Source: Candidatus Poribacteria bacterium (GTDB taxonomy: Bacteria; Poribacteria; WGA-4E; WGA-3G). Taken from it: a stretch of 64,000 nucleotides of DNA. The stretch covers positions 2,272,001-2,336,000 of the forward strand of contig OZ240248.1 of assembly GCA_965198235.1 (NCBI GenBank), written 5' to 3'. This document shows positions 1 to 64,000 of the stretch, piece after piece. The first letter of the stretch is position 1. Every line of letters starts with the position of its first letter. Made by a program: the position numbers and the translations under genes. The notes below the pieces were generated by a model. That model was not told the origin of the DNA. It made no database searches and saw only the letters and a program-made list of their open reading frames with translations.

Positions 1-43
1 ACGATAGCAGCAGCCAACTGGCGATGGTAAGTTTTTGTATCAT
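1..43 (-). CDS. 5' end of a gene running off the window edge; probable signal peptide (MIQKLTIASWLLLS...)
   Basis: ATG at 43 preceded by an AAAGGAAA RBS; hydrophobic N-terminus; not in the ORF track because it is truncated. Confidence 0.55.
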   Translation of the reverse strand, partial: MIQKLTIASWLLLS

Positions 44-392
44 GGTTTTCCTTTTACATGGGTTACGGTTACAACTCGGTGCGCGGGAGTATGGCGTGAA
101 TCTCGTCTTCCTTGCCGAACTATGTGATATAATCATATCATACTTTACCGAAAAATGTAATTTTTTTCAAAAGGTGAGTTGGGCAGTTAAAACAGTGGAG
201 GTATTGAAGGGTTCTATCAAAAATTGCTGATTGCCAGATTGATTTCGTTTAAAGGCTTTGAGAGGCTGAAGCTACGGCAGATATAAACTCCATTTTTTTC
301 TTGCCACCTGCTCCCTTGTCTTGTATAATCATCATGTTTTTCTATGCTTCAGACTGAACCTACGACGAACCATCATTTAACAGGAGAGACTT

Positions 393-1193
393 ATGCACGT
401 TGGACTTATGGCAGGGACGATTCGGCGGGAAACGCTCGGCGAGACGCTGGACGCTATTGTGGAACACGATGTCCACCATTTACAATATCATGTGCCTGCA
501 GGACTGTCGCTTGCGGAGGTTCGCAAGGAGATGGACGACCGACAGATCACAATCTCGGCACTTGGAGGTACCTACAACATGATTGATCCCGACGTTGAGA
601 AACGACACGCCGGACTGCGGATGTTGCGTTCTGTTGCAGAGCAGTGTGCTCCGATGGGGACATCGGTGATTACGATCTGTACCGGCTCGCGGGACCCGGA
701 TAGTATGTGGCGCGCGCATCCTGATAATAATACACCAGAGGCATGGCGCGATCTCGTTGAATCCATGGGGCAGGCACTGGAGGTCGCCGAGGAATACGAG
801 GTGACGCTCGCACTTGAACCTGAAGTAGCGAACGTAGTCGATTCTGCACAGAAGGCGCGTCGTCTAATTGATGAGATGCAATCGCCCTATCTGAAGGTTT
901 GTATGGACGGAGCAAATATCTTCCACAAAGGTGAACTGCCGAAAATGCGCGAAATTCTTGATGAGGCGTTCGCACTGCTTGGGGACGATATTGCATTGGC
1001 ACACGCGAAGGACTTGGATCGCGACGGACAGGCGGGACATCTTGCTGCTGGGACGGGGTTGCTGGACTACGATCAGTATCTTGGTCTGCTAAAGGAAAGT
1101 GGCTATGACGGTGGAGTCGTGCTGCACGGGTTGTCGGAAGAACAGGTGCCTTATTGTACGGGGTTTTTGCGGGAGAAAATCGCTGCACTATAG
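393..1193 (+). CDS. Sugar phosphate isomerase/epimerase (xylose isomerase-like TIM barrel)
   Basis: LALEPE, MDGAN, HAKD and G-G-LDY motifs; GGAGAG RBS. Confidence 0.85.
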   Translation: MHVGLMAGTIRRETLGETLDAIVEHDVHHLQYHVPAGLSLAEVRKEMDDRQITISALGGTYNMIDPDVEKRHAGLRMLRSVAEQCAPMGTSVITICTGSRDPDSMWRAHPDNNTPEAWRDLVESMGQALEVAEEYEVTLALEPEVANVVDSAQKARRLIDEMQSPYLKVCMDGANIFHKGELPKMREILDEAFALLGDDIALAHAKDLDRDGQAGHLAAGTGLLDYDQYLGLLKESGYDGGVVLHGLSEEQVPYCTGFLREKIAAL

Positions 1194-1381
1194 GGGCTAT
1201 CAGCCATCAGTAGGCGTTGTCGACGCGGAAATGCCCTCAAAAAGGGACAACCGTCGTCGACGGAAACTGACGGGAACCGACTACCGAGAGTGGAGCGATA
1301 GCGGAACGCCCTCAGACTCTCCCACGCGCTTCAAAAGCTTTGTATCAGTAGGCGTGGGCGAGTCTGCGCCGACTGCCATTA

Positions 1382-3022
1382 TTAGATTTCTCCAGACATC
1401 CGTTCTGCCAACCGAGCGAGTGCCGGTGACGTGTCCAATTTCTCGAGTTCCGCCTCAATCAGGGTAAAGTGTTGCGTCTCAGCAAGTGCCTCTCTGATGG
1501 CTGCGTCAAACTCACCTTCGGTTCGGACGTAGAAGCCGCGTCCTGTGCCGAACAGTGTCGGTATGGCGCTATAGTTCCAACACCCTATGTCGTTAAAAGG
1601 ACCATCAAGAAGGTGTCGCTCCGTGCCGTACCCGTGATTATTTAAAACAAGAACAATCGGATTGAGTCCGTAGCGAGCAACTGTTGAGAGTTCAGTACCT
1701 GTCATTTGGAAGGCACCATCTCCGACGATAACAAGACACCGCGTGTGGGGCATACTCAGCTGCGCACCAACGGATGCTGGCACTGCAAACCCCATTGAGG
1801 TGTAGTAGGCAGGACTGATAAAGTTGGTGTGCTGATGGATCCGCAACTCTGCCGCCCCGAAAAGACTGTCGCCGACGTCGGCGATAACCGTCAGTTCATC
1901 GTTTATGAATTCATTCAGGTGTTGGAACAATCGGCAGGTTGTTAAAGGTTTGTTAGGCTCGACCCTAAACGATTCCGAATCTGGGAGTGCCCATCTCAAA
2001 TTTGGTTTCCGTCTTCTTCGGAGTTTTGGTGAATTGATACCGTCAATAAAATCGTCAAGCATTACCTCTTCGTAATTATGGTAACGGACTGTAATTTTTT
2101 CCGAAGTGGCGTAGATAGAGCGTGCGCGGTCGAGATTTGCGGTGTAAATCCCAAGGTTCACATCCGTCATGAACGCACCGAGGATAATCACACAATCCGA
2201 GTCTTCAACGAACTGTCGGACTTCCTTTCTCCCCATCGCACCTTCATAAATACCCAAGTAGAGCGGATGTGATTCCGGCATCACCGACTTTCCGAGGAGC
2301 GTTGCCACTACTGGAATACGTTTTTCTTCTACGAGTCTAAGGAGTTTGTTTTGATAGCCGAATCTATGGAGTTCTACACCCGCGAGAATGACAGGTCTTT
2401 TACTGTGATTAATGAAATCAAGGGCATCTTCAACGGCGGCATCCAATGTTTCCGGTTCGCTGAGATGTCCACCCGTTGACGGACGTTGGTAAAGCGTGCC
2501 GCGGACATCCACCATATCACGTGGGAGTTCAATGTATCCTGGACGTTTGTAGCGATAGACGGCATCAAGCACCCTGTCGATTTCATTGAAGGCAGTAAAG
2601 GGTTCATCGAGAAGGGCAGTTGCGACGGTGATCTCGTCATAAATTCGTTGCTGTGTGTGGAAATCCCTGACTTTATGGTGAAGGAGTGCATCTTTTCCAT
2701 GTTCTCTGATGCCCGGTGCACCACTAATAACAACAACGGGTGATTTCTCGGCGTAGGCACCCGCGACAGCGTTCACCATCGATAACCCACCGACGCAATA
2801 GGTGACACAAGCGGCACCCATGCCTTTTATCCGGGCGTATGCATCGGTTGCATAGCCTGCTGCGTCTTCACGGGTCATACCGATATGCTGAATTGAACTC
2901 TGCTCGATGAGGTTATAGAACCGCAGCACATAATCGCCGGGAACGCCGAAGATGTGTTCAATGTCGTAGCTCTCTAATTTTCTGAGTAGATATTCGCCGA
3001 TCGTTGGGGGTCTGTTGTACAT
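1382..3022 (-). CDS. Thiamine-diphosphate-dependent alpha-keto acid decarboxylase (indolepyruvate/pyruvate decarboxylase family)
   Basis: FGVPGDY, LLHH and GDGAFQMTG...LNNHGY ThDP-binding motifs. Confidence 0.92.
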   Translation of the reverse strand: MYNRPPTIGEYLLRKLESYDIEHIFGVPGDYVLRFYNLIEQSSIQHIGMTREDAAGYATDAYARIKGMGAACVTYCVGGLSMVNAVAGAYAEKSPVVVISGAPGIREHGKDALLHHKVRDFHTQQRIYDEITVATALLDEPFTAFNEIDRVLDAVYRYKRPGYIELPRDMVDVRGTLYQRPSTGGHLSEPETLDAAVEDALDFINHSKRPVILAGVELHRFGYQNKLLRLVEEKRIPVVATLLGKSVMPESHPLYLGIYEGAMGRKEVRQFVEDSDCVIILGAFMTDVNLGIYTANLDRARSIYATSEKITVRYHNYEEVMLDDFIDGINSPKLRRRRKPNLRWALPDSESFRVEPNKPLTTCRLFQHLNEFINDELTVIADVGDSLFGAAELRIHQHTNFISPAYYTSMGFAVPASVGAQLSMPHTRCLVIVGDGAFQMTGTELSTVARYGLNPIVLVLNNHGYGTERHLLDGPFNDIGCWNYSAIPTLFGTGRGFYVRTEGEFDAAIREALAETQHFTLIEAELEKLDTSPALARLAERMSGEI

Positions 3023-3049
3023 GGGGTTACCTCGCTGTGTGTTTGTCTA

Positions 3050-3333
3050 CTAAAAATTCTGGGTAGTAACAAGGGCAGCATAGGGAACTTGTCGGATATC
3101 TATGTTGAATTTCGGAGGTCTTGGCTTACCATTGGAATTTTTACCTTGATGGTACAAACTGCAACATTGACTCAACGTTTCGTTGTTCAGACAGATAAAG
3201 TAAATCTGCGATAAAACAAACCCCGTCTTACGTACCCTTTGATTTCCCTTTTTTTCCATCTGCTCTTTGCTATATTGGCTTATTTTCCCTTTTAGTTTGT
3301 CATGCTATTTTTTGAAAGTTCTGTCTTCGTCAT
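3050..3333 (-). pseudogene. Possible decayed gene directly downstream of the methyltransferase (restriction endonuclease remnant?)
   Basis: ATG at 3333, 8 nt after the MTase stop; frame breaks after about 8 codons, then an open frame HDKLKGKISQYSKEQMEKK...QGKNSNGKPRPPKFNI; AT-rich like the MTase. Confidence 0.35.
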
Positions 3334-3340
3334 GATAAAA

Positions 3341-4177
3341 TTATGCTTTCTCACTGAATAGATCCCATACAGGTTCTTCTTCTGTTTTCTGAATTAAGTA
3401 TTTCTCCGACTCAAGTCGGTCAAGTGCGAATTCATAATACGCTGGCACAATCTCAAAGCCTATATAATGCCGCCCCTTCATTTTGCTGACGATAGCAACC
3501 TGTCCAGAACCTAAAAATGGATCCAAAACGACATCCCCTTTTTGGCTGGAATAATCGAGGATTTTATCAATGAGTTCAGCCGGCAATTTCGTTGGCGTTT
3601 TGACTGCACCTTGCCAATATTCTCTCTTAATTTCCCAGACATCCTCTTTATCTTTGTAGTGCGCCGATCCACCGTTTTCAGTCTTTGCATTCTTATCAAA
3701 TCGGCGATAGGGATAAAACTTTCGTTTCTTATCGTTTTTGCACAGGAAAAGACAATGGTAGTGGGAGGTTACGTACTTACGCTTGGTAACAACCCCAAAC
3801 TGGTATTTCCAAATTAGGTGATTGACTGTAGTAAGTTGACACTGGTCGATTGCTATCAGAAGGTCTTTTAGATAGTTCCATCCGGAAAAGATGTACATAC
3901 TACCAGAGTCCTTTAGGACTCTCGTTACCCCTGAAAGCCAGTCAAGTGTAAAAGCAAGATAGTCGCTTCCTTCGATTTCGTTGTAACCTTGAAGGACTCG
4001 GTTCCCTTTTCGATTGTAATTGTGACGAGTCGCTTTGAAGTCAATGGCAAACGGCGGATCTGTTACGACGAGGTCGACACATTCCGCTGGCATTTCAGAC
4101 ATCAACTCAATGCAGTCGCCCTGTTTGATAGTATCAATATACTCAGAATCTTTCATTTCCTTCTCTTTTTTCTCCAA
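3341..4177 (-). CDS. Site-specific DNA methyltransferase (N4-C/N6-A, beta class)
   Basis: Catalytic TDPPF precedes SAM-binding DPFLGSG; PTKLP motif. Confidence 0.92.
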   Translation of the reverse strand: MEKKEKEMKDSEYIDTIKQGDCIELMSEMPAECVDLVVTDPPFAIDFKATRHNYNRKGNRVLQGYNEIEGSDYLAFTLDWLSGVTRVLKDSGSMYIFSGWNYLKDLLIAIDQCQLTTVNHLIWKYQFGVVTKRKYVTSHYHCLFLCKNDKKRKFYPYRRFDKNAKTENGGSAHYKDKEDVWEIKREYWQGAVKTPTKLPAELIDKILDYSSQKGDVVLDPFLGSGQVAIVSKMKGRHYIGFEIVPAYYEFALDRLESEKYLIQKTEEEPVWDLFSEKA

Positions 4178-4253
4178 AGTTCGGTGTTCATGTCACGAGA
4201 TATTGCACAGTATAATTCAAGTGTGCCACAGAGGAATCTCACCGAATCCGAAT

Positions 4254-5219
4254 CTACGTTGCCGTTAAGATTTCAAGGAATGCTGTCATATACCCGATAG
4301 CATAGGCACGACCCCGGTGTCCCCAGTCTGTGTCATCAACCACGTGTGGAACATGGTCAGTAATCATGAAGCCTGTAAAGCCAACCTCTTTCAGCGTGCG
4401 CATCACCTCAAACATATCACAATTGCCGTTGTTAACAAAGGATTCGGCAAATTTTGGGACATGTCCTTGGACATCTCGGAAATGGACGTAGAAAATCTTG
4501 TCGCGTTCTCCGAAGTAACGGATCGCGTCCGGGACACCGGGTCCCATTTCGGACCATGAACCGACACAGAAATCGAGCCCATGTATTGGACTATCGGCAA
4601 TTTCCATCCCGCGTTTGAAGCCCTCAAAGTTACGGAACAGGCGCGGCACACCCGCGAGGGATTCCACAGGCGGATCATCTGGGTGGAGCGCGAGTTTAAC
4701 GCCAGCCTCTTCTGCGACAGGCAGGATGGCGTTCATGTAGTACTCATAATTTTCCCATATTTCGTCTTCGGTGTAAACACGATCGTGCGATAATGGAGCG
4801 TCCTTGACCTGTTCCATGTCAAAACTGGTAACAGCAGCACCGCCTCTCCCCGGTGTGGTTCGGGAGGTTCGCCAGACCTCGTTGGGCATCCAGTGGTACC
4901 CGAAAATTTCAACGCCAGCCTTCCCAAGGTTGCGGATCGTCGTTGCCATGTTTTCAATTTGGGCATCTCGTCCGGGCAAACCGAGCATCGCTTTGTCGTA
5001 AAATGAGACAGGCACATTCTCAAGTGCCGCTAACCGTAACCCAGCGTTTTCTACCTCTGTCCGGAGTTGAAGGATGTCCATAAATTCCCAGCGTTCTGTG
5101 CCGGGGAGTTGTGGTGTGTTCAGCAGCACATCTTCGACCCCAAGTTGCTTGATGAATTTCAACCGTTCTTCACTGAGTTCGCTGAACTGACCTAAGCCGA
5201 GACGCATTTTCCGTGCCAT
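4254..5219 (-). CDS. uxuA: Mannonate dehydratase
   Basis: LHPDDPP, GLDFCVGS, VHFRDV and DHVP motifs; start moved to ATG 5219 behind an AGGAGAG RBS. Confidence 0.88.
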   Translation of the reverse strand: MARKMRLGLGQFSELSEERLKFIKQLGVEDVLLNTPQLPGTERWEFMDILQLRTEVENAGLRLAALENVPVSFYDKAMLGLPGRDAQIENMATTIRNLGKAGVEIFGYHWMPNEVWRTSRTTPGRGGAAVTSFDMEQVKDAPLSHDRVYTEDEIWENYEYYMNAILPVAEEAGVKLALHPDDPPVESLAGVPRLFRNFEGFKRGMEIADSPIHGLDFCVGSWSEMGPGVPDAIRYFGERDKIFYVHFRDVQGHVPKFAESFVNNGNCDMFEVMRTLKEVGFTGFMITDHVPHVVDDTDWGHRGRAYAIGYMTAFLEILTAT

Positions 5220-5238
5220 GATTCTCTCCTTCGCGGGT

Positions 5239-5688
5239 TCAAAATTGTTTGTCGCTATCCAGTAGAATGGTGACGGGACCGTCGTTGATGAGTTGGACAT
5301 CCATCATTGCTTGAAAGGTACCGCCTTGCGTCGGGACGTTTTGCTTTTCTAAAGCAGTGATGAACTGTTCATAAAGCGCGTTCGCGACTTCGGGACGGGC
5401 GGCGTTAATAAAACTGGGTCGTCGTCCTTTACGGCAATCCCCGTAGAGGGTGAATTGCGAGACAACAAGTGCAGCCCCTCCCGTTTCAAGAAGCGAACAA
5501 TTCATTTTACCCTCTGCGTCCTCGAAGATACGCAGGTTGGCGACTTTGTTGGCGATGTATTCTAACGCTGTTGTCGTATCGTCATGAGCAACGCCGAGGA
5601 AAATGAGCACTCCTGCTCCGATTTCTGAAACGAGTTCGCCGTCTACCTTAACACTCGCTGATTTGACGCGTTGAACAACTGCTCGCAT
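5239..5688 (-). CDS. dtd: D-aminoacyl-tRNA deacylase
   Basis: [19 protein letters not shown] and NDGPVT motifs. Confidence 0.97.
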
Positions 5689-5712
5689 CCGTAGTTCCTC
5701 CGATTTTCTCTC

Positions 5713-6732
5713 CTAAAAGAGTAAATTCTCGCCCTCAAGCCCTTGTGTATCCTCACCGCCGAATGTTAAGTTAAACTGGAATCCGGGCTGGCTGTTGAAT
5801 CCGAGTTGGAATGCGAGCGTGTTCGATATTTCATAGCGGAATCCGATCCCGATGAGGTTTGTCACGTGGATGCCGGCATACGGGAGTTCGCGCGAGAAGT
5901 CGGCTATCAACCACATGTTGTCTGAGACAGCGATCTCACCGCCTACTTGCCAATTGAGTGTAAAAAAGTCAGTCGTTTTGAGTGCCTTTGATGTCAGGAA
6001 GACTCCGACACCGGCGTGGAGTTTAAAGAGGCTGCCGAATCTCTGTGTGCCGACGAGATAGGTATTGATTCCGAGAAACGGAAACCCATCAGCAGGGCTG
6101 TGGTCGAGAAATTCCTTGTCCGAGTTGAGCCGATCATCGGCGGTGAATCCGAACTGGGCGTCACCACCGACAGAGATACTGGGGAAATTATCATTCCGAT
6201 CCGGTTTGATGTTATACTTGAGTCCAATACTGCCGTCAAATAACGGTTGGTCATAGACACGGCGATTGATGTTTGGATCGTCAGCGGTCTCGGTGGCGGT
6301 ATTGTAGAAATCGTGGACGACTTTTCGCACGCCGCCTGTCGAAAATGTGCCACCGAGCACGAGGTCGAGTTCGTCGCTTAAACCGTAAGCGAATTTGACA
6401 GGGACAAGGAAGGTCTCAATCTGAAACGTTACGCGATGGGATTCCTCAAACCCACCGATGTCGACCTTCTGGCTGAGGTCGGGTAGCAGGTCCACTTTAG
6501 AGTATTGAAATAGTCCGAACGTGGTACTTGAACCTCCCTTACCCACCGGCTCCGCAGTTTGAATAGTGCTGAGATGCGAAATGGGAGGTAATTGCGCCCA
6601 TAGGGGTGTTGCTATGCCCATGAGAAGAAGTAAAGTCGAAATAGTGCGAATGAAGGCTTGCGTGTTGTGCGCTCTCTTTTTCGGGACGTAGCTGGTAAGC
6701 CCGAAATTTGCTTTAGAAAAGTTAGCGTGCAT
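5713..6732 (-). CDS. Exported protein, probable outer-membrane beta-barrel
   Basis: Signal-peptide-like segment; alternating amphipathic strands (GIGFRYEIS, FQLGF); ATG 6732 behind AAAGGA. Confidence 0.6.
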   Translation of the reverse strand: MHANFSKANFGLTSYVPKKRAHNTQAFIRTISTLLLLMGIATPLWAQLPPISHLSTIQTAEPVGKGGSSTTFGLFQYSKVDLLPDLSQKVDIGGFEESHRVTFQIETFLVPVKFAYGLSDELDLVLGGTFSTGGVRKVVHDFYNTATETADDPNINRRVYDQPLFDGSIGLKYNIKPDRNDNFPSISVGGDAQFGFTADDRLNSDKEFLDHSPADGFPFLGINTYLVGTQRFGSLFKLHAGVGVFLTSKALKTTDFFTLNWQVGGEIAVSDNMWLIADFSRELPYAGIHVTNLIGIGFRYEISNTLAFQLGFNSQPGFQFNLTFGGEDTQGLEGENLLF

Positions 6733-6769
6733 GGATTTATCCTTTGGTATTATATTGTTATTCAGGCAG

Positions 6770-7882
6770 TTACTTTGCCTCCACGAGCGCGCTTTCGTCG
6801 CGTCGTCCGTCAGGTCCAGGTGTGTTGTCAAAAGCGGTTATGTAGTAACGCTTAAACTCGAGTGACTGTCCGACGAGAATCGGGTCTTCACCGGGGATAG
6901 TGAAGGTGCGATCCTTGGGACCGACTGCTGGACGAGGGAGGAGTTTTCCAGCCGCGTCTCTGGTATAGAGTTGGTACCCAGCGAGATCCGGTTCGGTGTT
7001 GGGTATCCATGAGATAACCGCATCGTATTTTGTATTAAAAAGGGAACGCGGTAGGTAACGGACCCGAACGTTTTTTGGAGGCGCGGGCGGTACATTTGGC
7101 ACTGCTGCAGTGATCGTCGTGATTGCCTCTGCGCCGAATTCATCAACGCCAGCGACGCGGTAGACTTTTCGGGTGCCATCGACTTGGAAATTGTGGTCGA
7201 AATAATAGAGTCGATCTCGCTTCGGCTCGGCAATTAACTCGAAACGTAGCGGTTTGTCATCTTCGGTGTCGAGTGCGGCGTAGACGCGGAAGATAGAAAA
7301 ATCGTAAGGAAATTCATAGCCGTCCCAAAAGAGTTTGATGGTGAGGTCGGTCGGATCGCCGAGTGTTACGTTCGGGGCAGGTGGTGGCACGCTTGGAGTC
7401 GCCAAAGCAGTTTTCCAGATGCGGCGTGGGTCTTCACCTTCAGCAGGCGGATTTGCTGGGTCCGGCGTTTCAACACCGTTGACATCAACATAAGTGATGC
7501 GGTATTCGTAGGCGAGAAGTCGCCCAGACGCATCGCGTCGATCGTTTTCAAGATTCTGGGTGTCAATGAATTCGTTTGCGGGGGCATCGACAGATCCGAC
7601 TTGCTGAAATTCCGTGTCTGCGCCACCTGTAGAACGTCTGTAAACATAGTATGCTTTGATACCGTCCTGTCCGGTGTCGTTCCACGTGACCCGCACCTGT
7701 TGATCGCCTGCATAAAGCGTGAGACCGTCAGGAGCGCCGGATGTCCGCAGGTTCTCGGGGTCGAGTGGGTTCGCAAAGTCTTCGTTACTCGTGCAAGCAT
7801 TAAAGAAAACGAACGCAAGCAACATAGGAAGGCTTAGCACAACAATAATCTTACTGGTGGATAGCCTGCCGAATGGACGCAT
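6770..7882 (-). CDS. Lipoprotein with fibronectin type III-like repeats
   Basis: Lipobox FNAC; three FN3-like units (P..L...W.....Y.VYR). Confidence 0.75.
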   Translation of the reverse strand: MRPFGRLSTSKIIVVLSLPMLLAFVFFNACTSNEDFANPLDPENLRTSGAPDGLTLYAGDQQVRVTWNDTGQDGIKAYYVYRRSTGGADTEFQQVGSVDAPANEFIDTQNLENDRRDASGRLLAYEYRITYVDVNGVETPDPANPPAEGEDPRRIWKTALATPSVPPPAPNVTLGDPTDLTIKLFWDGYEFPYDFSIFRVYAALDTEDDKPLRFELIAEPKRDRLYYFDHNFQVDGTRKVYRVAGVDEFGAEAITTITAAVPNVPPAPPKNVRVRYLPRSLFNTKYDAVISWIPNTEPDLAGYQLYTRDAAGKLLPRPAVGPKDRTFTIPGEDPILVGQSLEFKRYYITAFDNTPGPDGRRDESALVEAK

Positions 7883-8035
7883 AACTTTTCCTCCTTTTTA
7901 ATTTATGGGCTCCTGGGCTGCGCTCCACTACGTTCCGCGCAGGTTTTGGGTTATCCCATACGGATTTTTTAATGCGGCGTTTTTAAGGTGAGATTGTTTT
8001 TAAACGAAAACCTCTTAACTGAAAGTTGATAACTA

Positions 8036-8578
8036 CTAAAAAAAGTGCAGAAGGCTTAGACTCGCGCACCGAGTCTGGAAGTCGTAGTGCGGATGCAACT
8101 GAAACGAAGTCCTTGGAAGTAGCAGACTCGTGTTTTCGGAGAAGCGATTTGTGAAACCGCTAAGGCGTGTTAGTGGGATCTCAATATCAGTTTGCCAGTT
8201 TTCCGCTGAAGATGCTGAATCCTCTACAAGTTCCGGCGTATCAAGCTGACTATAGATTGAGAAAAGCACAGCAAGTCCCACAAATCCAAGACCCACACGG
8301 GACATAATAGTGCTGGCATTCCGCCTGACAAGGAAAGCGTCTTTGTGTGTTTGGATGTCTGTTTGAATTGCAGCGTTGAGATAGGTATCGTAATGGTTCT
8401 GAGCAGAGGCTTTGAAGAAGCTGCTCCCGAACTGGAGACTCATGCCTGAAGCAAAAAGCGCAATTGGTAGAACGCGCGAGCGGCGCGCAGCATCGGCGTG
8501 CTGACTCGTTAAGATGAAAATGAGGACACAACTGAACGCAAATGCCATGTATCTCTGAGTGGTGCTATAACGTTTCAT
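8036..8578 (-). CDS. Hypothetical exported/membrane protein
   Basis: Signal peptide plus hydrophobic helices; AAAGGA RBS. Confidence 0.6.
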   Translation of the reverse strand: MKRYSTTQRYMAFAFSCVLIFILTSQHADAARRSRVLPIALFASGMSLQFGSSFFKASAQNHYDTYLNAAIQTDIQTHKDAFLVRRNASTIMSRVGLGFVGLAVLFSIYSQLDTPELVEDSASSAENWQTDIEIPLTRLSGFTNRFSENTSLLLPRTSFQLHPHYDFQTRCASLSLLHFF

Positions 8579-8806
8579 GTCAAATTTGTTCCTTTGTTGA
8601 GAAATGCATTTCTATAAAGTTTATCCTATTTTTTCTCGGAAGTCAATGATTTTTGTCATGATATGGAAATCGCGGTTTGAGGGGTGCTCTTACCGGAATG
8701 GTAAGGTCTACAGATTCGCAAATCTGACGATACTTTCACAGTTTTCATAGCAAAACCGAGAAATCTCTTTTTCCAGTTTACGTCAAAATGAAACTGAAGA
8801 ATTCTA

Positions 8807-8835
8807 TTGACATTTGGCAAAATGCATAGTAAAAT
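8807..8835 (+). promoter_or_regulatory. sigma70-type promoter
   Basis: TTGACA-17 bp-TAAAAT. Confidence 0.65.
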
Positions 8836-8946
8836 TAAAGAAAACCTTTTGAAATCGGGATTGTCTTAATCACAAATAGAGGTCTACGAACTATCAAGCA
8901 CGTATGCACGGTTTCCAAGCGCACAACGGGGGAGAATTAAATAAAA

Positions 8947-9789
8947 TTGAAAATCGTTAACAATCGAAAAAGCATCATTGTGAGGTTAGGAATCGGTTGT
9001 GTCGTATATTTACTCCTCGGGTTTGGGATATTGCTTTACGCACAAGACAAAACGAAAGTGGAGTTTATTGCTACAAAACCGGAGATAAGCCAGGTCAAAA
9101 AGGCAGAAATGGACTCGGCTAAAACACAAGCAATGATAAAGATGAAGGAGCAAACCGCAGCACAAGCCAATAGGTTCCGTGGACACCAAAATCGAGACGG
9201 AATTGACTTCGGGGAAAATGCAGCGTTCTACAAAGTGATTATTGACAACAATCTCTTTCGCCCGCTTGGGTGGACCCCTCCAAATAACGAACCCGCCTAT
9301 AGTTTAATCGGTACTGCCGTTGGTGCCGGCGGTGCCGTGTCGCAGGCGACGCTGCTCGAGAAAAGATCTAATCGGTATCACTTTGTGACGATAGGGACGA
9401 AACTCGGCGATATGACAGTAAAGGACATTCAAGCCAAACAGATAATCTTAGACAAAGCCGGAAAACCAATCACACTGAAGACAGGGGAACTACAGTTTCT
9501 GACTACCAGTCGAGGACGCGATGGCGGCGGAGGTGGACAGGGCAGCGAAGGTCAGTCCGAAAAAGAGGGAAATAATTCGGCGAAAAACCAAGCCGGTGCT
9601 AAAATGGACGCTGAAAAGCGTAGACAGATGGAAATGCAAAAGCAGGCTGCAGCGTTCGGGATAAAACCCGGGGAACTGGCAGAAAAACTTAAGGATGCAT
9701 CCCCGGAGGAACGTCAAGAAATAATGCGGGAAATTCGCAGGCGAGCGGGCAACAGAAGGGAACGAGGAAATCGCGGCAGACGGGATTGA
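8947..9789 (+). CDS. Membrane-anchored protein with a GspC/PilP-like domain and low-complexity tail
   Basis: N-terminal TM; NLFRP...LIGT...G..V..I....I.L pattern typical of the GspC HR domain; Gly/Arg-rich C-terminus. Confidence 0.55.
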   Translation: MKIVNNRKSIIVRLGIGCVVYLLLGFGILLYAQDKTKVEFIATKPEISQVKKAEMDSAKTQAMIKMKEQTAAQANRFRGHQNRDGIDFGENAAFYKVIIDNNLFRPLGWTPPNNEPAYSLIGTAVGAGGAVSQATLLEKRSNRYHFVTIGTKLGDMTVKDIQAKQIILDKAGKPITLKTGELQFLTTSRGRDGGGGGQGSEGQSEKEGNNSAKNQAGAKMDAEKRRQMEMQKQAAAFGIKPGELAEKLKDASPEERQEIMREIRRRAGNRRERGNRGRRD

Positions 9790-9835
9790 AAAGAAGCATA
9801 GGATATTCGATTCGTTCAGGAATTACGTAGATTTG

Positions 9836-9860
9836 GAGGCGCGGTTTACGACCGCGCCTC
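9836..9860. terminator. Perfect hairpin between convergent genes (terminator or REP)
   Basis: GAGGCGCGGT-ttacg-ACCGCGCCTC. Confidence 0.6.
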
Positions 9861-9873
9861 TTGGTTTTGCTAA

Positions 9874-10692
9874 CTACGCTGCGTCTTGGGCGTTCTCTGG
9901 CATGTTTTCAAGTCGGGAGAGCCAGTAGCCAATGTCAAACGAGTCATCGCCGATGAGGAAGCGCCATTGCTTGATACGGTTGACGATTTCAAGCCTCACA
10001 TCGTTCCCATACCATTTGTGATTTCTGCCTAAAGCACCGTGGATCCCCGGTGTGTCAATATCATCTGTGTTCCAGAGTTGACACTGACGTACCGTCGGGT
10101 TGAGGCGGAGCTTGAACATGTAGCGCGTGCGGTCTGTGAGATTCGGTTGCGCGCAGTGCCACATCCCGTGATGCACGACGAAAAGCGTACCTGCGTTGCA
10201 GACGACGGGCAACTGTCCGAGGAAGTTTTGATAACGCGCGATGTCCGTTTCACAGACACGGCGATAATGGCTTCCCGGTAAAATCATTGTCCCTCCCATT
10301 TCACGCGGCGTATCGTGCGAGAAATAGAAGAATTGGATGTCAAAATGCATCCGTAGGTCAATGATCGCGTCGGCATGCCAAATTTGCCCTATATTGTTTT
10401 GAGGGCGGACGATATGAACAGCGTGATGGTCGTAGAGCGGATTTTCACCGACCAGACTGTGGATGATGCCCTGTACTTCCGGAAGTCGGAAGACTTTGCC
10501 AACAGCAGATTCATCGTCCCAGACCTCGTCTAAAACCGTGCCGCCGCGTCCACGCACAATAATACCCTCCTCCATTTCGGCGTGTGCGGCTTCGTTCAAT
10601 TCGCGGGGAATTAGTTCGTCGAAGCGAAGGTAACCGTCCGCAACGAAGTTCGCCATCTGTTCCGTATTGAGCAAATACTTTTTGTCAATCAT
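9874..10692 (-). CDS. Phytanoyl-CoA dioxygenase (PhyH) family Fe(II)/2-oxoglutarate oxygenase
   Basis: WHAD, GGTMILPGSH and distal WHCA..N...R motifs. Confidence 0.88.
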   Translation of the reverse strand: MIDKKYLLNTEQMANFVADGYLRFDELIPRELNEAAHAEMEEGIIVRGRGGTVLDEVWDDESAVGKVFRLPEVQGIIHSLVGENPLYDHHAVHIVRPQNNIGQIWHADAIIDLRMHFDIQFFYFSHDTPREMGGTMILPGSHYRRVCETDIARYQNFLGQLPVVCNAGTLFVVHHGMWHCAQPNLTDRTRYMFKLRLNPTVRQCQLWNTDDIDTPGIHGALGRNHKWYGNDVRLEIVNRIKQWRFLIGDDSFDIGYWLSRLENMPENAQDAA

Positions 10693-11027
10693 TAGATTTT
10701 CTCCAATTTCTCCAGGATATATTCAAACCTGAGATATGAAGTATGATATTCCATGCCGGGGTAGGCAGGGAATTGTTGTGGGAACTGAATCACCCGCCAG
10801 CCGTCTTGCATCGCTTCCACAACCGAGTTATAGGGGGGTGCCTCGCTGTCCCCTGTGGTGTGGCGTTTTTGACCCGTACCGTCGTACATTGCCCAAGCAA
10901 CAACGCCACTGTTCAAGTCAGGCGTGTGCAAATGCAGCACGAGGAGTTGTTGTCTTAATTCAGACATATTTTCTAATTGTTCCTTGCGGAGTAATAGAGT
11001 GGGTTTCATGTTTAGCGTGCCTTCCAC
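10692..11027 (-). CDS. Small hypothetical protein coupled to the PhyH gene
   Basis: Stop overlaps the PhyH ATG (TAATG); PPY.SV.EAM.DGWRVIQFP looks like a real conserved motif. Confidence 0.7.
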   Translation of the reverse strand: MEGTLNMKPTLLLRKEQLENMSELRQQLLVLHLHTPDLNSGVVAWAMYDGTGQKRHTTGDSEAPPYNSVVEAMQDGWRVIQFPQQFPAYPGMEYHTSYLRFEYILEKLEKI

Positions 11028-11146
11028 TTGAATCGCCTGCGCCGTTGTTGCAGGCTTGCGGTTGTGTCCTACGCGAGAACCTGCGCGTAAGCGTAGCGGA
11101 GTGCAGGGCGAAAACTTAATAAATAAAAAACCTTATCTCTTGGAAT

Positions 11147-11932
11147 CTACCGAGCCGCTTGTGCTTTAATCTGGCTCCACGTCGTCACCAGTTTCCCGCC
11201 GGGCTGTACGTCTAATGCTACTGATATTCCATCTTCCATGAGTTCGTTGATTTCCTTCTCACTGAGGTCTCTTTCGTAGAGGACCACCTCGTCAATAACA
11301 CCTGTCATCCAATAGTTGCCGATGTTGCAACCACCAATAAAGAAAAGATTATCACTCGTGTCCGGTTTCGTCCCTGGCGACACTTGCGCGTCTACTTGCC
11401 CGTTGAGATAGAGCTTGAAGTCAGAGCCATCATACGTGCCTGCGACGTGATGCCAATCACCATCTGTGACAGCGGTTTTCGCATCAAACGATTTCCAGCC
11501 GGCGTTTGTTGTGAAGGAGTAATGGATGACCCCGGTGTTGATATTGCCGAAGAGTCCATAGTTCCTACCAGTGGGGTTACGGGTTTCCTTGGAAGCAATA
11601 ATCTGCCACGCGCCGGAAATCTTCGGGATATTTATCCATGCAGCGAGTGTAAAGTCCTCCAAATCAAGAGTGTCATCATCATCGACCGTTACCATATCTG
11701 ACCCGCCGAACTCCATAGCACCCCCAAATTTCCCTTTGACCCATTTCGGTTTTCCTTGCGAAATTTCGCCATCCAATCCGTTATCAGAAGCATCTGTGAC
11801 AGCTTGTCCTTTGCCCTCATCCAGTAACCATGCACCGACGAGTCCATCTGTGTCCAGTGCCATAGTGTGTAGTGCCATGAAATATATTAGCACCAAGAGA
11901 CTCAGCGTCAAAAGTGTTAGTACTCTGTACAT
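11147..11932 (-). CDS. Secreted LamG/concanavalin-like domain protein with Poribacteria-type C-terminal tail
   Basis: W.LDEG.G, WHHVAGTYDG, G.IDEV; tail DVQPGGKLVTTWSQIK. Confidence 0.88.
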   Translation of the reverse strand: MYRVLTLLTLSLLVLIYFMALHTMALDTDGLVGAWLLDEGKGQAVTDASDNGLDGEISQGKPKWVKGKFGGAMEFGGSDMVTVDDDDTLDLEDFTLAAWINIPKISGAWQIIASKETRNPTGRNYGLFGNINTGVIHYSFTTNAGWKSFDAKTAVTDGDWHHVAGTYDGSDFKLYLNGQVDAQVSPGTKPDTSDNLFFIGGCNIGNYWMTGVIDEVVLYERDLSEKEINELMEDGISVALDVQPGGKLVTTWSQIKAQAAR

Positions 11933-11976
11933 CAGAAATTCTCCTTGTTGAACGGTTCCAGTCGAGAGTATTCCAT

Positions 11977-13269
11977 TTAGACGACTGTCTCAGGGAGTAT
12001 CGTCGCATCTTTCGGCACAATCACAATACCATCCCGGATGTAGTAATCTTCACCATCAAGATTATCAACTCTGTCTCGGTTGACGAGTACAGAATTATCA
12101 CCGATACGCGCATTTTTGTCAATGATTGCATTCTGAATGAGGCAATTTTGCCCAATGCCGATATTCGGGATGCCTGCCTGTGCGTTTTCCATCCGTATTT
12201 CATCGGACTCGTAATAGTCTGCTCCCATCAGGACAGACTGGTAAATCCGACTGCGACTGGAGATGATACTCCGGATCCCGACAATTGTTCTATCGATTTC
12301 AGAATCATCGATGATAGAGCCTTCAGCGAGGATTGAGGATCGAACGCTACTGCTGTTGACTTTGGTGCTCGGTAGATGCCGCCGGTTGGTGTAGATCGGT
12401 GCCTGCTCATCGTAGAAATTGAACGCCGGTGCAGTGTCGGTGAGCGCAATATTCGCCGAATAGAAGGAACGAATGGTCCCTATATCCTCCCAATAGCCGT
12501 CGAAAAAGTAGGCAGAAACCGGACGCGTTTGAATGCTTTTCGGGATAATATCCTTGCCGAAGTCGATGTTTGAGTCATCTCGAAGTACCTCTTGCAAGAC
12601 CTCTCTGTTGAAGATGTAGATTCCCATTGAGGCGATGTATTCTCTACCGTGAGGTTCAATACCTCGAGATGTAAAGACTTCGGGTTCAACGCGGAGCCGA
12701 TGCAGTTCCTCTTCGGTTTGGGGCTTCTCGACGAAATTAACGATACGTCCGTTCGCGTCCGCCTGAAGAATACCAAGCCCGCTCGTGTCCTCTTTTTTCA
12801 CCGGAATCACAGACACAGTGATGGCGGCGTTAGATTCGGTATGAACTTTGAGCATCTTGCGATAATCCATCCGATAGAGATGATCACCAGCGAGAATCAG
12901 GACATATTCGTCTGCGAAACGTGGGTTAAGAATGTAAGGTTCATTGTGTTTGACCGCGTCCGCTGTTCCCTGATACCACTCTTCGCCCATCAGCGTTTGT
13001 TGTGCGGCGAGAATTTGGACGAACCCGCGGCGGTATGTATCAAAGCGGTATGTCTGCGCGATATGTCGATTCAGGGAGACAGAGTTAAACTGCGTCAGGA
13101 CATAGATGCGTTCCAATCCTGAATGGAAGCAATTGCTAATCGGTATGTCCACCAGTCGAAATTTGCCTGCGATCGGGACACTCGGTTTCGCCCGGTCGCG
13201 TGTCAGCGGAAATAGGCGTGCGCCGCGGCCGCCTCCAAGGATAACTGCAATAACGTTCCCGTTACTCAT
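11977..13269 (-). CDS. glgC: Glucose-1-phosphate adenylyltransferase
   Basis: GGG.G.RLFPLT..RAKP, WYQGTADAV, F.EKP, ASMGIY, YWEDIGT. Confidence 0.97.
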   Translation of the reverse strand: MSNGNVIAVILGGGRGARLFPLTRDRAKPSVPIAGKFRLVDIPISNCFHSGLERIYVLTQFNSVSLNRHIAQTYRFDTYRRGFVQILAAQQTLMGEEWYQGTADAVKHNEPYILNPRFADEYVLILAGDHLYRMDYRKMLKVHTESNAAITVSVIPVKKEDTSGLGILQADANGRIVNFVEKPQTEEELHRLRVEPEVFTSRGIEPHGREYIASMGIYIFNREVLQEVLRDDSNIDFGKDIIPKSIQTRPVSAYFFDGYWEDIGTIRSFYSANIALTDTAPAFNFYDEQAPIYTNRRHLPSTKVNSSSVRSSILAEGSIIDDSEIDRTIVGIRSIISSRSRIYQSVLMGADYYESDEIRMENAQAGIPNIGIGQNCLIQNAIIDKNARIGDNSVLVNRDRVDNLDGEDYYIRDGIVIVPKDATILPETVV

Positions 13270-13302
13270 AAACGTTCTCCTTTATCCGTGCTTGTGGGTT
13301 TA

Positions 13303-13548
13303 GTCAACGTAGGTTGGGTTGAGTTGCAAATGTCCAAAAGTTCGTTTGTTTATACGGAGAATCCCGATGTTCGAGACCCTCTTCGTGTGGATATATCTAA
13401 CGAAACCCAACAAGCCAACCCGTGTAGCGGTAAAAATGTGTTGGGTTTCACTCATACTTCTTGGATTTCAGTCTCTATAAAATCTTGAAAGTGCTTTTCT
13501 ATGTGTGATGTTTCGTCAACTACCGTTCAACCCAACCTACGCGTTGAC
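13303..13548. repeat. MITE/REP-like element with nested inverted repeats
   Basis: Outer CGTAGGTTGGGTTGA (13308-13322) / TCAACCCAACCTACG (13527-13541); inner GAAACCCAACA / TGTTGGGTTTC. Confidence 0.75.
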
Positions 13549-13590
13549 CGCTGACAGCCGAAGGCTGACAGCCCTTATAAAACGTCGAAA

Positions 13591-14196
13591 CTATAAACTT
13601 CCCTTGGTAGATAGGACACCTGTAATACGTTCATCAAGACGTGTGGCAGCATGCAAAGCTTTCGCGACTGCCTTAAAGATGGCTTCAATGATGTGGTGTT
13701 GGTTTGTGCCGTAAGGGACGTTGATATGCAAAGTTGTCCCGCTATGGTTCACAAACCCATGAAAAAATTCTTCAGTGAGTTCAATATCAAAATCGCCGAC
13801 TTTTCCGTGACTCAGTGGTGTCTCGAAGTAGAGGTAAGGCCGTCCGCAAACATCCAAATCTACTTTGGCGAGGGATTCGTACATTGGGACGGTGAAACTG
13901 CCGAAACGTTGCATTCCCGTTTTGTCCAGCACCGCTTTTTGGAGGGCTTGCCCTAAGCAGATACCGACGTCTTCGGTCGTATGGTGTGCATCCACGTGTA
14001 GATCGCCTTCCGCTTGGATTTCCAGATCGAAGAAGCCGTGTTTGGCAAAGAGTTCCAACATGTGATCCAGAAATCCAACGCCGGTGTTAATATCGGATGC
14101 TCCAGTTCCGTTAAGGTCAAGCCGGAGACGGATACGGGTTTCTGCTGTTTCGCGGGTAATTTCTGCTGTTCTGTCCATATTGGTCTTTTTACTCAA
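13591..14196 (-). CDS. hisB: Imidazoleglycerol-phosphate dehydratase
   Basis: FLDHML, DAHHTTED, NQHHIIEA and STKG motifs; start is either TTG 14196 or ATG 14178. Confidence 0.97.
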   Translation of the reverse strand: MSKKTNMDRTAEITRETAETRIRLRLDLNGTGASDINTGVGFLDHMLELFAKHGFFDLEIQAEGDLHVDAHHTTEDVGICLGQALQKAVLDKTGMQRFGSFTVPMYESLAKVDLDVCGRPYLYFETPLSHGKVGDFDIELTEEFFHGFVNHSGTTLHINVPYGTNQHHIIEAIFKAVAKALHAATRLDERITGVLSTKGSL

Positions 14197-14251
14197 AAGT
14201 TCCTTTAGGTCTAAAACCCCGAATCTCTATATCGGGGATGTGAGACCTGCT
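14197..14251 (-). mobile_element. IS200/IS605-type terminal hairpin downstream of the IsrB relic
   Basis: AGGTCT..CCCCGA-loop-TCGGGG..AGACCT palindrome at 14207-14248, similar in style to the IS end at 63325-63350. Confidence 0.65.
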
Positions 14252-14803
14252 TTAGCAGTATCTAAAGTTGAGTCTTCTCAAAACCCGATAGGTGTTCGGT
14301 TGCGCTGTGAGAACAACTTGTTTACTGCTGTTAATTTCACTGAGTGTTAGGTATCCTCTTTGGTGTCCTGTGACGCGTAGGATTCCTTTTTTCACATGCT
14401 TGACTAATGTATTCTTTGGAACACCCAGACACCGCGTTCCCCCATATCGCGGACGCTTCCCGCCTTTTTGTGGATTCTGCCTGTGGAGTTCTCGTCTGCG
14501 TATCGGTATGGGTGAAATGCAGAAGATTTCAGGAGTCTCGACAAGACTACTACCGCCAAGTGTGTAATATGATAGACACCAACTATCGACACAATGTGCT
14601 TCAAAGGTGTTGGCAAGTTTCTGCGATGACTTCTTCAGGCCAAGTCTGTCTCGGATTTCTTTGGTTTCCCACCCCTGAAGCGTCAGCAATTCCCATCGCT
14701 TCTGGATTTCACCATAGAACCATTGCTTTCCAACTTCAAGTGGACTAAATGACTGATTCCACTTCCTTGCACGTTCTATGGTTCTGGCTTTGATGTCCTC
14801 AAC
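14252..14803 (-). pseudogene. isrB: 5'-truncated IsrB (RRXRR/OMEGA family RuvC protein of IS200/IS605)
   Basis: VEDIKA (RuvC-II), FSPLEVGKQWFY, AHCVDSW (RuvC-III), RRELH...KGG.R..YGG; no HNH; PLMP, RuvC-I and the upstream omegaRNA are absent. Confidence 0.7.
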
Positions 14804-17412
14804 TATGCCCATGTGATAAGCCCGAGTTCATGCGGAGATTGCAAATCTTCATGGCAAGGTAAGACGCGGACGGTATAACCGTGTAATCCCGTCTGTTTCA
14901 AGGTGAGTGTGCCTTCAAAGAGATAGGTGCCGCCTCCGAGATCGGCTTGATACTCCATTGGATTGACACTTCCATTGTGAATTTCGCCCGCTTCGTCTAA
15001 CACGCCGTGGTAAATTTGGACGACGAGTTCGTGTGGAAACAGCACGTCGGTGTGGACAACCGCCTGCACCGTTGTAGATTCACCGACACCCAACTCAGGA
15101 TTTTGAATCACAGAAGCCGTCGCATCGGTGTGTCTCTCCTCAATCCGTAGATCGCCCCAATGATCTTGTATATGTGTTTTCCAGCGAGTTAAGGCGATGC
15201 TGCGCTTTCCACCTGCTTCATTGAGATGCTGCCAGCGGCGATGCGCCGGAAAGTACAACTGCTCAGCGTACTCTGCTACCATGCGCTTTGTATTGAAGAT
15301 AGGAGCCAAGTTCTGCATCGCAGTCTTCATCCGGGCAACCCATTCGTACGGCACATCGTCAACAGGGTTACGCTGGTAGAAGAGGGGCACAATCTCTTTT
15401 TCAAGAAGCTCATAAATAGCGTTGGCGTCTGCTTTGTCGGTAGACTTTGAGTCCCCAGGAGTAGCACCGGCATCGATTGTCCAGCCACCCCCCAAATGAT
15501 TTGCCTCTGCCCACCATCCATCCGCAATACTGAGATTAAGGACTCCGTTCGCTGCTGCTTTCATACCGCTTGTGCCGCTCGCTTCGTTAGGACGTAACGG
15601 GTTGTTGAGCCAAACGTCAACCCCTTCAACGAGATAGCGTCCGACACAGATGTCGTAGTTCTCAATGAAAACGATTTTATGATAAAATCGTGGTTCTGAT
15701 GCGATACGGGAGATGCGCTGAATGAGCAATTTCCCCTCATAGTCATGTGGATGTGCCTTGCCCGCAAAAATGAGTTGAACAGGACGTTCTGGATGGTTGA
15801 GAATCTTGTCGAGACGGTCGACATCTTGGAAGAGTAAGGTCGCACGCTTATAGGTTGCAAACCGGCGTGCGAACCCAATAGTTAATGCCGCTGAATTGAG
15901 AATTTTAGTTGCGACACTCTCGCTTTCCGGAGAGCGCTTGCTATGCGAAAAAGTTGGGGCACTGCCGAGAGCATGTTTCTGCTCTTGTCGCTGGCGCGCG
16001 AACGTAATAAGACGTTCGCGGCGTCGTTCGTGTGTTCTCCACAACTCAGGATCCGGAATCTGCGAGATCTGTGTCCAGACTGCTTGGTTTGTAAGTTCAA
16101 CGATCCAGCGAGGACCCAGATACCTGTCAAAGAGGCTCTGCATATCACCGGAGACCCAAGATCGGGTGTGGATCCCATTTGTTATCGCACCAATAGGGAC
16201 TTCATGCACGGGTGTTCCGTGCCAGAGATCCTTCCACATCTCACGGGAGACATGACCGTGTAATTGGCTCACGCCGTTGCACAACGCGGAGAGTCGGAGC
16301 GCGAGAAGCGCGGGACTGAATTCACTGTGTGTGTTGGTGGAATTTGTTCTGCCAAGACCGAGGAAAGTATCAGCAGAAACGCCGAGTTCCCTACAGTAAC
16401 CACTAAAGTAGTGATTAACCAACTCAGGCGGGAACCAGTCAATACCGGCAGGGACCGGTGTGTGCGTTGTGAAGATGTTTCCTGATTTCGTAGCTTCGCA
16501 GGCTTCTTCAAAACGGATTCCTGTCTCCAGCATGAGTTGTCGGATACGTTCAATTGTGAGGAACGCAGCGTGACCTTCATTCATGTGGCAGACAGTCGGT
16601 TGTATACCAAGTGCAGTCAAGGCACGGTATCCACCAATACCTAACAGGATTTCCTGTTTGATGCGAAGGCGTTCGTCACCGCCGTACAGGTAATCTGTTA
16701 TGTTCCGCAATTCCTCACTCTGATTTTCGGGGATATTCGTGTCAAGGAGATATAAAGGAACGCGTCCGACTTGTGCACACCAAACTTTAGCAAATGCTTT
16801 ACCCTCTGGATACGTGACTTCCACGAAAAGTGGGGTTCCATCGGCGCACTTTGCTGGCTGAATGGGCATATTATAGAAGTCATTTGTTGGGTAATCAGCC
16901 ATCTGCCAGCCATCTGCCGTGAGCGTCTGACGGAAATACCCGTGCTGATAGAGCAGTCCGACTGCGACAAAAGGCAACCCTAAGTAACTTGTAGACTTCA
17001 AATGGTCGCCCGCTAAGACCCCTAAACCGCCGGAGTAGAGCGGCATACACTCTGTCAATCCGTATTCCATTGAAAAATAGGCGATTTTTAGGGTGTTGAG
17101 CGTCCCGTCGTTATGATTCGTTTCAAACCATGACGCAGTCTTATGGTATTCTTTAAACTTTTTATGGATAACTTCAAGGCGGGCGAGGAATACGCTGTCT
17201 TTTGCAGCGGCATCTAACTGTTCTTGGGAGATTTGACCGAGCATCGCAACCGGATTGTGATATGTCTTTTCCCACAATTCGGTATCAAGGTGTCGAAATA
17301 AACCAAGGGCCTCACGATCCCAGGTCCACCACAGATTTAAGGCAAGTTCACGCAGAGGCTCAAGATTCGGCGGTAACGTCGGCACCACTGTTAACTGGCG
17401 AAGTGGCTTCAT
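14803..17412 (-). CDS. glgP: Alpha-glucan (glycogen) phosphorylase
   Basis: AYFSMEYG, YSGGLG.LAGD, GFARRFATYKR and EASGTSGMK (PLP lysine). Confidence 0.97.
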   Translation of the reverse strand: MKPLRQLTVVPTLPPNLEPLRELALNLWWTWDREALGLFRHLDTELWEKTYHNPVAMLGQISQEQLDAAAKDSVFLARLEVIHKKFKEYHKTASWFETNHNDGTLNTLKIAYFSMEYGLTECMPLYSGGLGVLAGDHLKSTSYLGLPFVAVGLLYQHGYFRQTLTADGWQMADYPTNDFYNMPIQPAKCADGTPLFVEVTYPEGKAFAKVWCAQVGRVPLYLLDTNIPENQSEELRNITDYLYGGDERLRIKQEILLGIGGYRALTALGIQPTVCHMNEGHAAFLTIERIRQLMLETGIRFEEACEATKSGNIFTTHTPVPAGIDWFPPELVNHYFSGYCRELGVSADTFLGLGRTNSTNTHSEFSPALLALRLSALCNGVSQLHGHVSREMWKDLWHGTPVHEVPIGAITNGIHTRSWVSGDMQSLFDRYLGPRWIVELTNQAVWTQISQIPDPELWRTHERRRERLITFARQRQEQKHALGSAPTFSHSKRSPESESVATKILNSAALTIGFARRFATYKRATLLFQDVDRLDKILNHPERPVQLIFAGKAHPHDYEGKLLIQRISRIASEPRFYHKIVFIENYDICVGRYLVEGVDVWLNNPLRPNEASGTSGMKAAANGVLNLSIADGWWAEANHLGGGWTIDAGATPGDSKSTDKADANAIYELLEKEIVPLFYQRNPVDDVPYEWVARMKTAMQNLAPIFNTKRMVAEYAEQLYFPAHRRWQHLNEAGGKRSIALTRWKTHIQDHWGDLRIEERHTDATASVIQNPELGVGESTTVQAVVHTDVLFPHELVVQIYHGVLDEAGEIHNGSVNPMEYQADLGGGTYLFEGTLTLKQTGLHGYTVRVLPCHEDLQSPHELGLITWA

Positions 17413-17436
17413 TTAATTCCGTACTCCTTCCGAAAT

Positions 17437-17661
17437 CTATACGACTTCTGCGTCTAATTGTTGTGTTTTTAAAGTGATGTAGGTGCCCTGTTTCCGTTTC
17501 TCGAAATCTAATTTTCCTTCGCGGGCAAGCCAACCGACACCCATTAAGATTGTACGTTCGTTTTCGCCAATTTCGCGTGTTAATTTTGTAATAGTGGTCT
17601 CATTGTTATTTTCAAGATAGTGCCATATAGCACCGGCTACACTCCCAATATTGTCTAACAT
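17437..17661 (-). CDS. Small winged helix-turn-helix protein (DUF2582-like)
   Basis: IG..AG.IW..L and MGVGWLAREGK motifs; ATG 17661 behind GGAGGT. Confidence 0.8.
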   Translation of the reverse strand: MLDNIGSVAGAIWHYLENNNETTITKLTREIGENERTILMGVGWLAREGKLDFEKRKQGTYITLKTQQLDAEVV

Positions 17662-17785
17662 TTCTACCTCCATAAAGGATATGAAACTTCAGAGATCTGT
17701 TGAACACACTTTAGCCAAAGCCTTGTGTAACTTGCTCCGGAATCTCTTAAGGAAACGTAGGGTTGTCGCACAAGTCTTCATATAT

Positions 17786-17814
17786 ATTATAGTTGCTTTT
17801 GGCGAGGTTGTCAA
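17786..17814 (-). promoter_or_regulatory. Consensus sigma70 promoter for wHTH-glgP
   Basis: TTGACA-17 bp-TATAAT on the minus strand. Confidence 0.8.
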
Positions 17815-17902
17815 GGACAAAGACTTGAGAACAGAGGCATTCACTTGTCAGCAGTCGGCGGTCAGTAGGAGGAGTTGCAAACCTCTCTGCTGAAAGTCAT
17901 AA

Positions 17903-18017
17903 TCGGGGTTACTTGAGGAAACACCCAAGCAAAAACACCCCTCCCACAAGGGGCAGCCGATCCGAAAGTCGGGGTTACTTGAGGAAACACCCAAGCAAAA
18001 ACACCCCCCCACAAGGG
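17903..18017 (+). repeat. Two ~50-bp direct repeats, 66-bp period
   Basis: TCGGGGTTACTTGAGGAAACACCCAAGCAAAAACACCCC..CCACAAGGG at 17903 and 17969; partial copy near 35760. Confidence 0.9.
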
Positions 18018-18199
18018 ACCCACGACAACTTGGATCACTTGATGCCAAAAACTTTACACGCCCCTCAATACACGGAATTTGACACCTGCTCTGGTGTTAT
18101 GCTATAATCTTCCGTGAAGAGGACGCTTTTATAATTTTTTCATTCTTTTCGGGCTTTGCTTGCAAGCCTGCATACAAAACGTTAAGCGAGGTAAAAGAT

Positions 18200-19948
18200 T
18201 TGAGTATTGTTGTTCATGTGACACACGAAGCCATCCAAAAAATGGGTGGCATTGGTGCAGTTTTAGAAGGGTTGCTGACAACCCACAGCTACAACGCAGC
18301 GATTGAGCGCACTTTTCTCGTCGGACCCCTCTTTTCTGGTGCCGACTTGGGAGAATTGGACACCGTGCTATATCGCGCGAGCGAAGGGATAACAGATACA
18401 CCCCATGCAAAAGCTCTCAGCGAGATTGAGCAGATCTATCATGTAGAAATCGTTTACGGACAGCGGAAGTTTGTGGATAAAAATAAGAACGTTACGACCC
18501 TCACGGACGTAATTTTGGTGAACGTATCAAGTAGCAACGAGGTTCAGACGAGTGAGTTTAAGTGGCATCTCTACGAGCATTTTGACATCGAATCAAGTCG
18601 GTACGAGAGTGAATGGGAATATGAAGAGTATGTCCGGCTTGCCGAACCCGCGTATGATGCCTTACAGGTTCTTATCGGTGAAAAGGCGAATACCCCGGTG
18701 TTCGTTATCTCGCACGAGTTTATGGGAATGCCGTTTGCGTTCAAAACACTGATTGAACGCAAGAACAACGAAGACGCTGCGAACATGCGGACTATCTTTT
18801 ATGCCCATGAAGTGGCAACGATACGTCCGATTGTTGAGGGACATCCCGGACATGATATACGCTTTTACAACGTATTGGAGCAGGCAAAAGCACAGGAACA
18901 ATCGATCCAGGATGTATTCGACGATCCGTTTTGGTATTTCAAACACGCGTTGATCGACAAAGCGTATCTCTGTGATACAATCTTCGCTGTTGGGGATCTC
19001 GTTGTGGATGAGCTGCGATTCTTGGCAAAGCCGTTTGAGGAATTCCCAATTAACCTCGTTTACAACGGCATCCCGGCGTTTGAGGTGAGCCTACAAGAAA
19101 AATTAACGTCGAAGGCACTGCTCCAAAAATACGCAAAGACACTTCTCGATTATCGTCCCGATTACGTCTTTACACATGTAACGCGGCTCGTCAAAAGTAA
19201 GGGATTGTGGCGCGATTTACAGGTGCTAATGCACTTGGATGACCTACTCGCCTCTAATGATAAAGCAGCCGTGTTGTTTATCCTCTCCACAGAAATTGTG
19301 ACAGGACGCCCCAACGAAAGCATCCATGAGATGGAGGAAACGTATGGCTGGCCCGTGTACCACAAAATCGGTTATCCCGACCTTGTTGGTGCGGAAATTG
19401 AACTGAACAACGGCGTTTCTGCCTTCAATCTACAGTCTAAGGCGATTAAGGTAGTTTTCGTCAATCAGTTCGGGTGGAGTCAAGCGGCTTGCGGGAAACG
19501 GATGCCGATAGAAATGGAATTTATGGACATCCGCAAGGGAAGTGATGCGGAATTTGGGCAGTCCATTTACGAACCGTTCGGGATTGCGCAGGTAGAGCCT
19601 CTGAGTTTCGGGGCGATCTGTGTAGTCAGCAATGTATGTGGGTGTTGCGGTTTCATTCAACGTGCTACTGATAATCGTGATGTTCCAAATATCGTTATTG
19701 CGGACTATACGCAACTGAATATTCCTCCGAAGTCGTTAGAAGATGTAATTCATATCGGGTTGGCGGAACGGAATGCGATTGAATTGGAGAATAGCAGAGA
19801 CATCGCGGCGAAACTCTTGGGACGCTTGCCTCGCAAACCTCGTGACGTAGAAGATATGCTTCGAGAAGGTTACGATATTGCTTCCCGCATGAGTTGGGAA
19901 GTCGTCGTTAAGGATTATTTTCTGCCTGGATTGGAAAAGGCACTTTAA
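18200..19948 (+). CDS. Glycogen synthase-like glycosyltransferase (GT3-like)
   Basis: HEAIQKMGGIG (compare WEV.NKVGGI), R...KG and SIYEPFG; lies within the glycogen cluster. Confidence 0.72.
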   Translation: MSIVVHVTHEAIQKMGGIGAVLEGLLTTHSYNAAIERTFLVGPLFSGADLGELDTVLYRASEGITDTPHAKALSEIEQIYHVEIVYGQRKFVDKNKNVTTLTDVILVNVSSSNEVQTSEFKWHLYEHFDIESSRYESEWEYEEYVRLAEPAYDALQVLIGEKANTPVFVISHEFMGMPFAFKTLIERKNNEDAANMRTIFYAHEVATIRPIVEGHPGHDIRFYNVLEQAKAQEQSIQDVFDDPFWYFKHALIDKAYLCDTIFAVGDLVVDELRFLAKPFEEFPINLVYNGIPAFEVSLQEKLTSKALLQKYAKTLLDYRPDYVFTHVTRLVKSKGLWRDLQVLMHLDDLLASNDKAAVLFILSTEIVTGRPNESIHEMEETYGWPVYHKIGYPDLVGAEIELNNGVSAFNLQSKAIKVVFVNQFGWSQAACGKRMPIEMEFMDIRKGSDAEFGQSIYEPFGIAQVEPLSFGAICVVSNVCGCCGFIQRATDNRDVPNIVIADYTQLNIPPKSLEDVIHIGLAERNAIELENSRDIAAKLLGRLPRKPRDVEDMLREGYDIASRMSWEVVVKDYFLPGLEKAL

Positions 19949-19961
19949 GGAGGAAAAGTCA

Positions 19962-20801
19962 ATGTCAAATCAAACCCCTATGGATGCCCCGGTGACAATG
20001 ACACCTGAACAAAAATTTTTCTTCGATCTCCGCGGCTGGATTCTGTTACCCTCGGTATTATCAGAATCGGAAATTGAAGAGATGAAAGCAGAGGTTTATG
20101 ACGGTGCGAGACAGAGTTATCAAGGTGCACTCCAGACGCTACTCGACCATCCGGCAGTCGTGGGGATCCTGAACGAGATTCTGTCCGAGGATCCTTTTGT
20201 GTTAGACGACTGCTACGGGTTTCGATGTGAAGGGTCATTCACGACTGTGAGACACCCCGGCTGGAGCATATCGGAACGTGGTGATAACGGTCTACCACAC
20301 GTCGTACGTCCGCCGCAACAGGCAAACGCGATGCGGTATCAGGTTGCTGGTGGGAAGATCTTCGCAGGATTGACGCGTGTCGTGTGGGAACTTGAGGAGG
20401 TCAAGTCAGGACAAGGTGGTACCTCTTTTCTCAGTGGTTCACACAAGGCGCACTTCAATTACGGAGGTCCCGACCGGTATCGTCCAAATATTGGTGAATC
20501 GCCGTGGGAAGCGAATATGCGCGAGGTGATGGACGACTACAATTGTCCACCCGGTTCCGTCGTTATCTTTACTGAAAGTCTCGTCCATGCGGCTAATGAT
20601 TGGACGAATCCATCGAACCCTCGGTGCGCGGTCTTCAATTGTTACAACTCGATCTGGGCACAGTGGCATCGGCTCAATCTGAGCCATGAAGTCATTGAAA
20701 CCATGCCACTGAGGCGGCAGTCATTGTTCCGAGGCACGTGGGCGATCGGCGGTGGTCCTAGCGGAAACCGTGCGTATTCGTTGGATAATAATACCACGTA
20801 G
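19962..20801 (+). CDS. PhyH-family dioxygenase-like protein
   Basis: FFFDLRGW, GGTSFLSGSHK, PGSVVIFTESLVH and R motifs; AAGGAGG RBS. Confidence 0.8.
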   Translation: MSNQTPMDAPVTMTPEQKFFFDLRGWILLPSVLSESEIEEMKAEVYDGARQSYQGALQTLLDHPAVVGILNEILSEDPFVLDDCYGFRCEGSFTTVRHPGWSISERGDNGLPHVVRPPQQANAMRYQVAGGKIFAGLTRVVWELEEVKSGQGGTSFLSGSHKAHFNYGGPDRYRPNIGESPWEANMREVMDDYNCPPGSVVIFTESLVHAANDWTNPSNPRCAVFNCYNSIWAQWHRLNLSHEVIETMPLRRQSLFRGTWAIGGGPSGNRAYSLDNNTT

Positions 20802-20809
20802 TAATAAAC

Positions 20810-20835
20810 GTATGCAGGATTCCCATCCTGCATAC
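20810..20835 (+). terminator. Hairpin after the PhyH-like gene
   Basis: GTATGCAGGAT-tccc-ATCCTGCATAC, perfect 11-bp stem without a U-tract. Confidence 0.5.
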
Positions 20836-21131
20836 ACCTTGCACACCAAGTACACTATAGATCATCAGTTTTATCGACATCCAACATAATATATCTTCCT
20901 ACATATCTTATCAACGAACATAACTCCCTCAGTAATCCCACTAAAACACAAAAACTATTGTTTTTCACCTTTTTCACTGAAGTCCACAGTTTCCTGTCTT
21001 GGGTCTATAATTTATATCATCGGTAATGGGTGCACGCACGTTACCACGCCCTTTACTGACCAAGTATAGGAGGCATCGGAAGTATACGAGATTCTTGGAA
21101 TAGTGGATTGAGAAACGATGTTGAAATTAAT

Positions 21132-21160
21132 TTGACAAACCTGGATATGCATGGTATAAT
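21132..21160 (+). promoter_or_regulatory. Consensus sigma70 promoter
   Basis: TTGACA-17 bp-TATAAT, followed by a GGAGGT RBS. Confidence 0.85.
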
Positions 21161-21195
21161 TAAGATATATATTTATATGGGAGGTATACAAATAA

Positions 21196-21636
21196 ATGAG
21201 TAGTGTGAAAGAGACGTTGACGAAATGGTTAGAAGATAATCCTGAAGGTTGGAAAAATACTGATGTTTTCATCTACAAGGAAACAGGGGTGTCAACCGGT
21301 TCTGTGAATAGATACGTGCCGGAAATTATCGCTAAACGGGATGGCATAATGCCGTCTAAGGTCCAGGAACTGCGGCAAACAGAGGGTAATATCTCTGCCC
21401 GAAGGCCTAAAGCGGATACAGATCAGATTCGTCAGATTATAGCCGATAATCCGAATGCTCCGGTTCGCGACTTAGCATTCCTTGCCGATTGCTCTCATGG
21501 GGCAATTGAACGGGTACTCAAAGAAATTAAACCGGAAAGTATGGAAAAACCGGAGGACAATACAGAGGCAATCCGCGAGATCAAAGCTCAGATGAAGGAG
21601 CTCCACGCTCGCCTAAACCAACTGTCAAAGGATTAA
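21196..21636 (+). CDS. Hypothetical protein with two HTH-like motifs and a C-terminal coiled coil
   Basis: IYKETGVSTGSVNRY and VRDLAFLADCSHGAIERVL; strong promoter and RBS. Confidence 0.7.
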   Translation: MSSVKETLTKWLEDNPEGWKNTDVFIYKETGVSTGSVNRYVPEIIAKRDGIMPSKVQELRQTEGNISARRPKADTDQIRQIIADNPNAPVRDLAFLADCSHGAIERVLKEIKPESMEKPEDNTEAIREIKAQMKELHARLNQLSKD

Positions 21637-21644
21637 GTGCTTTT

Positions 21645-21675
21645 AAAACCACGTGATCTACCTCAGGGTGGTTTT
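21645..21675 (+). terminator. Probable intrinsic terminator
   Basis: AAAACCAC...GTGGTTTT just after the stop codon. Confidence 0.5.
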
Positions 21676-21745
21676 ATCTTGTTGAGAGGCGGTGTGCATG
21701 CACCGCCATCTCTCTTTGAAATTTTTGTAAGGATAGTCAAACTTC

Positions 21746-22318
21746 ATGAGTAAAATTTACTGTTATGTTGATGAATCTGGGCAGCATACGCAAGGTGATT
21801 TCTTTAGTGTTGCTGTTGTAATTGTGAATGCTACTGAACTGCGTGATGAGGTTGAACGAAGGTTACTGGATATAGAAATAGAAACTGGGAAGGGAATCAC
21901 GAAATGGACGCATACAAGTTATGTAAAAAAAGAGAATTATCTTCGAGCTATAACAACTATAGCAAAATTGGAGAGTGCGCTCTTCTATTCAATCCATATT
22001 AATACTCGAGATTATGTAAGCGCGACTGTTGATACAATAGCGCGAGTGGCTCAACAGCTCACGACAAATACAGAGAAATACAAGTTAACGGTCATAGTTG
22101 ATGGATTGAGTAAGAAAGAAAAGCAACAGATTGCCAAGCAATTGAGAAAAAAAGGTGTGGTATACAGAAAGGTCCGTGGGGCAAGAGATGGAAGTAGTGC
22201 ATGGATAAGGTTAGCCGATGCAATAGCCGGATTTAGTCGAGATGTTTACGAGAACAAGCCTTATACGCAGAACCTCTATTCTGACATGCAGCAACGCGGA
22301 TTTCTTATTCAACTGTGA
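21746..22318 (+). CDS. DUF3800 family protein (RNase H-like fold)
   Basis: N-terminal Y.DESG, central IVDG and C-terminal IRLADAIAG. Confidence 0.82.
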   Translation: MSKIYCYVDESGQHTQGDFFSVAVVIVNATELRDEVERRLLDIEIETGKGITKWTHTSYVKKENYLRAITTIAKLESALFYSIHINTRDYVSATVDTIARVAQQLTTNTEKYKLTVIVDGLSKKEKQQIAKQLRKKGVVYRKVRGARDGSSAWIRLADAIAGFSRDVYENKPYTQNLYSDMQQRGFLIQL

Positions 22319-22320
22319 AA

Positions 22321-22350
22321 ATAAAAATGCTAGAGTGTCTGGCTCTAGCA
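22321..22350 (-). terminator. Intrinsic terminator, minus strand
   Basis: TGCTAGAG-7 nt-CTCTAGCA followed by TTTTTAT on the minus strand. Confidence 0.75.
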
Positions 22351-22460
22351 ATCCAACGTAGACATACCGCAGCGGCAGAGGTCACGGTTGGCTGTCCCTA
22401 GTTTCCCTAGTGGGAAAACACCGTCCATACGGCACGTGTTCGGGCAAAGTACTCATTATG
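22321..22460 (-). ncRNA. Predicted ~140-nt structured small RNA convergent with the DUF3800 gene
   Basis: Own promoter (22467-22495), internal hairpins (22402-22417, 22421-22432) and a U-tailed terminator (22328-22350); no ORF of note. Confidence 0.65.
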
Positions 22461-22466
22461 ACATAT

Positions 22467-22495
22467 ATTGTAACATAAAAAGAACACTTTGTCAA
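22467..22495 (-). promoter_or_regulatory. sigma70 promoter for the small RNA
   Basis: TTGACA-17 bp-TACAAT with extended -10 TG. Confidence 0.75.
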
Positions 22496-22561
22496 GTTTT
22501 TTGTGCAAATTTTTATTGAATTAATTATCCTATCTTCCATGTTGAGACGCAAATAATTTGA

Positions 22562-24634
22562 TCAATCGGAGTCCATGCGTGTTGTTTCGGCCGCTAATAC
22601 CTGTGCGCTTCGGGCAGGGACATACAGTTGAATGGATTGTGTGTGACCCTCCATAACTACGTCTTGCCACGGATAATGTCTGCCCTCTACGGCACCGTAG
22701 CCACCGTAAGCGGTATCATCGGTATTGAGAATAAGGCGATAATCCTTTTTTTGAGGCACAGGGATGCGCCAGTCTGGGACCGATGCAGTCGGATGGAAGT
22801 TGAAGGCGAAGATGAGTCCGCCCCGTTCATAGACGATCTGTTTCGCGTCCTCGTGAAAAAATAAAAGATAGATGTTTTCATCAGAAAGCAGATGGTGCAT
22901 TGCGTCAAGGTGTTGCATCGCGCGATCAAAAGCGTTGAGATGTTTGTAGCGGAGCGTGTCATCATCAACGAGGTGCCACTGTCTGCGCGCATACCAATAG
23001 GAGTTATTATTCCCTGCGCGCGGGAAGTCGATCCACTCAGGGTGTCCAAATTCATTCCCCATGAAGTTGAGATACCCCTCGCCACCTAAACTGAAGGTCA
23101 GCAATCGGATGAGTTTGTGGAGCGCAATGCCACGAGCGATGTAATGGCTTGTTGTGAAAACGCTCATGTTTATGTAAATTTCGGCATCCATGAGTTGCAT
23201 AGCAAGCGTCTTATCGCCAACGATGGCTTGGTCGTGACTCTCGACATAAGCGATATGTTTCTCGCCGGTCCGACGGTTGCGCAACATGCCGTAAATCTCG
23301 CCGATATGCCAGTTTTCATCCTGTTTCTCTTTTAATAACCGAATCCAATAATCCGGGATACCCATTGTGAGCCGGTAATCGAAGCCGAGTCCGCCTGCCT
23401 CGATGGGGCGCGCGATGCCGGGCATTCCGCTCATATCTTCAGCAATTGAAATCGCGGTGGGGTTGATAGTGTGAACGATCTCATTTGCTAACATTAGGTA
23501 GGCAATAGCGTCGAGTTCGACTTCTGCCCCGAAATAATCCGCGTAGCCCTCAAATTCCCGCCCTAACCCGTGGTCGCTGTAGAGCATGCTTGTGATGCCG
23601 TCAAATCTGAAACCATCAAACCGGTAGGTCTCCAGCCAGTAGCGAATGTTGCTAAGGAGAAAGCGTTGCACTTCGTATTTGCTGTAATCAAAACAGCGTG
23701 AATCCCATGCGATATGCTCACCTTTCTCACCAGTGTGGAAATAGTGGTATGCCGTGCCGTCAAGGCGATTCAATCCTTCATTCAGATTTTTGACAGCATG
23801 GCTATGCACCAGATCCATGATAACCAGTAAGCCCATATCGTGTGCGGTATCAATAAGGGCTTTGAGTTCCTCCGGTGTTCCGAAACGGCTTGAGACAGCA
23901 AAGAAATTGCTTACATGATACCCGAAACTCGCATAATAGGGATGTTCCATTACCGCCATCAGTTGCACGGCGTTATAGCCTAAATCTGCAATTCGGGGTA
24001 GCACGTTTTGCGTGAACTCATCGAACGTTCCGACCTTTTCCGCTTCCTGTGCCATGCCGACGTGTGCCTCGTAGATCCGCAAGCCCTCGGTGCGGGTATC
24101 AAAACGAGGTGCGTGATGTTTCCACTGATATGGGGACGATGATGCCCAATACTGTCCGGTGAAATCGGCATCCCCCTCCTGAACAACACGCTGGATATAG
24201 GCTGGAAGTCGGTCAAGTCCACCGAGTTCTGATACAACATGCACCTTGACTCGGCTTCCGTGTGTGAGTCGATCGGCGTAGTCTCTATCGGATAAGAAGA
24301 GATGCCATACACCATGATCATCAACGGACATCGGATGTGTGCCGCGATCCCAGCCGTTAAAGTCGCCGATAAGGGCAAGCGCGTATGCCCCCGGTGCCCA
24401 TTCGCGATACCAGACCCCGGTCTCACCATCATTTTCCCCGCGATTGAAACCGAAATATTGATGTCCTTGGCTTATCTCGCCTAAGATGCCACCGGTTTTC
24501 TCAATCTCTGCTTTGAAACGTCGGTAGTGTGCGAACCGCTCACGCAGCTGCGCCGCATACGGTTTTAGTAAAGGGTCTGTCTTGATGAGAGTTGTGCCAT
24601 CAACCGTTTTTGACGTGAAATGTTGCTTCTCCAT
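22562..24634 (-). CDS. glgB: 1,4-alpha-glucan branching enzyme (GH13_8-like)
   Basis: YREWAP, RIYEAHVGM, FDGFRFDG.TSM, AED.SGMP, ESHDQA.VGDKT, LNFMGNEFGHPEW.DFPR. Confidence 0.95.
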   Translation of the reverse strand: MEKQHFTSKTVDGTTLIKTDPLLKPYAAQLRERFAHYRRFKAEIEKTGGILGEISQGHQYFGFNRGENDGETGVWYREWAPGAYALALIGDFNGWDRGTHPMSVDDHGVWHLFLSDRDYADRLTHGSRVKVHVVSELGGLDRLPAYIQRVVQEGDADFTGQYWASSSPYQWKHHAPRFDTRTEGLRIYEAHVGMAQEAEKVGTFDEFTQNVLPRIADLGYNAVQLMAVMEHPYYASFGYHVSNFFAVSSRFGTPEELKALIDTAHDMGLLVIMDLVHSHAVKNLNEGLNRLDGTAYHYFHTGEKGEHIAWDSRCFDYSKYEVQRFLLSNIRYWLETYRFDGFRFDGITSMLYSDHGLGREFEGYADYFGAEVELDAIAYLMLANEIVHTINPTAISIAEDMSGMPGIARPIEAGGLGFDYRLTMGIPDYWIRLLKEKQDENWHIGEIYGMLRNRRTGEKHIAYVESHDQAIVGDKTLAMQLMDAEIYINMSVFTTSHYIARGIALHKLIRLLTFSLGGEGYLNFMGNEFGHPEWIDFPRAGNNNSYWYARRQWHLVDDDTLRYKHLNAFDRAMQHLDAMHHLLSDENIYLLFFHEDAKQIVYERGGLIFAFNFHPTASVPDWRIPVPQKKDYRLILNTDDTAYGGYGAVEGRHYPWQDVVMEGHTQSIQLYVPARSAQVLAAETTRMDSD

Positions 24635-24660
24635 GATGTATCAGTTTAGCACAAGACGGC

Positions 24661-25761
24661 TTGCAATGCAAATCGGGTGTATGCTACTATGGGAACATGC
24701 GAACACCTTTCCATCGACCAACGATATGCTTCATGTTTATAGTGCTAATGATATCTTACACTTCAGACGTTACTGCGGTTGAGGACCTGTTTGAAATTCG
24801 GGTGTTTGACGGTCAAGTAGAAGTGATGCAACCCTATAGGCTGATTTCTGGGAAACGCTACCGGCTTCAGGCAGTCTCGCTGGATAAAGAGGTGCTTACG
24901 GCACAGTGGTTTCTCGCAGGGAATTTGGGTAGGATTACAACAGGTAATCGACCAATGCTAACGGCTGTTTTTGTGGGGGAAGGAGATCTTATTTGCCGTG
25001 TGAACGCGGTGGAACAGCGCGTAAGGTTAAGCGTCGTTCCAGCAACGGGCACCATCGGAAGTCGTGGTGGAACACTCAAAAGTCCAGCGGGCGTGGAAAT
25101 CACACTGCCCGAAAGTGCGCTCGCGATCGAACGACAAATTGGGATAGAAATCGTGGCATCACCGGGGTTACCGCCAACAGCCCGGCAGTTTATTCGTGTC
25201 GTTCGGATCTCACCCGCGCGGCTTGTCTTGAAACGACCGACGCAGCTTACATTTCTCTTTGGAGGTGATGAGTTTTCAGATGCAAAGCCACAACTCTATT
25301 TTTGGGAGGCGTTTGGGAAACAGTGGATACCCTTGCGAGGTCGCGTGAACACTATTCAAGGGAGCGTGACCGCTTCTATTAACCACTTCGGTATTTATAC
25401 GTTGATGGTGCTTACTCCTGCAAATTTGGAACGCACCGATCGATTGCAGATCCAGAACGTCAAACTTTCGCCGCGTGTATTTTTCGCACCGGACAGGCAT
25501 CGACTGACAATGGTGTATCAACTCAATGCCCCGGATGCGATGCAAGCGTTTGTAACGATGGATATTTTCGATCTTCGGGGCAGACGGGTTCGACGGCTTC
25601 TTGAGGACGCGCCTCACTACATCGGTCCTAACGTTGCACAGTGGGACGGGTTGACAGATGATGGCGTGCTTGTCCGCAACGGACGTTATTTTCTTGTAAT
25701 TCGTGCCAGGATGGGTTCACAGCGCACAGCATACCGAAAGTTAGTCGTGGTCTTTAAATGA
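24661..25761 (+). CDS. Exported protein with ZU5-like and FlgD-Ig-like domains
   Basis: IG..GG.L....GV.I.LP..AL (ZU5-like), INHFG.Y, and IFDL.GR.VR.L...WDG....G..V.NG.Y. Confidence 0.65.
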   Translation: MQCKSGVCYYGNMRTPFHRPTICFMFIVLMISYTSDVTAVEDLFEIRVFDGQVEVMQPYRLISGKRYRLQAVSLDKEVLTAQWFLAGNLGRITTGNRPMLTAVFVGEGDLICRVNAVEQRVRLSVVPATGTIGSRGGTLKSPAGVEITLPESALAIERQIGIEIVASPGLPPTARQFIRVVRISPARLVLKRPTQLTFLFGGDEFSDAKPQLYFWEAFGKQWIPLRGRVNTIQGSVTASINHFGIYTLMVLTPANLERTDRLQIQNVKLSPRVFFAPDRHRLTMVYQLNAPDAMQAFVTMDIFDLRGRRVRRLLEDAPHYIGPNVAQWDGLTDDGVLVRNGRYFLVIRARMGSQRTAYRKLVVVFK

Positions 25762-26060
25762 GGGAGTTTCTTCTTCTTTCTCGGCTATTACACCACGCGA
25801 CATCAATGTGATCGTCGCCACATCACATACAAAGATGTAATCAGCACTCCCTTGCATTTTTGGTTGTATACAGAAAAAGAGAACTCCATTTGGTAAAGGT
25901 TCTGAATACCTCATTAGACCATACGAAGTTCTCTTTTGGTTTCCACAGTGTTTTATTTTATACCGGATTTATCTTAATTTATGACGTGCCAAATGCCGGA
26001 CGTGCATTCGACACTCTAACATTTCTGTTTGAAACGCTGCGTCCGTTTTCTGAGATTGCA

Positions 26061-27164
26061 TCAATTGTCTGACTCTTCCCATCGTGCATATCTCTGAAGC
26101 GTTCGGATGTCAATATCTAACGATTCAGCTGCCTCACGAAGCGAGGCGTATTGCTCTACACGCTTTCGGGCAACTGCGCTGAGAATCTGATGCTGGTTCA
26201 TATCTCTTATGTTGAGAAACTCGCCTTTTCCGCTCATCCCGGATATACTTGAAACTTGCAAACCACTCCAAGATGCTGAGGACTGTGTCGAGAGTTCGTG
26301 CATCATTGTGTGTTGTGTCTCCGGGTGGAGCGTTTCCCATATTGCGTTTTGTGTTTCCGGAGGAAGTGTCTGCCATATAGAAGTAAGAGTTTTGATGAAT
26401 TCTGGATAGATATCCGGAAAATCTTTGGGTTCAAGTCTGTCCGTTGTTGCGAGTACGACAGCCGCTTGAATGGTGCTCCTCAACTGACGGATGTTCCCGG
26501 GCCACGCAGCCTGTTCAAGCCGAGTGAGTGCCTCCGGAGTAATCCCAGTAATATTTTTCCTGTATTCGGCACTGAACTCATGAATAAAAGCTGCGACTAA
26601 AGGCGCGATGTCCTCTGGACGCCCGCGTAGCGGGGGGAGGTGAAACATCATCCCCTTGAGACGATAGTAAAGATCCTCCCTAAACTCCTTTTCCGCAACG
26701 GCTTTTTCAATGTCTCGGTTCGTTGCGGCGATGATGTGGACATCCACCGTTAATACCTCATTTCCACCGAGACGCGTAAATGTAGCTGTGTCCAGGACGC
26801 GGAGCAGCATCTTCTGTGCGTCCAAAGACATTTCTGGAACTTCATCGAGAAAGAGGATACCCCCATTTGCCATTTCAAACGCGCCTCGCCGCTGTCGGAT
26901 TGCGCTCGTGAACGCTCCTGCTTCGTGTCCGAAGAGTTCGCTTTGCAAGAGTTCAGCGGAGAATCGTCCACAGTTGATGGCGATGAAAGGTTTATCGTGC
27001 CGCGGACTGGTTTCGTGAATGTATCTTGCGATGCCTTCCTTACCGACACCGGTTTCGCCAGTAATGAAGAATGGAATGTTTGATTTTACTACCTCCTGAG
27101 TTGTTTTGTAAATCGTCTGCATCGGTTCCGATGGCAGTTGTATGAATGTTGACTGCCGGTTCAT
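26061..27164 (-). CDS. Sigma-54-dependent activator (AAA+ and HTH) with no N-terminal sensory domain, copy 2
   Basis: GETGVGKE, SELFGHEAGAFTSA, LFLDE, FREDLYYRL, WPGNIRQL and C-terminal HTH. Confidence 0.92.
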   Translation of the reverse strand: MNRQSTFIQLPSEPMQTIYKTTQEVVKSNIPFFITGETGVGKEGIARYIHETSPRHDKPFIAINCGRFSAELLQSELFGHEAGAFTSAIRQRRGAFEMANGGILFLDEVPEMSLDAQKMLLRVLDTATFTRLGGNEVLTVDVHIIAATNRDIEKAVAEKEFREDLYYRLKGMMFHLPPLRGRPEDIAPLVAAFIHEFSAEYRKNITGITPEALTRLEQAAWPGNIRQLRSTIQAAVVLATTDRLEPKDFPDIYPEFIKTLTSIWQTLPPETQNAIWETLHPETQHTMMHELSTQSSASWSGLQVSSISGMSGKGEFLNIRDMNQHQILSAVARKRVEQYASLREAAESLDIDIRTLQRYARWEESDN

Positions 27165-27550
27165 AATGTGCTCCTTAAGTATATTTTAAATTAGGACGAA
27201 GAATATATTTAAGTTCGGGCAATTTTAGCCCCTAAAAGCGAATCGCAGCACAGTGCGTCATTACCATGTGCGATCCTTATGTGGCTCATAGGAAAAATAA
27301 CTGCGACGGTCCAAAACCGGTTTTCCATAGCACATTGTGGTTTTTTTTAATTAACGCCAGATTCAATTTTTAGTTGACCTAATATCCGTGCCTCTGTAGG
27401 AAATACGAACACCAAGTGTTTTGGACGCGCATATATTGTCTGTATTAAAAGAAAACTTGTGCCATTAATTTATTATGTGCTGCATGCTCAACACGCTTCC
27501 GGTGTCCAGCATTTTTTGTCGAAACTTGTATGCTATTTTCCAAGTTCACT

Positions 27551-28645
27551 TTAGTCGTCGGGTTTCTTCCATTGTGCGTATCGCTGTAACGTTCGGATGT
27601 CAATATCTAACGATTTGGCTGCCTCACGGAGCGAGGCGTATTCCTTAATGCGCCTCTCGGCAACTGCGTGTAGGATTTGATTCTGGTTCATATCTCTTAT
27701 ATTGAGAAGTTCCCCTTCTTCAACCATTTTTGGAATATGCAAGTTACGCCAAGATTCTGGTGTCTGATTTGAGAATTCATGCACAATTGTATATTGTGTC
27801 TCTAAAGGGAGTGTTTCCCATATTGCCTGCCGCGTCTCCAACGGGAGTACTTGCCATATAGAGATGAGTGCTTGGGCGAGTTCTGGATAGAGGTCCGAAA
27901 AGTCTTTAGGTTCAAGTCTGTCCGTTGTTGCGAGTGCGACAGCCGCTTGAATGGTGCTCCTCAACTGACGGATGTTCCCGGGCCACGCAGCCTGCTCAAG
28001 ACGAGTGAGTGCTTCTGGGGTAATCCCAGTAATACTCTTTCCGTATTCCGCACTGAATTCACGAATAAAGGTTGCGGCTAAAGGCGCGATGTCCTCTGGA
28101 CGCTCGCGTAGCGGTGGGAGGTGAAACATCATTCCCTTGAGGCGGTAGTAGAGATCCTCTCTGAACTCCTTTTCCGCAACGGCTTTTTCAATGTCTCGGT
28201 TCGTTGCGGCGATGATATGGACATCCACCGTCAATACTTCATTTCCGCCGAGGCGTGTGAATGTGGCTGTGTCCAAGACGCGGAGTAACATCTTCTGTGC
28301 GTCCAAAGACATTTCTGGAACTTCATCGAGAAAGAGGATACCCCCATTTGCCATTTCAAACGCGCCTCGCCGCTGTCGGATTGCGCTCGTGAACGCTCCT
28401 GCTTCGTGTCCGAAGAGTTCGCTTTGCAAGAGTTCAGCGGAGAATCGTCCACAATTGATGGCGATGAAAGGTTTATCGTGCCGCGGACTGGTTTCGTGAA
28501 TGTATCTTGCGATGCCTTCCTTACCGACACCGGTTTCGCCAGTAATGAAGAATGGAATGTTTGATTGGACGACTTGCTGAATTGTTTTATAAATCGTCTG
28601 CATCGGTGCCGATGGCAATTGGATAAATACTGGTTGTTGTTGCAT
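27551..28645 (-). CDS. Sigma-54-dependent activator (AAA+ and HTH) with no N-terminal sensory domain, copy 1
   Basis: Same motifs as copy 2; start placed at ATG 28645 by alignment with the paralogue and an AAGGGA RBS. Confidence 0.92.
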   Translation of the reverse strand: MQQQPVFIQLPSAPMQTIYKTIQQVVQSNIPFFITGETGVGKEGIARYIHETSPRHDKPFIAINCGRFSAELLQSELFGHEAGAFTSAIRQRRGAFEMANGGILFLDEVPEMSLDAQKMLLRVLDTATFTRLGGNEVLTVDVHIIAATNRDIEKAVAEKEFREDLYYRLKGMMFHLPPLRERPEDIAPLAATFIREFSAEYGKSITGITPEALTRLEQAAWPGNIRQLRSTIQAAVALATTDRLEPKDFSDLYPELAQALISIWQVLPLETRQAIWETLPLETQYTIVHEFSNQTPESWRNLHIPKMVEEGELLNIRDMNQNQILHAVAERRIKEYASLREAAKSLDIDIRTLQRYAQWKKPDD

Positions 28646-28691
28646 AGTAGTTCCCTTAAGCCCGAAGCGGTTCTTCTTATGCATTAAGTTG

Positions 28692-28707
28692 AGCAAATTT
28701 CGTGCCA
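28692..28707 (-). promoter_or_regulatory. sigma54 -24/-12 promoter
   Basis: TGGCACG-AAAT-TTGCT matches the TGGCACG-N4-TTGCW consensus. Confidence 0.78.
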
Positions 28708-28888
28708 ATTCTTTTGATAAAATGCGGTATGCTATGCTAAGATTCCAAGCATATTATTCATCAGGATACCTCTACGAACACAGGTGTACCGTAGGTTTGT
28801 CAAAGGAAACGGAACCGTCTACTTTTTCCTTAAGAAACTACGGAGTCGAGTGAATATGAGCCATTTAAGAGCCTTCTTTCATTGTCGG

Positions 28889-28922
28889 GGCGCAGAAATT
28901 GAGAGATTCGGCGCAGAAATTG
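28889..28922. repeat. 13-bp direct repeat pair, candidate upstream activator sequence
   Basis: GGCGCAGAAATTG at 28889 and 28910 (21-bp period). Confidence 0.55.
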
Positions 28923-29348
28923 TTTAGTTTTCGATTTTCTTCAAAAGATGCCATGCTATAGAGTAAGGAACACGAAATTTCCTCCTATCAAAACCCTAAT
29001 TGCCACTTAATCAGATTAACGCGGATTGAGTTATTAGAAAGCATATCAAGATAATCCTATTTTTCAATATAATCTATTAACTTTCTTTGTCTCAGTATGA
29101 GTTAATAGCAATAAAATAGAAAATGAATCAAGATAAAGGCAATTTCATCCAACCGAGCGCAGCAGCTTTTGCAGGATATGACACATTTTATGCATTACAA
29201 AATACTATTTTTGTGTATTAATGATAAAAAGTAGCATGCAAACAGATCTCGTTTCTTCAATTAAAGTAGTATTTTATAAATAATAAAGGAACGTTTACAC
29301 GCCATTTGGTAAATCTGGTGGCTTCTTACAGCAGGATGGATAATACGT

Positions 29349-29981
29349 ATGGCAGATCAGCGGATGTCTCAGAACGAATTCGCAGTGTACATCGCTCAGA
29401 GAATCAGGACCGGTTATTCGCAATCTGGTGCCCCACAATTGATTGCACTGAGCGGACCTGATTGTGCAGGGAAGTCAACCCTCGCTGTTGATGTGCGAGT
29501 GCAGTTGAATCGTCTTGGTTTGGATATAACTTTGCTCTCAATAGATGCGTTTCTAATTCCGCGCTCTCTAAGGACATCGAATACGTCTGAACCTATTGCG
29601 TACTTTGAGAATGCTTTTGATTACGCTGCGCTTGTACGGACTCTTGAAACCGCCAAGAGCGGGTCATCTTCAGTTTCTTCGACCTCACGGGACATTGTTC
29701 TCATTGAAGGGGTCTTCCTACTACGAAGTGAACTTTGTCATTGGTGGGATCTTACGGTCTGGATAGAGGTAGACACTTCTGTGATTATGGCTCGAGCACT
29801 TAAGCGTGATAAAGAGTACTTTGGTGATGAAGGTACTGTGCGGCATGTTTACCAGAATCGGTGCCTTCCAGCACAGGATTACCATATACGTCGGGATTTA
29901 CCGAAGCAAAACGCTGACATCACTGCCACATTCGAGAAGAAGTTGTGGACTGTACACGCATCATTTGGGAAAGGGAATTGA
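29349..29981 (+). CDS. Uridine kinase-like P-loop kinase
   Basis: GPDCAGKST, SIDAF, LIEGVFLLR motifs. Confidence 0.8.
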   Translation: MADQRMSQNEFAVYIAQRIRTGYSQSGAPQLIALSGPDCAGKSTLAVDVRVQLNRLGLDITLLSIDAFLIPRSLRTSNTSEPIAYFENAFDYAALVRTLETAKSGSSSVSSTSRDIVLIEGVFLLRSELCHWWDLTVWIEVDTSVIMARALKRDKEYFGDEGTVRHVYQNRCLPAQDYHIRRDLPKQNADITATFEKKLWTVHASFGKGN

Positions 29982-29986
29982 GACAA

Positions 29987-31207
29987 TCAGAAATAGACAC
30001 GAAATGAAGAAAAGAAAAGATTGGGATAGCTACCAAGTTCAGATTGCAATTGAGTAGAATCGCCGTTCTTAGGTCGCTTTCCGACGCTGATGAAACCGCC
30101 GACAGAGAGATGGATATCCTCTGCGACGTTATATGCGATCTGTGGAGCGATCCAGGTTGATGGGTCAGATAGGTTGAACAATATTTGACCGCTGAAACTA
30201 ACCAGCGGTGTTAGTTGATGGGTGAATCCGGGCGCGAGATAGTGGACACCCAGCAAGTAAACACCCCCACGGGTGTACGCCGGTTTATCTAAATTGGTAA
30301 GGAAATCTTCAGGTTTTTTCGTACCTGCTCCGTTGAAATGATATTCGATGAATGTGTAAGTCTCTCCACCGAAACTATAGTCGAAACCGACAGAGGTACG
30401 TAGATAGTTATTCAAGGCATCGGAGTCGTCATTGAACGGTTCGGTAAATACATAGGCGGTTTCCAACCAAAATCCCGCACCACCTATACCGCGTGCTATA
30501 TCAAAACCGACAAGCAGATCTCTTTGAAATTCCAATAATAGAATTGAGAAGTCTGTTTCTACGGCATTCAATTGTGTTCGGAGGAAGACAGCGCTTTTAT
30601 GAAAATTAAATTTGTTACCGAAAATGTATCCAGTATCTACTTCTCCCATGACCCCTATTGGAATACGAACCCGAATTGTATCTACACCAACACGGTCTTC
30701 AGTATCAAGTTGGTCGTAGGTGTAAGGAGCGATGATGTCGGTTGGGTTTATGATCCGTGCACTACCCCACGCTATTGCGTCTCGACCGATGGAGAAATCC
30801 GCGAAATCTGTGCTGAACTGAACAGAAGCGCGATCGAGGTTATGATAGATACCGACACTGCCGACTGGCTCATCCTTTCTGGGGTAGATCGGCGAGTCAA
30901 GATCAGCAACTCGGTAACGGGACGAAGTGCTACCAATGGCAATCGGAGACTGGGAAAAGAGTAAAGGGTCTTGAACCCGCGGCGTAAAGTCGTAGGCGAA
31001 GGCAAATGAAAGTGAGTCTACCGGTGCGTAAGAGAGGTTGAGACGCAGTCGGTTGACCACGACCCCCGTCATCGGTGCGTCTGGAAACGGTGAATTGAAA
31101 GTCGTGAAGAAGTTTTTGTAGTAACCACCAGTTTTGAGTTCAGCGTTGACGATTCCTACAAATGATGTTGTCATCAAACAGGTGATGAGTGCCAGAATTT
31201 TTCTCAT
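29987..31207 (-). CDS. Probable outer-membrane protein of the Lol-like ABC locus
   Basis: Signal peptide MRKILAL..., LDRA, IGR..I.WG...NPTD, terminal VYF. Confidence 0.7.
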   Translation of the reverse strand: MRKILALITCLMTTSFVGIVNAELKTGGYYKNFFTTFNSPFPDAPMTGVVVNRLRLNLSYAPVDSLSFAFAYDFTPRVQDPLLFSQSPIAIGSTSSRYRVADLDSPIYPRKDEPVGSVGIYHNLDRASVQFSTDFADFSIGRDAIAWGSARIINPTDIIAPYTYDQLDTEDRVGVDTIRVRIPIGVMGEVDTGYIFGNKFNFHKSAVFLRTQLNAVETDFSILLLEFQRDLLVGFDIARGIGGAGFWLETAYVFTEPFNDDSDALNNYLRTSVGFDYSFGGETYTFIEYHFNGAGTKKPEDFLTNLDKPAYTRGGVYLLGVHYLAPGFTHQLTPLVSFSGQILFNLSDPSTWIAPQIAYNVAEDIHLSVGGFISVGKRPKNGDSTQLQSELGSYPNLFFSSFRVYF

Positions 31208-31300
31208 TTGAATAGTATCAGTCAGCAGAGGAGGAGTCATCAGTTATCAGCTAAAGAGGTGTCTGGTTTATCGAAACCTCTTGTGCCTGACGACTGACAA

Positions 31301-32002
31301 CTATTTTATCTCATCACTGTCTATTTGCCCATCGCGAAGCGTAATCAGACGCTGCGCACTCTCCATCACCATCGGATCGTGGGTTGAGAAGATGAACGTC
31401 ATACCGGTTTCGGCGTTAAGGCGACGCATCATCTCAAGCAGATCCGCACCCGTTTTCGAGTCGAGGTTTGCGGTCGGTTCGTCAGCGAGGATGATCGTAG
31501 GTTCGGAGACCATAGCACGCGCGATAGCAACGCGCTGCTGCTGCCCACCTGAAAGCTGCGTTGGTGTCCGGTCGGCAACCCCTTCTAACCCGACGGCTTC
31601 GAGCATTGTTATAACCCGCTCGTGCCGCTCTGATTTCGGTACGCCCGCCAAGAGCATGATGTACTCAACATTTTCTTCGACCGACAGCACAGGAATCAAG
31701 TTGTAAGCCTGAAAAACGAACCCGATGTTATCCCGTCGAAAGTCAGAGAGTTCATTACCGCTCATCTCTGATAGCACTTTGCCAGCAAGCCACACTTTTC
31801 CTTCTGTAGGATTATCCAACCCAGAGATGATGTTGAGAAAGGTTGTTTTGCCCGAACCAGAGGGACCCACCAGTGCCGTGAATTCTCCCGATTGGATGGT
31901 TAAATCGATCCCGTTAAGAGCGTTGACGGGAATTCCATCTGCTGCATAAACTTTTGTCACACCTTCTGTGACGATAACATCTGTTTTTTGTGTCTGTTCC
32001 AT
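31301..32002 (-). CDS. ABC transporter ATP-binding protein (LolD/MacB-like)
   Basis: GPSGSGKT, LSGGQQQRVAIARA, ADEPTANLD, STHD. Confidence 0.95.
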   Translation of the reverse strand: MEQTQKTDVIVTEGVTKVYAADGIPVNALNGIDLTIQSGEFTALVGPSGSGKTTFLNIISGLDNPTEGKVWLAGKVLSEMSGNELSDFRRDNIGFVFQAYNLIPVLSVEENVEYIMLLAGVPKSERHERVITMLEAVGLEGVADRTPTQLSGGQQQRVAIARAMVSEPTIILADEPTANLDSKTGADLLEMMRRLNAETGMTFIFSTHDPMVMESAQRLITLRDGQIDSDEIK

Positions 32003-32194
32003 TTTTTTAATGATTGAATCTGAGCTGCCCTTCCGTTTTGATCATCAACTCGTGCCTTAACATTTATAACGGAGGCGAGTTGATGGTCAAAGGGCAGATT
32101 TCCAGTCGTTAACAAACCTCTTATAACCTAAAGTGGGTTTTTTAACAATTTTAGATCGGGGTTGACAATGGAAACCTCGACCAGACATAATCGT

Positions 32195-33424
32195 TTAAAA
32201 GCTCCGTCGCATTGCATCTACGGGAGCCATTTTCGCCACGTGCCGAGCAGGATATAACCCAGCAATGATAGTAAAAATAAAAACCGATATAGGATAAATG
32301 ATGAACTGTTGAACCTCCAGGACCGGGTAGATGAACTCCTGTATTGTCACACCCACCATTTCAATGCCGGTATAGTCAATACCGACATGCGCGAATACTG
32401 CCGTCAAGGCGAAGCCAAGTATCGCACCCAGCCCGATACTCACGATTGCCAAGGCACCTGCCTCAAATAAAATGACACGCGCCATCCCGAACGGACGGGT
32501 TCCAACGGCACGTAACACGCCAAACTCAAACATTCGCTCATACAACGACATAAAAAGAGTGTTGATAATACCAAAGACCACCACCCCAAATAAGATGACT
32601 GCCATGATGTATTTGCTATACTTTGTCATTTCCAATATTGCTGTCAATTGCGACATAAGTTCTGTCCAGCTTAAGGCTTCATTACCATGTCGGGAATACG
32701 CCTCCCAAAACGGTAGCACCGGGTCCTGAGCATAGGCGACGGAAGTAAATTTAATCGCTATTTCATGGACCCCGTTCCCGATAGCAAGCATCTCTTGCGC
32801 TTTTTCGATTTGAACGAACGCCATTCCGCTGTTCATCTCTTCACCGACAAAGCGATAAATACCGGAAACTCGGAACATCTCTTGCGAGAGATCACCACTT
32901 TCTGCTTGTGCTACTGTCACGACTACTCGGTCCCCAAGCCCAATTTCTAAGGTTTCAGCGAGTTTCGCACCGACGACGATATCGCGGCTATTTTCTCCTT
33001 CAAAATAGGCACCTTCCGTTATCGCATCATCAATTAGGGACAAGAATTTCTCTGTCGGCGGATGAACCCCGATGAGGTTGATCGCACTGACATTTGCGGG
33101 AGACGTAATCATTCCGAAAGCGAGTACTCTTTGTGTTGAATGTTGGACGGTGGTTTCCTCAGCAAGATTCGCTGTTACCTCGTCGAGTGCTTGGATCGTC
33201 AATGAGACCTCTTGTTCGTCTCGAAAACCTTGCCGATGAATCTGGGCATCGCCGAGAAAAGAAGCGGTAGCTGTCCGAATCATGTTCTCACTCATCCCGA
33301 TCATAAAGGCATCAACAAAAATCAAGGCAGCCAGACCGATACCGATCGCTACTGAGGCGATAAAGGTACGCCGTTTATTCCGAAAGATATTTCTCCATGC
33401 AAGCTTTACTAAAATCAACCACAT
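32195..33424 (-). CDS. ABC transporter permease (LolE/MacB-FtsX family)
   Basis: LAWRNIFRNKRRT, ER..EFGVL.AVG, YPA..A.K..PV.A. Confidence 0.9.
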   Translation of the reverse strand: MWLILVKLAWRNIFRNKRRTFIASVAIGIGLAALIFVDAFMIGMSENMIRTATASFLGDAQIHRQGFRDEQEVSLTIQALDEVTANLAEETTVQHSTQRVLAFGMITSPANVSAINLIGVHPPTEKFLSLIDDAITEGAYFEGENSRDIVVGAKLAETLEIGLGDRVVVTVAQAESGDLSQEMFRVSGIYRFVGEEMNSGMAFVQIEKAQEMLAIGNGVHEIAIKFTSVAYAQDPVLPFWEAYSRHGNEALSWTELMSQLTAILEMTKYSKYIMAVILFGVVVFGIINTLFMSLYERMFEFGVLRAVGTRPFGMARVILFEAGALAIVSIGLGAILGFALTAVFAHVGIDYTGIEMVGVTIQEFIYPVLEVQQFIIYPISVFIFTIIAGLYPARHVAKMAPVDAMRRSF

Positions 33425-33577
33425 TTTTCTAATTTTCCTTGCGGTTCGGTTAGGTAGGTTGAAGGTTGAGAGTGCTTTCCCGTAGATCCGCTTTCCACTT
33501 CGTTCCAAGCTGCGCGCTCTTTTAAAAAAAGGATTGTGATATACCTAATGCTTCTTTGCTGATTGCTGAAAGCCATA

Positions 33578-34792
33578 CTAATGTGTCCGCATCGCATTCG
33601 CGGGCATGATTCGGGCGGCTTTTATCGCAGGAAACAGACTGACGATCGTCGCTGACAGCAGAACAGTGATAGCCGGAATAATCAGACATCGGGCGTTAAC
33701 TTCAGCGTACAACGTCTTGAATTTCATACCGCCGTAGGTAATTGCCTCGGGATACGTGATGCCGTATATGGATAGCAGATAATTGGCTAAAACCCCAAGG
33801 AGCGCGCCAACCGCGATGCTGCCAATAGCGATGATAGTCACTTCATAGATGACCAGCCAGAAAATTTGCGTCGGCTTCGTCCCGACTGCCTTCAGCATGC
33901 CGTATTCACGCGTCCGTTCCAGAACCGACATCAGCACCGTATTAAGCACACCGATAGCCACAATAAGCATAATCACCCAGCGACTAATGGCATCTCCTTG
34001 TTGATCGGTTTTCATGGCGCGGTAGAAGGATTTGGCAACCACTTGCCACGGTGCGACCTCCAGCGTGGAATTATTCAAGCGCGCTTCGATTGCGTCTGTA
34101 ATTTTACCTACTTCATTGATGTGTGAAACAATCACAACAATTTCGTGGATACGTCCCTCAAGCGCAAACAATTCCTGAGCGTCTTCGATGTGTAGATAAC
34201 ACGCCACTCGGTCTGTCACGTCGTCCCCACTCTCTGCGATTCCAACGATCTTATATACGTCATTTGCGATTGAACCGTCGGCACCCTGCGAAAAAATCAC
34301 AATTTCACTATCAATCCTCGCAGAAAGAATCTTCGCCAAACCTTTTCCAATGACTGCTTCATGCGAAGCGGTTTCCGCTAATACATTGCCTTCAATCACT
34401 TTGTTATCAAATCGAGTCGCTTGGATTTCTCGTGCCACATCGACACCAATGATTTGGACAGCCGTACTCTTTTCACCAACCGAACCGAGTCCGGCTGCGT
34501 ACATTCGCGGTGTCCACGCTTCAACGCCTGTGGTGCTCTGGATTGTCTCACCGAGGGGTGTATATTCGTTAATCGTATTGTAAAGTGATGGCTTGTCGAG
34601 GTATCCGTCGCGATGCACCTGAATGTGCCCGATGCGGTTTCGCGTGAACATCGAGATAATGCCCCCATACGCCCCATCGGACAAGCCGATGGTTAGCGAT
34701 AAGAGCGTGAAACCGACAATCATTGCGAGAGCGGTGAGGATTGTCCGCCGCTTTTGGCGGAAGGTGTTACGAAACGCGATTTTGAGTATCAT
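33578..34792 (-). CDS. ABC transporter permease (LolE/MacB-FtsX family)
   Basis: IAFRN.FRQKRRT, SVLERTREYGMLKAVG. Confidence 0.9.
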   Translation of the reverse strand: MILKIAFRNTFRQKRRTILTALAMIVGFTLLSLTIGLSDGAYGGIISMFTRNRIGHIQVHRDGYLDKPSLYNTINEYTPLGETIQSTTGVEAWTPRMYAAGLGSVGEKSTAVQIIGVDVAREIQATRFDNKVIEGNVLAETASHEAVIGKGLAKILSARIDSEIVIFSQGADGSIANDVYKIVGIAESGDDVTDRVACYLHIEDAQELFALEGRIHEIVVIVSHINEVGKITDAIEARLNNSTLEVAPWQVVAKSFYRAMKTDQQGDAISRWVIMLIVAIGVLNTVLMSVLERTREYGMLKAVGTKPTQIFWLVIYEVTIIAIGSIAVGALLGVLANYLLSIYGITYPEAITYGGMKFKTLYAEVNARCLIIPAITVLLSATIVSLFPAIKAARIMPANAMRTH

Positions 34793-34837
34793 AGAGTAGT
34801 AGGCACACTCCGTGTGCCGTAACCCGCATGCCGTCAC

Positions 34838-35677
34838 CTATCTCCTTTTCTGAAGGTTTCGGCGCGTGAAAATTTTATCGTCGATGTCTGCGTCGAATGT
34901 GGCATTTAACCATCGGACAACTGTTTTGTGTCCTTCCTTGTTTTGTGGAATCATTTCCATCACAGAAGGTGCGATTTTGTCGCCAAAGGTTTTGATCTCT
35001 TTGAAATTCATAACCCGCATCAGATTCCCTTTTTCGTCATAGAAGTGCTGCCATACTGGTAGATAATCGCTAGATTGCACGGCTGCAACAATCTTTCCCC
35101 AAACGATCGGGGAATCTTCTTTCGGCGTAAGTTGGACGTAGAGATGGTCGGGAGATGCGTCTTCAGGTGTAACGAACTGGTAGGTATAATCGTCGAGCAT
35201 TGACGACTCCTTGACTAAGTCGTCATTCGTGAAGTCGGAACCCATCCATGATCCCATCATCATTGATGGCGGAATCTTCATAACCTTGTTGGTTTTTGGC
35301 AGATAGTTCCACATCTCATTTCCGATGCGCAGCGTCGCGACACCTTGTTCCTTCTTCGGTGCCGTAATCCGTATAAAAGTTTTCTTCATCCCTTGTGTCC
35401 AAACGTTCATCGCCAAGGTTCGTTCCCAATGTGGGGTGAGGATGTGCATTTCCATTTCGGCATGACTGGTTTCGCTACGATAGAGTTGGTCTATCTTTTT
35501 GACGATGGTTTCGACATCTGGAGTGGGTTCTTGGGCTGGTGCGAGCACACAAAAGAGAAGCGTTGAGAGAAGAAAGGAGTGTATCATCAAGCTTCGTGCT
35601 GCTACCTGTATCCTATTTTTAGATTTTGCCATTTTCTTGGTTATCCTTTCCACTTTTGGGGAATCTGTAGGTTTCAT
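34838..35677 (-). CDS. Outer-membrane lipoprotein-sorting (LolA-like) protein
   Basis: P..E.G.A.L....MWNYLP and SWMGSDFT.DD motifs. Confidence 0.85.
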   Translation of the reverse strand: MKPTDSPKVERITKKMAKSKNRIQVAARSLMIHSFLLSTLLFCVLAPAQEPTPDVETIVKKIDQLYRSETSHAEMEMHILTPHWERTLAMNVWTQGMKKTFIRITAPKKEQGVATLRIGNEMWNYLPKTNKVMKIPPSMMMGSWMGSDFTNDDLVKESSMLDDYTYQFVTPEDASPDHLYVQLTPKEDSPIVWGKIVAAVQSSDYLPVWQHFYDEKGNLMRVMNFKEIKTFGDKIAPSVMEMIPQNKEGHKTVVRWLNATFDADIDDKIFTRRNLQKRR

Positions 35678-35935
35678 CTCATGTTTCTATTATAAAACAA
35701 ATTGTCCTTAAAGCGCAACTCTTTTCAGATTTGCCGTAGGAGGGATCTCCGAATCTTGGGGAAACCCCCAAGCAAAAACACCCCTCTTCTGTAGGATTCT
35801 CACTGCGAAGCACTCCCGGTCGCGATTTTCCTTCAAAACCAACAGAAACCTAAAACTGAATGACCTTGGAGATTTCTAATATTCGGTTGGCATTTTTTCA
35901 CTTTGCATGTTATCATTACCCTCAAGTAAATCGCA

Positions 35936-38401
35936 TTGTGGAGGAAAAAAGTAATGCTAAGACTGAACCAAATGCTTGGTAATCCCTCTTACAACCACAG
36001 TTTTGCTTATGGAAACAAGGATGATGAGGCCGAGGTATATAATAACCACGGCATTGCTTACATTAAAAAAGATAAACTTGAACAGGCAATCGTATCCTTT
36101 AGCAAGGCAATAGAATTGGACCCTAATTACGCTAACGCCTATTGTAATCGTGGTGCTGTTTACTACTACAAAGGCGAGTATGAAAAAGCGATTATAGACT
36201 ATAACGAGGCGATCGAATTGAATCCACGTCATGTTATTACCTACAACAATCGAGGAGTCGCTTACGACAATAAGGGTGAGCAGGAAAAAGCTATTGGAGA
36301 TTTTACAAGAGCAATAGAACTCAAATCTGATTATGCTGATGCCTACAACAACCGCGGTAACGCCTATGGTAGTAAGGGTGAATATGACAGAGCAATTATA
36401 GACTATACGGACGCAATAGAACTCAAAGTTAACTATACTGAAGCTTATAACAACCGCGGTAACGCCTATGGTAATAAGGGTGAATATGACAGAGCAATTA
36501 TAGACTATACGGACGCAATAGAACTCAATACCAAATTTGTCGATGCCTATCACAATCGCGGGACAGCTTACTACAATAAAAACGATTTTGACCGCGCTAT
36601 CAAAGACTATAGCATGGCGATAAATCTCGAACCTAATTTCGCCGATGCCTATTACAATCGTGGGACGGCTTACGAGAGAAAAGGCAACTGTGATCTCGCC
36701 ATAGAAGACTCTACTAAAGCAATAAAACTGAAGCCAGATTTCGCCAATGCCTATCACAATCGCGGGATAGCTTACGGTAAAAAAGGTAATTATAACCTTG
36801 CTATCAAAGACTATACCAAAGCAATAGAACTAAATCCAAATCGTGATATAACCTATTACAATCGCGGCAATGCTTATGGCGATATTGGCGATTATGACTG
36901 TGCCATTGAAGACTATACCAAAGCAATAGAACTAAATTCAGATTTCGCCAACGCCTATATCAATCGCGGCAATGCTTATAGTAATATTGGCGATTATGAC
37001 TGTGCCATTGAAGATCATACCACAGCAATAGAATTAGATCATAATCCTGCAGATGCTTACAACAACCGCGGAGTAGTTTACGGCAAAAAAGATGATGCCA
37101 ACCATGCCATTGAAGACTATACTAAAGCAATAGAACTAAATCCAAATCGTGATATAACCTATTACAATCGCGGGGTAGTATGGCTACACTTGCAAGATTG
37201 GGAAAAAGCCAGAGCAGACCTGACCGCTGCTAAGAAAAAGGGCATGGATATCATTGCAGCATTCCGTGACGGTTACAAAAATGTTGAGGTTTATGAGAAG
37301 CGATACCGTGTTAAGTTGCCGGAAGACATTGCACTCCTGCTGACACAGCGTCGGCGGACCCGTTACCCGAAGACGCAAAAAGTATTGGATGCCGATGGAA
37401 ATCCGCTTGAATCACCGAATGTGGTGAATTTACGCTCGCAACTTCGCAATGCTGGTACACCGTTAGGCAAGTACGTCAAAACAAAACCCGCTTTCGGTAT
37501 CAACACAACACCGACTGAAGTGTTTGTCGTAGATAAAACGACGCGGGATAAACTCATTGCAGCGCACCTTTCATCTGCTGATATTTTAAAGCCGTTTTTG
37601 CACGGACAGGATATAAGACGTTGGCATGTTGACACACCACATCAATGGTTAGTTTTTACTTACCGCGGTATAGCGATAAACGATTATCCAGCAATCCTGA
37701 AGCACTTGGAAAAATATCGAGAATCCCTGAGCAAAAAAAAAGGCAAACAGAAATGGTATGAGCTGCCAGCATCTATCAACAACGTAGAGCGTTTTGCGCG
37801 ACCGAAACTCGTCTGTCCAGACACCTATAACTATCAGACTTTTGCAGTTGATACTGCCGGTTATTATTACGGAAATACGTCCTATCTTATCCCAACCGAG
37901 GAAACGTGGCTCTGCGGTCTCCTCAATTCTCGCACTGTGGAGTGGTTTTATTCGCAGGTGTCGAACCAATTGACGATTGATTATCTTCGGGCGCGTAGTG
38001 GGTATATCCAACAGATTCCGATTCCGGACCTCACGTCGACGCAGAAGGCACTCATCGCCAAACTCGTTGATTACCTAATCTATCTTCAGCAGCAGCCAAC
38101 GATAAATAGCAGGGATTTGGCGCACGCCCGCGATCGTGTAATGCTCGGATATTTTGAACGAATTATTGATGGCTTAGTTTATGAGGCTTACCTGCCCGAA
38201 GATCTGCATAAAGGGGACAAACACTTCTTCCAACCGTTGTTGGAGGAACAATTGCCTTCGTGCGAGGAAATTCAGGGTGATAAAATGACCGCATTACGAG
38301 ACATCTTTGAGTTGCTATATGAAAGAACGCATCTCGTCCGGCGAAACCTTTATTATCTGGATAGTGTAAAAGTAGTTCGTATCATTGAGGGTAAAATTTG
38401 A
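35936..38401 (+). CDS. TPR-array protein (12 repeats) fused to a TaqI/Eco57I-like target-recognition domain
   Basis: 34-aa repeats AY.NRG.AY...G.Y..AI.DYT.AIEL; C-terminal KPFL.G.DI.RW, YPAI..HL, KWYEL, L.GLLNS, I.QIPIP, IDGLVYE.Y; no FxGxG or NPPY motif. Confidence 0.85.
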   Translation: MWRKKVMLRLNQMLGNPSYNHSFAYGNKDDEAEVYNNHGIAYIKKDKLEQAIVSFSKAIELDPNYANAYCNRGAVYYYKGEYEKAIIDYNEAIELNPRHVITYNNRGVAYDNKGEQEKAIGDFTRAIELKSDYADAYNNRGNAYGSKGEYDRAIIDYTDAIELKVNYTEAYNNRGNAYGNKGEYDRAIIDYTDAIELNTKFVDAYHNRGTAYYNKNDFDRAIKDYSMAINLEPNFADAYYNRGTAYERKGNCDLAIEDSTKAIKLKPDFANAYHNRGIAYGKKGNYNLAIKDYTKAIELNPNRDITYYNRGNAYGDIGDYDCAIEDYTKAIELNSDFANAYINRGNAYSNIGDYDCAIEDHTTAIELDHNPADAYNNRGVVYGKKDDANHAIEDYTKAIELNPNRDITYYNRGVVWLHLQDWEKARADLTAAKKKGMDIIAAFRDGYKNVEVYEKRYRVKLPEDIALLLTQRRRTRYPKTQKVLDADGNPLESPNVVNLRSQLRNAGTPLGKYVKTKPAFGINTTPTEVFVVDKTTRDKLIAAHLSSADILKPFLHGQDIRRWHVDTPHQWLVFTYRGIAINDYPAILKHLEKYRESLSKKKGKQKWYELPASINNVERFARPKLVCPDTYNYQTFAVDTAGYYYGNTSYLIPTEETWLCGLLNSRTVEWFYSQVSNQLTIDYLRARSGYIQQIPIPDLTSTQKALIAKLVDYLIYLQQQPTINSRDLAHARDRVMLGYFERIIDGLVYEAYLPEDLHKGDKHFFQPLLEEQLPSCEEIQGDKMTALRDIFELLYERTHLVRRNLYYLDSVKVVRIIEGKI
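36033..37230 (+). repeat. 102-bp-period coding tandem repeat (TPR array)
   Basis: Units 4 and 5 nearly identical at DNA level; the 8/9 and 11/12 junctions share an identical stretch; boundaries approximate. Confidence 0.85.
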
Positions 38402-39849
38402 AAATAACTAACATTGAAATCAAAAACTTCAGAGCCTTTCCGAAAACCTACCAAATCAAGTTGCATAATGCGGGAAAAAATTTACTGGTTTACGGTGAAA
38501 ACGGGAGCGGGAAATCGTCGTTGTATCTTGCACTAAAGTATTTCTTTGAATCTGGTGTAAACGAAGATAAAGAGGAAGGTAAAAATACTGAGTTTGAAAA
38601 CCATCAGAATATCTTTACCGAGGATCCTGGACATATCAAACTTCGTTTCCGTTCAGATCAACCCCAAAAGCAAGAAATCTACAAGTGGTCAAAGGACGTT
38701 AAAGAAACGAATAACAATCTGATTATTGAAATATCAAAGGCAAGTGGATTTCTTGACTATAAAGACCTTCTGGGGGTGCACTATCTCCAACCCGAAGGCG
38801 AATCCGTGAATGTGTTCGATTTGTTGGTTGAAACCCTTTTAGCAAATACGGTTAACCCGGTGACAGATCGGACCCTTGCTGAGGCGTGGGATGACATTCA
38901 AGAACCCTATCCGCGCAGGAGTGCGAAACACCAAATTGCCTCCCTTGAACAACGGGTAGAAGTTTTTAACGATGAGTTAGTAAATAGATTAGCGGATCTG
39001 CGTCCGAAAGTACGCGAGATTCTTCGCAGATTTGGATACAAAGTTGACCTTAACCTTAACTTAGACCCTAAAGGGGTTAGATACAATCGAGAGAACAAAT
39101 CTCTTGAGAACCAGCAGATTTTATTAAACGTCAAATTCTTTGACAAAGATATATCTGAACGTTACCTTTTATTGAATGAAGCAAAGTTGTCAGCAATTGC
39201 GATTGCTATCTATTTTTCATCAATCCTGTGCTTGCCAGAACCAAAAGGAGGTATGAAGATTCTCGCGTTGGATGACGTGTTAATCGGCTTGGACATGCCA
39301 AACCGCTTGCCAGTACTCGATATTCTAAACGACTACTTCGCAGACTATCAGATCTTTTTGACGACTTACGATAAGGCGTGGTATGAGATCGTCAAACAGC
39401 GAACAGATCAAAAGGATTGGAAATACACTGAATTTTATTCCAAGGCAACCGATGAACACGAAATCCCAGTTTATGTGGAAGATAAAGCATACCTTGACAA
39501 GGCGAAAGAATATTTTGATGTCAATGACTACAAAGCCTGTGCAATTTATGTTCGCACCGCTTTTGAAGCGACAATCAAGCAATATTGTGAGAAAAAAGAT
39601 CTCTGTATTAAGTACCGCGAAAATCCAAAAGAATTGAGAAGTGAAGACTTCTGGGTGCCCATAAAAATGGAAAGAGACGAAGCGGGTCTTCTGCTTTTGG
39701 ATCTAAGGGTTGTCGACGAAATTGAACTGTATCGAAGCATCATCCTAAATCCGCTCAGTCACGCTGCAATTGCGAACATCTATAGAAAAGAACTGGAGGA
39801 TGTTATTAACGCGGTGGAGGAACTCGAAACTGCGTTGGCAAATGTTTAA
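38398..39849 (+). CDS. ABC-type ATPase (PrrC/RloC/AAA_13-like) with a HEPN-like C-terminal domain
   Basis: I.NFRAF, GENGSGKSS, LNEAK (degenerate signature), LALDD..IGLD, TTYD; C-terminal A..VR..FE and RSIILNPLSH; TTGA overlap with the upstream stop. Confidence 0.78.
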   Translation: MKITNIEIKNFRAFPKTYQIKLHNAGKNLLVYGENGSGKSSLYLALKYFFESGVNEDKEEGKNTEFENHQNIFTEDPGHIKLRFRSDQPQKQEIYKWSKDVKETNNNLIIEISKASGFLDYKDLLGVHYLQPEGESVNVFDLLVETLLANTVNPVTDRTLAEAWDDIQEPYPRRSAKHQIASLEQRVEVFNDELVNRLADLRPKVREILRRFGYKVDLNLNLDPKGVRYNRENKSLENQQILLNVKFFDKDISERYLLLNEAKLSAIAIAIYFSSILCLPEPKGGMKILALDDVLIGLDMPNRLPVLDILNDYFADYQIFLTTYDKAWYEIVKQRTDQKDWKYTEFYSKATDEHEIPVYVEDKAYLDKAKEYFDVNDYKACAIYVRTAFEATIKQYCEKKDLCIKYRENPKELRSEDFWVPIKMERDEAGLLLLDLRVVDEIELYRSIILNPLSHAAIANIYRKELEDVINAVEELETALANV

Positions 39850-39881
39850 GCTATTGAGAAGATTCGGATTATGGAGAAAAA

Positions 39882-40178
39882 ATGACGAAAGAACTTAATG
39901 AAAAATGTGCCGAAACTTACTATAATCGCGGGTTGGCTCACAGCAAAAAGGGCGAACTTGATAAGGCTATTGCAGATTATACGAAAGCGATAGAACTGAA
40001 ACCCGATTATGCCGATGCCTATTACAACCGCGGTGGGGCGTGGTTACGCCTGGGAGAACGAGAAAAAGCGAAATCAGATATGGCAACTGCTAGAGAGATG
40101 GGGAGCGATGCCATCATCGCCTTAGACAAGATACTACAAGACTACGATCGCGCATGGAAGACCCTCGGTAATGTATGA
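39882..40178 (+). CDS. Small TPR protein (2 repeats) in the antitoxin position upstream of Doc
   Basis: Two TPR units plus tail ALDKILQDYDRAWKTL; ATGA overlap with doc. Confidence 0.8.
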   Translation: MTKELNEKCAETYYNRGLAHSKKGELDKAIADYTKAIELKPDYADAYYNRGGAWLRLGEREKAKSDMATAREMGSDAIIALDKILQDYDRAWKTLGNV

Positions 40179-40546
40179 AATATTTGACAATTGAAGATAT
40201 TCTAATCATTGCTGAGACCCATGTGGATGACCATCAGATTTTGCATAAAGATCGATTGGACTATTTAGTCGAAGCAGTTAGCGCAAAATTTGGCGATACA
40301 GAACTGTATCCAACTCTATTCCAAAAAGCCTCTGTATATGCCCATCACATTATTACAGGACACATATTTTTCGATGGGAATAAACGTATCGGTCTAACGT
40401 GCGCGCTCCGTTTTTTAGAATTGAACGGTTATTCCCGTCTTTCCAACATTGATGATTCGATTATCGAACTCGGTTTTAAGATTGCGGACGGAACCATAAC
40501 TGATATTGAGGTCATCGCGGCGCGTATACAGTCATGGATTTTGTAA
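40175..40546 (+). CDS. doc: Fic/Doc family (death-on-curing) toxin
   Basis: LYPTLFQKA and HIFFDGNKR, the Doc variant of the Fic motif. Confidence 0.88.
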   Translation: MKYLTIEDILIIAETHVDDHQILHKDRLDYLVEAVSAKFGDTELYPTLFQKASVYAHHIITGHIFFDGNKRIGLTCALRFLELNGYSRLSNIDDSIIELGFKIADGTITDIEVIAARIQSWIL

Positions 40547-41019
40547 CAAACGTATGTTGATATACCGGTGAGTTTAAACCCAAATCCATCCTTCGTAACA
40601 GGTCTATAATCCTGCAAATCCTTGAATCCTGTAAATCTTGATTCAGACAATTAACACCTACATTTCCCGATTAAATTCTTAATCTTCATTTTCAGAGTAA
40701 CTTTTTAGAAACCTCCTATCACATCCGTCGAAAACCCAGTCATAATCTATGTTTACAACTTTTTTTACACCCACCCTCTTTCAGATTTTACTCTGAATAC
40801 TCTGAAACTCACAACATTTTCTTTTCCTTATGTCTGAGTCGTGTCTCCGTAATCGCGACCTTACTGATCACTAACTACTGATTGCTGATGTCTGACAACT
40901 GAGTGGCTCTGCCCAAAAAGTGACTTGACAAAACCTGTCTAAAATGATAAATTGACTTCAAACAAGGGAACCCGAAAACGACACCCTTAGTTCTTAAAGA
41001 TTAAAGAAAGGATGGCAAC

Positions 41020-42126
41020 ATGGCATCACAAAATGAACTGCAGTCAATGCTAAACGCACCGATTGCCTTAGCACCAAATACCTATCTACATTTTTATAAC
41101 GGTGGAAAGCTCCGCGCCGAGTTTATGGGCGAACCCGATCCAACAGATGACTATTATTCTGAAGAATGGATCTTTTCCACAAACCGAGCAATCACGCCCG
41201 GCAGGGACAATCCGCCTGATAAAGGACTCAGTCGCGTCCAACTCCCAAGCGGTGAGATCGTCCTGCTGAAAGCACTGCTGGACGCATTTCCAGAAGAGAC
41301 ACTCGGTAGCGCACACGTCGACAAATACGGAACAGAATTAGGCGTGCTTCTCAAAATTTTTGATGTCGGCGAAGGCGCGCATATCCCTATCCATTGGCAT
41401 CCAAATCCCGATTTCTCGCAAAAACACCTCAATTCTCCCTTCGGCAAGAACGAGGCATGGATCCTCATCGGTACACGTCCGGGCGCGAAGGCATGGATAG
41501 GCTGGAAGGAAGCGATAGACAAAGCGGAGTTCCGCCGCCTGATGGAAGCACAAGATGTGCCAACGCTACGAAGTCTTATGCACGTTGTTGAACCGAAGGT
41601 CGGGGAAGTCTATTTTTTACGCACTCCGATTGTCCATTCATTGGGTACCGGACTCTGCGTTCTCGAACCACAGGAACCTACCGACTGGAATATCCTCGCT
41701 GAATGGGAAGGCTTTCCGTTTGAAAGAGACGATGGGCACCTCGGACTCGGATGGGATCTCGCTGTAGATGCCGCTGAGTTTGATAAATTGGAGCTGGACT
41801 ATCTTAACAACTACATCCGACGCACGCCAGAACTCGTCCGGGCAGAAGGGGATAACCGAGAAGATCGGATCGTGCCAGAGGAAGCATCGAAATTCTTTGG
41901 ATGCTCGCGTCTAACAGTGAATTCGACACTGAGTATGCCAGCAGACAAAGGGTTTTATGCGCTCGTGACTCTGGGTGGCGAAGGCGTGCTGCGTGGTGAC
42001 TTTGAAGATGTCCCGCTCAAACGCGGCAAATCCGTTTTTATCCCACGATACTTATCCAGTTACGTCATTATTAGCACTGGCGATACACCAATGGAGATCA
42101 TCTGTTGCTATCCGCCAAACCTTTAG
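41020..42126 (+). CDS. Type I phosphomannose isomerase-like cupin protein
   Basis: LLK.FD...IHWHP, GKNEAW, VHSLG, EPQEPTD. Confidence 0.8.
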   Translation: MASQNELQSMLNAPIALAPNTYLHFYNGGKLRAEFMGEPDPTDDYYSEEWIFSTNRAITPGRDNPPDKGLSRVQLPSGEIVLLKALLDAFPEETLGSAHVDKYGTELGVLLKIFDVGEGAHIPIHWHPNPDFSQKHLNSPFGKNEAWILIGTRPGAKAWIGWKEAIDKAEFRRLMEAQDVPTLRSLMHVVEPKVGEVYFLRTPIVHSLGTGLCVLEPQEPTDWNILAEWEGFPFERDDGHLGLGWDLAVDAAEFDKLELDYLNNYIRRTPELVRAEGDNREDRIVPEEASKFFGCSRLTVNSTLSMPADKGFYALVTLGGEGVLRGDFEDVPLKRGKSVFIPRYLSSYVIISTGDTPMEIICCYPPNL

Positions 42127-42231
42127 AAGTAGTAGGCATACTCTGCATGCTGTAACAAGGGTAGTAACTACGCTCCGTGTACCGTCCCGTAACAAAAACA
42201 AGCACACTATGTGACACAACGGTAGCATGCA

Positions 42232-43449
42232 ATGTTAGATTTTAAACCCCCGAAACCGAATACGGCTCTGATTCAGGTTGCGAAAGGACTTGTACCGCTT
42301 ATCAACCGCTTGTGTTTGAAGGGTCTAACGCTGGATGTTGATGCGGAATCGATTGACCGTCTAAAAACAACGGATGGACATCCTACGGTATTAGCCCCAA
42401 ATCATGCGGCACGTGCGGATCCTGCGGTCATGTTCTTTTTGTCCAAACAGCTCTCTCAGCAGTACTACTACATGACTGCACGCGAGACCTATGGCACAGG
42501 AAAATTCGGTGGCTTACGCGGTTTTCTGATGCAACGATTCGGGGCGTATTCCATCGTGCGTGGCACCGCCGACCGGAATGCATTCCGTACAACGCGGGAG
42601 CTCCTGTCTGAAGGCAACTCGTCCCTTGTTATCTTCGCCGAAGGGGAAATCTCACGGCAGAATGATACCGTCATGCGCTTTGAAAGGGGCATTGTTCAAC
42701 TCTGCTTCTGGGCTCTCGACGATATGGTAAAGGCGAAGGTCGACAAACCGCTTTATATGGTTCCGATCGGGATCAAATACCATTATCCACGGGACATGTG
42801 GGACGACATTGATGCCGCCCTCACGGAATTAGAGCAGAACATTCTCCCACCTGCGGATCGAGAGCCGATTGAACGCTACGAACGATTGCGGCGTATCGGT
42901 GTCGCCATCTTCAAAACGCTTGCGGCTGAATATCAATATAAAGTGGATGAGACCGTGCCGCTCGATATGCACATCCAAAAGCTGAAAGAGCAGATCTTGT
43001 CCCATGCTGAAAAAATCATGGGCATTCACTCTGACGCCGATGTGCTCACGAGGGTGCGTGCGTTGAAAAATTTAGTCGATGCCGAGGTCTATAAAGACAT
43101 TGAGCAGATGACGGAGTACGAACGAAAAATACATGAAGAACTGCTCCAGAAATTCCAACGATTCTATCCCGACCTGGAGCGGTTAATCAATTTTATAGCG
43201 ATTTCAGATGGATATGTCGCAGAAGAACGCTCACCAGAGCGGTTTCTTGAAGTGATTGTTCGTCTGGAGAGAGAAGTCTTTGGTACGTCAAAAATGCGGG
43301 GACCGCGGGTCGCATCCGTCCGTGTTGGTGAACCCAAAAATCTCCGAGAATACTACGATACCTACAAGGCAGAAAAAAGAGAAACGGTGGAGCAGATAAC
43401 CCTTGAACTCGAAACAGCGGTTCAGACCTTAGTCACGGGTGTATCATAG
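42232..43449 (+). CDS. Acyltransferase (PlsC family)
   Basis: PNHAARADP (HxxxxD), GAYSI.RG, IFAEGE. Confidence 0.85.
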   Translation: MLDFKPPKPNTALIQVAKGLVPLINRLCLKGLTLDVDAESIDRLKTTDGHPTVLAPNHAARADPAVMFFLSKQLSQQYYYMTARETYGTGKFGGLRGFLMQRFGAYSIVRGTADRNAFRTTRELLSEGNSSLVIFAEGEISRQNDTVMRFERGIVQLCFWALDDMVKAKVDKPLYMVPIGIKYHYPRDMWDDIDAALTELEQNILPPADREPIERYERLRRIGVAIFKTLAAEYQYKVDETVPLDMHIQKLKEQILSHAEKIMGIHSDADVLTRVRALKNLVDAEVYKDIEQMTEYERKIHEELLQKFQRFYPDLERLINFIAISDGYVAEERSPERFLEVIVRLEREVFGTSKMRGPRVASVRVGEPKNLREYYDTYKAEKRETVEQITLELETAVQTLVTGVS

Positions 43450-43663
43450 TTACGCTTTACCTGAGCAACGCGGTAAGTGACCGTAGAGGCACGTTCTCTA
43501 TTGAGCGAAGTCAAGAACACAAAAGAGTGTTGGTAATACGCGTCTTAAAATTAGCCTAAGATGATAGTCTGCAACAACGGCGCAGACGGTAGGTACCAGA
43601 AGAACGGCACCTGCAAAATCATATTATTTAACGCTTTGCGAATTATTAAAAAAGGAGAAAAAC

Positions 43664-44578
43664 ATGGCAAAAAAATTGTCGATTGGAAGTTGGGCTTACG
43701 CGTTTGGCCCCTATGAAGACAATCCTGTTCCATTTGACGATGTCGTCAAGCGTCTCAGCGAGCTTGAATTTGATGGTGTTGAAATCGGGGCGTTTAAACC
43801 GCATATTGACATTAACGATTATCCGATGAAAAGCGACCGAGATGCCGTCAAGGGGTTAATCTCCTATTACGGTTTGGAAGTCTCTGGATTAGCCGCTGAC
43901 TTCTGGTCCCACCCCGGTCCTGCTACGGATGAGGTGCAAGAGGACGATAAATATTATAAACTGTTCAAAGAGAGTCTCCAACTCGCCCTTGATCTCGGAT
44001 CGCCTGCGATACGTGTGGATACCGTTACCGATGCCGAAGAAGATATTCCGGGTGTGAGTCGGGAGCAAGCGTGGGATCGAATTGTCGCTGTCTGGAAACG
44101 CTGTGCGCAAGTCGCCGAGGACCACGGTGTGCTGATGCTCTGGGAATTTGAACCCGGATACATGTTTAACAAGCCGAGTGATATTATTAATATGCCAAAA
44201 GCCGTAGATCACCCGAATTTCAAGGTGATGTTTGATACATGCCACGCCCACATGTGTGCTGTCGTCGGTTCTCGGCAGGTTGGTGAGCAGGAAACACTCG
44301 GTGCGAATGGTGTAATTGACCTCGCACGGCAACTCAAGGGGCAAATCGGACACTTCCACCTCATTGATTCCGACAATACACTCCACGACGATCATACCAG
44401 TACACACGCACCTTTCGGAGATGGTGTTCTGGACTTCGACGCGATTATTCCAGTCATCATGGACGAGACTGGATACGACGGTGATTGGTTCTCTATCGAT
44501 CTCTGTTTCTGGCCCAACGCGTGGGATGTCACGGAAGACGCAAAGAAATTCCTGACCCCATATTTGGAAAGGTATTAA
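43664..44578 (+). CDS. Sugar phosphate isomerase/epimerase
   Basis: WEFEPG, FDTCH, HLIDSD, H.PFGDG motifs. Confidence 0.85.
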   Translation: MAKKLSIGSWAYAFGPYEDNPVPFDDVVKRLSELEFDGVEIGAFKPHIDINDYPMKSDRDAVKGLISYYGLEVSGLAADFWSHPGPATDEVQEDDKYYKLFKESLQLALDLGSPAIRVDTVTDAEEDIPGVSREQAWDRIVAVWKRCAQVAEDHGVLMLWEFEPGYMFNKPSDIINMPKAVDHPNFKVMFDTCHAHMCAVVGSRQVGEQETLGANGVIDLARQLKGQIGHFHLIDSDNTLHDDHTSTHAPFGDGVLDFDAIIPVIMDETGYDGDWFSIDLCFWPNAWDVTEDAKKFLTPYLERY

Positions 44579-44802
44579 GGCTTTTCATTTATGGGCACCT
44601 GGCGTGCGTTCCATTACATTACGCGCAGGTTCTTGGTGAAGTTGTAACGTCTTGTCGTATAATCTGCGTAGGGGCGAGGTCCCCTCGCCCTATATGCAGG
44701 TTTAACGAAACCATAGACCGTAAGCGTAGCGGAGGGCGGATCTACGGAAAGGATCGTTAGTCGTGCAACTCACCTGACCGAACCGTAAGGTATAATTAAA
44801 AA

Positions 44803-45648
44803 ATGCTCAATCTGCGTTCATTAGATCCCCTAATTGACTTGGCGTTTGAAGAAGATATCGGTATCGGTGATATAACAACAGAAGCAACAGTGCCACCCGT
44901 ACAGGAGGGTATAGGAACCCTGCTTGCTAAGAGTGACGGTATTGTCGCAGGACTGCCGGTCGCCGAACGAGTCTTCGCGAAATTAGATGAAACATTATCG
45001 TTTCGCGCGCTTCTCACTGATGGGGACGCAGTGAAGGCGGGTACGCCGATTGCCGAAGTACAAGGGAGTGCCAAAACCATTCTGATCGGTGAACGGACTG
45101 CTCTGAATTTCCTGCAACGGCTTTCCGGTATAGCGACACTCACAGCGCAATTTGTTGCGGCAGTTGCCGACTATGATACCAAAATAGTAGATACTCGGAA
45201 AACCGCGGCGGGATGGCGGGCGGTTCAGAAATATGCCGTGCATGTCGGTGGCGCGCAAAATCATCGCTTTGGGCTTTACGACGGTGTATTGATTAAGGAT
45301 AACCACATTGTCGCCGCTGGGGGTATTGGTAACGCTGTGCGGCGTGCACGACAGGTTGTTCCACATACTGCCAAGATTGAGGTTGAAGTTGAAACCCTCG
45401 ATCAAGTTGACGAAGCACTGAAAGCAGGGGCGGACATCTTACTCCTTGATAACATGTCTCCCAACATTATGAAAAGTATTGTGCATGAAGTGGGAGATCT
45501 CGCAGTGACAGAAGCGTCCGGTGGGATTACACTTGACAAGGTGAAAACCGTGGCAGCAACCGGTGTAGATCTCATCTCTGTCGGGGCATTGACACACTCA
45601 GCGATGCCGATGGATATTAGTCTGACGCTGACGCTTCTCGCTGAATAG
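44803..45648 (+). CDS. nadC: Nicotinate-nucleotide diphosphorylase (quinolinate phosphoribosyltransferase)
   Basis: ERTALN, DTRKT, NHRFGL.D..LIKDNH, LLDNM, EASGG, SVGALTHS. Confidence 0.97.
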   Translation: MLNLRSLDPLIDLAFEEDIGIGDITTEATVPPVQEGIGTLLAKSDGIVAGLPVAERVFAKLDETLSFRALLTDGDAVKAGTPIAEVQGSAKTILIGERTALNFLQRLSGIATLTAQFVAAVADYDTKIVDTRKTAAGWRAVQKYAVHVGGAQNHRFGLYDGVLIKDNHIVAAGGIGNAVRRARQVVPHTAKIEVEVETLDQVDEALKAGADILLLDNMSPNIMKSIVHEVGDLAVTEASGGITLDKVKTVAATGVDLISVGALTHSAMPMDISLTLTLLAE

Positions 45649-45762
45649 GGAATTTTCTAACCATGGGACTCTGGGCACCATTCCACATTTTGTAAAGGCA
45701 CGAGTTGATGATCAAAACGGAAAGATCGGCGCGAAAACTCAATCAGAAAAAGAAGGAGAATT

Positions 45763-46683
45763 ATGGAAACCACCACTTATGAGAAAATTGAACCTACAAC
45801 AACGAAACTGGGTTGGATTGGTACCGGCGTAATGGGACGGTGGATGTGTCAACATCTGATGGACCTGGGATATGGGATGGCGGTCTATAATCGAACGAAA
45901 TCAAAGGCTGACCCGTTACTGGAAGCAGGTGCGGCATGGACAGATTCGCCGAGCGAAGTTGCAACCACCTCCGATATTATCTTCACGATAGTTGGGTTTC
46001 CACCCGATGTCCGCGAAGTCTACCTCGGGGACAGCGGTATCTTAAAGGGAGCGAAACCTGGAAGCATCATCGTTGACATGACGACGACAGAACCCTCTCT
46101 CTCGCAAGAAATCTATGCTGCGGCGCAGACACAAGATGTCTCATCAATCGACGCACCTGTTTCAGGTGGTGATGTTGGTGCGCGAGAGGCACGCCTTTCC
46201 ATCATGGTAGGAGGCGACGAGGCTGCTGTCCAAGCCGTTATGCCCCTCTTCTCGGCGATGGGGAAAAACATCGTCCATCAAGGTGGCGCGGGTGCTGGGC
46301 AACACACCAAAATGTGCAATCAGATCACGATTTCGGGTACAATGATCGGGGTCTGCGAAGGGTTAATCTACGGCTACAGAGCTGGATTGGATTTGGAGAC
46401 GATGCTGTCATCGATTAGTGGTGGTGCAGCTGCGTGCTGGTCTCTGGACAATTTAGCACCACGGCTCCTCCAGCGTAACTTCGATCCCGGCTTCTTTGTG
46501 GAGCATTTTATCAAAGATATGAGCATCGCTTTAGACGAGGCACGCAAGATGCACCTAAGTCTGCCCGGACTCGCGTTGGTGCATCAGCTTTACACGGCAG
46601 TGCAAGCACAGGGCCATGGTAGATTAGGCACCCAAGCCTTGATGCTGGCATTGGAGCAGATGTCTGGTGTGGAAGTCAATTAA
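45763..46683 (+). CDS. NAD(P)-dependent beta-hydroxyacid dehydrogenase (3-hydroxyisobutyrate DH family)
   Basis: [24 protein letters not shown]. Confidence 0.9.
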
Positions 46684-46708
46684 AGGTTAGTTCGTTGTGA
46701 TAATGCCC

Positions 46709-46739
46709 TCGCTGGTGTGGTCTGAAACCGCACCAGCGA
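46709..46739. terminator. Hairpin between convergent genes
   Basis: TCGCTGGTGTGGT...ACCGCACCAGCGA. Confidence 0.55.
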
Positions 46740-46772
46740 ATCGCAGGTATAGTGGAGCAACTGACAATCCTC

Positions 46773-47885
46773 TTATGCTGAAGCAGGGTCCAAGCGCATG
46801 GGCATTATCAGGGAGATATAGTCATCGTCGCCTACCGGTTTAATAAGAACAGCGTTCAACTCTCCTGAAAATTCCAGTGATAGCGACTCCGTTTTAATGT
46901 GAGACAATGCCTCTATCAATAACCGAGCGTCGAAACCAATCCGCACACTTCCAGTGCTGGACTCTACAGGTAGCGTCTCGTGTGCTTCTCCCAATTCCGG
47001 GGTCTTTGCAGAGACTTGGACTTGTTCTAAATCGATCTCTAAACAGATCGAATAGTTTTTCGGATTCGACAGCAGGGCGACCCGTCGCGTCGCACTTAAG
47101 ATTCCTTCTTTTGAAACAACTGTTCTGCCTTCGGTCGATTCGGGAATGATTTTCTCGTATTTCGGATAATCACCCTCCACAAGTCGCGTCGTTAAGGTAG
47201 CGTTGCCATCGGTAAAGAGGATTTGGTTTTCAAAAACTGAAACGCTTACCTCACCAGCATCGGCGAAGGTTCTCGCAATCTCGCGAACGGCTTTCAACGG
47301 AACGATGAATCCATTGACTTCTCCCAGCGAGGTGAGCGGCTCGCAGCGTGCCAAAGCAAGACGTTTTCCATCCGTAGCAACTACCTCAGTCCCGTGCTCA
47401 AGAAAATTGAAATAGAGCCCATTTAGAAAGTAACGAACTTCTTCTGTAGATGCGGCAAACTCTGTTTTTTGAAGGACATCGCGCAATGTCTCTCCGCCAA
47501 TTTTCAATGCTTCCCCTTGAACTGAGGGGAGTTGTGGGAATTCTTCATCGGGCAGTCCGATGATTTTGTAGACACCATCCCCACAGGTAATCTCAACGCG
47601 GTCGTTTGCTGTCGTTGCTAAGTGTATCGGTTTATCCGCAGGTAACTCCTTGACAATATCCCCTAATTTCTTAGCGGAAACAGTGATTGCCCCCTCCTCT
47701 GTGATTGTACCTTCAACCGTCATTCTAATGCCGACTTCCAGATCCGTTGCCATGCACTCAATGGTGCCCCCGGTGGCATTGATGAGAACATTTGAGAGAA
47801 TTGGTAAGGTAGTGCGTCCACTTGCGACCCCTTGCAGTACTTGTAAGGAGTCCAAGAGATCGTTCCTTTCAAAAGTTAATTCCAT
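46773..47885 (-). CDS. dnaN: DNA polymerase III beta clamp
   Basis: LPILSNVL, ATDLE, VATDG.RLA, G.YP.Y, LIMPMR. Confidence 0.97.
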   Translation of the reverse strand: MELTFERNDLLDSLQVLQGVASGRTTLPILSNVLINATGGTIECMATDLEVGIRMTVEGTITEEGAITVSAKKLGDIVKELPADKPIHLATTANDRVEITCGDGVYKIIGLPDEEFPQLPSVQGEALKIGGETLRDVLQKTEFAASTEEVRYFLNGLYFNFLEHGTEVVATDGKRLALARCEPLTSLGEVNGFIVPLKAVREIARTFADAGEVSVSVFENQILFTDGNATLTTRLVEGDYPKYEKIIPESTEGRTVVSKEGILSATRRVALLSNPKNYSICLEIDLEQVQVSAKTPELGEAHETLPVESSTGSVRIGFDARLLIEALSHIKTESLSLEFSGELNAVLIKPVGDDDYISLIMPMRLDPASA

Positions 47886-48376
47886 TCTAAGATCCCCTTC
47901 CTAAGTTGTGGCATGAAAAACACATGTAAAAATCAATAGTTTTCTTTAGTTATACTGTAGATGTCGTCCCCGTTTAAAATTTGGGGATAATCCGAGCCCT
48001 AATTTTTTGTTTATATTAAATAGAATTGTGATGGCATCAATAGTGAAACAGGGACATATCATTGTGAGAAAGCGAACCTGTCTCACGAATATTACAAAGG
48101 GCATTCTCGGAATTTGGTTTGGAAGAAAAACCTTGACAAACTCCTATATTCAGTATAACATATTTAGCGAATATTACAAAGGAAAATTTTGATTAAACAC
48201 GGGCTCGCACTTTGCGTTTTTCGATAGAGCCGATGCACTCTACAATGCCCTGTCTACTCTACAACTCAAGTTCTCCTAACCAAGATATATATTAGAGCGA
48301 TTTAGTTTCCGGGTGTCACGGTCGAGAGATCGAGGCGAGAAGAAAATGAAATCGCTACCGTTCTTCTCCTGAGAAT

Positions 48377-50308
48377 ATGCATACTACAGACCCGCATGCC
48401 TCGCAGACAATCGCGAAACGGGCAGTGCTGATTGGTACTGTCTTGATTATCGCTAATAGTTACTGGATAGCCTATGTCGAAATGATTTGGCATACCGCGC
48501 ATCTGACAACAGTCGCGATGTCGGTCAATGTCATGTTCGGTATTATAGCGATGACATTTCTGAACATAATCGTGCGGCGTATCTTTCCACGTGTCGCCCT
48601 ACAGCCGCGGGATCTACTTGTAGTTTTTAGTATGCTCGCTGTGGGCAGTGCTTTTTCAGGACATGATTGTATCCCACGTTTAATGGGACTCATCCCGTAC
48701 GCATTTCGCTTCGCTACACCCGAAAATGATTGGGAGGCACTGCTCTTTCATTACCTTCCCGAATGGCTTGTGGTGAAAGACCCGAAAGCAGTCAACGATT
48801 TCTATGAGGGCGAGGTCAACTTTTTTACAGAAGGTTATGTTCAGCATTGGATCGTGCCGATTCTCTCTTGGTCGGTGGTTATTTTCCTGTTAATGCTAAT
48901 CTTTTTATGTTTGACCTCCATCATTCGCAAGCAGTGGATAGAAAATGAGAAACTCGCGTATCCGATTATTCAGATTCCGCTTGAGATTACCACCAACCGG
49001 CGTATCTTCACAAATCGCTTGCTCTGGCTCGGTTTCGGAATAGCCATGGGCATCAATCTACTTAATGGGTTGCAGTTCTTCTATCCTGTTCTCCCACAGT
49101 TTCCTGTTCGGAAATACGACCTTAACATCTACTTCACGCAGAAACCGTGGATTGCAATGGGCAGCACGCCTCTCAGGTTTCATCCATACATAATTGGCTT
49201 CTCGTTTATTTTACCTTTGGATTTAGCGTTTTCATGTACCTTCTTCTACTTGCTGAAGAAAGTACAGTTGCTATTTGGAAGTGCCGTGGGCATTTCAGCA
49301 TTGCCGGGCTATCCGTTTTTGGGCGAACAAGGTGCCGGAGCATTGCTCGCTCTGCTTGCGATTGCCTGTTGGCATGGGCGAAAACATTTTGCGTTTGTGT
49401 TGTCACAGGTAATCCGACCCGATCGCACTACCTCACGAACAGAGGCAATCTCGCATCGCAGTGCCGTCGTTATATTAGGTATATGTCTGCTTTTATTAGC
49501 AGTTTTCTGTGTTCGTAGTGGAATGACGCTATGGGCGTTTGCGATTTTTATCGGTGTCTATCTAATGATTGTGCTCGGTTTAACCCGAATGCGTGCGGAA
49601 TTAGGTCCGCCGATCCATGCTATTGGTTATCTAACACCACAATATATGATAATTTCACTGCTTGGTACGCGACGTTTGCGGGCGGGCAACTTAACAATGC
49701 TCTCGTTGATGAATTGGTTGAGCGGGGCAAGTTATGCTTCTTTCCGTACGCATCCAATGCCAGATCAACTTGAGGCGTTTAAACTTGCTGAGCGGACCGG
49801 CATCCGAAATCGAACGATGTTTACAGTGTTAGTCATCGCGAGTCTTGTCGGTATCTTATCAAGTCTGATTCTCTATCCGTATGCGATTTACAGTGAGGGA
49901 GTAGCTGCAGGTTCGGAGCAGATTCATGCGGGTGGCGCGGATACATATAATTTTCTTTCTTCGTGGTTAGTGAGTCCGAAGCCGACGGATTGGCTCGCGA
50001 CCTCGGTGCTCGGATTAGCCTTCGTTGCGAATTTGGGTATCATCTTTTTGCGTTCACGTTTTGTATGGTGTCCGTTGCATCCAGCGGGGTATGTTATCGG
50101 TGTTGCTCCCGGGACAACGGATGTCATCTGGTTTCCGCTGTTTCTGGCGATGGTAGCAAAGTGGGTTATCTTGCGGCACGGTGGTATCAACGCATATCGA
50201 AAAGCGATACCGTTCTTCATCGGGTTGGTGTTGGGTGAAGCGTTGATGGGATGTTTTTGGCCCCTGTTAAGCCTTGTGTTGAGGTCAGCAGTGTATAGTT
50301 GGATATAA
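48377..50308 (+). CDS. Polytopic membrane protein (DUF6785/DUF6784-like)
   Basis: QW.E.EKL.YP, R.RAE.G, PLHP.GY, PFF.GL..GE; many TM helices. Confidence 0.72.
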   Translation: MHTTDPHASQTIAKRAVLIGTVLIIANSYWIAYVEMIWHTAHLTTVAMSVNVMFGIIAMTFLNIIVRRIFPRVALQPRDLLVVFSMLAVGSAFSGHDCIPRLMGLIPYAFRFATPENDWEALLFHYLPEWLVVKDPKAVNDFYEGEVNFFTEGYVQHWIVPILSWSVVIFLLMLIFLCLTSIIRKQWIENEKLAYPIIQIPLEITTNRRIFTNRLLWLGFGIAMGINLLNGLQFFYPVLPQFPVRKYDLNIYFTQKPWIAMGSTPLRFHPYIIGFSFILPLDLAFSCTFFYLLKKVQLLFGSAVGISALPGYPFLGEQGAGALLALLAIACWHGRKHFAFVLSQVIRPDRTTSRTEAISHRSAVVILGICLLLLAVFCVRSGMTLWAFAIFIGVYLMIVLGLTRMRAELGPPIHAIGYLTPQYMIISLLGTRRLRAGNLTMLSLMNWLSGASYASFRTHPMPDQLEAFKLAERTGIRNRTMFTVLVIASLVGILSSLILYPYAIYSEGVAAGSEQIHAGGADTYNFLSSWLVSPKPTDWLATSVLGLAFVANLGIIFLRSRFVWCPLHPAGYVIGVAPGTTDVIWFPLFLAMVAKWVILRHGGINAYRKAIPFFIGLVLGEALMGCFWPLLSLVLRSAVYSWI

Positions 50309-50352
50309 TTTTGCCTTGCCTGAATTAGTCCGATTTTTAATATCAATTTTCC

Positions 50353-50381
50353 TTGACATTCGGCAAATTCTATGTTATTAT
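50353..50381 (+). promoter_or_regulatory. sigma70 promoter for the Gld-like operon
   Basis: TTGACA-17 bp-TATTAT with extended -10 TG. Confidence 0.65.
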
Positions 50382-50458
50382 TTTAATATACAATCCTATT
50401 CTTTGAGGCACATCGGGAGACACCTCCTCTCGTTGACTGCCCGCTATTTTTCAACAAT

Positions 50459-51397
50459 ATGATCGAAGTCAAAGAACTCACAAAATCTTACGGTACGACG
50501 GTTGCTGTCGACCAAGTTTCGTTTGACGCACATGCTGGCGAGGTGTTAGGCTTCCTTGGTCCGAACGGTGCAGGAAAGACTACCACGATGCGTATTCTCA
50601 CCTGCTATCTTTCTGCTGATGCAGGGAGCGCCACCGTTGCGGGGTATGATGTATTTGAAGAATCCTTTGAAGTTAGGAAACAAATTGGCTATCTACCTGA
50701 AAGTGCTCCACTTTATGCCGACATGGGAGTCATTGAATACCTCAACTTTATGACGCAGGTGCGGAACCTCCCAAAAAACCAACGGAAAGAGCGGATTCGA
50801 GCGGTTATCGACATCTGTGGGCTTGAGGACGTTATCCAAAAAGACATCGGTGAACTCTCAAAAGGCTATCGTCAGCGTGTCGGTTTGGCACAAAGCCTCA
50901 TCCATGATCCGCCTATCCTGATTTTAGACGAACCTACCTCCGGGTTAGATCCGAGCCAAATCATCGAGATCCGTAACCTAATCAAAAACATCGGGCAGGA
51001 GAAACTGGTACTCTTCAGCACGCATATTTTGCCTGAGGTCTCTGCTACCTGCAGCCGAATCCTAATTATCAACAACGGGAAGATTGTCGCAAACGGAACG
51101 CCGGAGGAACTTGCGAGTCAGGAGAAGGGCGAAGAAATTGTCCACATCGCCATCCGAGGTTCACAAGATGCAATTGAGGCACAATTCAACGAATTAGATT
51201 TTGTCTCGCAGTGGAATCGTGTTGACACGGACAACGGTATCGTGGGCTATCAGATACACGCTGCTCAAGGTAGTGATGCTGCGGAAGCACTTTTTCACGT
51301 CGTTGTGAAAAACGGGTGGAGCCTCACAGAACTCCGTCAAGAATCCGTGGACTTAGAGGATGTCTTCCTTAATTTGACAGACAGAGAACAAGTATAA
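50459..51397 (+). CDS. ABC transporter ATP-binding protein (GldA-like)
   Basis: GPNGAGKTT, LSKGYRQRVGLAQ, LDEPTSGLDP. Confidence 0.92.
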   Translation: MIEVKELTKSYGTTVAVDQVSFDAHAGEVLGFLGPNGAGKTTTMRILTCYLSADAGSATVAGYDVFEESFEVRKQIGYLPESAPLYADMGVIEYLNFMTQVRNLPKNQRKERIRAVIDICGLEDVIQKDIGELSKGYRQRVGLAQSLIHDPPILILDEPTSGLDPSQIIEIRNLIKNIGQEKLVLFSTHILPEVSATCSRILIINNGKIVANGTPEELASQEKGEEIVHIAIRGSQDAIEAQFNELDFVSQWNRVDTDNGIVGYQIHAAQGSDAAEALFHVVVKNGWSLTELRQESVDLEDVFLNLTDREQV

Positions 51398-51614
51398 TAG
51401 TAGTGAGGCTTTTTGAATGTAAAAAGGGAAACCGCTTGTGGGTTCTCAAAAAGGCTTTGAATTACCCCGGTTTCCATACTCGTTGACAGTTGTAGGATCC
51501 CTTTGAAACCGAGTCCGGTTTTCGTACCCGCTAACAATTCAATACTGACCTAGACCAAGACCGATGGTATGCCCAACGGGCAAATCGTCGTGGAGTCCCA
51601 TAGTTATAAAGATC

Positions 51615-52331
51615 ATGACGAACATTACAACTATCCTCAAAAAGGAATTTAGAAGTTATTTCAATTCGCCCATCGCGTATATTTTCATCACATTCTTCCT
51701 CGGTATCTCCGCATGGCTCTTCTTCCGCGGTTTTTTTCTGGTTAACCAAGCTGAAATGCGCGGTTTTTTTGGGTTGATGCCGTGGATTTTCCTGTTTTTT
51801 ATTCCCGCTGTTACGATGAAGCTCTGGGCTGAAGAAAAAAAACTCGGCACAGTAGAAATCCTGATGACGCTACCTATTCGGGATTATGAAGTCGTCATCG
51901 GGAAATTCTTAGCAAGCTTTGCCCTTCTTACTGTAACAGTGCTACTCTCACTCGTTCTTCCGCTTTCAGTCATGTACCTGGGGAATCCGGATGGTGGGAC
52001 ACTCATCGGAGGATACATTGGACTCCTGTTGATGGGCGGGGCATATTTATCAGTCGGACTTTTCGCTTCGACGCTGACCGAAAATCAGATTATTGCCTTT
52101 ATTTTTGGGATCACTGCCTGTTTTGTGCTGCTTATCATCGGTGAGGATATTGTGCTTTTCAATGCACCGAATTGGTTGTTCCCGATTTTCAGTTATCTGG
52201 GTCTTGGGGCACATTATAGTAGTATTCTTCGAGGTGTCCTTGATTCCCGCGATATTATCTATTATTTGTCGCTAATCGGTTTTTTTCTCTATCTAAGCAC
52301 ATTGTCGGTTGAAAGCCGCAAATGGCGTTAA
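51615..52331 (+). CDS. ABC-2 permease (GldF-like)
   Basis: KE..SYFNSPIAY, EEKK.GT.E.L.T.P, TENQIIAF. Confidence 0.88.
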   Translation: MTNITTILKKEFRSYFNSPIAYIFITFFLGISAWLFFRGFFLVNQAEMRGFFGLMPWIFLFFIPAVTMKLWAEEKKLGTVEILMTLPIRDYEVVIGKFLASFALLTVTVLLSLVLPLSVMYLGNPDGGTLIGGYIGLLLMGGAYLSVGLFASTLTENQIIAFIFGITACFVLLIIGEDIVLFNAPNWLFPIFSYLGLGAHYSSILRGVLDSRDIIYYLSLIGFFLYLSTLSVESRKWR

Positions 52332-52349
52332 GTAAAGGAGTAAGCGGTT

Positions 52350-53987
52350 TTGGTTAATAAACGAATCAAATACGGTGGCAACACCCTCGCTTTTGTAGCA
52401 ATCATCTTCGGCATCCTTGCGCTGATTAATTTTTTGTCGACGCGTCGCTTCATTCGCGCGGATCTCACCGAGGACAAGCGTTATACTATCTCAAAAGCAA
52501 CTAAAAATGTGCTGGACGCGTTGGATGATATTGTGACGATCACCGCTTACTTTTCCACGAATCCCGCAGAAGTCGCGCAAATCCGTCGTGGTGTCAGGGA
52601 CGTACTCGATGAGTACAACGCATTCTCCAAGAAACTCCAGATTGATTTTGTGAATCCTGCTGATTTTGACGATGGACAGAAACAGGAACTCCGTTTCAAG
52701 GGTATCCCGGAAGTCCAAATCAATGTCGTGAAAAAGGATAAAGCGGAAATTGCGAACGTCTATATGGGTATCTCTATCGGCTACAGCGGCAAAGAAGAGA
52801 TCCTGCCAGTTGTGCGATCAACCGCTAATTTGGAGTACGAGCTTACTTCTACTATTCTCAAGGTTACCACCAAAGAGGCTAAGACGGTAGGATTTCTGAC
52901 GGGGCACGGCGAATTCGATATCGATGATCAAAACTATCAGCAGTTTCGCCAACTTTTGGATAAAAACGCGCAGGGGCAATATAATCTCACCTCCGTCAGT
53001 CTGCAAGACGGAAAAGCCATTGACAACAGCGTCGCGACACTGGTTATCGCTGGCGCAAAGCAACCCTTGACGGAACGCGATAAGTACGAACTTGATCAGT
53101 TTATCATGCGTGGCGGTAGGGCGATATTTTTAGTCGATCCCATTCAACTACAACCCGGTACATTGCAAGGTGCCCCGTTGAGCACCGGTCTGAACGACCT
53201 GTTAGAACACTACGGTGCAAAACTCGGAAACAATCTCTTGCTTGATACCCGATTCCACGACACCGCTCGGTTCCAACAAGGATTCATGACCGTTATTCAA
53301 CCGTATCCCTATTTTGTTAAAATTGTAAAACCGAATTTCTCGACGGAACACAGCATCACCAACCAGTTGGAGGTGTTGACATTACCGTGGACGAGTTCTT
53401 TAGAGGTGGTGGCAAAGGAAGGGACCACTGCAACGTCATTGGCAAAGACGAGTGAAGCAGGGCGGAGCATACAAGGCTATTACAACCTGATGCCGAACGC
53501 TCCAATTCCGCCCAATGCTGAGTCACAAGTTTATACGGTTGCTGTTGCCTTGGAAGGCAAATTCAAAAGTTTCTATGCCGGTAAAGAGATTCCGCCAGTC
53601 CCAACCCCTGTAGGTGCTGACGCTACGGAGGAAAGCGAAACTCCTGCTCCGGCACAAGACACAGAGGCACGAACAGCTAAAACTGAGAGTGAACAGACAC
53701 AAATTGTTGTGGTAGGCACAGCGCAATTTCTCACACAACTCCGTCCCGACGGAGTCAACTTTTTCTTAAACACCGTCGACTGGCTAACCCTTGGTGATGC
53801 CCTTATTGGTATTCGGTCGCACACTATCACAGATCGACCGCTTCGTGAAGTTTCTGAAATTGAGAAAAACTTTGTTAAGTACCTATGTATTGTAGGTATT
53901 CCGCTGTTAGTTGTTATCTTCGGACTCCTTCGATACTTCCTAAAAAGGCGAGCAAAAAGGTTCGTGGAAACCTACGGATCTATATAA
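52350..53987 (+). CDS. GldG family ABC auxiliary component
   Basis: DLT.DKRYTIS, EYELT..I, GHGE, DQFIM.GG. Confidence 0.88.
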   Translation: MVNKRIKYGGNTLAFVAIIFGILALINFLSTRRFIRADLTEDKRYTISKATKNVLDALDDIVTITAYFSTNPAEVAQIRRGVRDVLDEYNAFSKKLQIDFVNPADFDDGQKQELRFKGIPEVQINVVKKDKAEIANVYMGISIGYSGKEEILPVVRSTANLEYELTSTILKVTTKEAKTVGFLTGHGEFDIDDQNYQQFRQLLDKNAQGQYNLTSVSLQDGKAIDNSVATLVIAGAKQPLTERDKYELDQFIMRGGRAIFLVDPIQLQPGTLQGAPLSTGLNDLLEHYGAKLGNNLLLDTRFHDTARFQQGFMTVIQPYPYFVKIVKPNFSTEHSITNQLEVLTLPWTSSLEVVAKEGTTATSLAKTSEAGRSIQGYYNLMPNAPIPPNAESQVYTVAVALEGKFKSFYAGKEIPPVPTPVGADATEESETPAPAQDTEARTAKTESEQTQIVVVGTAQFLTQLRPDGVNFFLNTVDWLTLGDALIGIRSHTITDRPLREVSEIEKNFVKYLCIVGIPLLVVIFGLLRYFLKRRAKRFVETYGSI

Positions 53988-54304
53988 CTCTCGTTTTACA
54001 ATTTACTTGTAGATGCCCTTTGATGAAACAGAATTTGCGTTTGTCTTATTGAGGAAATCAACATTGATACTTCTTAGCAGCAATCCAGCTAACTTAATCA
54101 GAAACCATTTTTTTAACTATGGGAATCTGGGCACTGCTCCACTACGTTTCGCAGTGGTTCTTGATTAGTTCCAACCCGCGCCAGGGATTCAAAGGTTTCT
54201 GACTTCACCGAAGACCGTTGCGGAATGAAATTAGGTTTCCTTAAATGGCATAATTTATCTTTGCTTTACATTTGGAGCAACGCCCAGGAGTAATAAATTA
54301 AAAA

Positions 54305-55270
54305 ATGAAAACGAAACAACTCCTGATTTTAGGTGCTATTTTCGTCGTTTTGGCAATCATTATCGTGCTTTTCGAGAACCCTTTTGGGCAGAGCGAATAT
54401 CAAAAGAAGGTTGAGACAGCAATGCCCCTGTTTCCAAACTTCAATGAGGAGCAGATTGTGAAAATAGAAATCACCGCCACCGGTGAAACCACAACGCTTT
54501 CAAAACAGAATGGCAATTGGGTGGTAGCTTCCATGGACAATTATCCTGCGGATGGTGAAGGCGTAGCAGAATTGCTGTCCAAGGTGGCCGAATTTAAGAA
54601 TACACAACGCGTCTCCAATAACCCAGAAAAACAATCGGAATTTGAAGTGGATAGCACCGGTGTTGAAGCGAAATTGATGGATGCAAACGATAAAGTGTTG
54701 GCGCATCTGTTTGTAGGGAAAACAACCCCTGGCTTTCTAAGCAGTTACGTCCGTCCTGCTAATTCCAACGATGTTTATGTCGCACAAGGGTATCTCCAAT
54801 CTGTCTTTAACAAGGGCACACGTACTTGGAAAGATCGGACTATCTTCAACTTTAACAAAGGGATTGTCACACAGCTTAACATCATTTCACCGGAGGAGAC
54901 GGTCGAACTGCGTCTCGATACAGACGGGACATGGCAGATGCTCAAGCCTGTAGGCGCTGCCGCCAAAACAACAGAGGTTGATGCCCTTCTTACAACTTTC
55001 AGCGAGTTGGACACAGACGATTTTGCTGAAGCGATGGATGAACTTGCCGAATACGGCTTAGACATGCCGCAATCCACCATTTCTGCTATGCTAAACGATG
55101 GCACAACGGCAACGCTGCACGTTGGGAAAGAGGAGGAGGGTAAACTTTACGTCAAACGCGACGACAAGGATACTGTCTTCAGACTCTTCAAGTCGAATGT
55201 AGATGGCTTAATAAAGAAATCCGATACCCTCAAGGCTGAGGAACCACACGCAGGAGTTGAAACCGAATAG
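54305..55270 (+). CDS. DUF4340 domain protein
   Basis: N-terminal TM, WKDRTIF, L.EYGL..P; typical position after gldG. Confidence 0.8.
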   Translation: MKTKQLLILGAIFVVLAIIIVLFENPFGQSEYQKKVETAMPLFPNFNEEQIVKIEITATGETTTLSKQNGNWVVASMDNYPADGEGVAELLSKVAEFKNTQRVSNNPEKQSEFEVDSTGVEAKLMDANDKVLAHLFVGKTTPGFLSSYVRPANSNDVYVAQGYLQSVFNKGTRTWKDRTIFNFNKGIVTQLNIISPEETVELRLDTDGTWQMLKPVGAAAKTTEVDALLTTFSELDTDDFAEAMDELAEYGLDMPQSTISAMLNDGTTATLHVGKEEEGKLYVKRDDKDTVFRLFKSNVDGLIKKSDTLKAEEPHAGVETE

Positions 55271-55296
55271 ACAAACCCATTAACGCATGCAATGTA

Positions 55297-56070
55297 GTGG
55301 TACGGCAGCCGTACCGAAGGAAATTAACCGTGAAGAGATTAAAATTTTTATGTTTAGGGTTGAGTACATTAATCGCCATAACACTCACCGGATGCGAACC
55401 ACAAATCATAGGACCTTTGCTACAGTCGCAGGAGAGTGGGAAAATCCACGTGACAGGAAGCGGTTCAGTCGTCGGTGAACCGGATATCGCAACGCTGATT
55501 TTAGGTGTATCCGTTGAGAAAGAGACAGTCGCGGAAGCACGCGAGGAAGCCGCAGCCGCGATGACAGGCGTGATAACGTCTCTGAAAGCCAATGACATCG
55601 CTGAAAACGATATTCGAACGGAAAGATTTAGCATCTATCCACAGTACGACTACACGGATAATGGACGGGTACTTCGTGGATATAGTGTGAACAACACCGT
55701 TAGTGCAAAGGTACGAGAATTAGAGAATCTCAGTGAAGTAATTGATGATGCCGCCGAAGCGGGTGGTGACATCGTTGTTGTAAATTCCATCCAATTCATG
55801 ATTGAGGACCCCACACCATTACAAGCGCAAGCACGCGCATTAGCAGTAAAAAATGCTGAGGCAAAGGCACAAACCTTAGCAGATGCAAGCGGTGTTACCC
55901 TCGGAAAACCTGTCACGATCACTGAAACATCTCACACTGCGGGACCCCCAATTGCCTATGCTGAGGAAGCAGCCTTCGCGAGTGATGATAGTGCGCGTAG
56001 CAAAACCCCTATTGAAGCAGGTGAACTCACTGTCACCGTGAATATTACCGTGGTTTATGAGATTGAGTGA
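55297..56070 (+). CDS. SIMPL domain (DUF541) lipoprotein
   Basis: I.VTG.G.V...PD.A, AV..A..KA..LA.A.G..LG; lipobox LTGC. Confidence 0.88.
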   Translation: MVRQPYRRKLTVKRLKFLCLGLSTLIAITLTGCEPQIIGPLLQSQESGKIHVTGSGSVVGEPDIATLILGVSVEKETVAEAREEAAAAMTGVITSLKANDIAENDIRTERFSIYPQYDYTDNGRVLRGYSVNNTVSAKVRELENLSEVIDDAAEAGGDIVVVNSIQFMIEDPTPLQAQARALAVKNAEAKAQTLADASGVTLGKPVTITETSHTAGPPIAYAEEAAFASDDSARSKTPIEAGELTVTVNITVVYEIE

Positions 56071-56537
56071 AATTTTTCAACAACGACAATCTCCTGAAAT
56101 TCCAGCGGTCCACCTGAAATAGCAAGGTTATATGCCACTGGAGTTTTACGATTTTCTTCACCATAAAACATCTCTGCGCGAACACCTGCCTCTCCCCGCG
56201 AGTCCCCCAAGGATACAAGCTTGAGTTGATCTTTTATCCGCCAGAAAACAGGCATCTTCTCAGAAAAAATGCTGTCGTAGTCGTACCGTTCCTCAACGGA
56301 TCGGTTTTCGAGAATCTTCTGTACAGTTTCACCATCCTCTTTTTCTCGGTCAACATCACGAATCGGCACATCTCCAATTTCACGGAGGACGATCTGGCGG
56401 ATAACTTCAGGGACCTCATCAAACGATATTGCTTCGCAGTGAGAATAGAAAAATCCGTCAACACTTACAACAAAACATGCTATGATACAGAAGATGAGCA
56501 ACCGTATCAGGCATTGGCACTTTTTCAAAATGAGCAC
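56055..56537 (-). CDS. Hypothetical exported protein, possibly chimeric
   Basis: AAGGAGG RBS, signal peptide and a short PepSY-like segment; overlaps the convergent gene end. Confidence 0.45.
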   Translation of the reverse strand: MLILKKCQCLIRLLIFCIIACFVVSVDGFFYSHCEAISFDEVPEVIRQIVLREIGDVPIRDVDREKEDGETVQKILENRSVEERYDYDSIFSEKMPVFWRIKDQLKLVSLGDSRGEAGVRAEMFYGEENRKTPVAYNLAISGGPLEFQEIVVVEKFHSIS

Positions 56538-56762
56538 CCTCCTTTAATTATTTCTGAATACTCTCCCAAAGTTGTATCGCTGTTGAAGCGCAAAAATCCA
56601 TCTATAGATTAGGAGACAACTGTGTAGTTCCTGGAGGAGTTGAAATCAAAAACTAATTGCAGAGTAACTATGAATAATAGCGATTTAGCGGCAGATTTTA
56701 GGAAACCATCCGATTGTAGTTACAATACTACGACCCACGGTAATTCTATGTAGCAGTTGTCA

Positions 56763-57620
56763 TTAATCATCTACCAATAGATTAGTCTGAAAAACAAGAA
56801 ATTTTCCATTAAAATGATGTTGGAGGACAAAAATTTCCATTCGTGAAAATAACTCTTCACATTCCATTTTCTCAAAGGCGATTTTCATCTTATTGCGTTG
56901 CTGGTTCTGCTCAGTGTCACTATGACATGGAACAGCGAAGTTCAATGTATTGTCACTAATTTGAGGGTACTGATTCGGATTCAAAATATTTGCGCCAGCT
57001 TTAACCTCGGTCATAATACGAAAGCGCATCTTTACTGAAGCATCGTCTACGTTTCTAACTCTACTGAAGGTTTGCTGTTCACTGAACAGATCCAGCAATT
57101 TCTGTTTCATTGATACCGACAGAGTTTCACCAAGTTCGTTTAGCCGTTCTTCTAATGCTTGACCAAAAGATTCTGAAATCAAGGTCGAAACAGGTACCGT
57201 CTCAAAATATTTCCCGTGAGTCAAGCAGGCTTTCACGTTTGGCTGTTTTCTACCACGAATCAGATAAAAAACTTGGCGAATAGGTAAGGAAAGTATGTTA
57301 TTACCTGCTTCTTCCATCTGTGTTCGGATAGCATTTCTCCCGCCTTCGGTTAACTTTTTAATATCTTTTTCGCCTGTCGGAATTGTTGAGTTAAATGAAG
57401 CGACCGAATAGGTTTTGCTTTCCTTGAGTTCAATCAATTCCCCACCAGTAAATTGTTCGCCGTCGTTATTGAGTTTAATAGCTAAATCGGGAAATATGCC
57501 CTTGTTGATACAAGAAAGCATTTGTTTATCGAATGGAAAACGCTCGAGTTTGTTTTCTGAGAGAAATTCCTGTTTTTTCTTGCACAAGTCAGCGGAAAAG
57601 TGATAAATAGAGTAAGTCAT
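56763..57620 (-). CDS. Putative Type II restriction endonuclease (PD-(D/E)xK)
   Basis: FPDLAI...IELKES and SFNSTIP; abuts the MTase stop; lower GC. Confidence 0.62.
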   Translation of the reverse strand: MTYSIYHFSADLCKKKQEFLSENKLERFPFDKQMLSCINKGIFPDLAIKLNNDGEQFTGGELIELKESKTYSVASFNSTIPTGEKDIKKLTEGGRNAIRTQMEEAGNNILSLPIRQVFYLIRGRKQPNVKACLTHGKYFETVPVSTLISESFGQALEERLNELGETLSVSMKQKLLDLFSEQQTFSRVRNVDDASVKMRFRIMTEVKAGANILNPNQYPQISDNTLNFAVPCHSDTEQNQQRNKMKIAFEKMECEELFSRMEIFVLQHHFNGKFLVFQTNLLVDD

Positions 57621-58559
57621 TTATTGATTTGACTCAAGAAAAGCCATCTGTTTAGCAGTAGGTTCATCAGAGGACGCTAATTTTCTGCTTTGTCCGTGTT
57701 CTCCCCAGATTGCTTCTAAGTCTGGGGTGCATGCGTAATCCTTGAAAAAACGCGAGACATCGTCTGAGTCTCTCTGTTCAACGAATCTGTTTTGGATAAG
57801 CGTAACATTGTGGGAGTCGAGTTCAATCCCTACTGATTTCCGCCCCAATTGTTCCGCCACGACCAGCGTTGTCCCTGAACCTGCAAACGGATCGAGGACG
57901 ACATCACCGGGGTTTGTGGAGGAGAGAATAATCCGAAGGAGAAGTTGAATAGGTGCCTGCTGCTTGTGCAAGCGATTTCCTTCTGCATCTCGTAACGCTT
58001 CATCACCCGCAAAATAACCAGAGGTCAACTCCCGAATGTCATCCCACACATCAGTAACAAACATACCGTTTTCTCGCGTGTGCTTGTAACCTGCGGGCAG
58101 TGGTGGGTCGATGCGTAGACGATGGAAAACACGCGGCGTTTTGCCTTTCGTCGCAAACGCAATGATCTGGTAGTGCTTACCGAAACGTTTCGTCCCTGGC
58201 ACCGCCGAGGTTTTCTTTTTCCAGATAATCAGGTTTTGAAAGGTCCATCCGGTATCGCGTAAACATTGCAGCACGAATTCTGTGTTTTTCTCGCGTTGCA
58301 TGAAATAAAGGGCACCACCATCCGAAGTCAATGCATACACCTTTGCACAAATCTCGCGCATCCACTCCCAATATTCCTCTGGGGGTAGGTTATCATCCCA
58401 GGCATTGTAAGCCTTATCCTGATTGAAGGGAGGATCGAGAAAGGAGAGATCTATTCTCGGCGCGAAGTCGCTTCGATCCAAGGCAGCTGTGCAACTCTCA
58501 TGAAGCACAGTGCAGTTTTTTCCGAATGAATTGCCCATAGTGTTTACAGGTTTTCGCAA
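57621..58559 (-). CDS. Site-specific DNA methyltransferase (N4-C/N6-A, beta class)
   Basis: LDPPFN, TDVW.DI, H..Q.P, DPFAGSG. Confidence 0.92.
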   Translation of the reverse strand: MRKPVNTMGNSFGKNCTVLHESCTAALDRSDFAPRIDLSFLDPPFNQDKAYNAWDDNLPPEEYWEWMREICAKVYALTSDGGALYFMQREKNTEFVLQCLRDTGWTFQNLIIWKKKTSAVPGTKRFGKHYQIIAFATKGKTPRVFHRLRIDPPLPAGYKHTRENGMFVTDVWDDIRELTSGYFAGDEALRDAEGNRLHKQQAPIQLLLRIILSSTNPGDVVLDPFAGSGTTLVVAEQLGRKSVGIELDSHNVTLIQNRFVEQRDSDDVSRFFKDYACTPDLEAIWGEHGQSRKLASSDEPTAKQMAFLESNQ

Positions 58560-58763
58560 TTAGGGTGAGTCCGGATTAGTTTCCTCTGAAGGCTTTCCCC
58601 ACGGTTCGTTCTCGAAATCACGGACCGCAGCACCGAGTTCGCCCCAAAGATATTCATCCCATAAATCATGGGAAAGCATTTCCAATTGTCGGTGTTGGAT
58701 GTAGTCGCGGAACTGATCGCTTTTCGGATCATCTGATTCAGGGGTTTGTGCTTGTTCTGTCAT
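58560..58763 (-). CDS. Small hypothetical protein
   Basis: AAGGA RBS; stop abuts the MTase start. Confidence 0.55.
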   Translation of the reverse strand: MTEQAQTPESDDPKSDQFRDYIQHRQLEMLSHDLWDEYLWGELGAAVRDFENEPWGKPSEETNPDSP

Positions 58764-58811
58764 AATTACTGTGTTCCTTACAACGGCTGAAATTCACCGC
58801 GCCTGTCAGTC

Positions 58812-60506
58812 TTAAATCCTAATGAGTTTTCCAACGAGACGGCCGGTATGATTGTCGTTCTCAACAATAACTTTGCCGTTCACAAGGGTGTAGTCGTAAC
58901 CCTGCGCTCGCTGTGTCCAACGTCCCGCACCAACAGGTAAGTCATACACAAATTCAGGGATTTCCATACGAAGGTTTTCTGCGTCAATCACATTGACATC
59001 GGCGTAATACCCTGGCTTTAATAACCCACGCTCAGGGATTCCGAAGGCTTCTGCACCATCAGAAGTCAACCGGCGAATAGTCTCTTCCAAACTGAACACT
59101 TGTCGTTCAGCGTGCCAAAATGTCAGGGCATGTGTTGAGAGAGAGGCATCGCAGATGGCGTTTACATGCGCGCCAGCATCACCGAGACCAAGGAGCGTGT
59201 CTCGGTAGCGCACGACTTCCTCAACGTGCGCGAGATTATGATTATTCGTTGCGAAGGCAAATAACTGCCGCCCCGCAGTTTCGTGGAATAGCCGAACGAT
59301 TGTCTCTATCGGGCGTTCGTTGTTTTCATCGGCAATATTGCGTAGCAAGTTCTCCTGTTTACGGACATATTCACACTCCGCTGGTCCGAAACGGTATAGC
59401 ATTTTACCGAGGCGTTCATCACTTTCGTCAGGTATATCTAACAGTCGTGCCTGTGTCTTTTCATCTTGGATCGCTGTTAACCGTTCAGGGTAAGGGAGAC
59501 TGTATAATTCACGCCACGCACTCGCGTCGCGAATCGGCATCCAATTGCAAAGTCCAACCATTACCGTGTTGACACGGGAAGACACCATCGGACGCGCCTG
59601 TGCCCCGGCGGCTCGTTCTTCATCAAGCCATCCCAAATATAGGGTCTGGATCGTCGGTACAGCTTCATGGGTGAACGCGCTGAAGATCACAGGACACCCA
59701 CTCTGCCGGTTCACCTCAGCAATGCGGTAGATCTCCTTTCGCGTTTCTGGATACTCGGTTGTCGGATAGTTCTCATATTCCCCGAAACCGGGTGCCCATT
59801 GGAAAATCCCTTTGTTGTGTCTTCCAACGGCTTGCGCGAGCGCGACGAGTTCATCAAGATGTGCGAATGTACCGGGTATCGGGATGCCTTCAGAGGTTTT
59901 GTGGGTGAGTGTTCGAGAAGTGGAAAATCCCAGTGCTCCTGCCTCCATCGCTTCATCGACGGAGGTTTGCATAGCCTTCATTTCATCGGGGGTTGGATAT
60001 CTGTCTCTTTTTAGGCTCTCTTCACCCATTGTGTGGTAGCGTGTTGCCGCATGCCCGATCATACCGCAGACATTCACGCCCTTCGGACACGCATCCAATG
60101 CGTCGTAGTACTCCCCGAAGGTTTCCCAATTCCAACGCAGACTTGACATGATGCTTTCCGCAGGAATCCCTTCAACACTTTCAAGGACCTTCGCTAAAAC
60201 CATGTGGTCGGCTTGCTTGACAGGTGCGAAACTCACACCGCAACTCCCAAGGATCAGTGTAGTGATGCCGTGCCAACATGTTGGTGTGCCAAGCGGATCC
60301 CACATGAACTGGGCATCCATGTGTGTATGTGTATCTATGAAGCCCGGTGTGACGAGTCTGTCCGTTGCATCAATTGTCTGGTACGCCGCATTGGGAATGT
60401 CGCCAACGTTTGTGATACGTTCACCACTAATAGCGATGTCGGCTTTGAAACCAGGCTTACCCGTTCCATCAATGATTGTTCCGTTGCGGATGACAAGATC
60501 GTACAC
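58812..60506 (-). CDS. N-acyl-D-amino-acid deacylase family amidohydrolase
   Basis: PGFIDTHTH.D, G.CG, DAGAH, RG.L.PG..AD. Confidence 0.9.
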   Translation of the reverse strand: MYDLVIRNGTIIDGTGKPGFKADIAISGERITNVGDIPNAAYQTIDATDRLVTPGFIDTHTHMDAQFMWDPLGTPTCWHGITTLILGSCGVSFAPVKQADHMVLAKVLESVEGIPAESIMSSLRWNWETFGEYYDALDACPKGVNVCGMIGHAATRYHTMGEESLKRDRYPTPDEMKAMQTSVDEAMEAGALGFSTSRTLTHKTSEGIPIPGTFAHLDELVALAQAVGRHNKGIFQWAPGFGEYENYPTTEYPETRKEIYRIAEVNRQSGCPVIFSAFTHEAVPTIQTLYLGWLDEERAAGAQARPMVSSRVNTVMVGLCNWMPIRDASAWRELYSLPYPERLTAIQDEKTQARLLDIPDESDERLGKMLYRFGPAECEYVRKQENLLRNIADENNERPIETIVRLFHETAGRQLFAFATNNHNLAHVEEVVRYRDTLLGLGDAGAHVNAICDASLSTHALTFWHAERQVFSLEETIRRLTSDGAEAFGIPERGLLKPGYYADVNVIDAENLRMEIPEFVYDLPVGAGRWTQRAQGYDYTLVNGKVIVENDNHTGRLVGKLIRI

Positions 60507-60572
60507 TATTTTTTCCTTTACAGAGTATCACATTGCTGAATTTAACGCATCTCGGAACACTTGCAGTCTGGA

Positions 60573-61082
60573 TTAGACCGTATACTGCTTTAGCGTGTCG
60601 TCGTCTAAATTCTGTAAGACATCTTTCGTGTCAGGTTTTTGTCCCTTGTCGAGTTCCTGTTCAGAGAATCCCTGTTCTGCAAGCACCTCTTCAACAACAT
60701 AGATAGGGGCTTCGCAGCGAAGTGCGAGCGCGATTGCATCACTGGGACGACAATCTACGTCAATGGTGTTACCTTTCACTTCCAATGTCACGTGTGCATA
60801 GAAAGTCCGTTCTTCAAAAGCGTGTACACACACGGCTGTAACTTTAGCCTCAAGGGTTTCAATCATAGTCTTGAGCAAGTCGTGTGTCATTGGACGCGGG
60901 AGTTGCATTTTCTCTAAATGCATTTGGATAGCCGCTGCCTCCGATTCGCCGATCCATATCAACAGTATCCGATTTGAATCGTCCTCTTTCTCCTTCAGGA
61001 CTACTATCGGTGCTCCCGTGCCACGATCGATCGAGAGGAAGTTGACTTTAACCTCAACTCTCGTTTGTTTCTCTTTTTCCAT
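60573..61082 (-). CDS. Bifunctional nuclease family protein (DUF151)
   Basis: IWIG..EA.AI, RPMTHDL, D.RPSDAIALA. Confidence 0.92.
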   Translation of the reverse strand: MEKEKQTRVEVKVNFLSIDRGTGAPIVVLKEKEDDSNRILLIWIGESEAAAIQMHLEKMQLPRPMTHDLLKTMIETLEAKVTAVCVHAFEERTFYAHVTLEVKGNTIDVDCRPSDAIALALRCEAPIYVVEEVLAEQGFSEQELDKGQKPDTKDVLQNLDDDTLKQYTV

Positions 61083-61202
61083 CTGTGCATCCTTTCATCT
61101 CACTGGTGTTTGAGGACAGTCCGTAGATTGTCTCCACCAGTGTTTGTTTAAACTGAGGATGGGCACGGCAGGAACCACGCCCTATATTCGCAAACATGTC
61201 AA

Positions 61203-61920
61203 CTAATCAGCATCCGTCGATTCTGCTGAATCCGATTGGGCATTGACAACCGCACTCGAAGCATAATCGCGAATAGTCTGTGCAATCCTTTCGGTATCTA
61301 AACCGCTGAAGCCGACGATTTCCTTCAGCAATGGCACTGCTGCACCAGCATTCACAATGGAACTGAGAATCCGGTTCATGCCATTGCTGCCATTACCATT
61401 GCCACCGCCGCCGAGGTCAAGCACACGGATGCTTTCAATCCGTTCCGCTGGTTTCATCAGTTCAGTGGTTACTTCAGGTAGGGATTCCAGAAGTGCTAAT
61501 ATCGCATCACTAACGAGAACTTTGGAATCCGCCTGATTCTTCGCGGCAATCGATGCCTCTTCGCCATTGGCTTTTGCCTTTTGTTGTTGTTCAAGTTTAT
61601 GCGCCTCAATCTCGCGTTCCTGTTCCGCTCTGTTTGTAGCGATTGACTTGCGTTGCTCTTCCTGTGCAAACTCAAGACGTTTCGCAACTTCTAAGGCTTG
61701 TGTCTCCGTCTCCTCTTCGCGCTGTTTGATTTCCAGGTCGGCTTTGAGTCGGTTCTCTTCACGCCTCACTTGGTTTTCTTGCTCGATCCGGGCGGTTTCA
61801 GTTTGTCTATCTTCAACCTCTTGTTTGATAGTTTGAATGGCAACGACATCAAAACGGTTGTTTTCGTCAAGTGCCTCAAGAGGTGTTTGGTCGAGATTGG
61901 TGACAGCAACACTTTCTAAC
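61203..61920 (-). pseudogene. Flotillin-like (YqiK-type) gene lacking its N-terminal SPFH region
   Basis: LESV..T.LDQT...LD.NN.FD and KP.E.IESIRV; begins exactly at the IS right end; the listed 'MGAIT' start lies inside the IS. Confidence 0.75.
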
Positions 61921-62060
61921 GTGATAGCACCCACACGCTAAAGCGTGGGGCTTCGGTTTCATAGCAACTGCGGTTTTCTCCAAGAGTCCACCGTCTGACT
62001 GTCGCTCCGCCAGCAGGCAATTATTCCGTATCAGAACGGTTTTATGGTCTCCTTAGACCG
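61905..62060 (-). ncRNA. Predicted TnpB omega/reRNA scaffold plus flank-derived guide (5' boundary uncertain)
   Basis: Region between the tnpB stop and the right end; by the known TnpB architecture the guide is the adjacent flank GTTAGAAAGTGTTGCT. Confidence 0.6.
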
Positions 62061-63162
62061 CTACCCCTGCCTGCAAAATGTTTATCGCAGCGTTTATATC
62101 TCTATCGTGAGACGTGCTGCAGGAAGGACATGTCCAATATCTATCTGAAAGTGTAATAGATTCATTCTTGTGTTTGCAAGCGTGGCATGCTTTCGTTGTG
62201 GGTTGCCACCGCCCCGCTTTCGCAAACACTTTATCATATTTGGCACATGTCCACTGAAGTATTAGTGAGAATTCACCAAAGGCTATATCAGAGACTTTAC
62301 GTCCCCAAAGTTTTTTCATACCTTCAAGATTGAGCGTCTCTATGGCAATTTTATCGTATCTGCGAACAAGGCGGAGTGCTAACTTGAAAAACCAGTCCCG
62401 TCTACGATTTGCTATATCCTTATGGACGCTGGAAAGGTGGCGTTTGGCACGAAACCAGCCATGAGAAAGATACTGCTTACGAGAGAGTGCCTTGTTTGCT
62501 GAACGGATTGCGTTGAGACTTTGCTTATAGAACTCTGGGGACTCTATCTTTATGTCGTCTGAGAGTGTCAGAAATGTTTTACTTCCAAAATCTACCCCTG
62601 CCTCATTACCGGTCAATGGGAGTTTTTTCGAAGGTTTGTAATCCTCACAGACGAGATACAAATAATAGCCACCTACATTGTCACGCTTGATCGTTACTTT
62701 CTTTATCGTGCCTGTCCACTTACGGTGTTTCCAAAAGGTGAAGGACTTGTCTATACAATTGATCCTTAAACGGTTGCCTTCTATTTGAAAACCTGATTGT
62801 GTGAAAGTGATTGACTTATACTTGTGATTCGGCTTGATTTTCGGTTTGCCCACTTTGCGTTTCGTTTTACCTAACTTTCTGTCTTCTATGTTGTCAAAGA
62901 ACCGCTGGTAACCTAAATCAATGCGGATCGCAACGTCTTGAATCATTTGGCTTGGCAGCTGATTCCAATGGGGTTTTGTTCTGCGTTTCAACTGCGTTAT
63001 ATGTTTCAAGATACGAGAAAGTGAAGCATACTTACCATAAATCCGATAATAGCGTCTCTGCAACAATAAGAGGTGGACATGCACACGATGCAAGTCGTCT
63101 ATCAAATTGCCAAGCATGATTAGATTCGACTGGTGGTAAAACTCGTATTTTTCTGTTTTCAT
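62053..63162 (-). CDS. tnpB: RNA-guided endonuclease TnpB
   Basis: RuvC GVDFG / IAIETL / DRDINAA intact; zinc finger CHAC...CPSC. Confidence 0.93.
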   Translation of the reverse strand: MKTEKYEFYHQSNLIMLGNLIDDLHRVHVHLLLLQRRYYRIYGKYASLSRILKHITQLKRRTKPHWNQLPSQMIQDVAIRIDLGYQRFFDNIEDRKLGKTKRKVGKPKIKPNHKYKSITFTQSGFQIEGNRLRINCIDKSFTFWKHRKWTGTIKKVTIKRDNVGGYYLYLVCEDYKPSKKLPLTGNEAGVDFGSKTFLTLSDDIKIESPEFYKQSLNAIRSANKALSRKQYLSHGWFRAKRHLSSVHKDIANRRRDWFFKLALRLVRRYDKIAIETLNLEGMKKLWGRKVSDIAFGEFSLILQWTCAKYDKVFAKAGRWQPTTKACHACKHKNESITLSDRYWTCPSCSTSHDRDINAAINILQAGVAV

Positions 63163-63260
63163 GGGAAACCATCAGGTATCAGGCTTTACCCCCTATCCAG
63201 TGGGAAGCAGACACGTCACCAAGAGGCGACACTTGATATGTCTGCCAACCTGATACTCTA

Positions 63261-63289
63261 GTTATACTACATTTTTTGCTAAATGTCAA
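63261..63289 (-). promoter_or_regulatory. sigma70 promoter for tnpB
   Basis: TTGACA-17 bp-TATAAC. Confidence 0.7.
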
Positions 63290-63364
63290 GTATTTTTTGG
63301 ACTATAAAACCCAACGTCCGTCTACATCCCGCAAGCTAAAGCATGGGGATTTGACGGGAGAGTG

Positions 63365-64000
63365 TTAACGCAATTCCATTTCGCTTTTTTTTACATCAAA
63401 GATTCGTTTTGTTCGATCATAATTTATAAGAATGACAGTATCTCCTTTGACAGGGGTGACTCCATCTGGTTCGGCACAACAACTGACGGTTAATTCGGGT
63501 CCGTCCGGAACTCGAACGCGAGCAGTACCAAAGGTAGTTGTGATCTGTCCACTAATAACTCGTCCACTTAAACCGAGTAGTTGGACATCACTGATGGCTT
63601 TTTCGCTCTCTGGAAACAGTTTTGAAAGCGCGATGGAGATATACCGAGTTCCCAAGAAGCAACAGAAAAACGCAATGATACACGATATCCAAACCCAGTG
63701 TGGGTTCTCCGGGATATTGAGAAGCGCGTTCGCAATGAGCCCAGAAATTCCCCATGTTACCAATAGCGACATCAGCACAACCATCAAGGGGACCCTGCCG
63801 ACGTTCAGAAACCCAAACACATCTCCGAAGGAGGAACCCTGAGTGCCTGTATGTGCGTCCATATTAGCATCTACATCTGCATCCGCATCAATATCGATAT
63901 CGGTATCCATGTCGATATCAGCATCCATATCAACATCTGTGTCCACATCGCCGAAGTCCATCGCCCCTATGGCAAGTCGGAAGAGTGCCAGTAGGAACAC
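63365..64000 (-). CDS. YqiJ/DUF1449 (NfeD-like OB-fold) membrane protein, 5'-partial
   Basis: Asp-rich linker, FLNVGRVPLM, C-terminal G..G.V...G.A.V; usual flotillin partner. Confidence 0.8.
   Translation of the reverse strand: MFLLALFRLAIGAMDFGDVDTDVDMDADIDMDTDIDIDADADVDANMDAHTGTQGSSFGDVFGFLNVGRVPLMVVLMSLLVTWGISGLIANALLNIPENPHWVWISCIIAFFCCFLGTRYISIALSKLFPESEKAISDVQLLGLSGRVISGQITTTFGTARVRVPDGPELTVSCCAEPDGVTPVKGDTVILINYDRTKRIFDVKKSEMELR

Follow-up and report, generated by a model that had tools for sequence, protein, structure and literature searches.

Four co-oriented open reading frames (ORFs) lie on the forward strand of the window, by which we mean the whole 64,000-nucleotide stretch that was analysed; the genome is that of a sponge symbiont. 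The gene g1 (35936..38401, 821 aa) encodes a headless TPR-TRD protein, g2 (38398..39849, 483 aa) an ABC ATPase with a HEPN-fold C-terminal domain, g3 (39882..40178, 98 aa) a putative Doc antitoxin with two TPRs and a conserved C-terminal helix, and g4 (40175..40546, 123 aa) a Doc-family toxin. The preliminary description, in which these genes were proposed as a candidate defence operon, placed them exactly where they occur, and the two stop/start overlaps that it reported are real, each of 4 nt: the TGA of g1 overlaps the TTG start of g2 at 38398-38401, and the TGA of g3 overlaps the ATG of g4 at 40175-40178. A gap of 32 nt separates g2 from g3, and GGAG precedes the ATG of g3. The stretch is AT-richer, as had been stated, with a G+C content of 0.40-0.45 at 36000-40500 versus 0.47-0.53 in most flanking 500-nt bins. 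Its neighbours on both sides are conserved genes: the upstream one encodes a LolA-superfamily protein (E 2.8e-14), the downstream one a mannose-6-phosphate-isomerase-like protein (E 3.3e-11), and both are syntenic in relatives at 82-97% identity. The best sigma-70-like site upstream of g1 (35887..35916, + strand; 10/12 matches with a TG extension) is a consensus match only, and a weak one, because the scan gave 17 such sites where shuffles predict 13.2.

Profile searches confirmed that g1 combines TPRs with a TaqI_C-type target-recognition domain (TRD), and detected neither a methylase nor a nuclease domain in it. The TPR array (36035..37174, + strand) consists of 11 DNA units of 102 nt (repeat family D2) and 11 TPR_1 stretches (E 4.6e-108). 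It is followed by the recognition domain (37589..38023, + strand; residues 552-696; E 8.9e-16, 58.7 bits with a cut-off of 26.5) and by a C-terminal helical tail (38111..38398, + strand; residues ~726-821), on which g2 is predicted to dock. In the PADLOC Type IIG profile, g1 covers only the C-terminal positions 852-1100 of 1148. Over its residues ~480-821, g1 can be aligned end-to-end with the C-terminal ~340 residues of the Eco57I-type methylases found before g2 relatives elsewhere (best match 40% identity). Of 55 methylase matches, 47 reach to within 6 residues of the C-terminal end of the methylase, and the g1 tail pairs with the very end of the cognate methylases. The suggestion that TPRs replaced the N-terminal part of the protein is supported, and by sequence g1 corresponds to the final ~340 residues of an Eco57I-type methylase, the remainder of which has given way to TPR repeats. 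Heads are found on 13 of 17 g1 homologs; the ten that were tested comprise nine TIR and one FRG. On a Nostoc conjugative plasmid, a 338-aa TaqI_C-only protein, whose domain is 40% identical to that of g1, overlaps a g2 relative by 4 nt, and no methylase was found near this pair. Conservation of the recognition domain in g1 (0.83) is at least that of the rest of the protein (0.77), without the variability of specificity-diversifying enzymes, so that its reading of a DNA sequence is uncertain.

The call of g2 as an ABC ATPase with a HEPN-fold tail was upheld by profile and structure comparison. Its Rad50 head (E 4.5e-15, profile positions 1-316) contains a Walker A motif (38494..38517, + strand; G33-S40), whose G33, N35, G36, G38 and K39 do not vary across 49 diverse relatives, and a Walker B motif with D292 and D293 invariant in the same set. 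The HEPN-fold domain (39487..39846, + strand; residues ~364-483; AF2 pLDDT 83.3) carries R386, E390, S454 and H455. In VIA-align, its top 8 matches are all HEPN proteins, with Z of 9.1-11.5, a range (Z < about 13) in which a common arrangement of helical bundles may be reflected. Foldseek returned no match for this domain at E<=0.001, and the Pfam HEPN-clan matches of g2 are under the cut-off (DUF4145, 16.5 vs 23.1 bits). The set R386-x3-E390...S454-H455 is invariant in 89/89 family members; the canonical HEPN Rx4-6H motif is absent from g2, and R446, 8 residues before H455, is not conserved among these 89 members. PADLOC 2.0 models match g2 in its ATPase part only. The g2 protein is one of a large, unnamed family in which a Rad50-like ABC ATPase carries a HEPN-fold domain at its C-terminus; 526 cluster representatives match over the full length at E<=1e-30.

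The linkage of g1 to g2 is regular. In 19 of 21 Poribacteria loci, a homolog of the g1 C-terminus stops where g2 starts; of the remaining two, one has no sequence upstream and the other has a fragmentary g2. The window genome itself contains a second intact g1-g2 pair and a degraded one. More distant g2-family loci were sampled (85, of which 74 are evaluable for the gene directly upstream), and an Eco57I-type methylase occupies that position in 50/74; in 31 of these 50 loci it shares 4 nt with the g2 relative, and in 24 of them it is preceded by an HKD/SNF2 helicase, two genes upstream of the g2 relative. The other upstream genes encode GmrSD (6), McrC (2), a pAgo partner (1) or other and unknown proteins (13), or lie on the opposite strand (2); Mza genes are also among those preceding g2 relatives. 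In a predicted complex, the g1 tail is placed on the g2 ATPase with a score of 0.86, against a best value of 0.00 in three controls; the 0.86 mark was reached by 58/80 solved complexes and 2/110 mismatched pairs, a rough calibration since the analysis's own alignments were used. Model runs agreed in at least 89% of contacts with a partner pLDDT of at least 77, and the interface comprises residues 252-347 of the modelled chain, which are g1 residues 726-821.

Profile matches also upheld the identification of g3 as a TPR-only protein upstream of Doc, and of g4 as Doc itself. For g3, the TPR_END_plus profile gives E 1e-10 and the predicted structure has a pLDDT of 92.6. Its tail helix (40107..40175, + strand; residues 76-98) contains invariant R90, A91, W92, K93, L95 and G96, and the predicted structure shows a helix at residues 76-94. 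The g4 product matches TIGR01550 (55.7 bits, cut-off 38.65), Fic (38.9 bits) and solved Doc-family proteins (E 2.4e-8 and 4.6e-5), and its active-site motif H-I-F-F-D-G-N-K-R (40361..40387, + strand; residues 63-71) is kept as H-I-F-[FL]-D-G-N-K-R in 31/31 relatives. The resemblance to Phd-Doc of phage P1, in which Phd neutralises Doc through its C-terminal helix, lies in a small upstream gene overlapping a Doc-family gene whose H-x-F-x-D-G-N-K-R motif is intact. By this analogy, g3 would bind g4, and its C-terminal helix is likely to be the neutralising part. In contrast to Phd, g3 consists of TPRs and a conserved tail, and profile searches detected no Phd/YefM or other DNA-binding domain in it; moreover, g3-g4 has a broad, syntenic distribution within one phylum instead of a patchy one.

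The preliminary description treated all four genes as one system, and this part of it was not borne out, since g1-g2 and g3-g4 are distributed independently. A single integrated defence system, with TPR sensors gating both a HEPN RNase and a Doc kinase, would be consistent with the common orientation, the short g2-g3 gap with no terminator-like site on the + strand, and a g3 TPR unit that shares 77% DNA identity with a g1 unit. RNA-library contigs also bridge the g2/g3 junction (one covers 37144-40364, and those of three more runs cross it), although contigs, the only RNA evidence, cannot show a single transcript. Fic/Doc-like toxin genes often accompany PrrC/RloC-type proteins according to Table 1 of PMC3710099. 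Furthermore, TPR-fused antitoxin/toxin genes of another family follow g2 in three loci (a UPF0175 and DUF3368 pair in L005 and L006, a TPR-UPF0175 gene in L020), and some functional tie between the modules is possible for that reason. However, gene order argues against one system: Doc follows g2 in only 2/21 Poribacteria loci, and among 25 genomes with g2 and Doc on one contig the two lie side by side in 3, no more than 5 kb apart in 2 (fragments) and at least 116 kb apart in 20. The 31 loci in which g3 and g4 are paired are for the most part at the site seen in the window and lack g1-g2. In 12 of 29 Doc loci, the LolA-like flank lies within 1.5 kb upstream of g3-g4 with no g1-g2 between them. 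None of the 85 distant g2 loci has a g3 relative, and their single Doc match is on the opposite strand, far from g2. One four-gene system is therefore quite unlikely, and the stretch very probably consists of two independent two-gene modules that are neighbours by chance. In our reading, g1-g2 was inserted beside an older, resident and widely conserved g3-g4 pair.

Among known systems, the analogy with PrrC drawn at the outset fits in both architecture and genomic context. The relevant passages of PMC2610378 give the PrrC triad as Arg320-Glu324-His356 and the RloC motif as Arg-X3-Glu-X36-52-His, often with Ser before His; PrrC is described there and in PMC3710099 as held silent by EcoprrI, a type Ic restriction-modification enzyme of the same operon. 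PrrC, as portrayed in those passages, has an ABC ATPase N-domain, a C-terminal HEPN-superfamily nuclease domain and an R-x3-E...H set, all with counterparts in g2; the genes of PrrC and of the g2 family both sit in or beside restriction-modification operons, and the silencing by an operon partner is predicted here, from the modelled complex, for the g1 tail on g2. The differences are a spacer of 64 residues in g2 versus 31 in PrrC, and a partner family of Eco57I-type methylases (Type IIG-like, often with an HKD/SNF2 helicase) instead of type I HsdMSR, reduced in the window to TPRs, recognition domain and tail. RloC is a wobble-nucleotide-excising tRNase (Pfam AAA_13), found in only 2/121 sampled genomes of the phylum. 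It resembles g2 in its Rad50-like ABC head (the C-terminal half of the ATPase aligns with 94.5% probability) and, as its motif is given in the source above, in Arg-X3-Glu...His with Ser before His, whereas g2 lacks the coiled-coil/zinc-hook insert (483 aa vs ~770 aa) and its spacer exceeds that of RloC too. Membership of g2 in the PrrC/RloC family failed the profile tests (AAA_13 at 17.4 bits against a cut-off of 36; nuclease domains of RloC and g2 not aligning, hhalign probability 2%). The Type IIG-like Eco57I/MmeI-type methylases (PADLOC REase_MTase_IIG, C3a139 'HKD+Snf2') have a recognition domain and C-terminal tail homologous to g1 ~480-821 and the same 4-nt coupling to a g2-type gene, but g1 has TPR repeats in place of their methylase and nuclease domains, and its relatives add TIR or FRG heads. 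Finally, bioRxiv 10.1101/2024.01.29.577857 and PMC12839542 describe 'embedded' or backup effectors, where a first-line DNA-targeting system carries an added suicide-type effector with an ABC ATPase. The position of g2 relatives after Type IIG-like, GmrSD, McrBC, pAgo and Mza genes is similar; in their passages on such effectors, neither source mentions an ABC-HEPN protein joined to the C-terminus of a methylase or to a partner that consists of a recognition domain alone.

The best overall explanation, to which we assign a probability of about 0.6, is a PrrC-like abortive-infection pair (g1-g2) beside a resident TPR-antitoxin/Doc-like pair (g3-g4). The first module would be detached from its restriction-modification operon, and a PrrC-like mechanism for it, taken alone, has slightly less than an even chance. 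We infer that g2 is a latent RNase whose substrate is most likely tRNA, and that the g1 tail may keep it silent by docking on insert regions of the ATPase. If g1 is disturbed, the ATPase would activate the RNase and translation would stop. Candidate triggers are a phage protein on the TPRs and, at the recognition domain, foreign DNA or an anti-restriction protein. The second module would act as a resident type II toxin-antitoxin-like pair, with the invariant C-terminal helix of g3 neutralising g4.

Another relation to restriction-modification is conceivable for g1-g2, namely that the pair is an accessory of an enzyme encoded elsewhere, with g1 as a spare specificity or adaptor subunit and g2 as a guard, like PrrC for EcoprrI. 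The window genome has 22 Eco57I-type matches (20 over the family cut-off), and such a gene immediately precedes the g1 homolog in 5/21 Poribacteria loci and is one gene further upstream in L006, in addition to the methylases preceding g2 relatives in the distant loci. In L002, the chromosomal site that the pair occupies in the window includes an Eco57I-type gene of 1281 aa, which lies between the LolA-like flank and g1. Yet none of the 22 adjoins the pair in the window, the Nostoc plasmid pair stands without a nearby methylase, and since all methylase motifs are missing from g1, it cannot join a methylase as HsdS does, in any tested sense; this possibility is rather unlikely. The same L002 gene, where the window has just 258 nt, could instead mark g1-g2 as a functionless, decaying remnant after restriction-modification gene loss, and g2 is split in L004, L016, L019 and one copy in the window's own genome (C1:3291372). 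Decay is nevertheless highly improbable: neither ORF is disrupted in the window or in most loci, identity across genomes is 56-86% with all catalytic residues kept, a stand-alone pair exists on a conjugative plasmid, the stretch is present in RNA libraries, and the heads added to g1 homologs argue for an evolving functional unit.

The toxin-antitoxin assignment of g3-g4 has its own competitor, in which g3 is an adaptor aiming a domesticated Doc kinase at a cellular target, so that the pair would be a conserved housekeeping regulator. It is nearly single-copy, at one syntenic site, with Doc in 92/151 sampled genomes of the phylum, which is unusual for mobile toxin-antitoxin modules, and g3 relatives range from 98 to 488 aa with a variable number of TPRs and, in one copy, a TIR-like head. 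We consider this adaptor role unlikely, as the pair is missing from the other 59 genomes, the Doc motif is intact, and the layout fits that of Phd-Doc: a small g3-like gene lies upstream of Doc with a 4-nt overlap in 31/31 loci, and its C-terminal helix is conserved in all 31.

The four co-oriented genes all lie on the forward strand of the window as open reading frames: g1 (35936-38401, 821 aa), in which TPR repeats are joined to a TaqI_C recognition domain; g2 (38398-39849, 483 aa), encoding a Rad50-like ABC ATPase with a predicted HEPN-fold C-terminal domain; g3 (39882-40178, 98 aa), a small TPR gene and putative Doc antitoxin; and g4 (40175-40546, 123 aa), a Doc-family toxin gene. The preliminary description had read them as one defence operon of AT-richer genes inserted between housekeeping loci, and what it reported of the layout held. 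The stop/start overlaps TTGA (g1/g2) and ATGA (g3/g4) are seen in the sequence, G+C is 0.40-0.45 over the four genes versus 0.47-0.53 in most flanking bins, and both flanking genes, encoding a LolA-superfamily protein upstream and a mannose-6-phosphate-isomerase-like protein downstream, are conserved. A spacing of 32 nt separates g2 from g3. Direct repeats bounding the g1-g4 island were looked for and not found. A scan for promoters and terminators gave little information, with 17 promoter-like sites (13.2 expected) and 4 terminator-like sites (4.6 expected).

Within this island, g1 and g2 belong together as a conserved module. At 21 Poribacteria genome loci, relatives of g2 with 56-80% identity were found, and in 19 of these a homolog of the g1 C-terminal part ends exactly at the g2 start; the two exceptions are a locus without upstream DNA and a g2 fragment. 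The genome from which the window comes carries a second intact g1-g2 pair at C1:1039876-1044357 and a degraded pair near C1:3291372. Of 151 genomes sampled from the phylum, 78 were found to have g2. When a complex of g1 residues 475-821 with g2 was modelled from alignments of 33 and 49 rows, it scored 0.87, 0.86, and 0.83, versus 0.00 for the best of three controls. The mark so reached is also reached by 58 of 80 solved complexes and by 2 of 110 mismatched pairs, counts that hold only roughly in this case because custom alignments were used for g1-g2. At least 89% of the contacts agree between runs, with a partner pLDDT of at least 77. The predicted interface involves the last ~96 residues of g1 (726-821) and, in g2, residues 54-57, 107-115, 152-157, 182-199, 222-226, and 278-283, which belong to the ATPase inserts and not to the HEPN domain. 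These models support a putative binding of g1 to g2.

The N-terminal part of g1 is composed of 11 TPR repeats (TPR_1, E 4.6e-108), and its TaqI_C target-recognition domain occupies residues 552-696 (E 8.9e-16, 58.7 bits versus a cut-off of 26.5). This domain type is shared with Type IIG (Eco57I/MmeI type) enzymes, whereas their N6-adenine methylase domain is absent: no methylase or nuclease domain was detected in g1, there being no Eco57I, N6_Mtase, or MmeI_Mtase match, and the PADLOC Type IIG profile is matched only over its positions 852-1100 of 1148. Residues ~480-821 align with the final ~340 residues of Eco57I-type methylases encoded upstream of distant g2 relatives; the best match has 40% identity, and 47 of 55 such matches stop no more than 6 residues from the methylase C-terminus. 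It follows from this alignment that g1 is the tail of a cognate methylase in which TPRs replace the rest, which bears out the earlier proposal that TPRs stand in place of the usual N-terminal part. Homologs of g1 range from 757 to 1758 aa because the number of TPRs varies from 6 to 33. A non-TPR head is carried by 13 of 17 homologs, and the remaining four are headless, which is the form found in the window; ten of the heads were tested, and nine of them were TIR and one FRG. The possibility of a hypervariable recognition domain in g1 was tested, and the domain was not hypervariable. The paralogous g1 in the same genome (L152, C1:1039876-1042914) is 1012 aa long, and its non-TPR N-terminus of 426 aa gives a weak match to HNH_5 (23.6 bits, below the 27.5 cut-off).

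The N-terminal ABC ATPase domain of g2 contains invariant Walker A, signature, and Walker B motifs, with Pfam matches to SMC_N, AAA_23, and AAA_15, and a profile built from 49 diverse g2 relatives matches the Rad50 head at E 4.5e-15 (positions 1-316). All 89 aligned members of the family have R386, E390, and H455 in the C-terminal domain, and the window g2 shows the pattern R-x3-E-x64-S-H, S454 directly preceding H455. An Arg-x3-Glu...(Ser)His pattern is common to PrrC and RloC; according to PMC2610378, the PrrC triad is Arg320-Glu324-His356 and the RloC motif is Arg-X3-Glu-X36-52-His, often with Ser before His. The spacer is nevertheless different, with 64 residues in g2 versus 31 in PrrC and 36-52 in RloC. 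An AlphaFold2 model of g2 residues 342-483 (67 sequences) is all-helical with a pLDDT of 83.3. HEPN proteins account for all eight of its best VIA-align matches (Z 9.1-11.5, rmsd 2.3-2.8 A over 100-110 residues), although helical bundles can reach similar values by arrangement alone, and its best Foldseek matches are HEPN proteins as well, at E 0.08-1, with none at E<=0.001. The model thus places a predicted four-helix up-and-down HEPN fold in the C-terminal domain of g2.

DUF4145, HEPN, and Abi_C are families of the HEPN clan. No HEPN-clan profile exceeded its cut-off in g2 (DUF4145 16.5 bits versus 23.1); among the 49 relatives DUF4145 matches two and HEPN one, and precomputed Abi_C matches exist for some relatives, the clan membership of these families being documented in part in PMC3710099. 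The [N/H]451-x3-H455 motif is kept across the g2 family, and position 446, eight residues before H455 and an arginine in the window, varies (R, L, K, T, I, Q). When g2 was aligned to RloC by hhalign, only the C-terminal half of the ATPase matched (94.5% probability). The kinship of the g2 C-terminal domain with that of RloC was considered and rejected, as the domains do not align (hhalign probability 2%). AAA_13 matches g2 at E 0.0019 over residues 11-70 only (17.4 bits, cut-off 36) and weakly matches 27 of the 49 relatives, and the canonical HEPN Rx4-6H motif is absent from g2. With AAA_13 below its cut-off, the C-terminal domains unaligned, and this motif lacking, g2 falls outside the PrrC/RloC family; it is PrrC/RloC-like in architecture and context without being a member.

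Beyond the window, the g2 family comprises 2586 cluster representatives at E<=1e-3 and 526 at E<=1e-30, and full-length matches reach down to about 30% identity. We fetched 85 distant loci from metagenomes and viral contigs, annotating exemplar neighbours with Pfam and PADLOC and assigning the other neighbours by BLASTP to the exemplars (E<=1e-6); 74 loci were evaluable, the rest being ten without upstream DNA and one without an ORF. The gene immediately upstream of the g2 relative is an Eco57I-type methylase at 50 of the 74 loci, GmrSD at six, McrC at two, a short-pAgo partner at one, another or unknown gene at 13 (including two MzaB-MzaC loci), and a gene on the opposite strand at two. A 4-nt overlap occurs at 31 of the 50 methylase/g2 junctions, and an HKD/SNF2 helicase is encoded two genes upstream of g2 in 24 of these loci. 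A g2-type ATPase gene also directly follows a short pAgo system (Aga REase-PNTD and pAgo_I) at L035:5195-9464 and MzaB-MzaC at L062:2871-9914 and in L064, which suggests that the g2 family guards several unrelated defence systems.

Among the 21 Poribacteria loci, five have an Eco57I-type gene directly before the g1 homolog; in L006, one FRG-TPR gene lies between the two, and in L019 the preceding gene is Type ISP-like. At the same chromosomal site as in the window, L002 carries an Eco57I-type gene that separates the LolA-like flank from g1; in the window, this interval is only 258 nt long. A TaqI_C-only protein of 338 aa is encoded on a Nostoc conjugative plasmid, with a 4-nt overlap with a g2 relative (46% identity) and no methylase near the pair; it is 40% identical to the g1 C-terminal part over 324 residues. 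Viral contigs contain g2 relatives at only five loci. Two predicted viral contigs from IMG/VR, L106 and L107, carry a trio of HKD/SNF2, methylase, and g2-type genes, the g2 relatives being 42% identical, and these trios may be prophage-borne copies or misclassified host DNA.

The other two genes form a putative antitoxin/toxin pair. The g4 product is a Doc protein (TIGR01550, 55.7 bits versus a cut-off of 38.65). The Doc/Fic motif has the consensus H-x-F-x-[DN]-[AG]-N-K-R, and in g4 it reads H-I-F-F-D-G-N-K-R at residues 63-71, kept in 31 of 31 relatives. Doc occurs in 92 of the 151 sampled genomes, nearly always once, and a g3-like TPR gene lies directly upstream of it in all 29 fetched Doc loci. 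When L001 and L016 are added to these 29, the ATGA overlap and the conserved g3 tail are each present in 31 of 31 loci, with R90, A91, W92, K93, L95, and G96 invariant. Phd-Doc likewise has a small gene upstream of the toxin gene and in translational coupling with it; however, no Phd/YefM-type antitoxin was found upstream of g4, and g3 matches TPR families and NCBIfam TPR_END_plus only. In its model (pLDDT 92.6), g3 has two TPRs and a long C-terminal helix at residues 76-94. Homologs of g3 range from 98 to 488 aa; at L126:503-1504, a 333-aa homolog upstream of Doc has a head that looks TIR-like by eye, followed by TPRs and the conserved tail.

The claim that the four genes constitute one system was not borne out by gene order in Poribacteria, as Doc follows g2 in only 2 of 21 g2 loci. 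Genomes with both g2 and Doc number 55 of 151, versus 47.5 expected under independence; in the 25 genomes where both are on one contig, they are adjacent in three, within 5 kb in two, and at least 116 kb apart in 20. Among the 29 Doc loci, g2 is upstream in L123 only, with a remnant in L120, while the downstream flank gene is no more than 1.5 kb away in 22 and the LolA-like flank lies within 1.5 kb upstream, without an intervening g1-g2, in 12. The g3-g4 genes are a separate, resident pair, and we infer that g1-g2 was inserted, with or without a methylase gene, beside this older pair.

A single four-gene system would still agree, weakly, with several observations. A 3221-nt contig from an RNA library covers 37144-40364, and the g2/g3 junction is bridged by contigs in three other runs, but such contigs cannot show one transcript, and DNA carry-over may contribute to them. 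One g3 TPR unit is 77% identical at the DNA level to a g1 unit, and genes for a TPR-UPF0175 antitoxin and a DUF3368 toxin follow g2 in L005 and, twice, in L006, with a TPR-UPF0175 gene at this place in L020. The own genome has about 40 ORFs with the TPR type of g1 and g3, in which the fusion partners are a trypsin-like peptidase, an FRG domain, UPF0175, and perhaps an HNH domain. Such varied fusions make the joining of TPRs to conflict domains a habit of the lineage, and this habit may explain the g1-g4 neighbourhood without a shared mechanism. TPR-UPF0175 genes followed by DUF3368 (PIN-type) toxin genes represent a second kind of TPR-fused antitoxin in Poribacteria; TPR-UPF0175 loci are L005:9465-11361, L006:9761-11581 and 12557-14438, L020:9702-10997, and C1:4467966-4468976 in the own genome.

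In the two-module reading that we prefer, g2 would be a HEPN RNase that stays latent under the control of an ABC ATPase switch, the g1 tail serving to tether and silence it. A disturbance at g1 would free g2, and translation would then stop. In the neighbouring pair, the tail helix of g3 would neutralise the Doc toxin. That a first-line system can have a suicide effector appended to it is an established idea, as reports on PrrC/EcoprrI (PMC3710099), embedded systems (10.1101/2024.01.29.577857), and BREX backup effectors (PMC12839542) indicate, and TPRs are reported as the phage-sensing part of a TIR system (10.1101/2023.05.26.542521). The combination seen here had not been recognised as a named system, and PADLOC-DB 2.0 likewise matched no system as a whole: g2 was matched by ATPase-only models (AriA over residues 1-110, mad3 over residues 2-326), g4 partially by the PDC-S23 candidate, and g3 by none. 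In the literature, we found no description of the g2 family coupled to methylase tails, although a prior listing, e.g., under APECO1_4465, is possible, nor of a TaqI_C-only protein coupled to an ABC-HEPN protein or of a TPR-type Doc antitoxin.

If this reading is true, PrrC-like guard nucleases would have a third lineage in the g2 family, a large and unnamed one whose members attach to Type IIG-like methylases at the C-terminal tail and can also be joined to GmrSD, McrBC, pAgo, or Mza systems. A concrete predicted interface would lie between g1 residues 726-821 and the g2 ATPase inserts. The guard would outlive the restriction enzyme, keeping only the enzyme tail and gaining TPR and TIR parts. 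For its part, g3, with TPRs plus a short helix, would represent a new design of Doc antitoxin, conserved across the phylum. A further-reaching idea, which we consider possible but rather unlikely, is that the pair of recognition-domain protein and ABC-HEPN protein works against phages on its own, independently of any restriction enzyme. The domesticated restriction-enzyme tail would then present phage anti-restriction proteins or foreign DNA with a decoy, or would sense them, and further means of sensing and killing would come from the TPR arrays and, in relatives, from the TIR or FRG heads. The same TPR fusion would have been applied in sponge symbionts to the antitoxins of Doc and PIN-type toxins, so that TPR arrays would be a lineage-wide wiring of toxins to protein cues.

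Two further features of this genome were observed. It encodes about 13 paralogs of ~990-1060 aa with an Eco57I-type methylase match (e.g., C1:1891585, 2349223, 2639029, 3298773, 3527736, 3613912, 4101958, and 4852511), which is unusually many for a single genome of 5.2 Mb; the one relative examined, in L019, has a Type ISP coupler, N6_Mtase, and Type_ISP_C without helicase or nuclease. In the intergenic regions 35735-35830 and 40526-40726 there are short repeats, dispersed over the genome in dozens of copies and including a palindromic unit, and an RNA-contig joint at 35826>40608 (side 25) and a depth spike at 40526-40726 coincide with such repeats. Contig depth at the downstream repeat is 39-99x in all four sponge metatranscriptomes, and this repeat could be a REP-like element or a small RNA. 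Part of the upstream repeat recurs as three exact copies of 42-43 nt in a small tandem array at C1:1375568-1375716, where the copies are spaced 53-54 nt.
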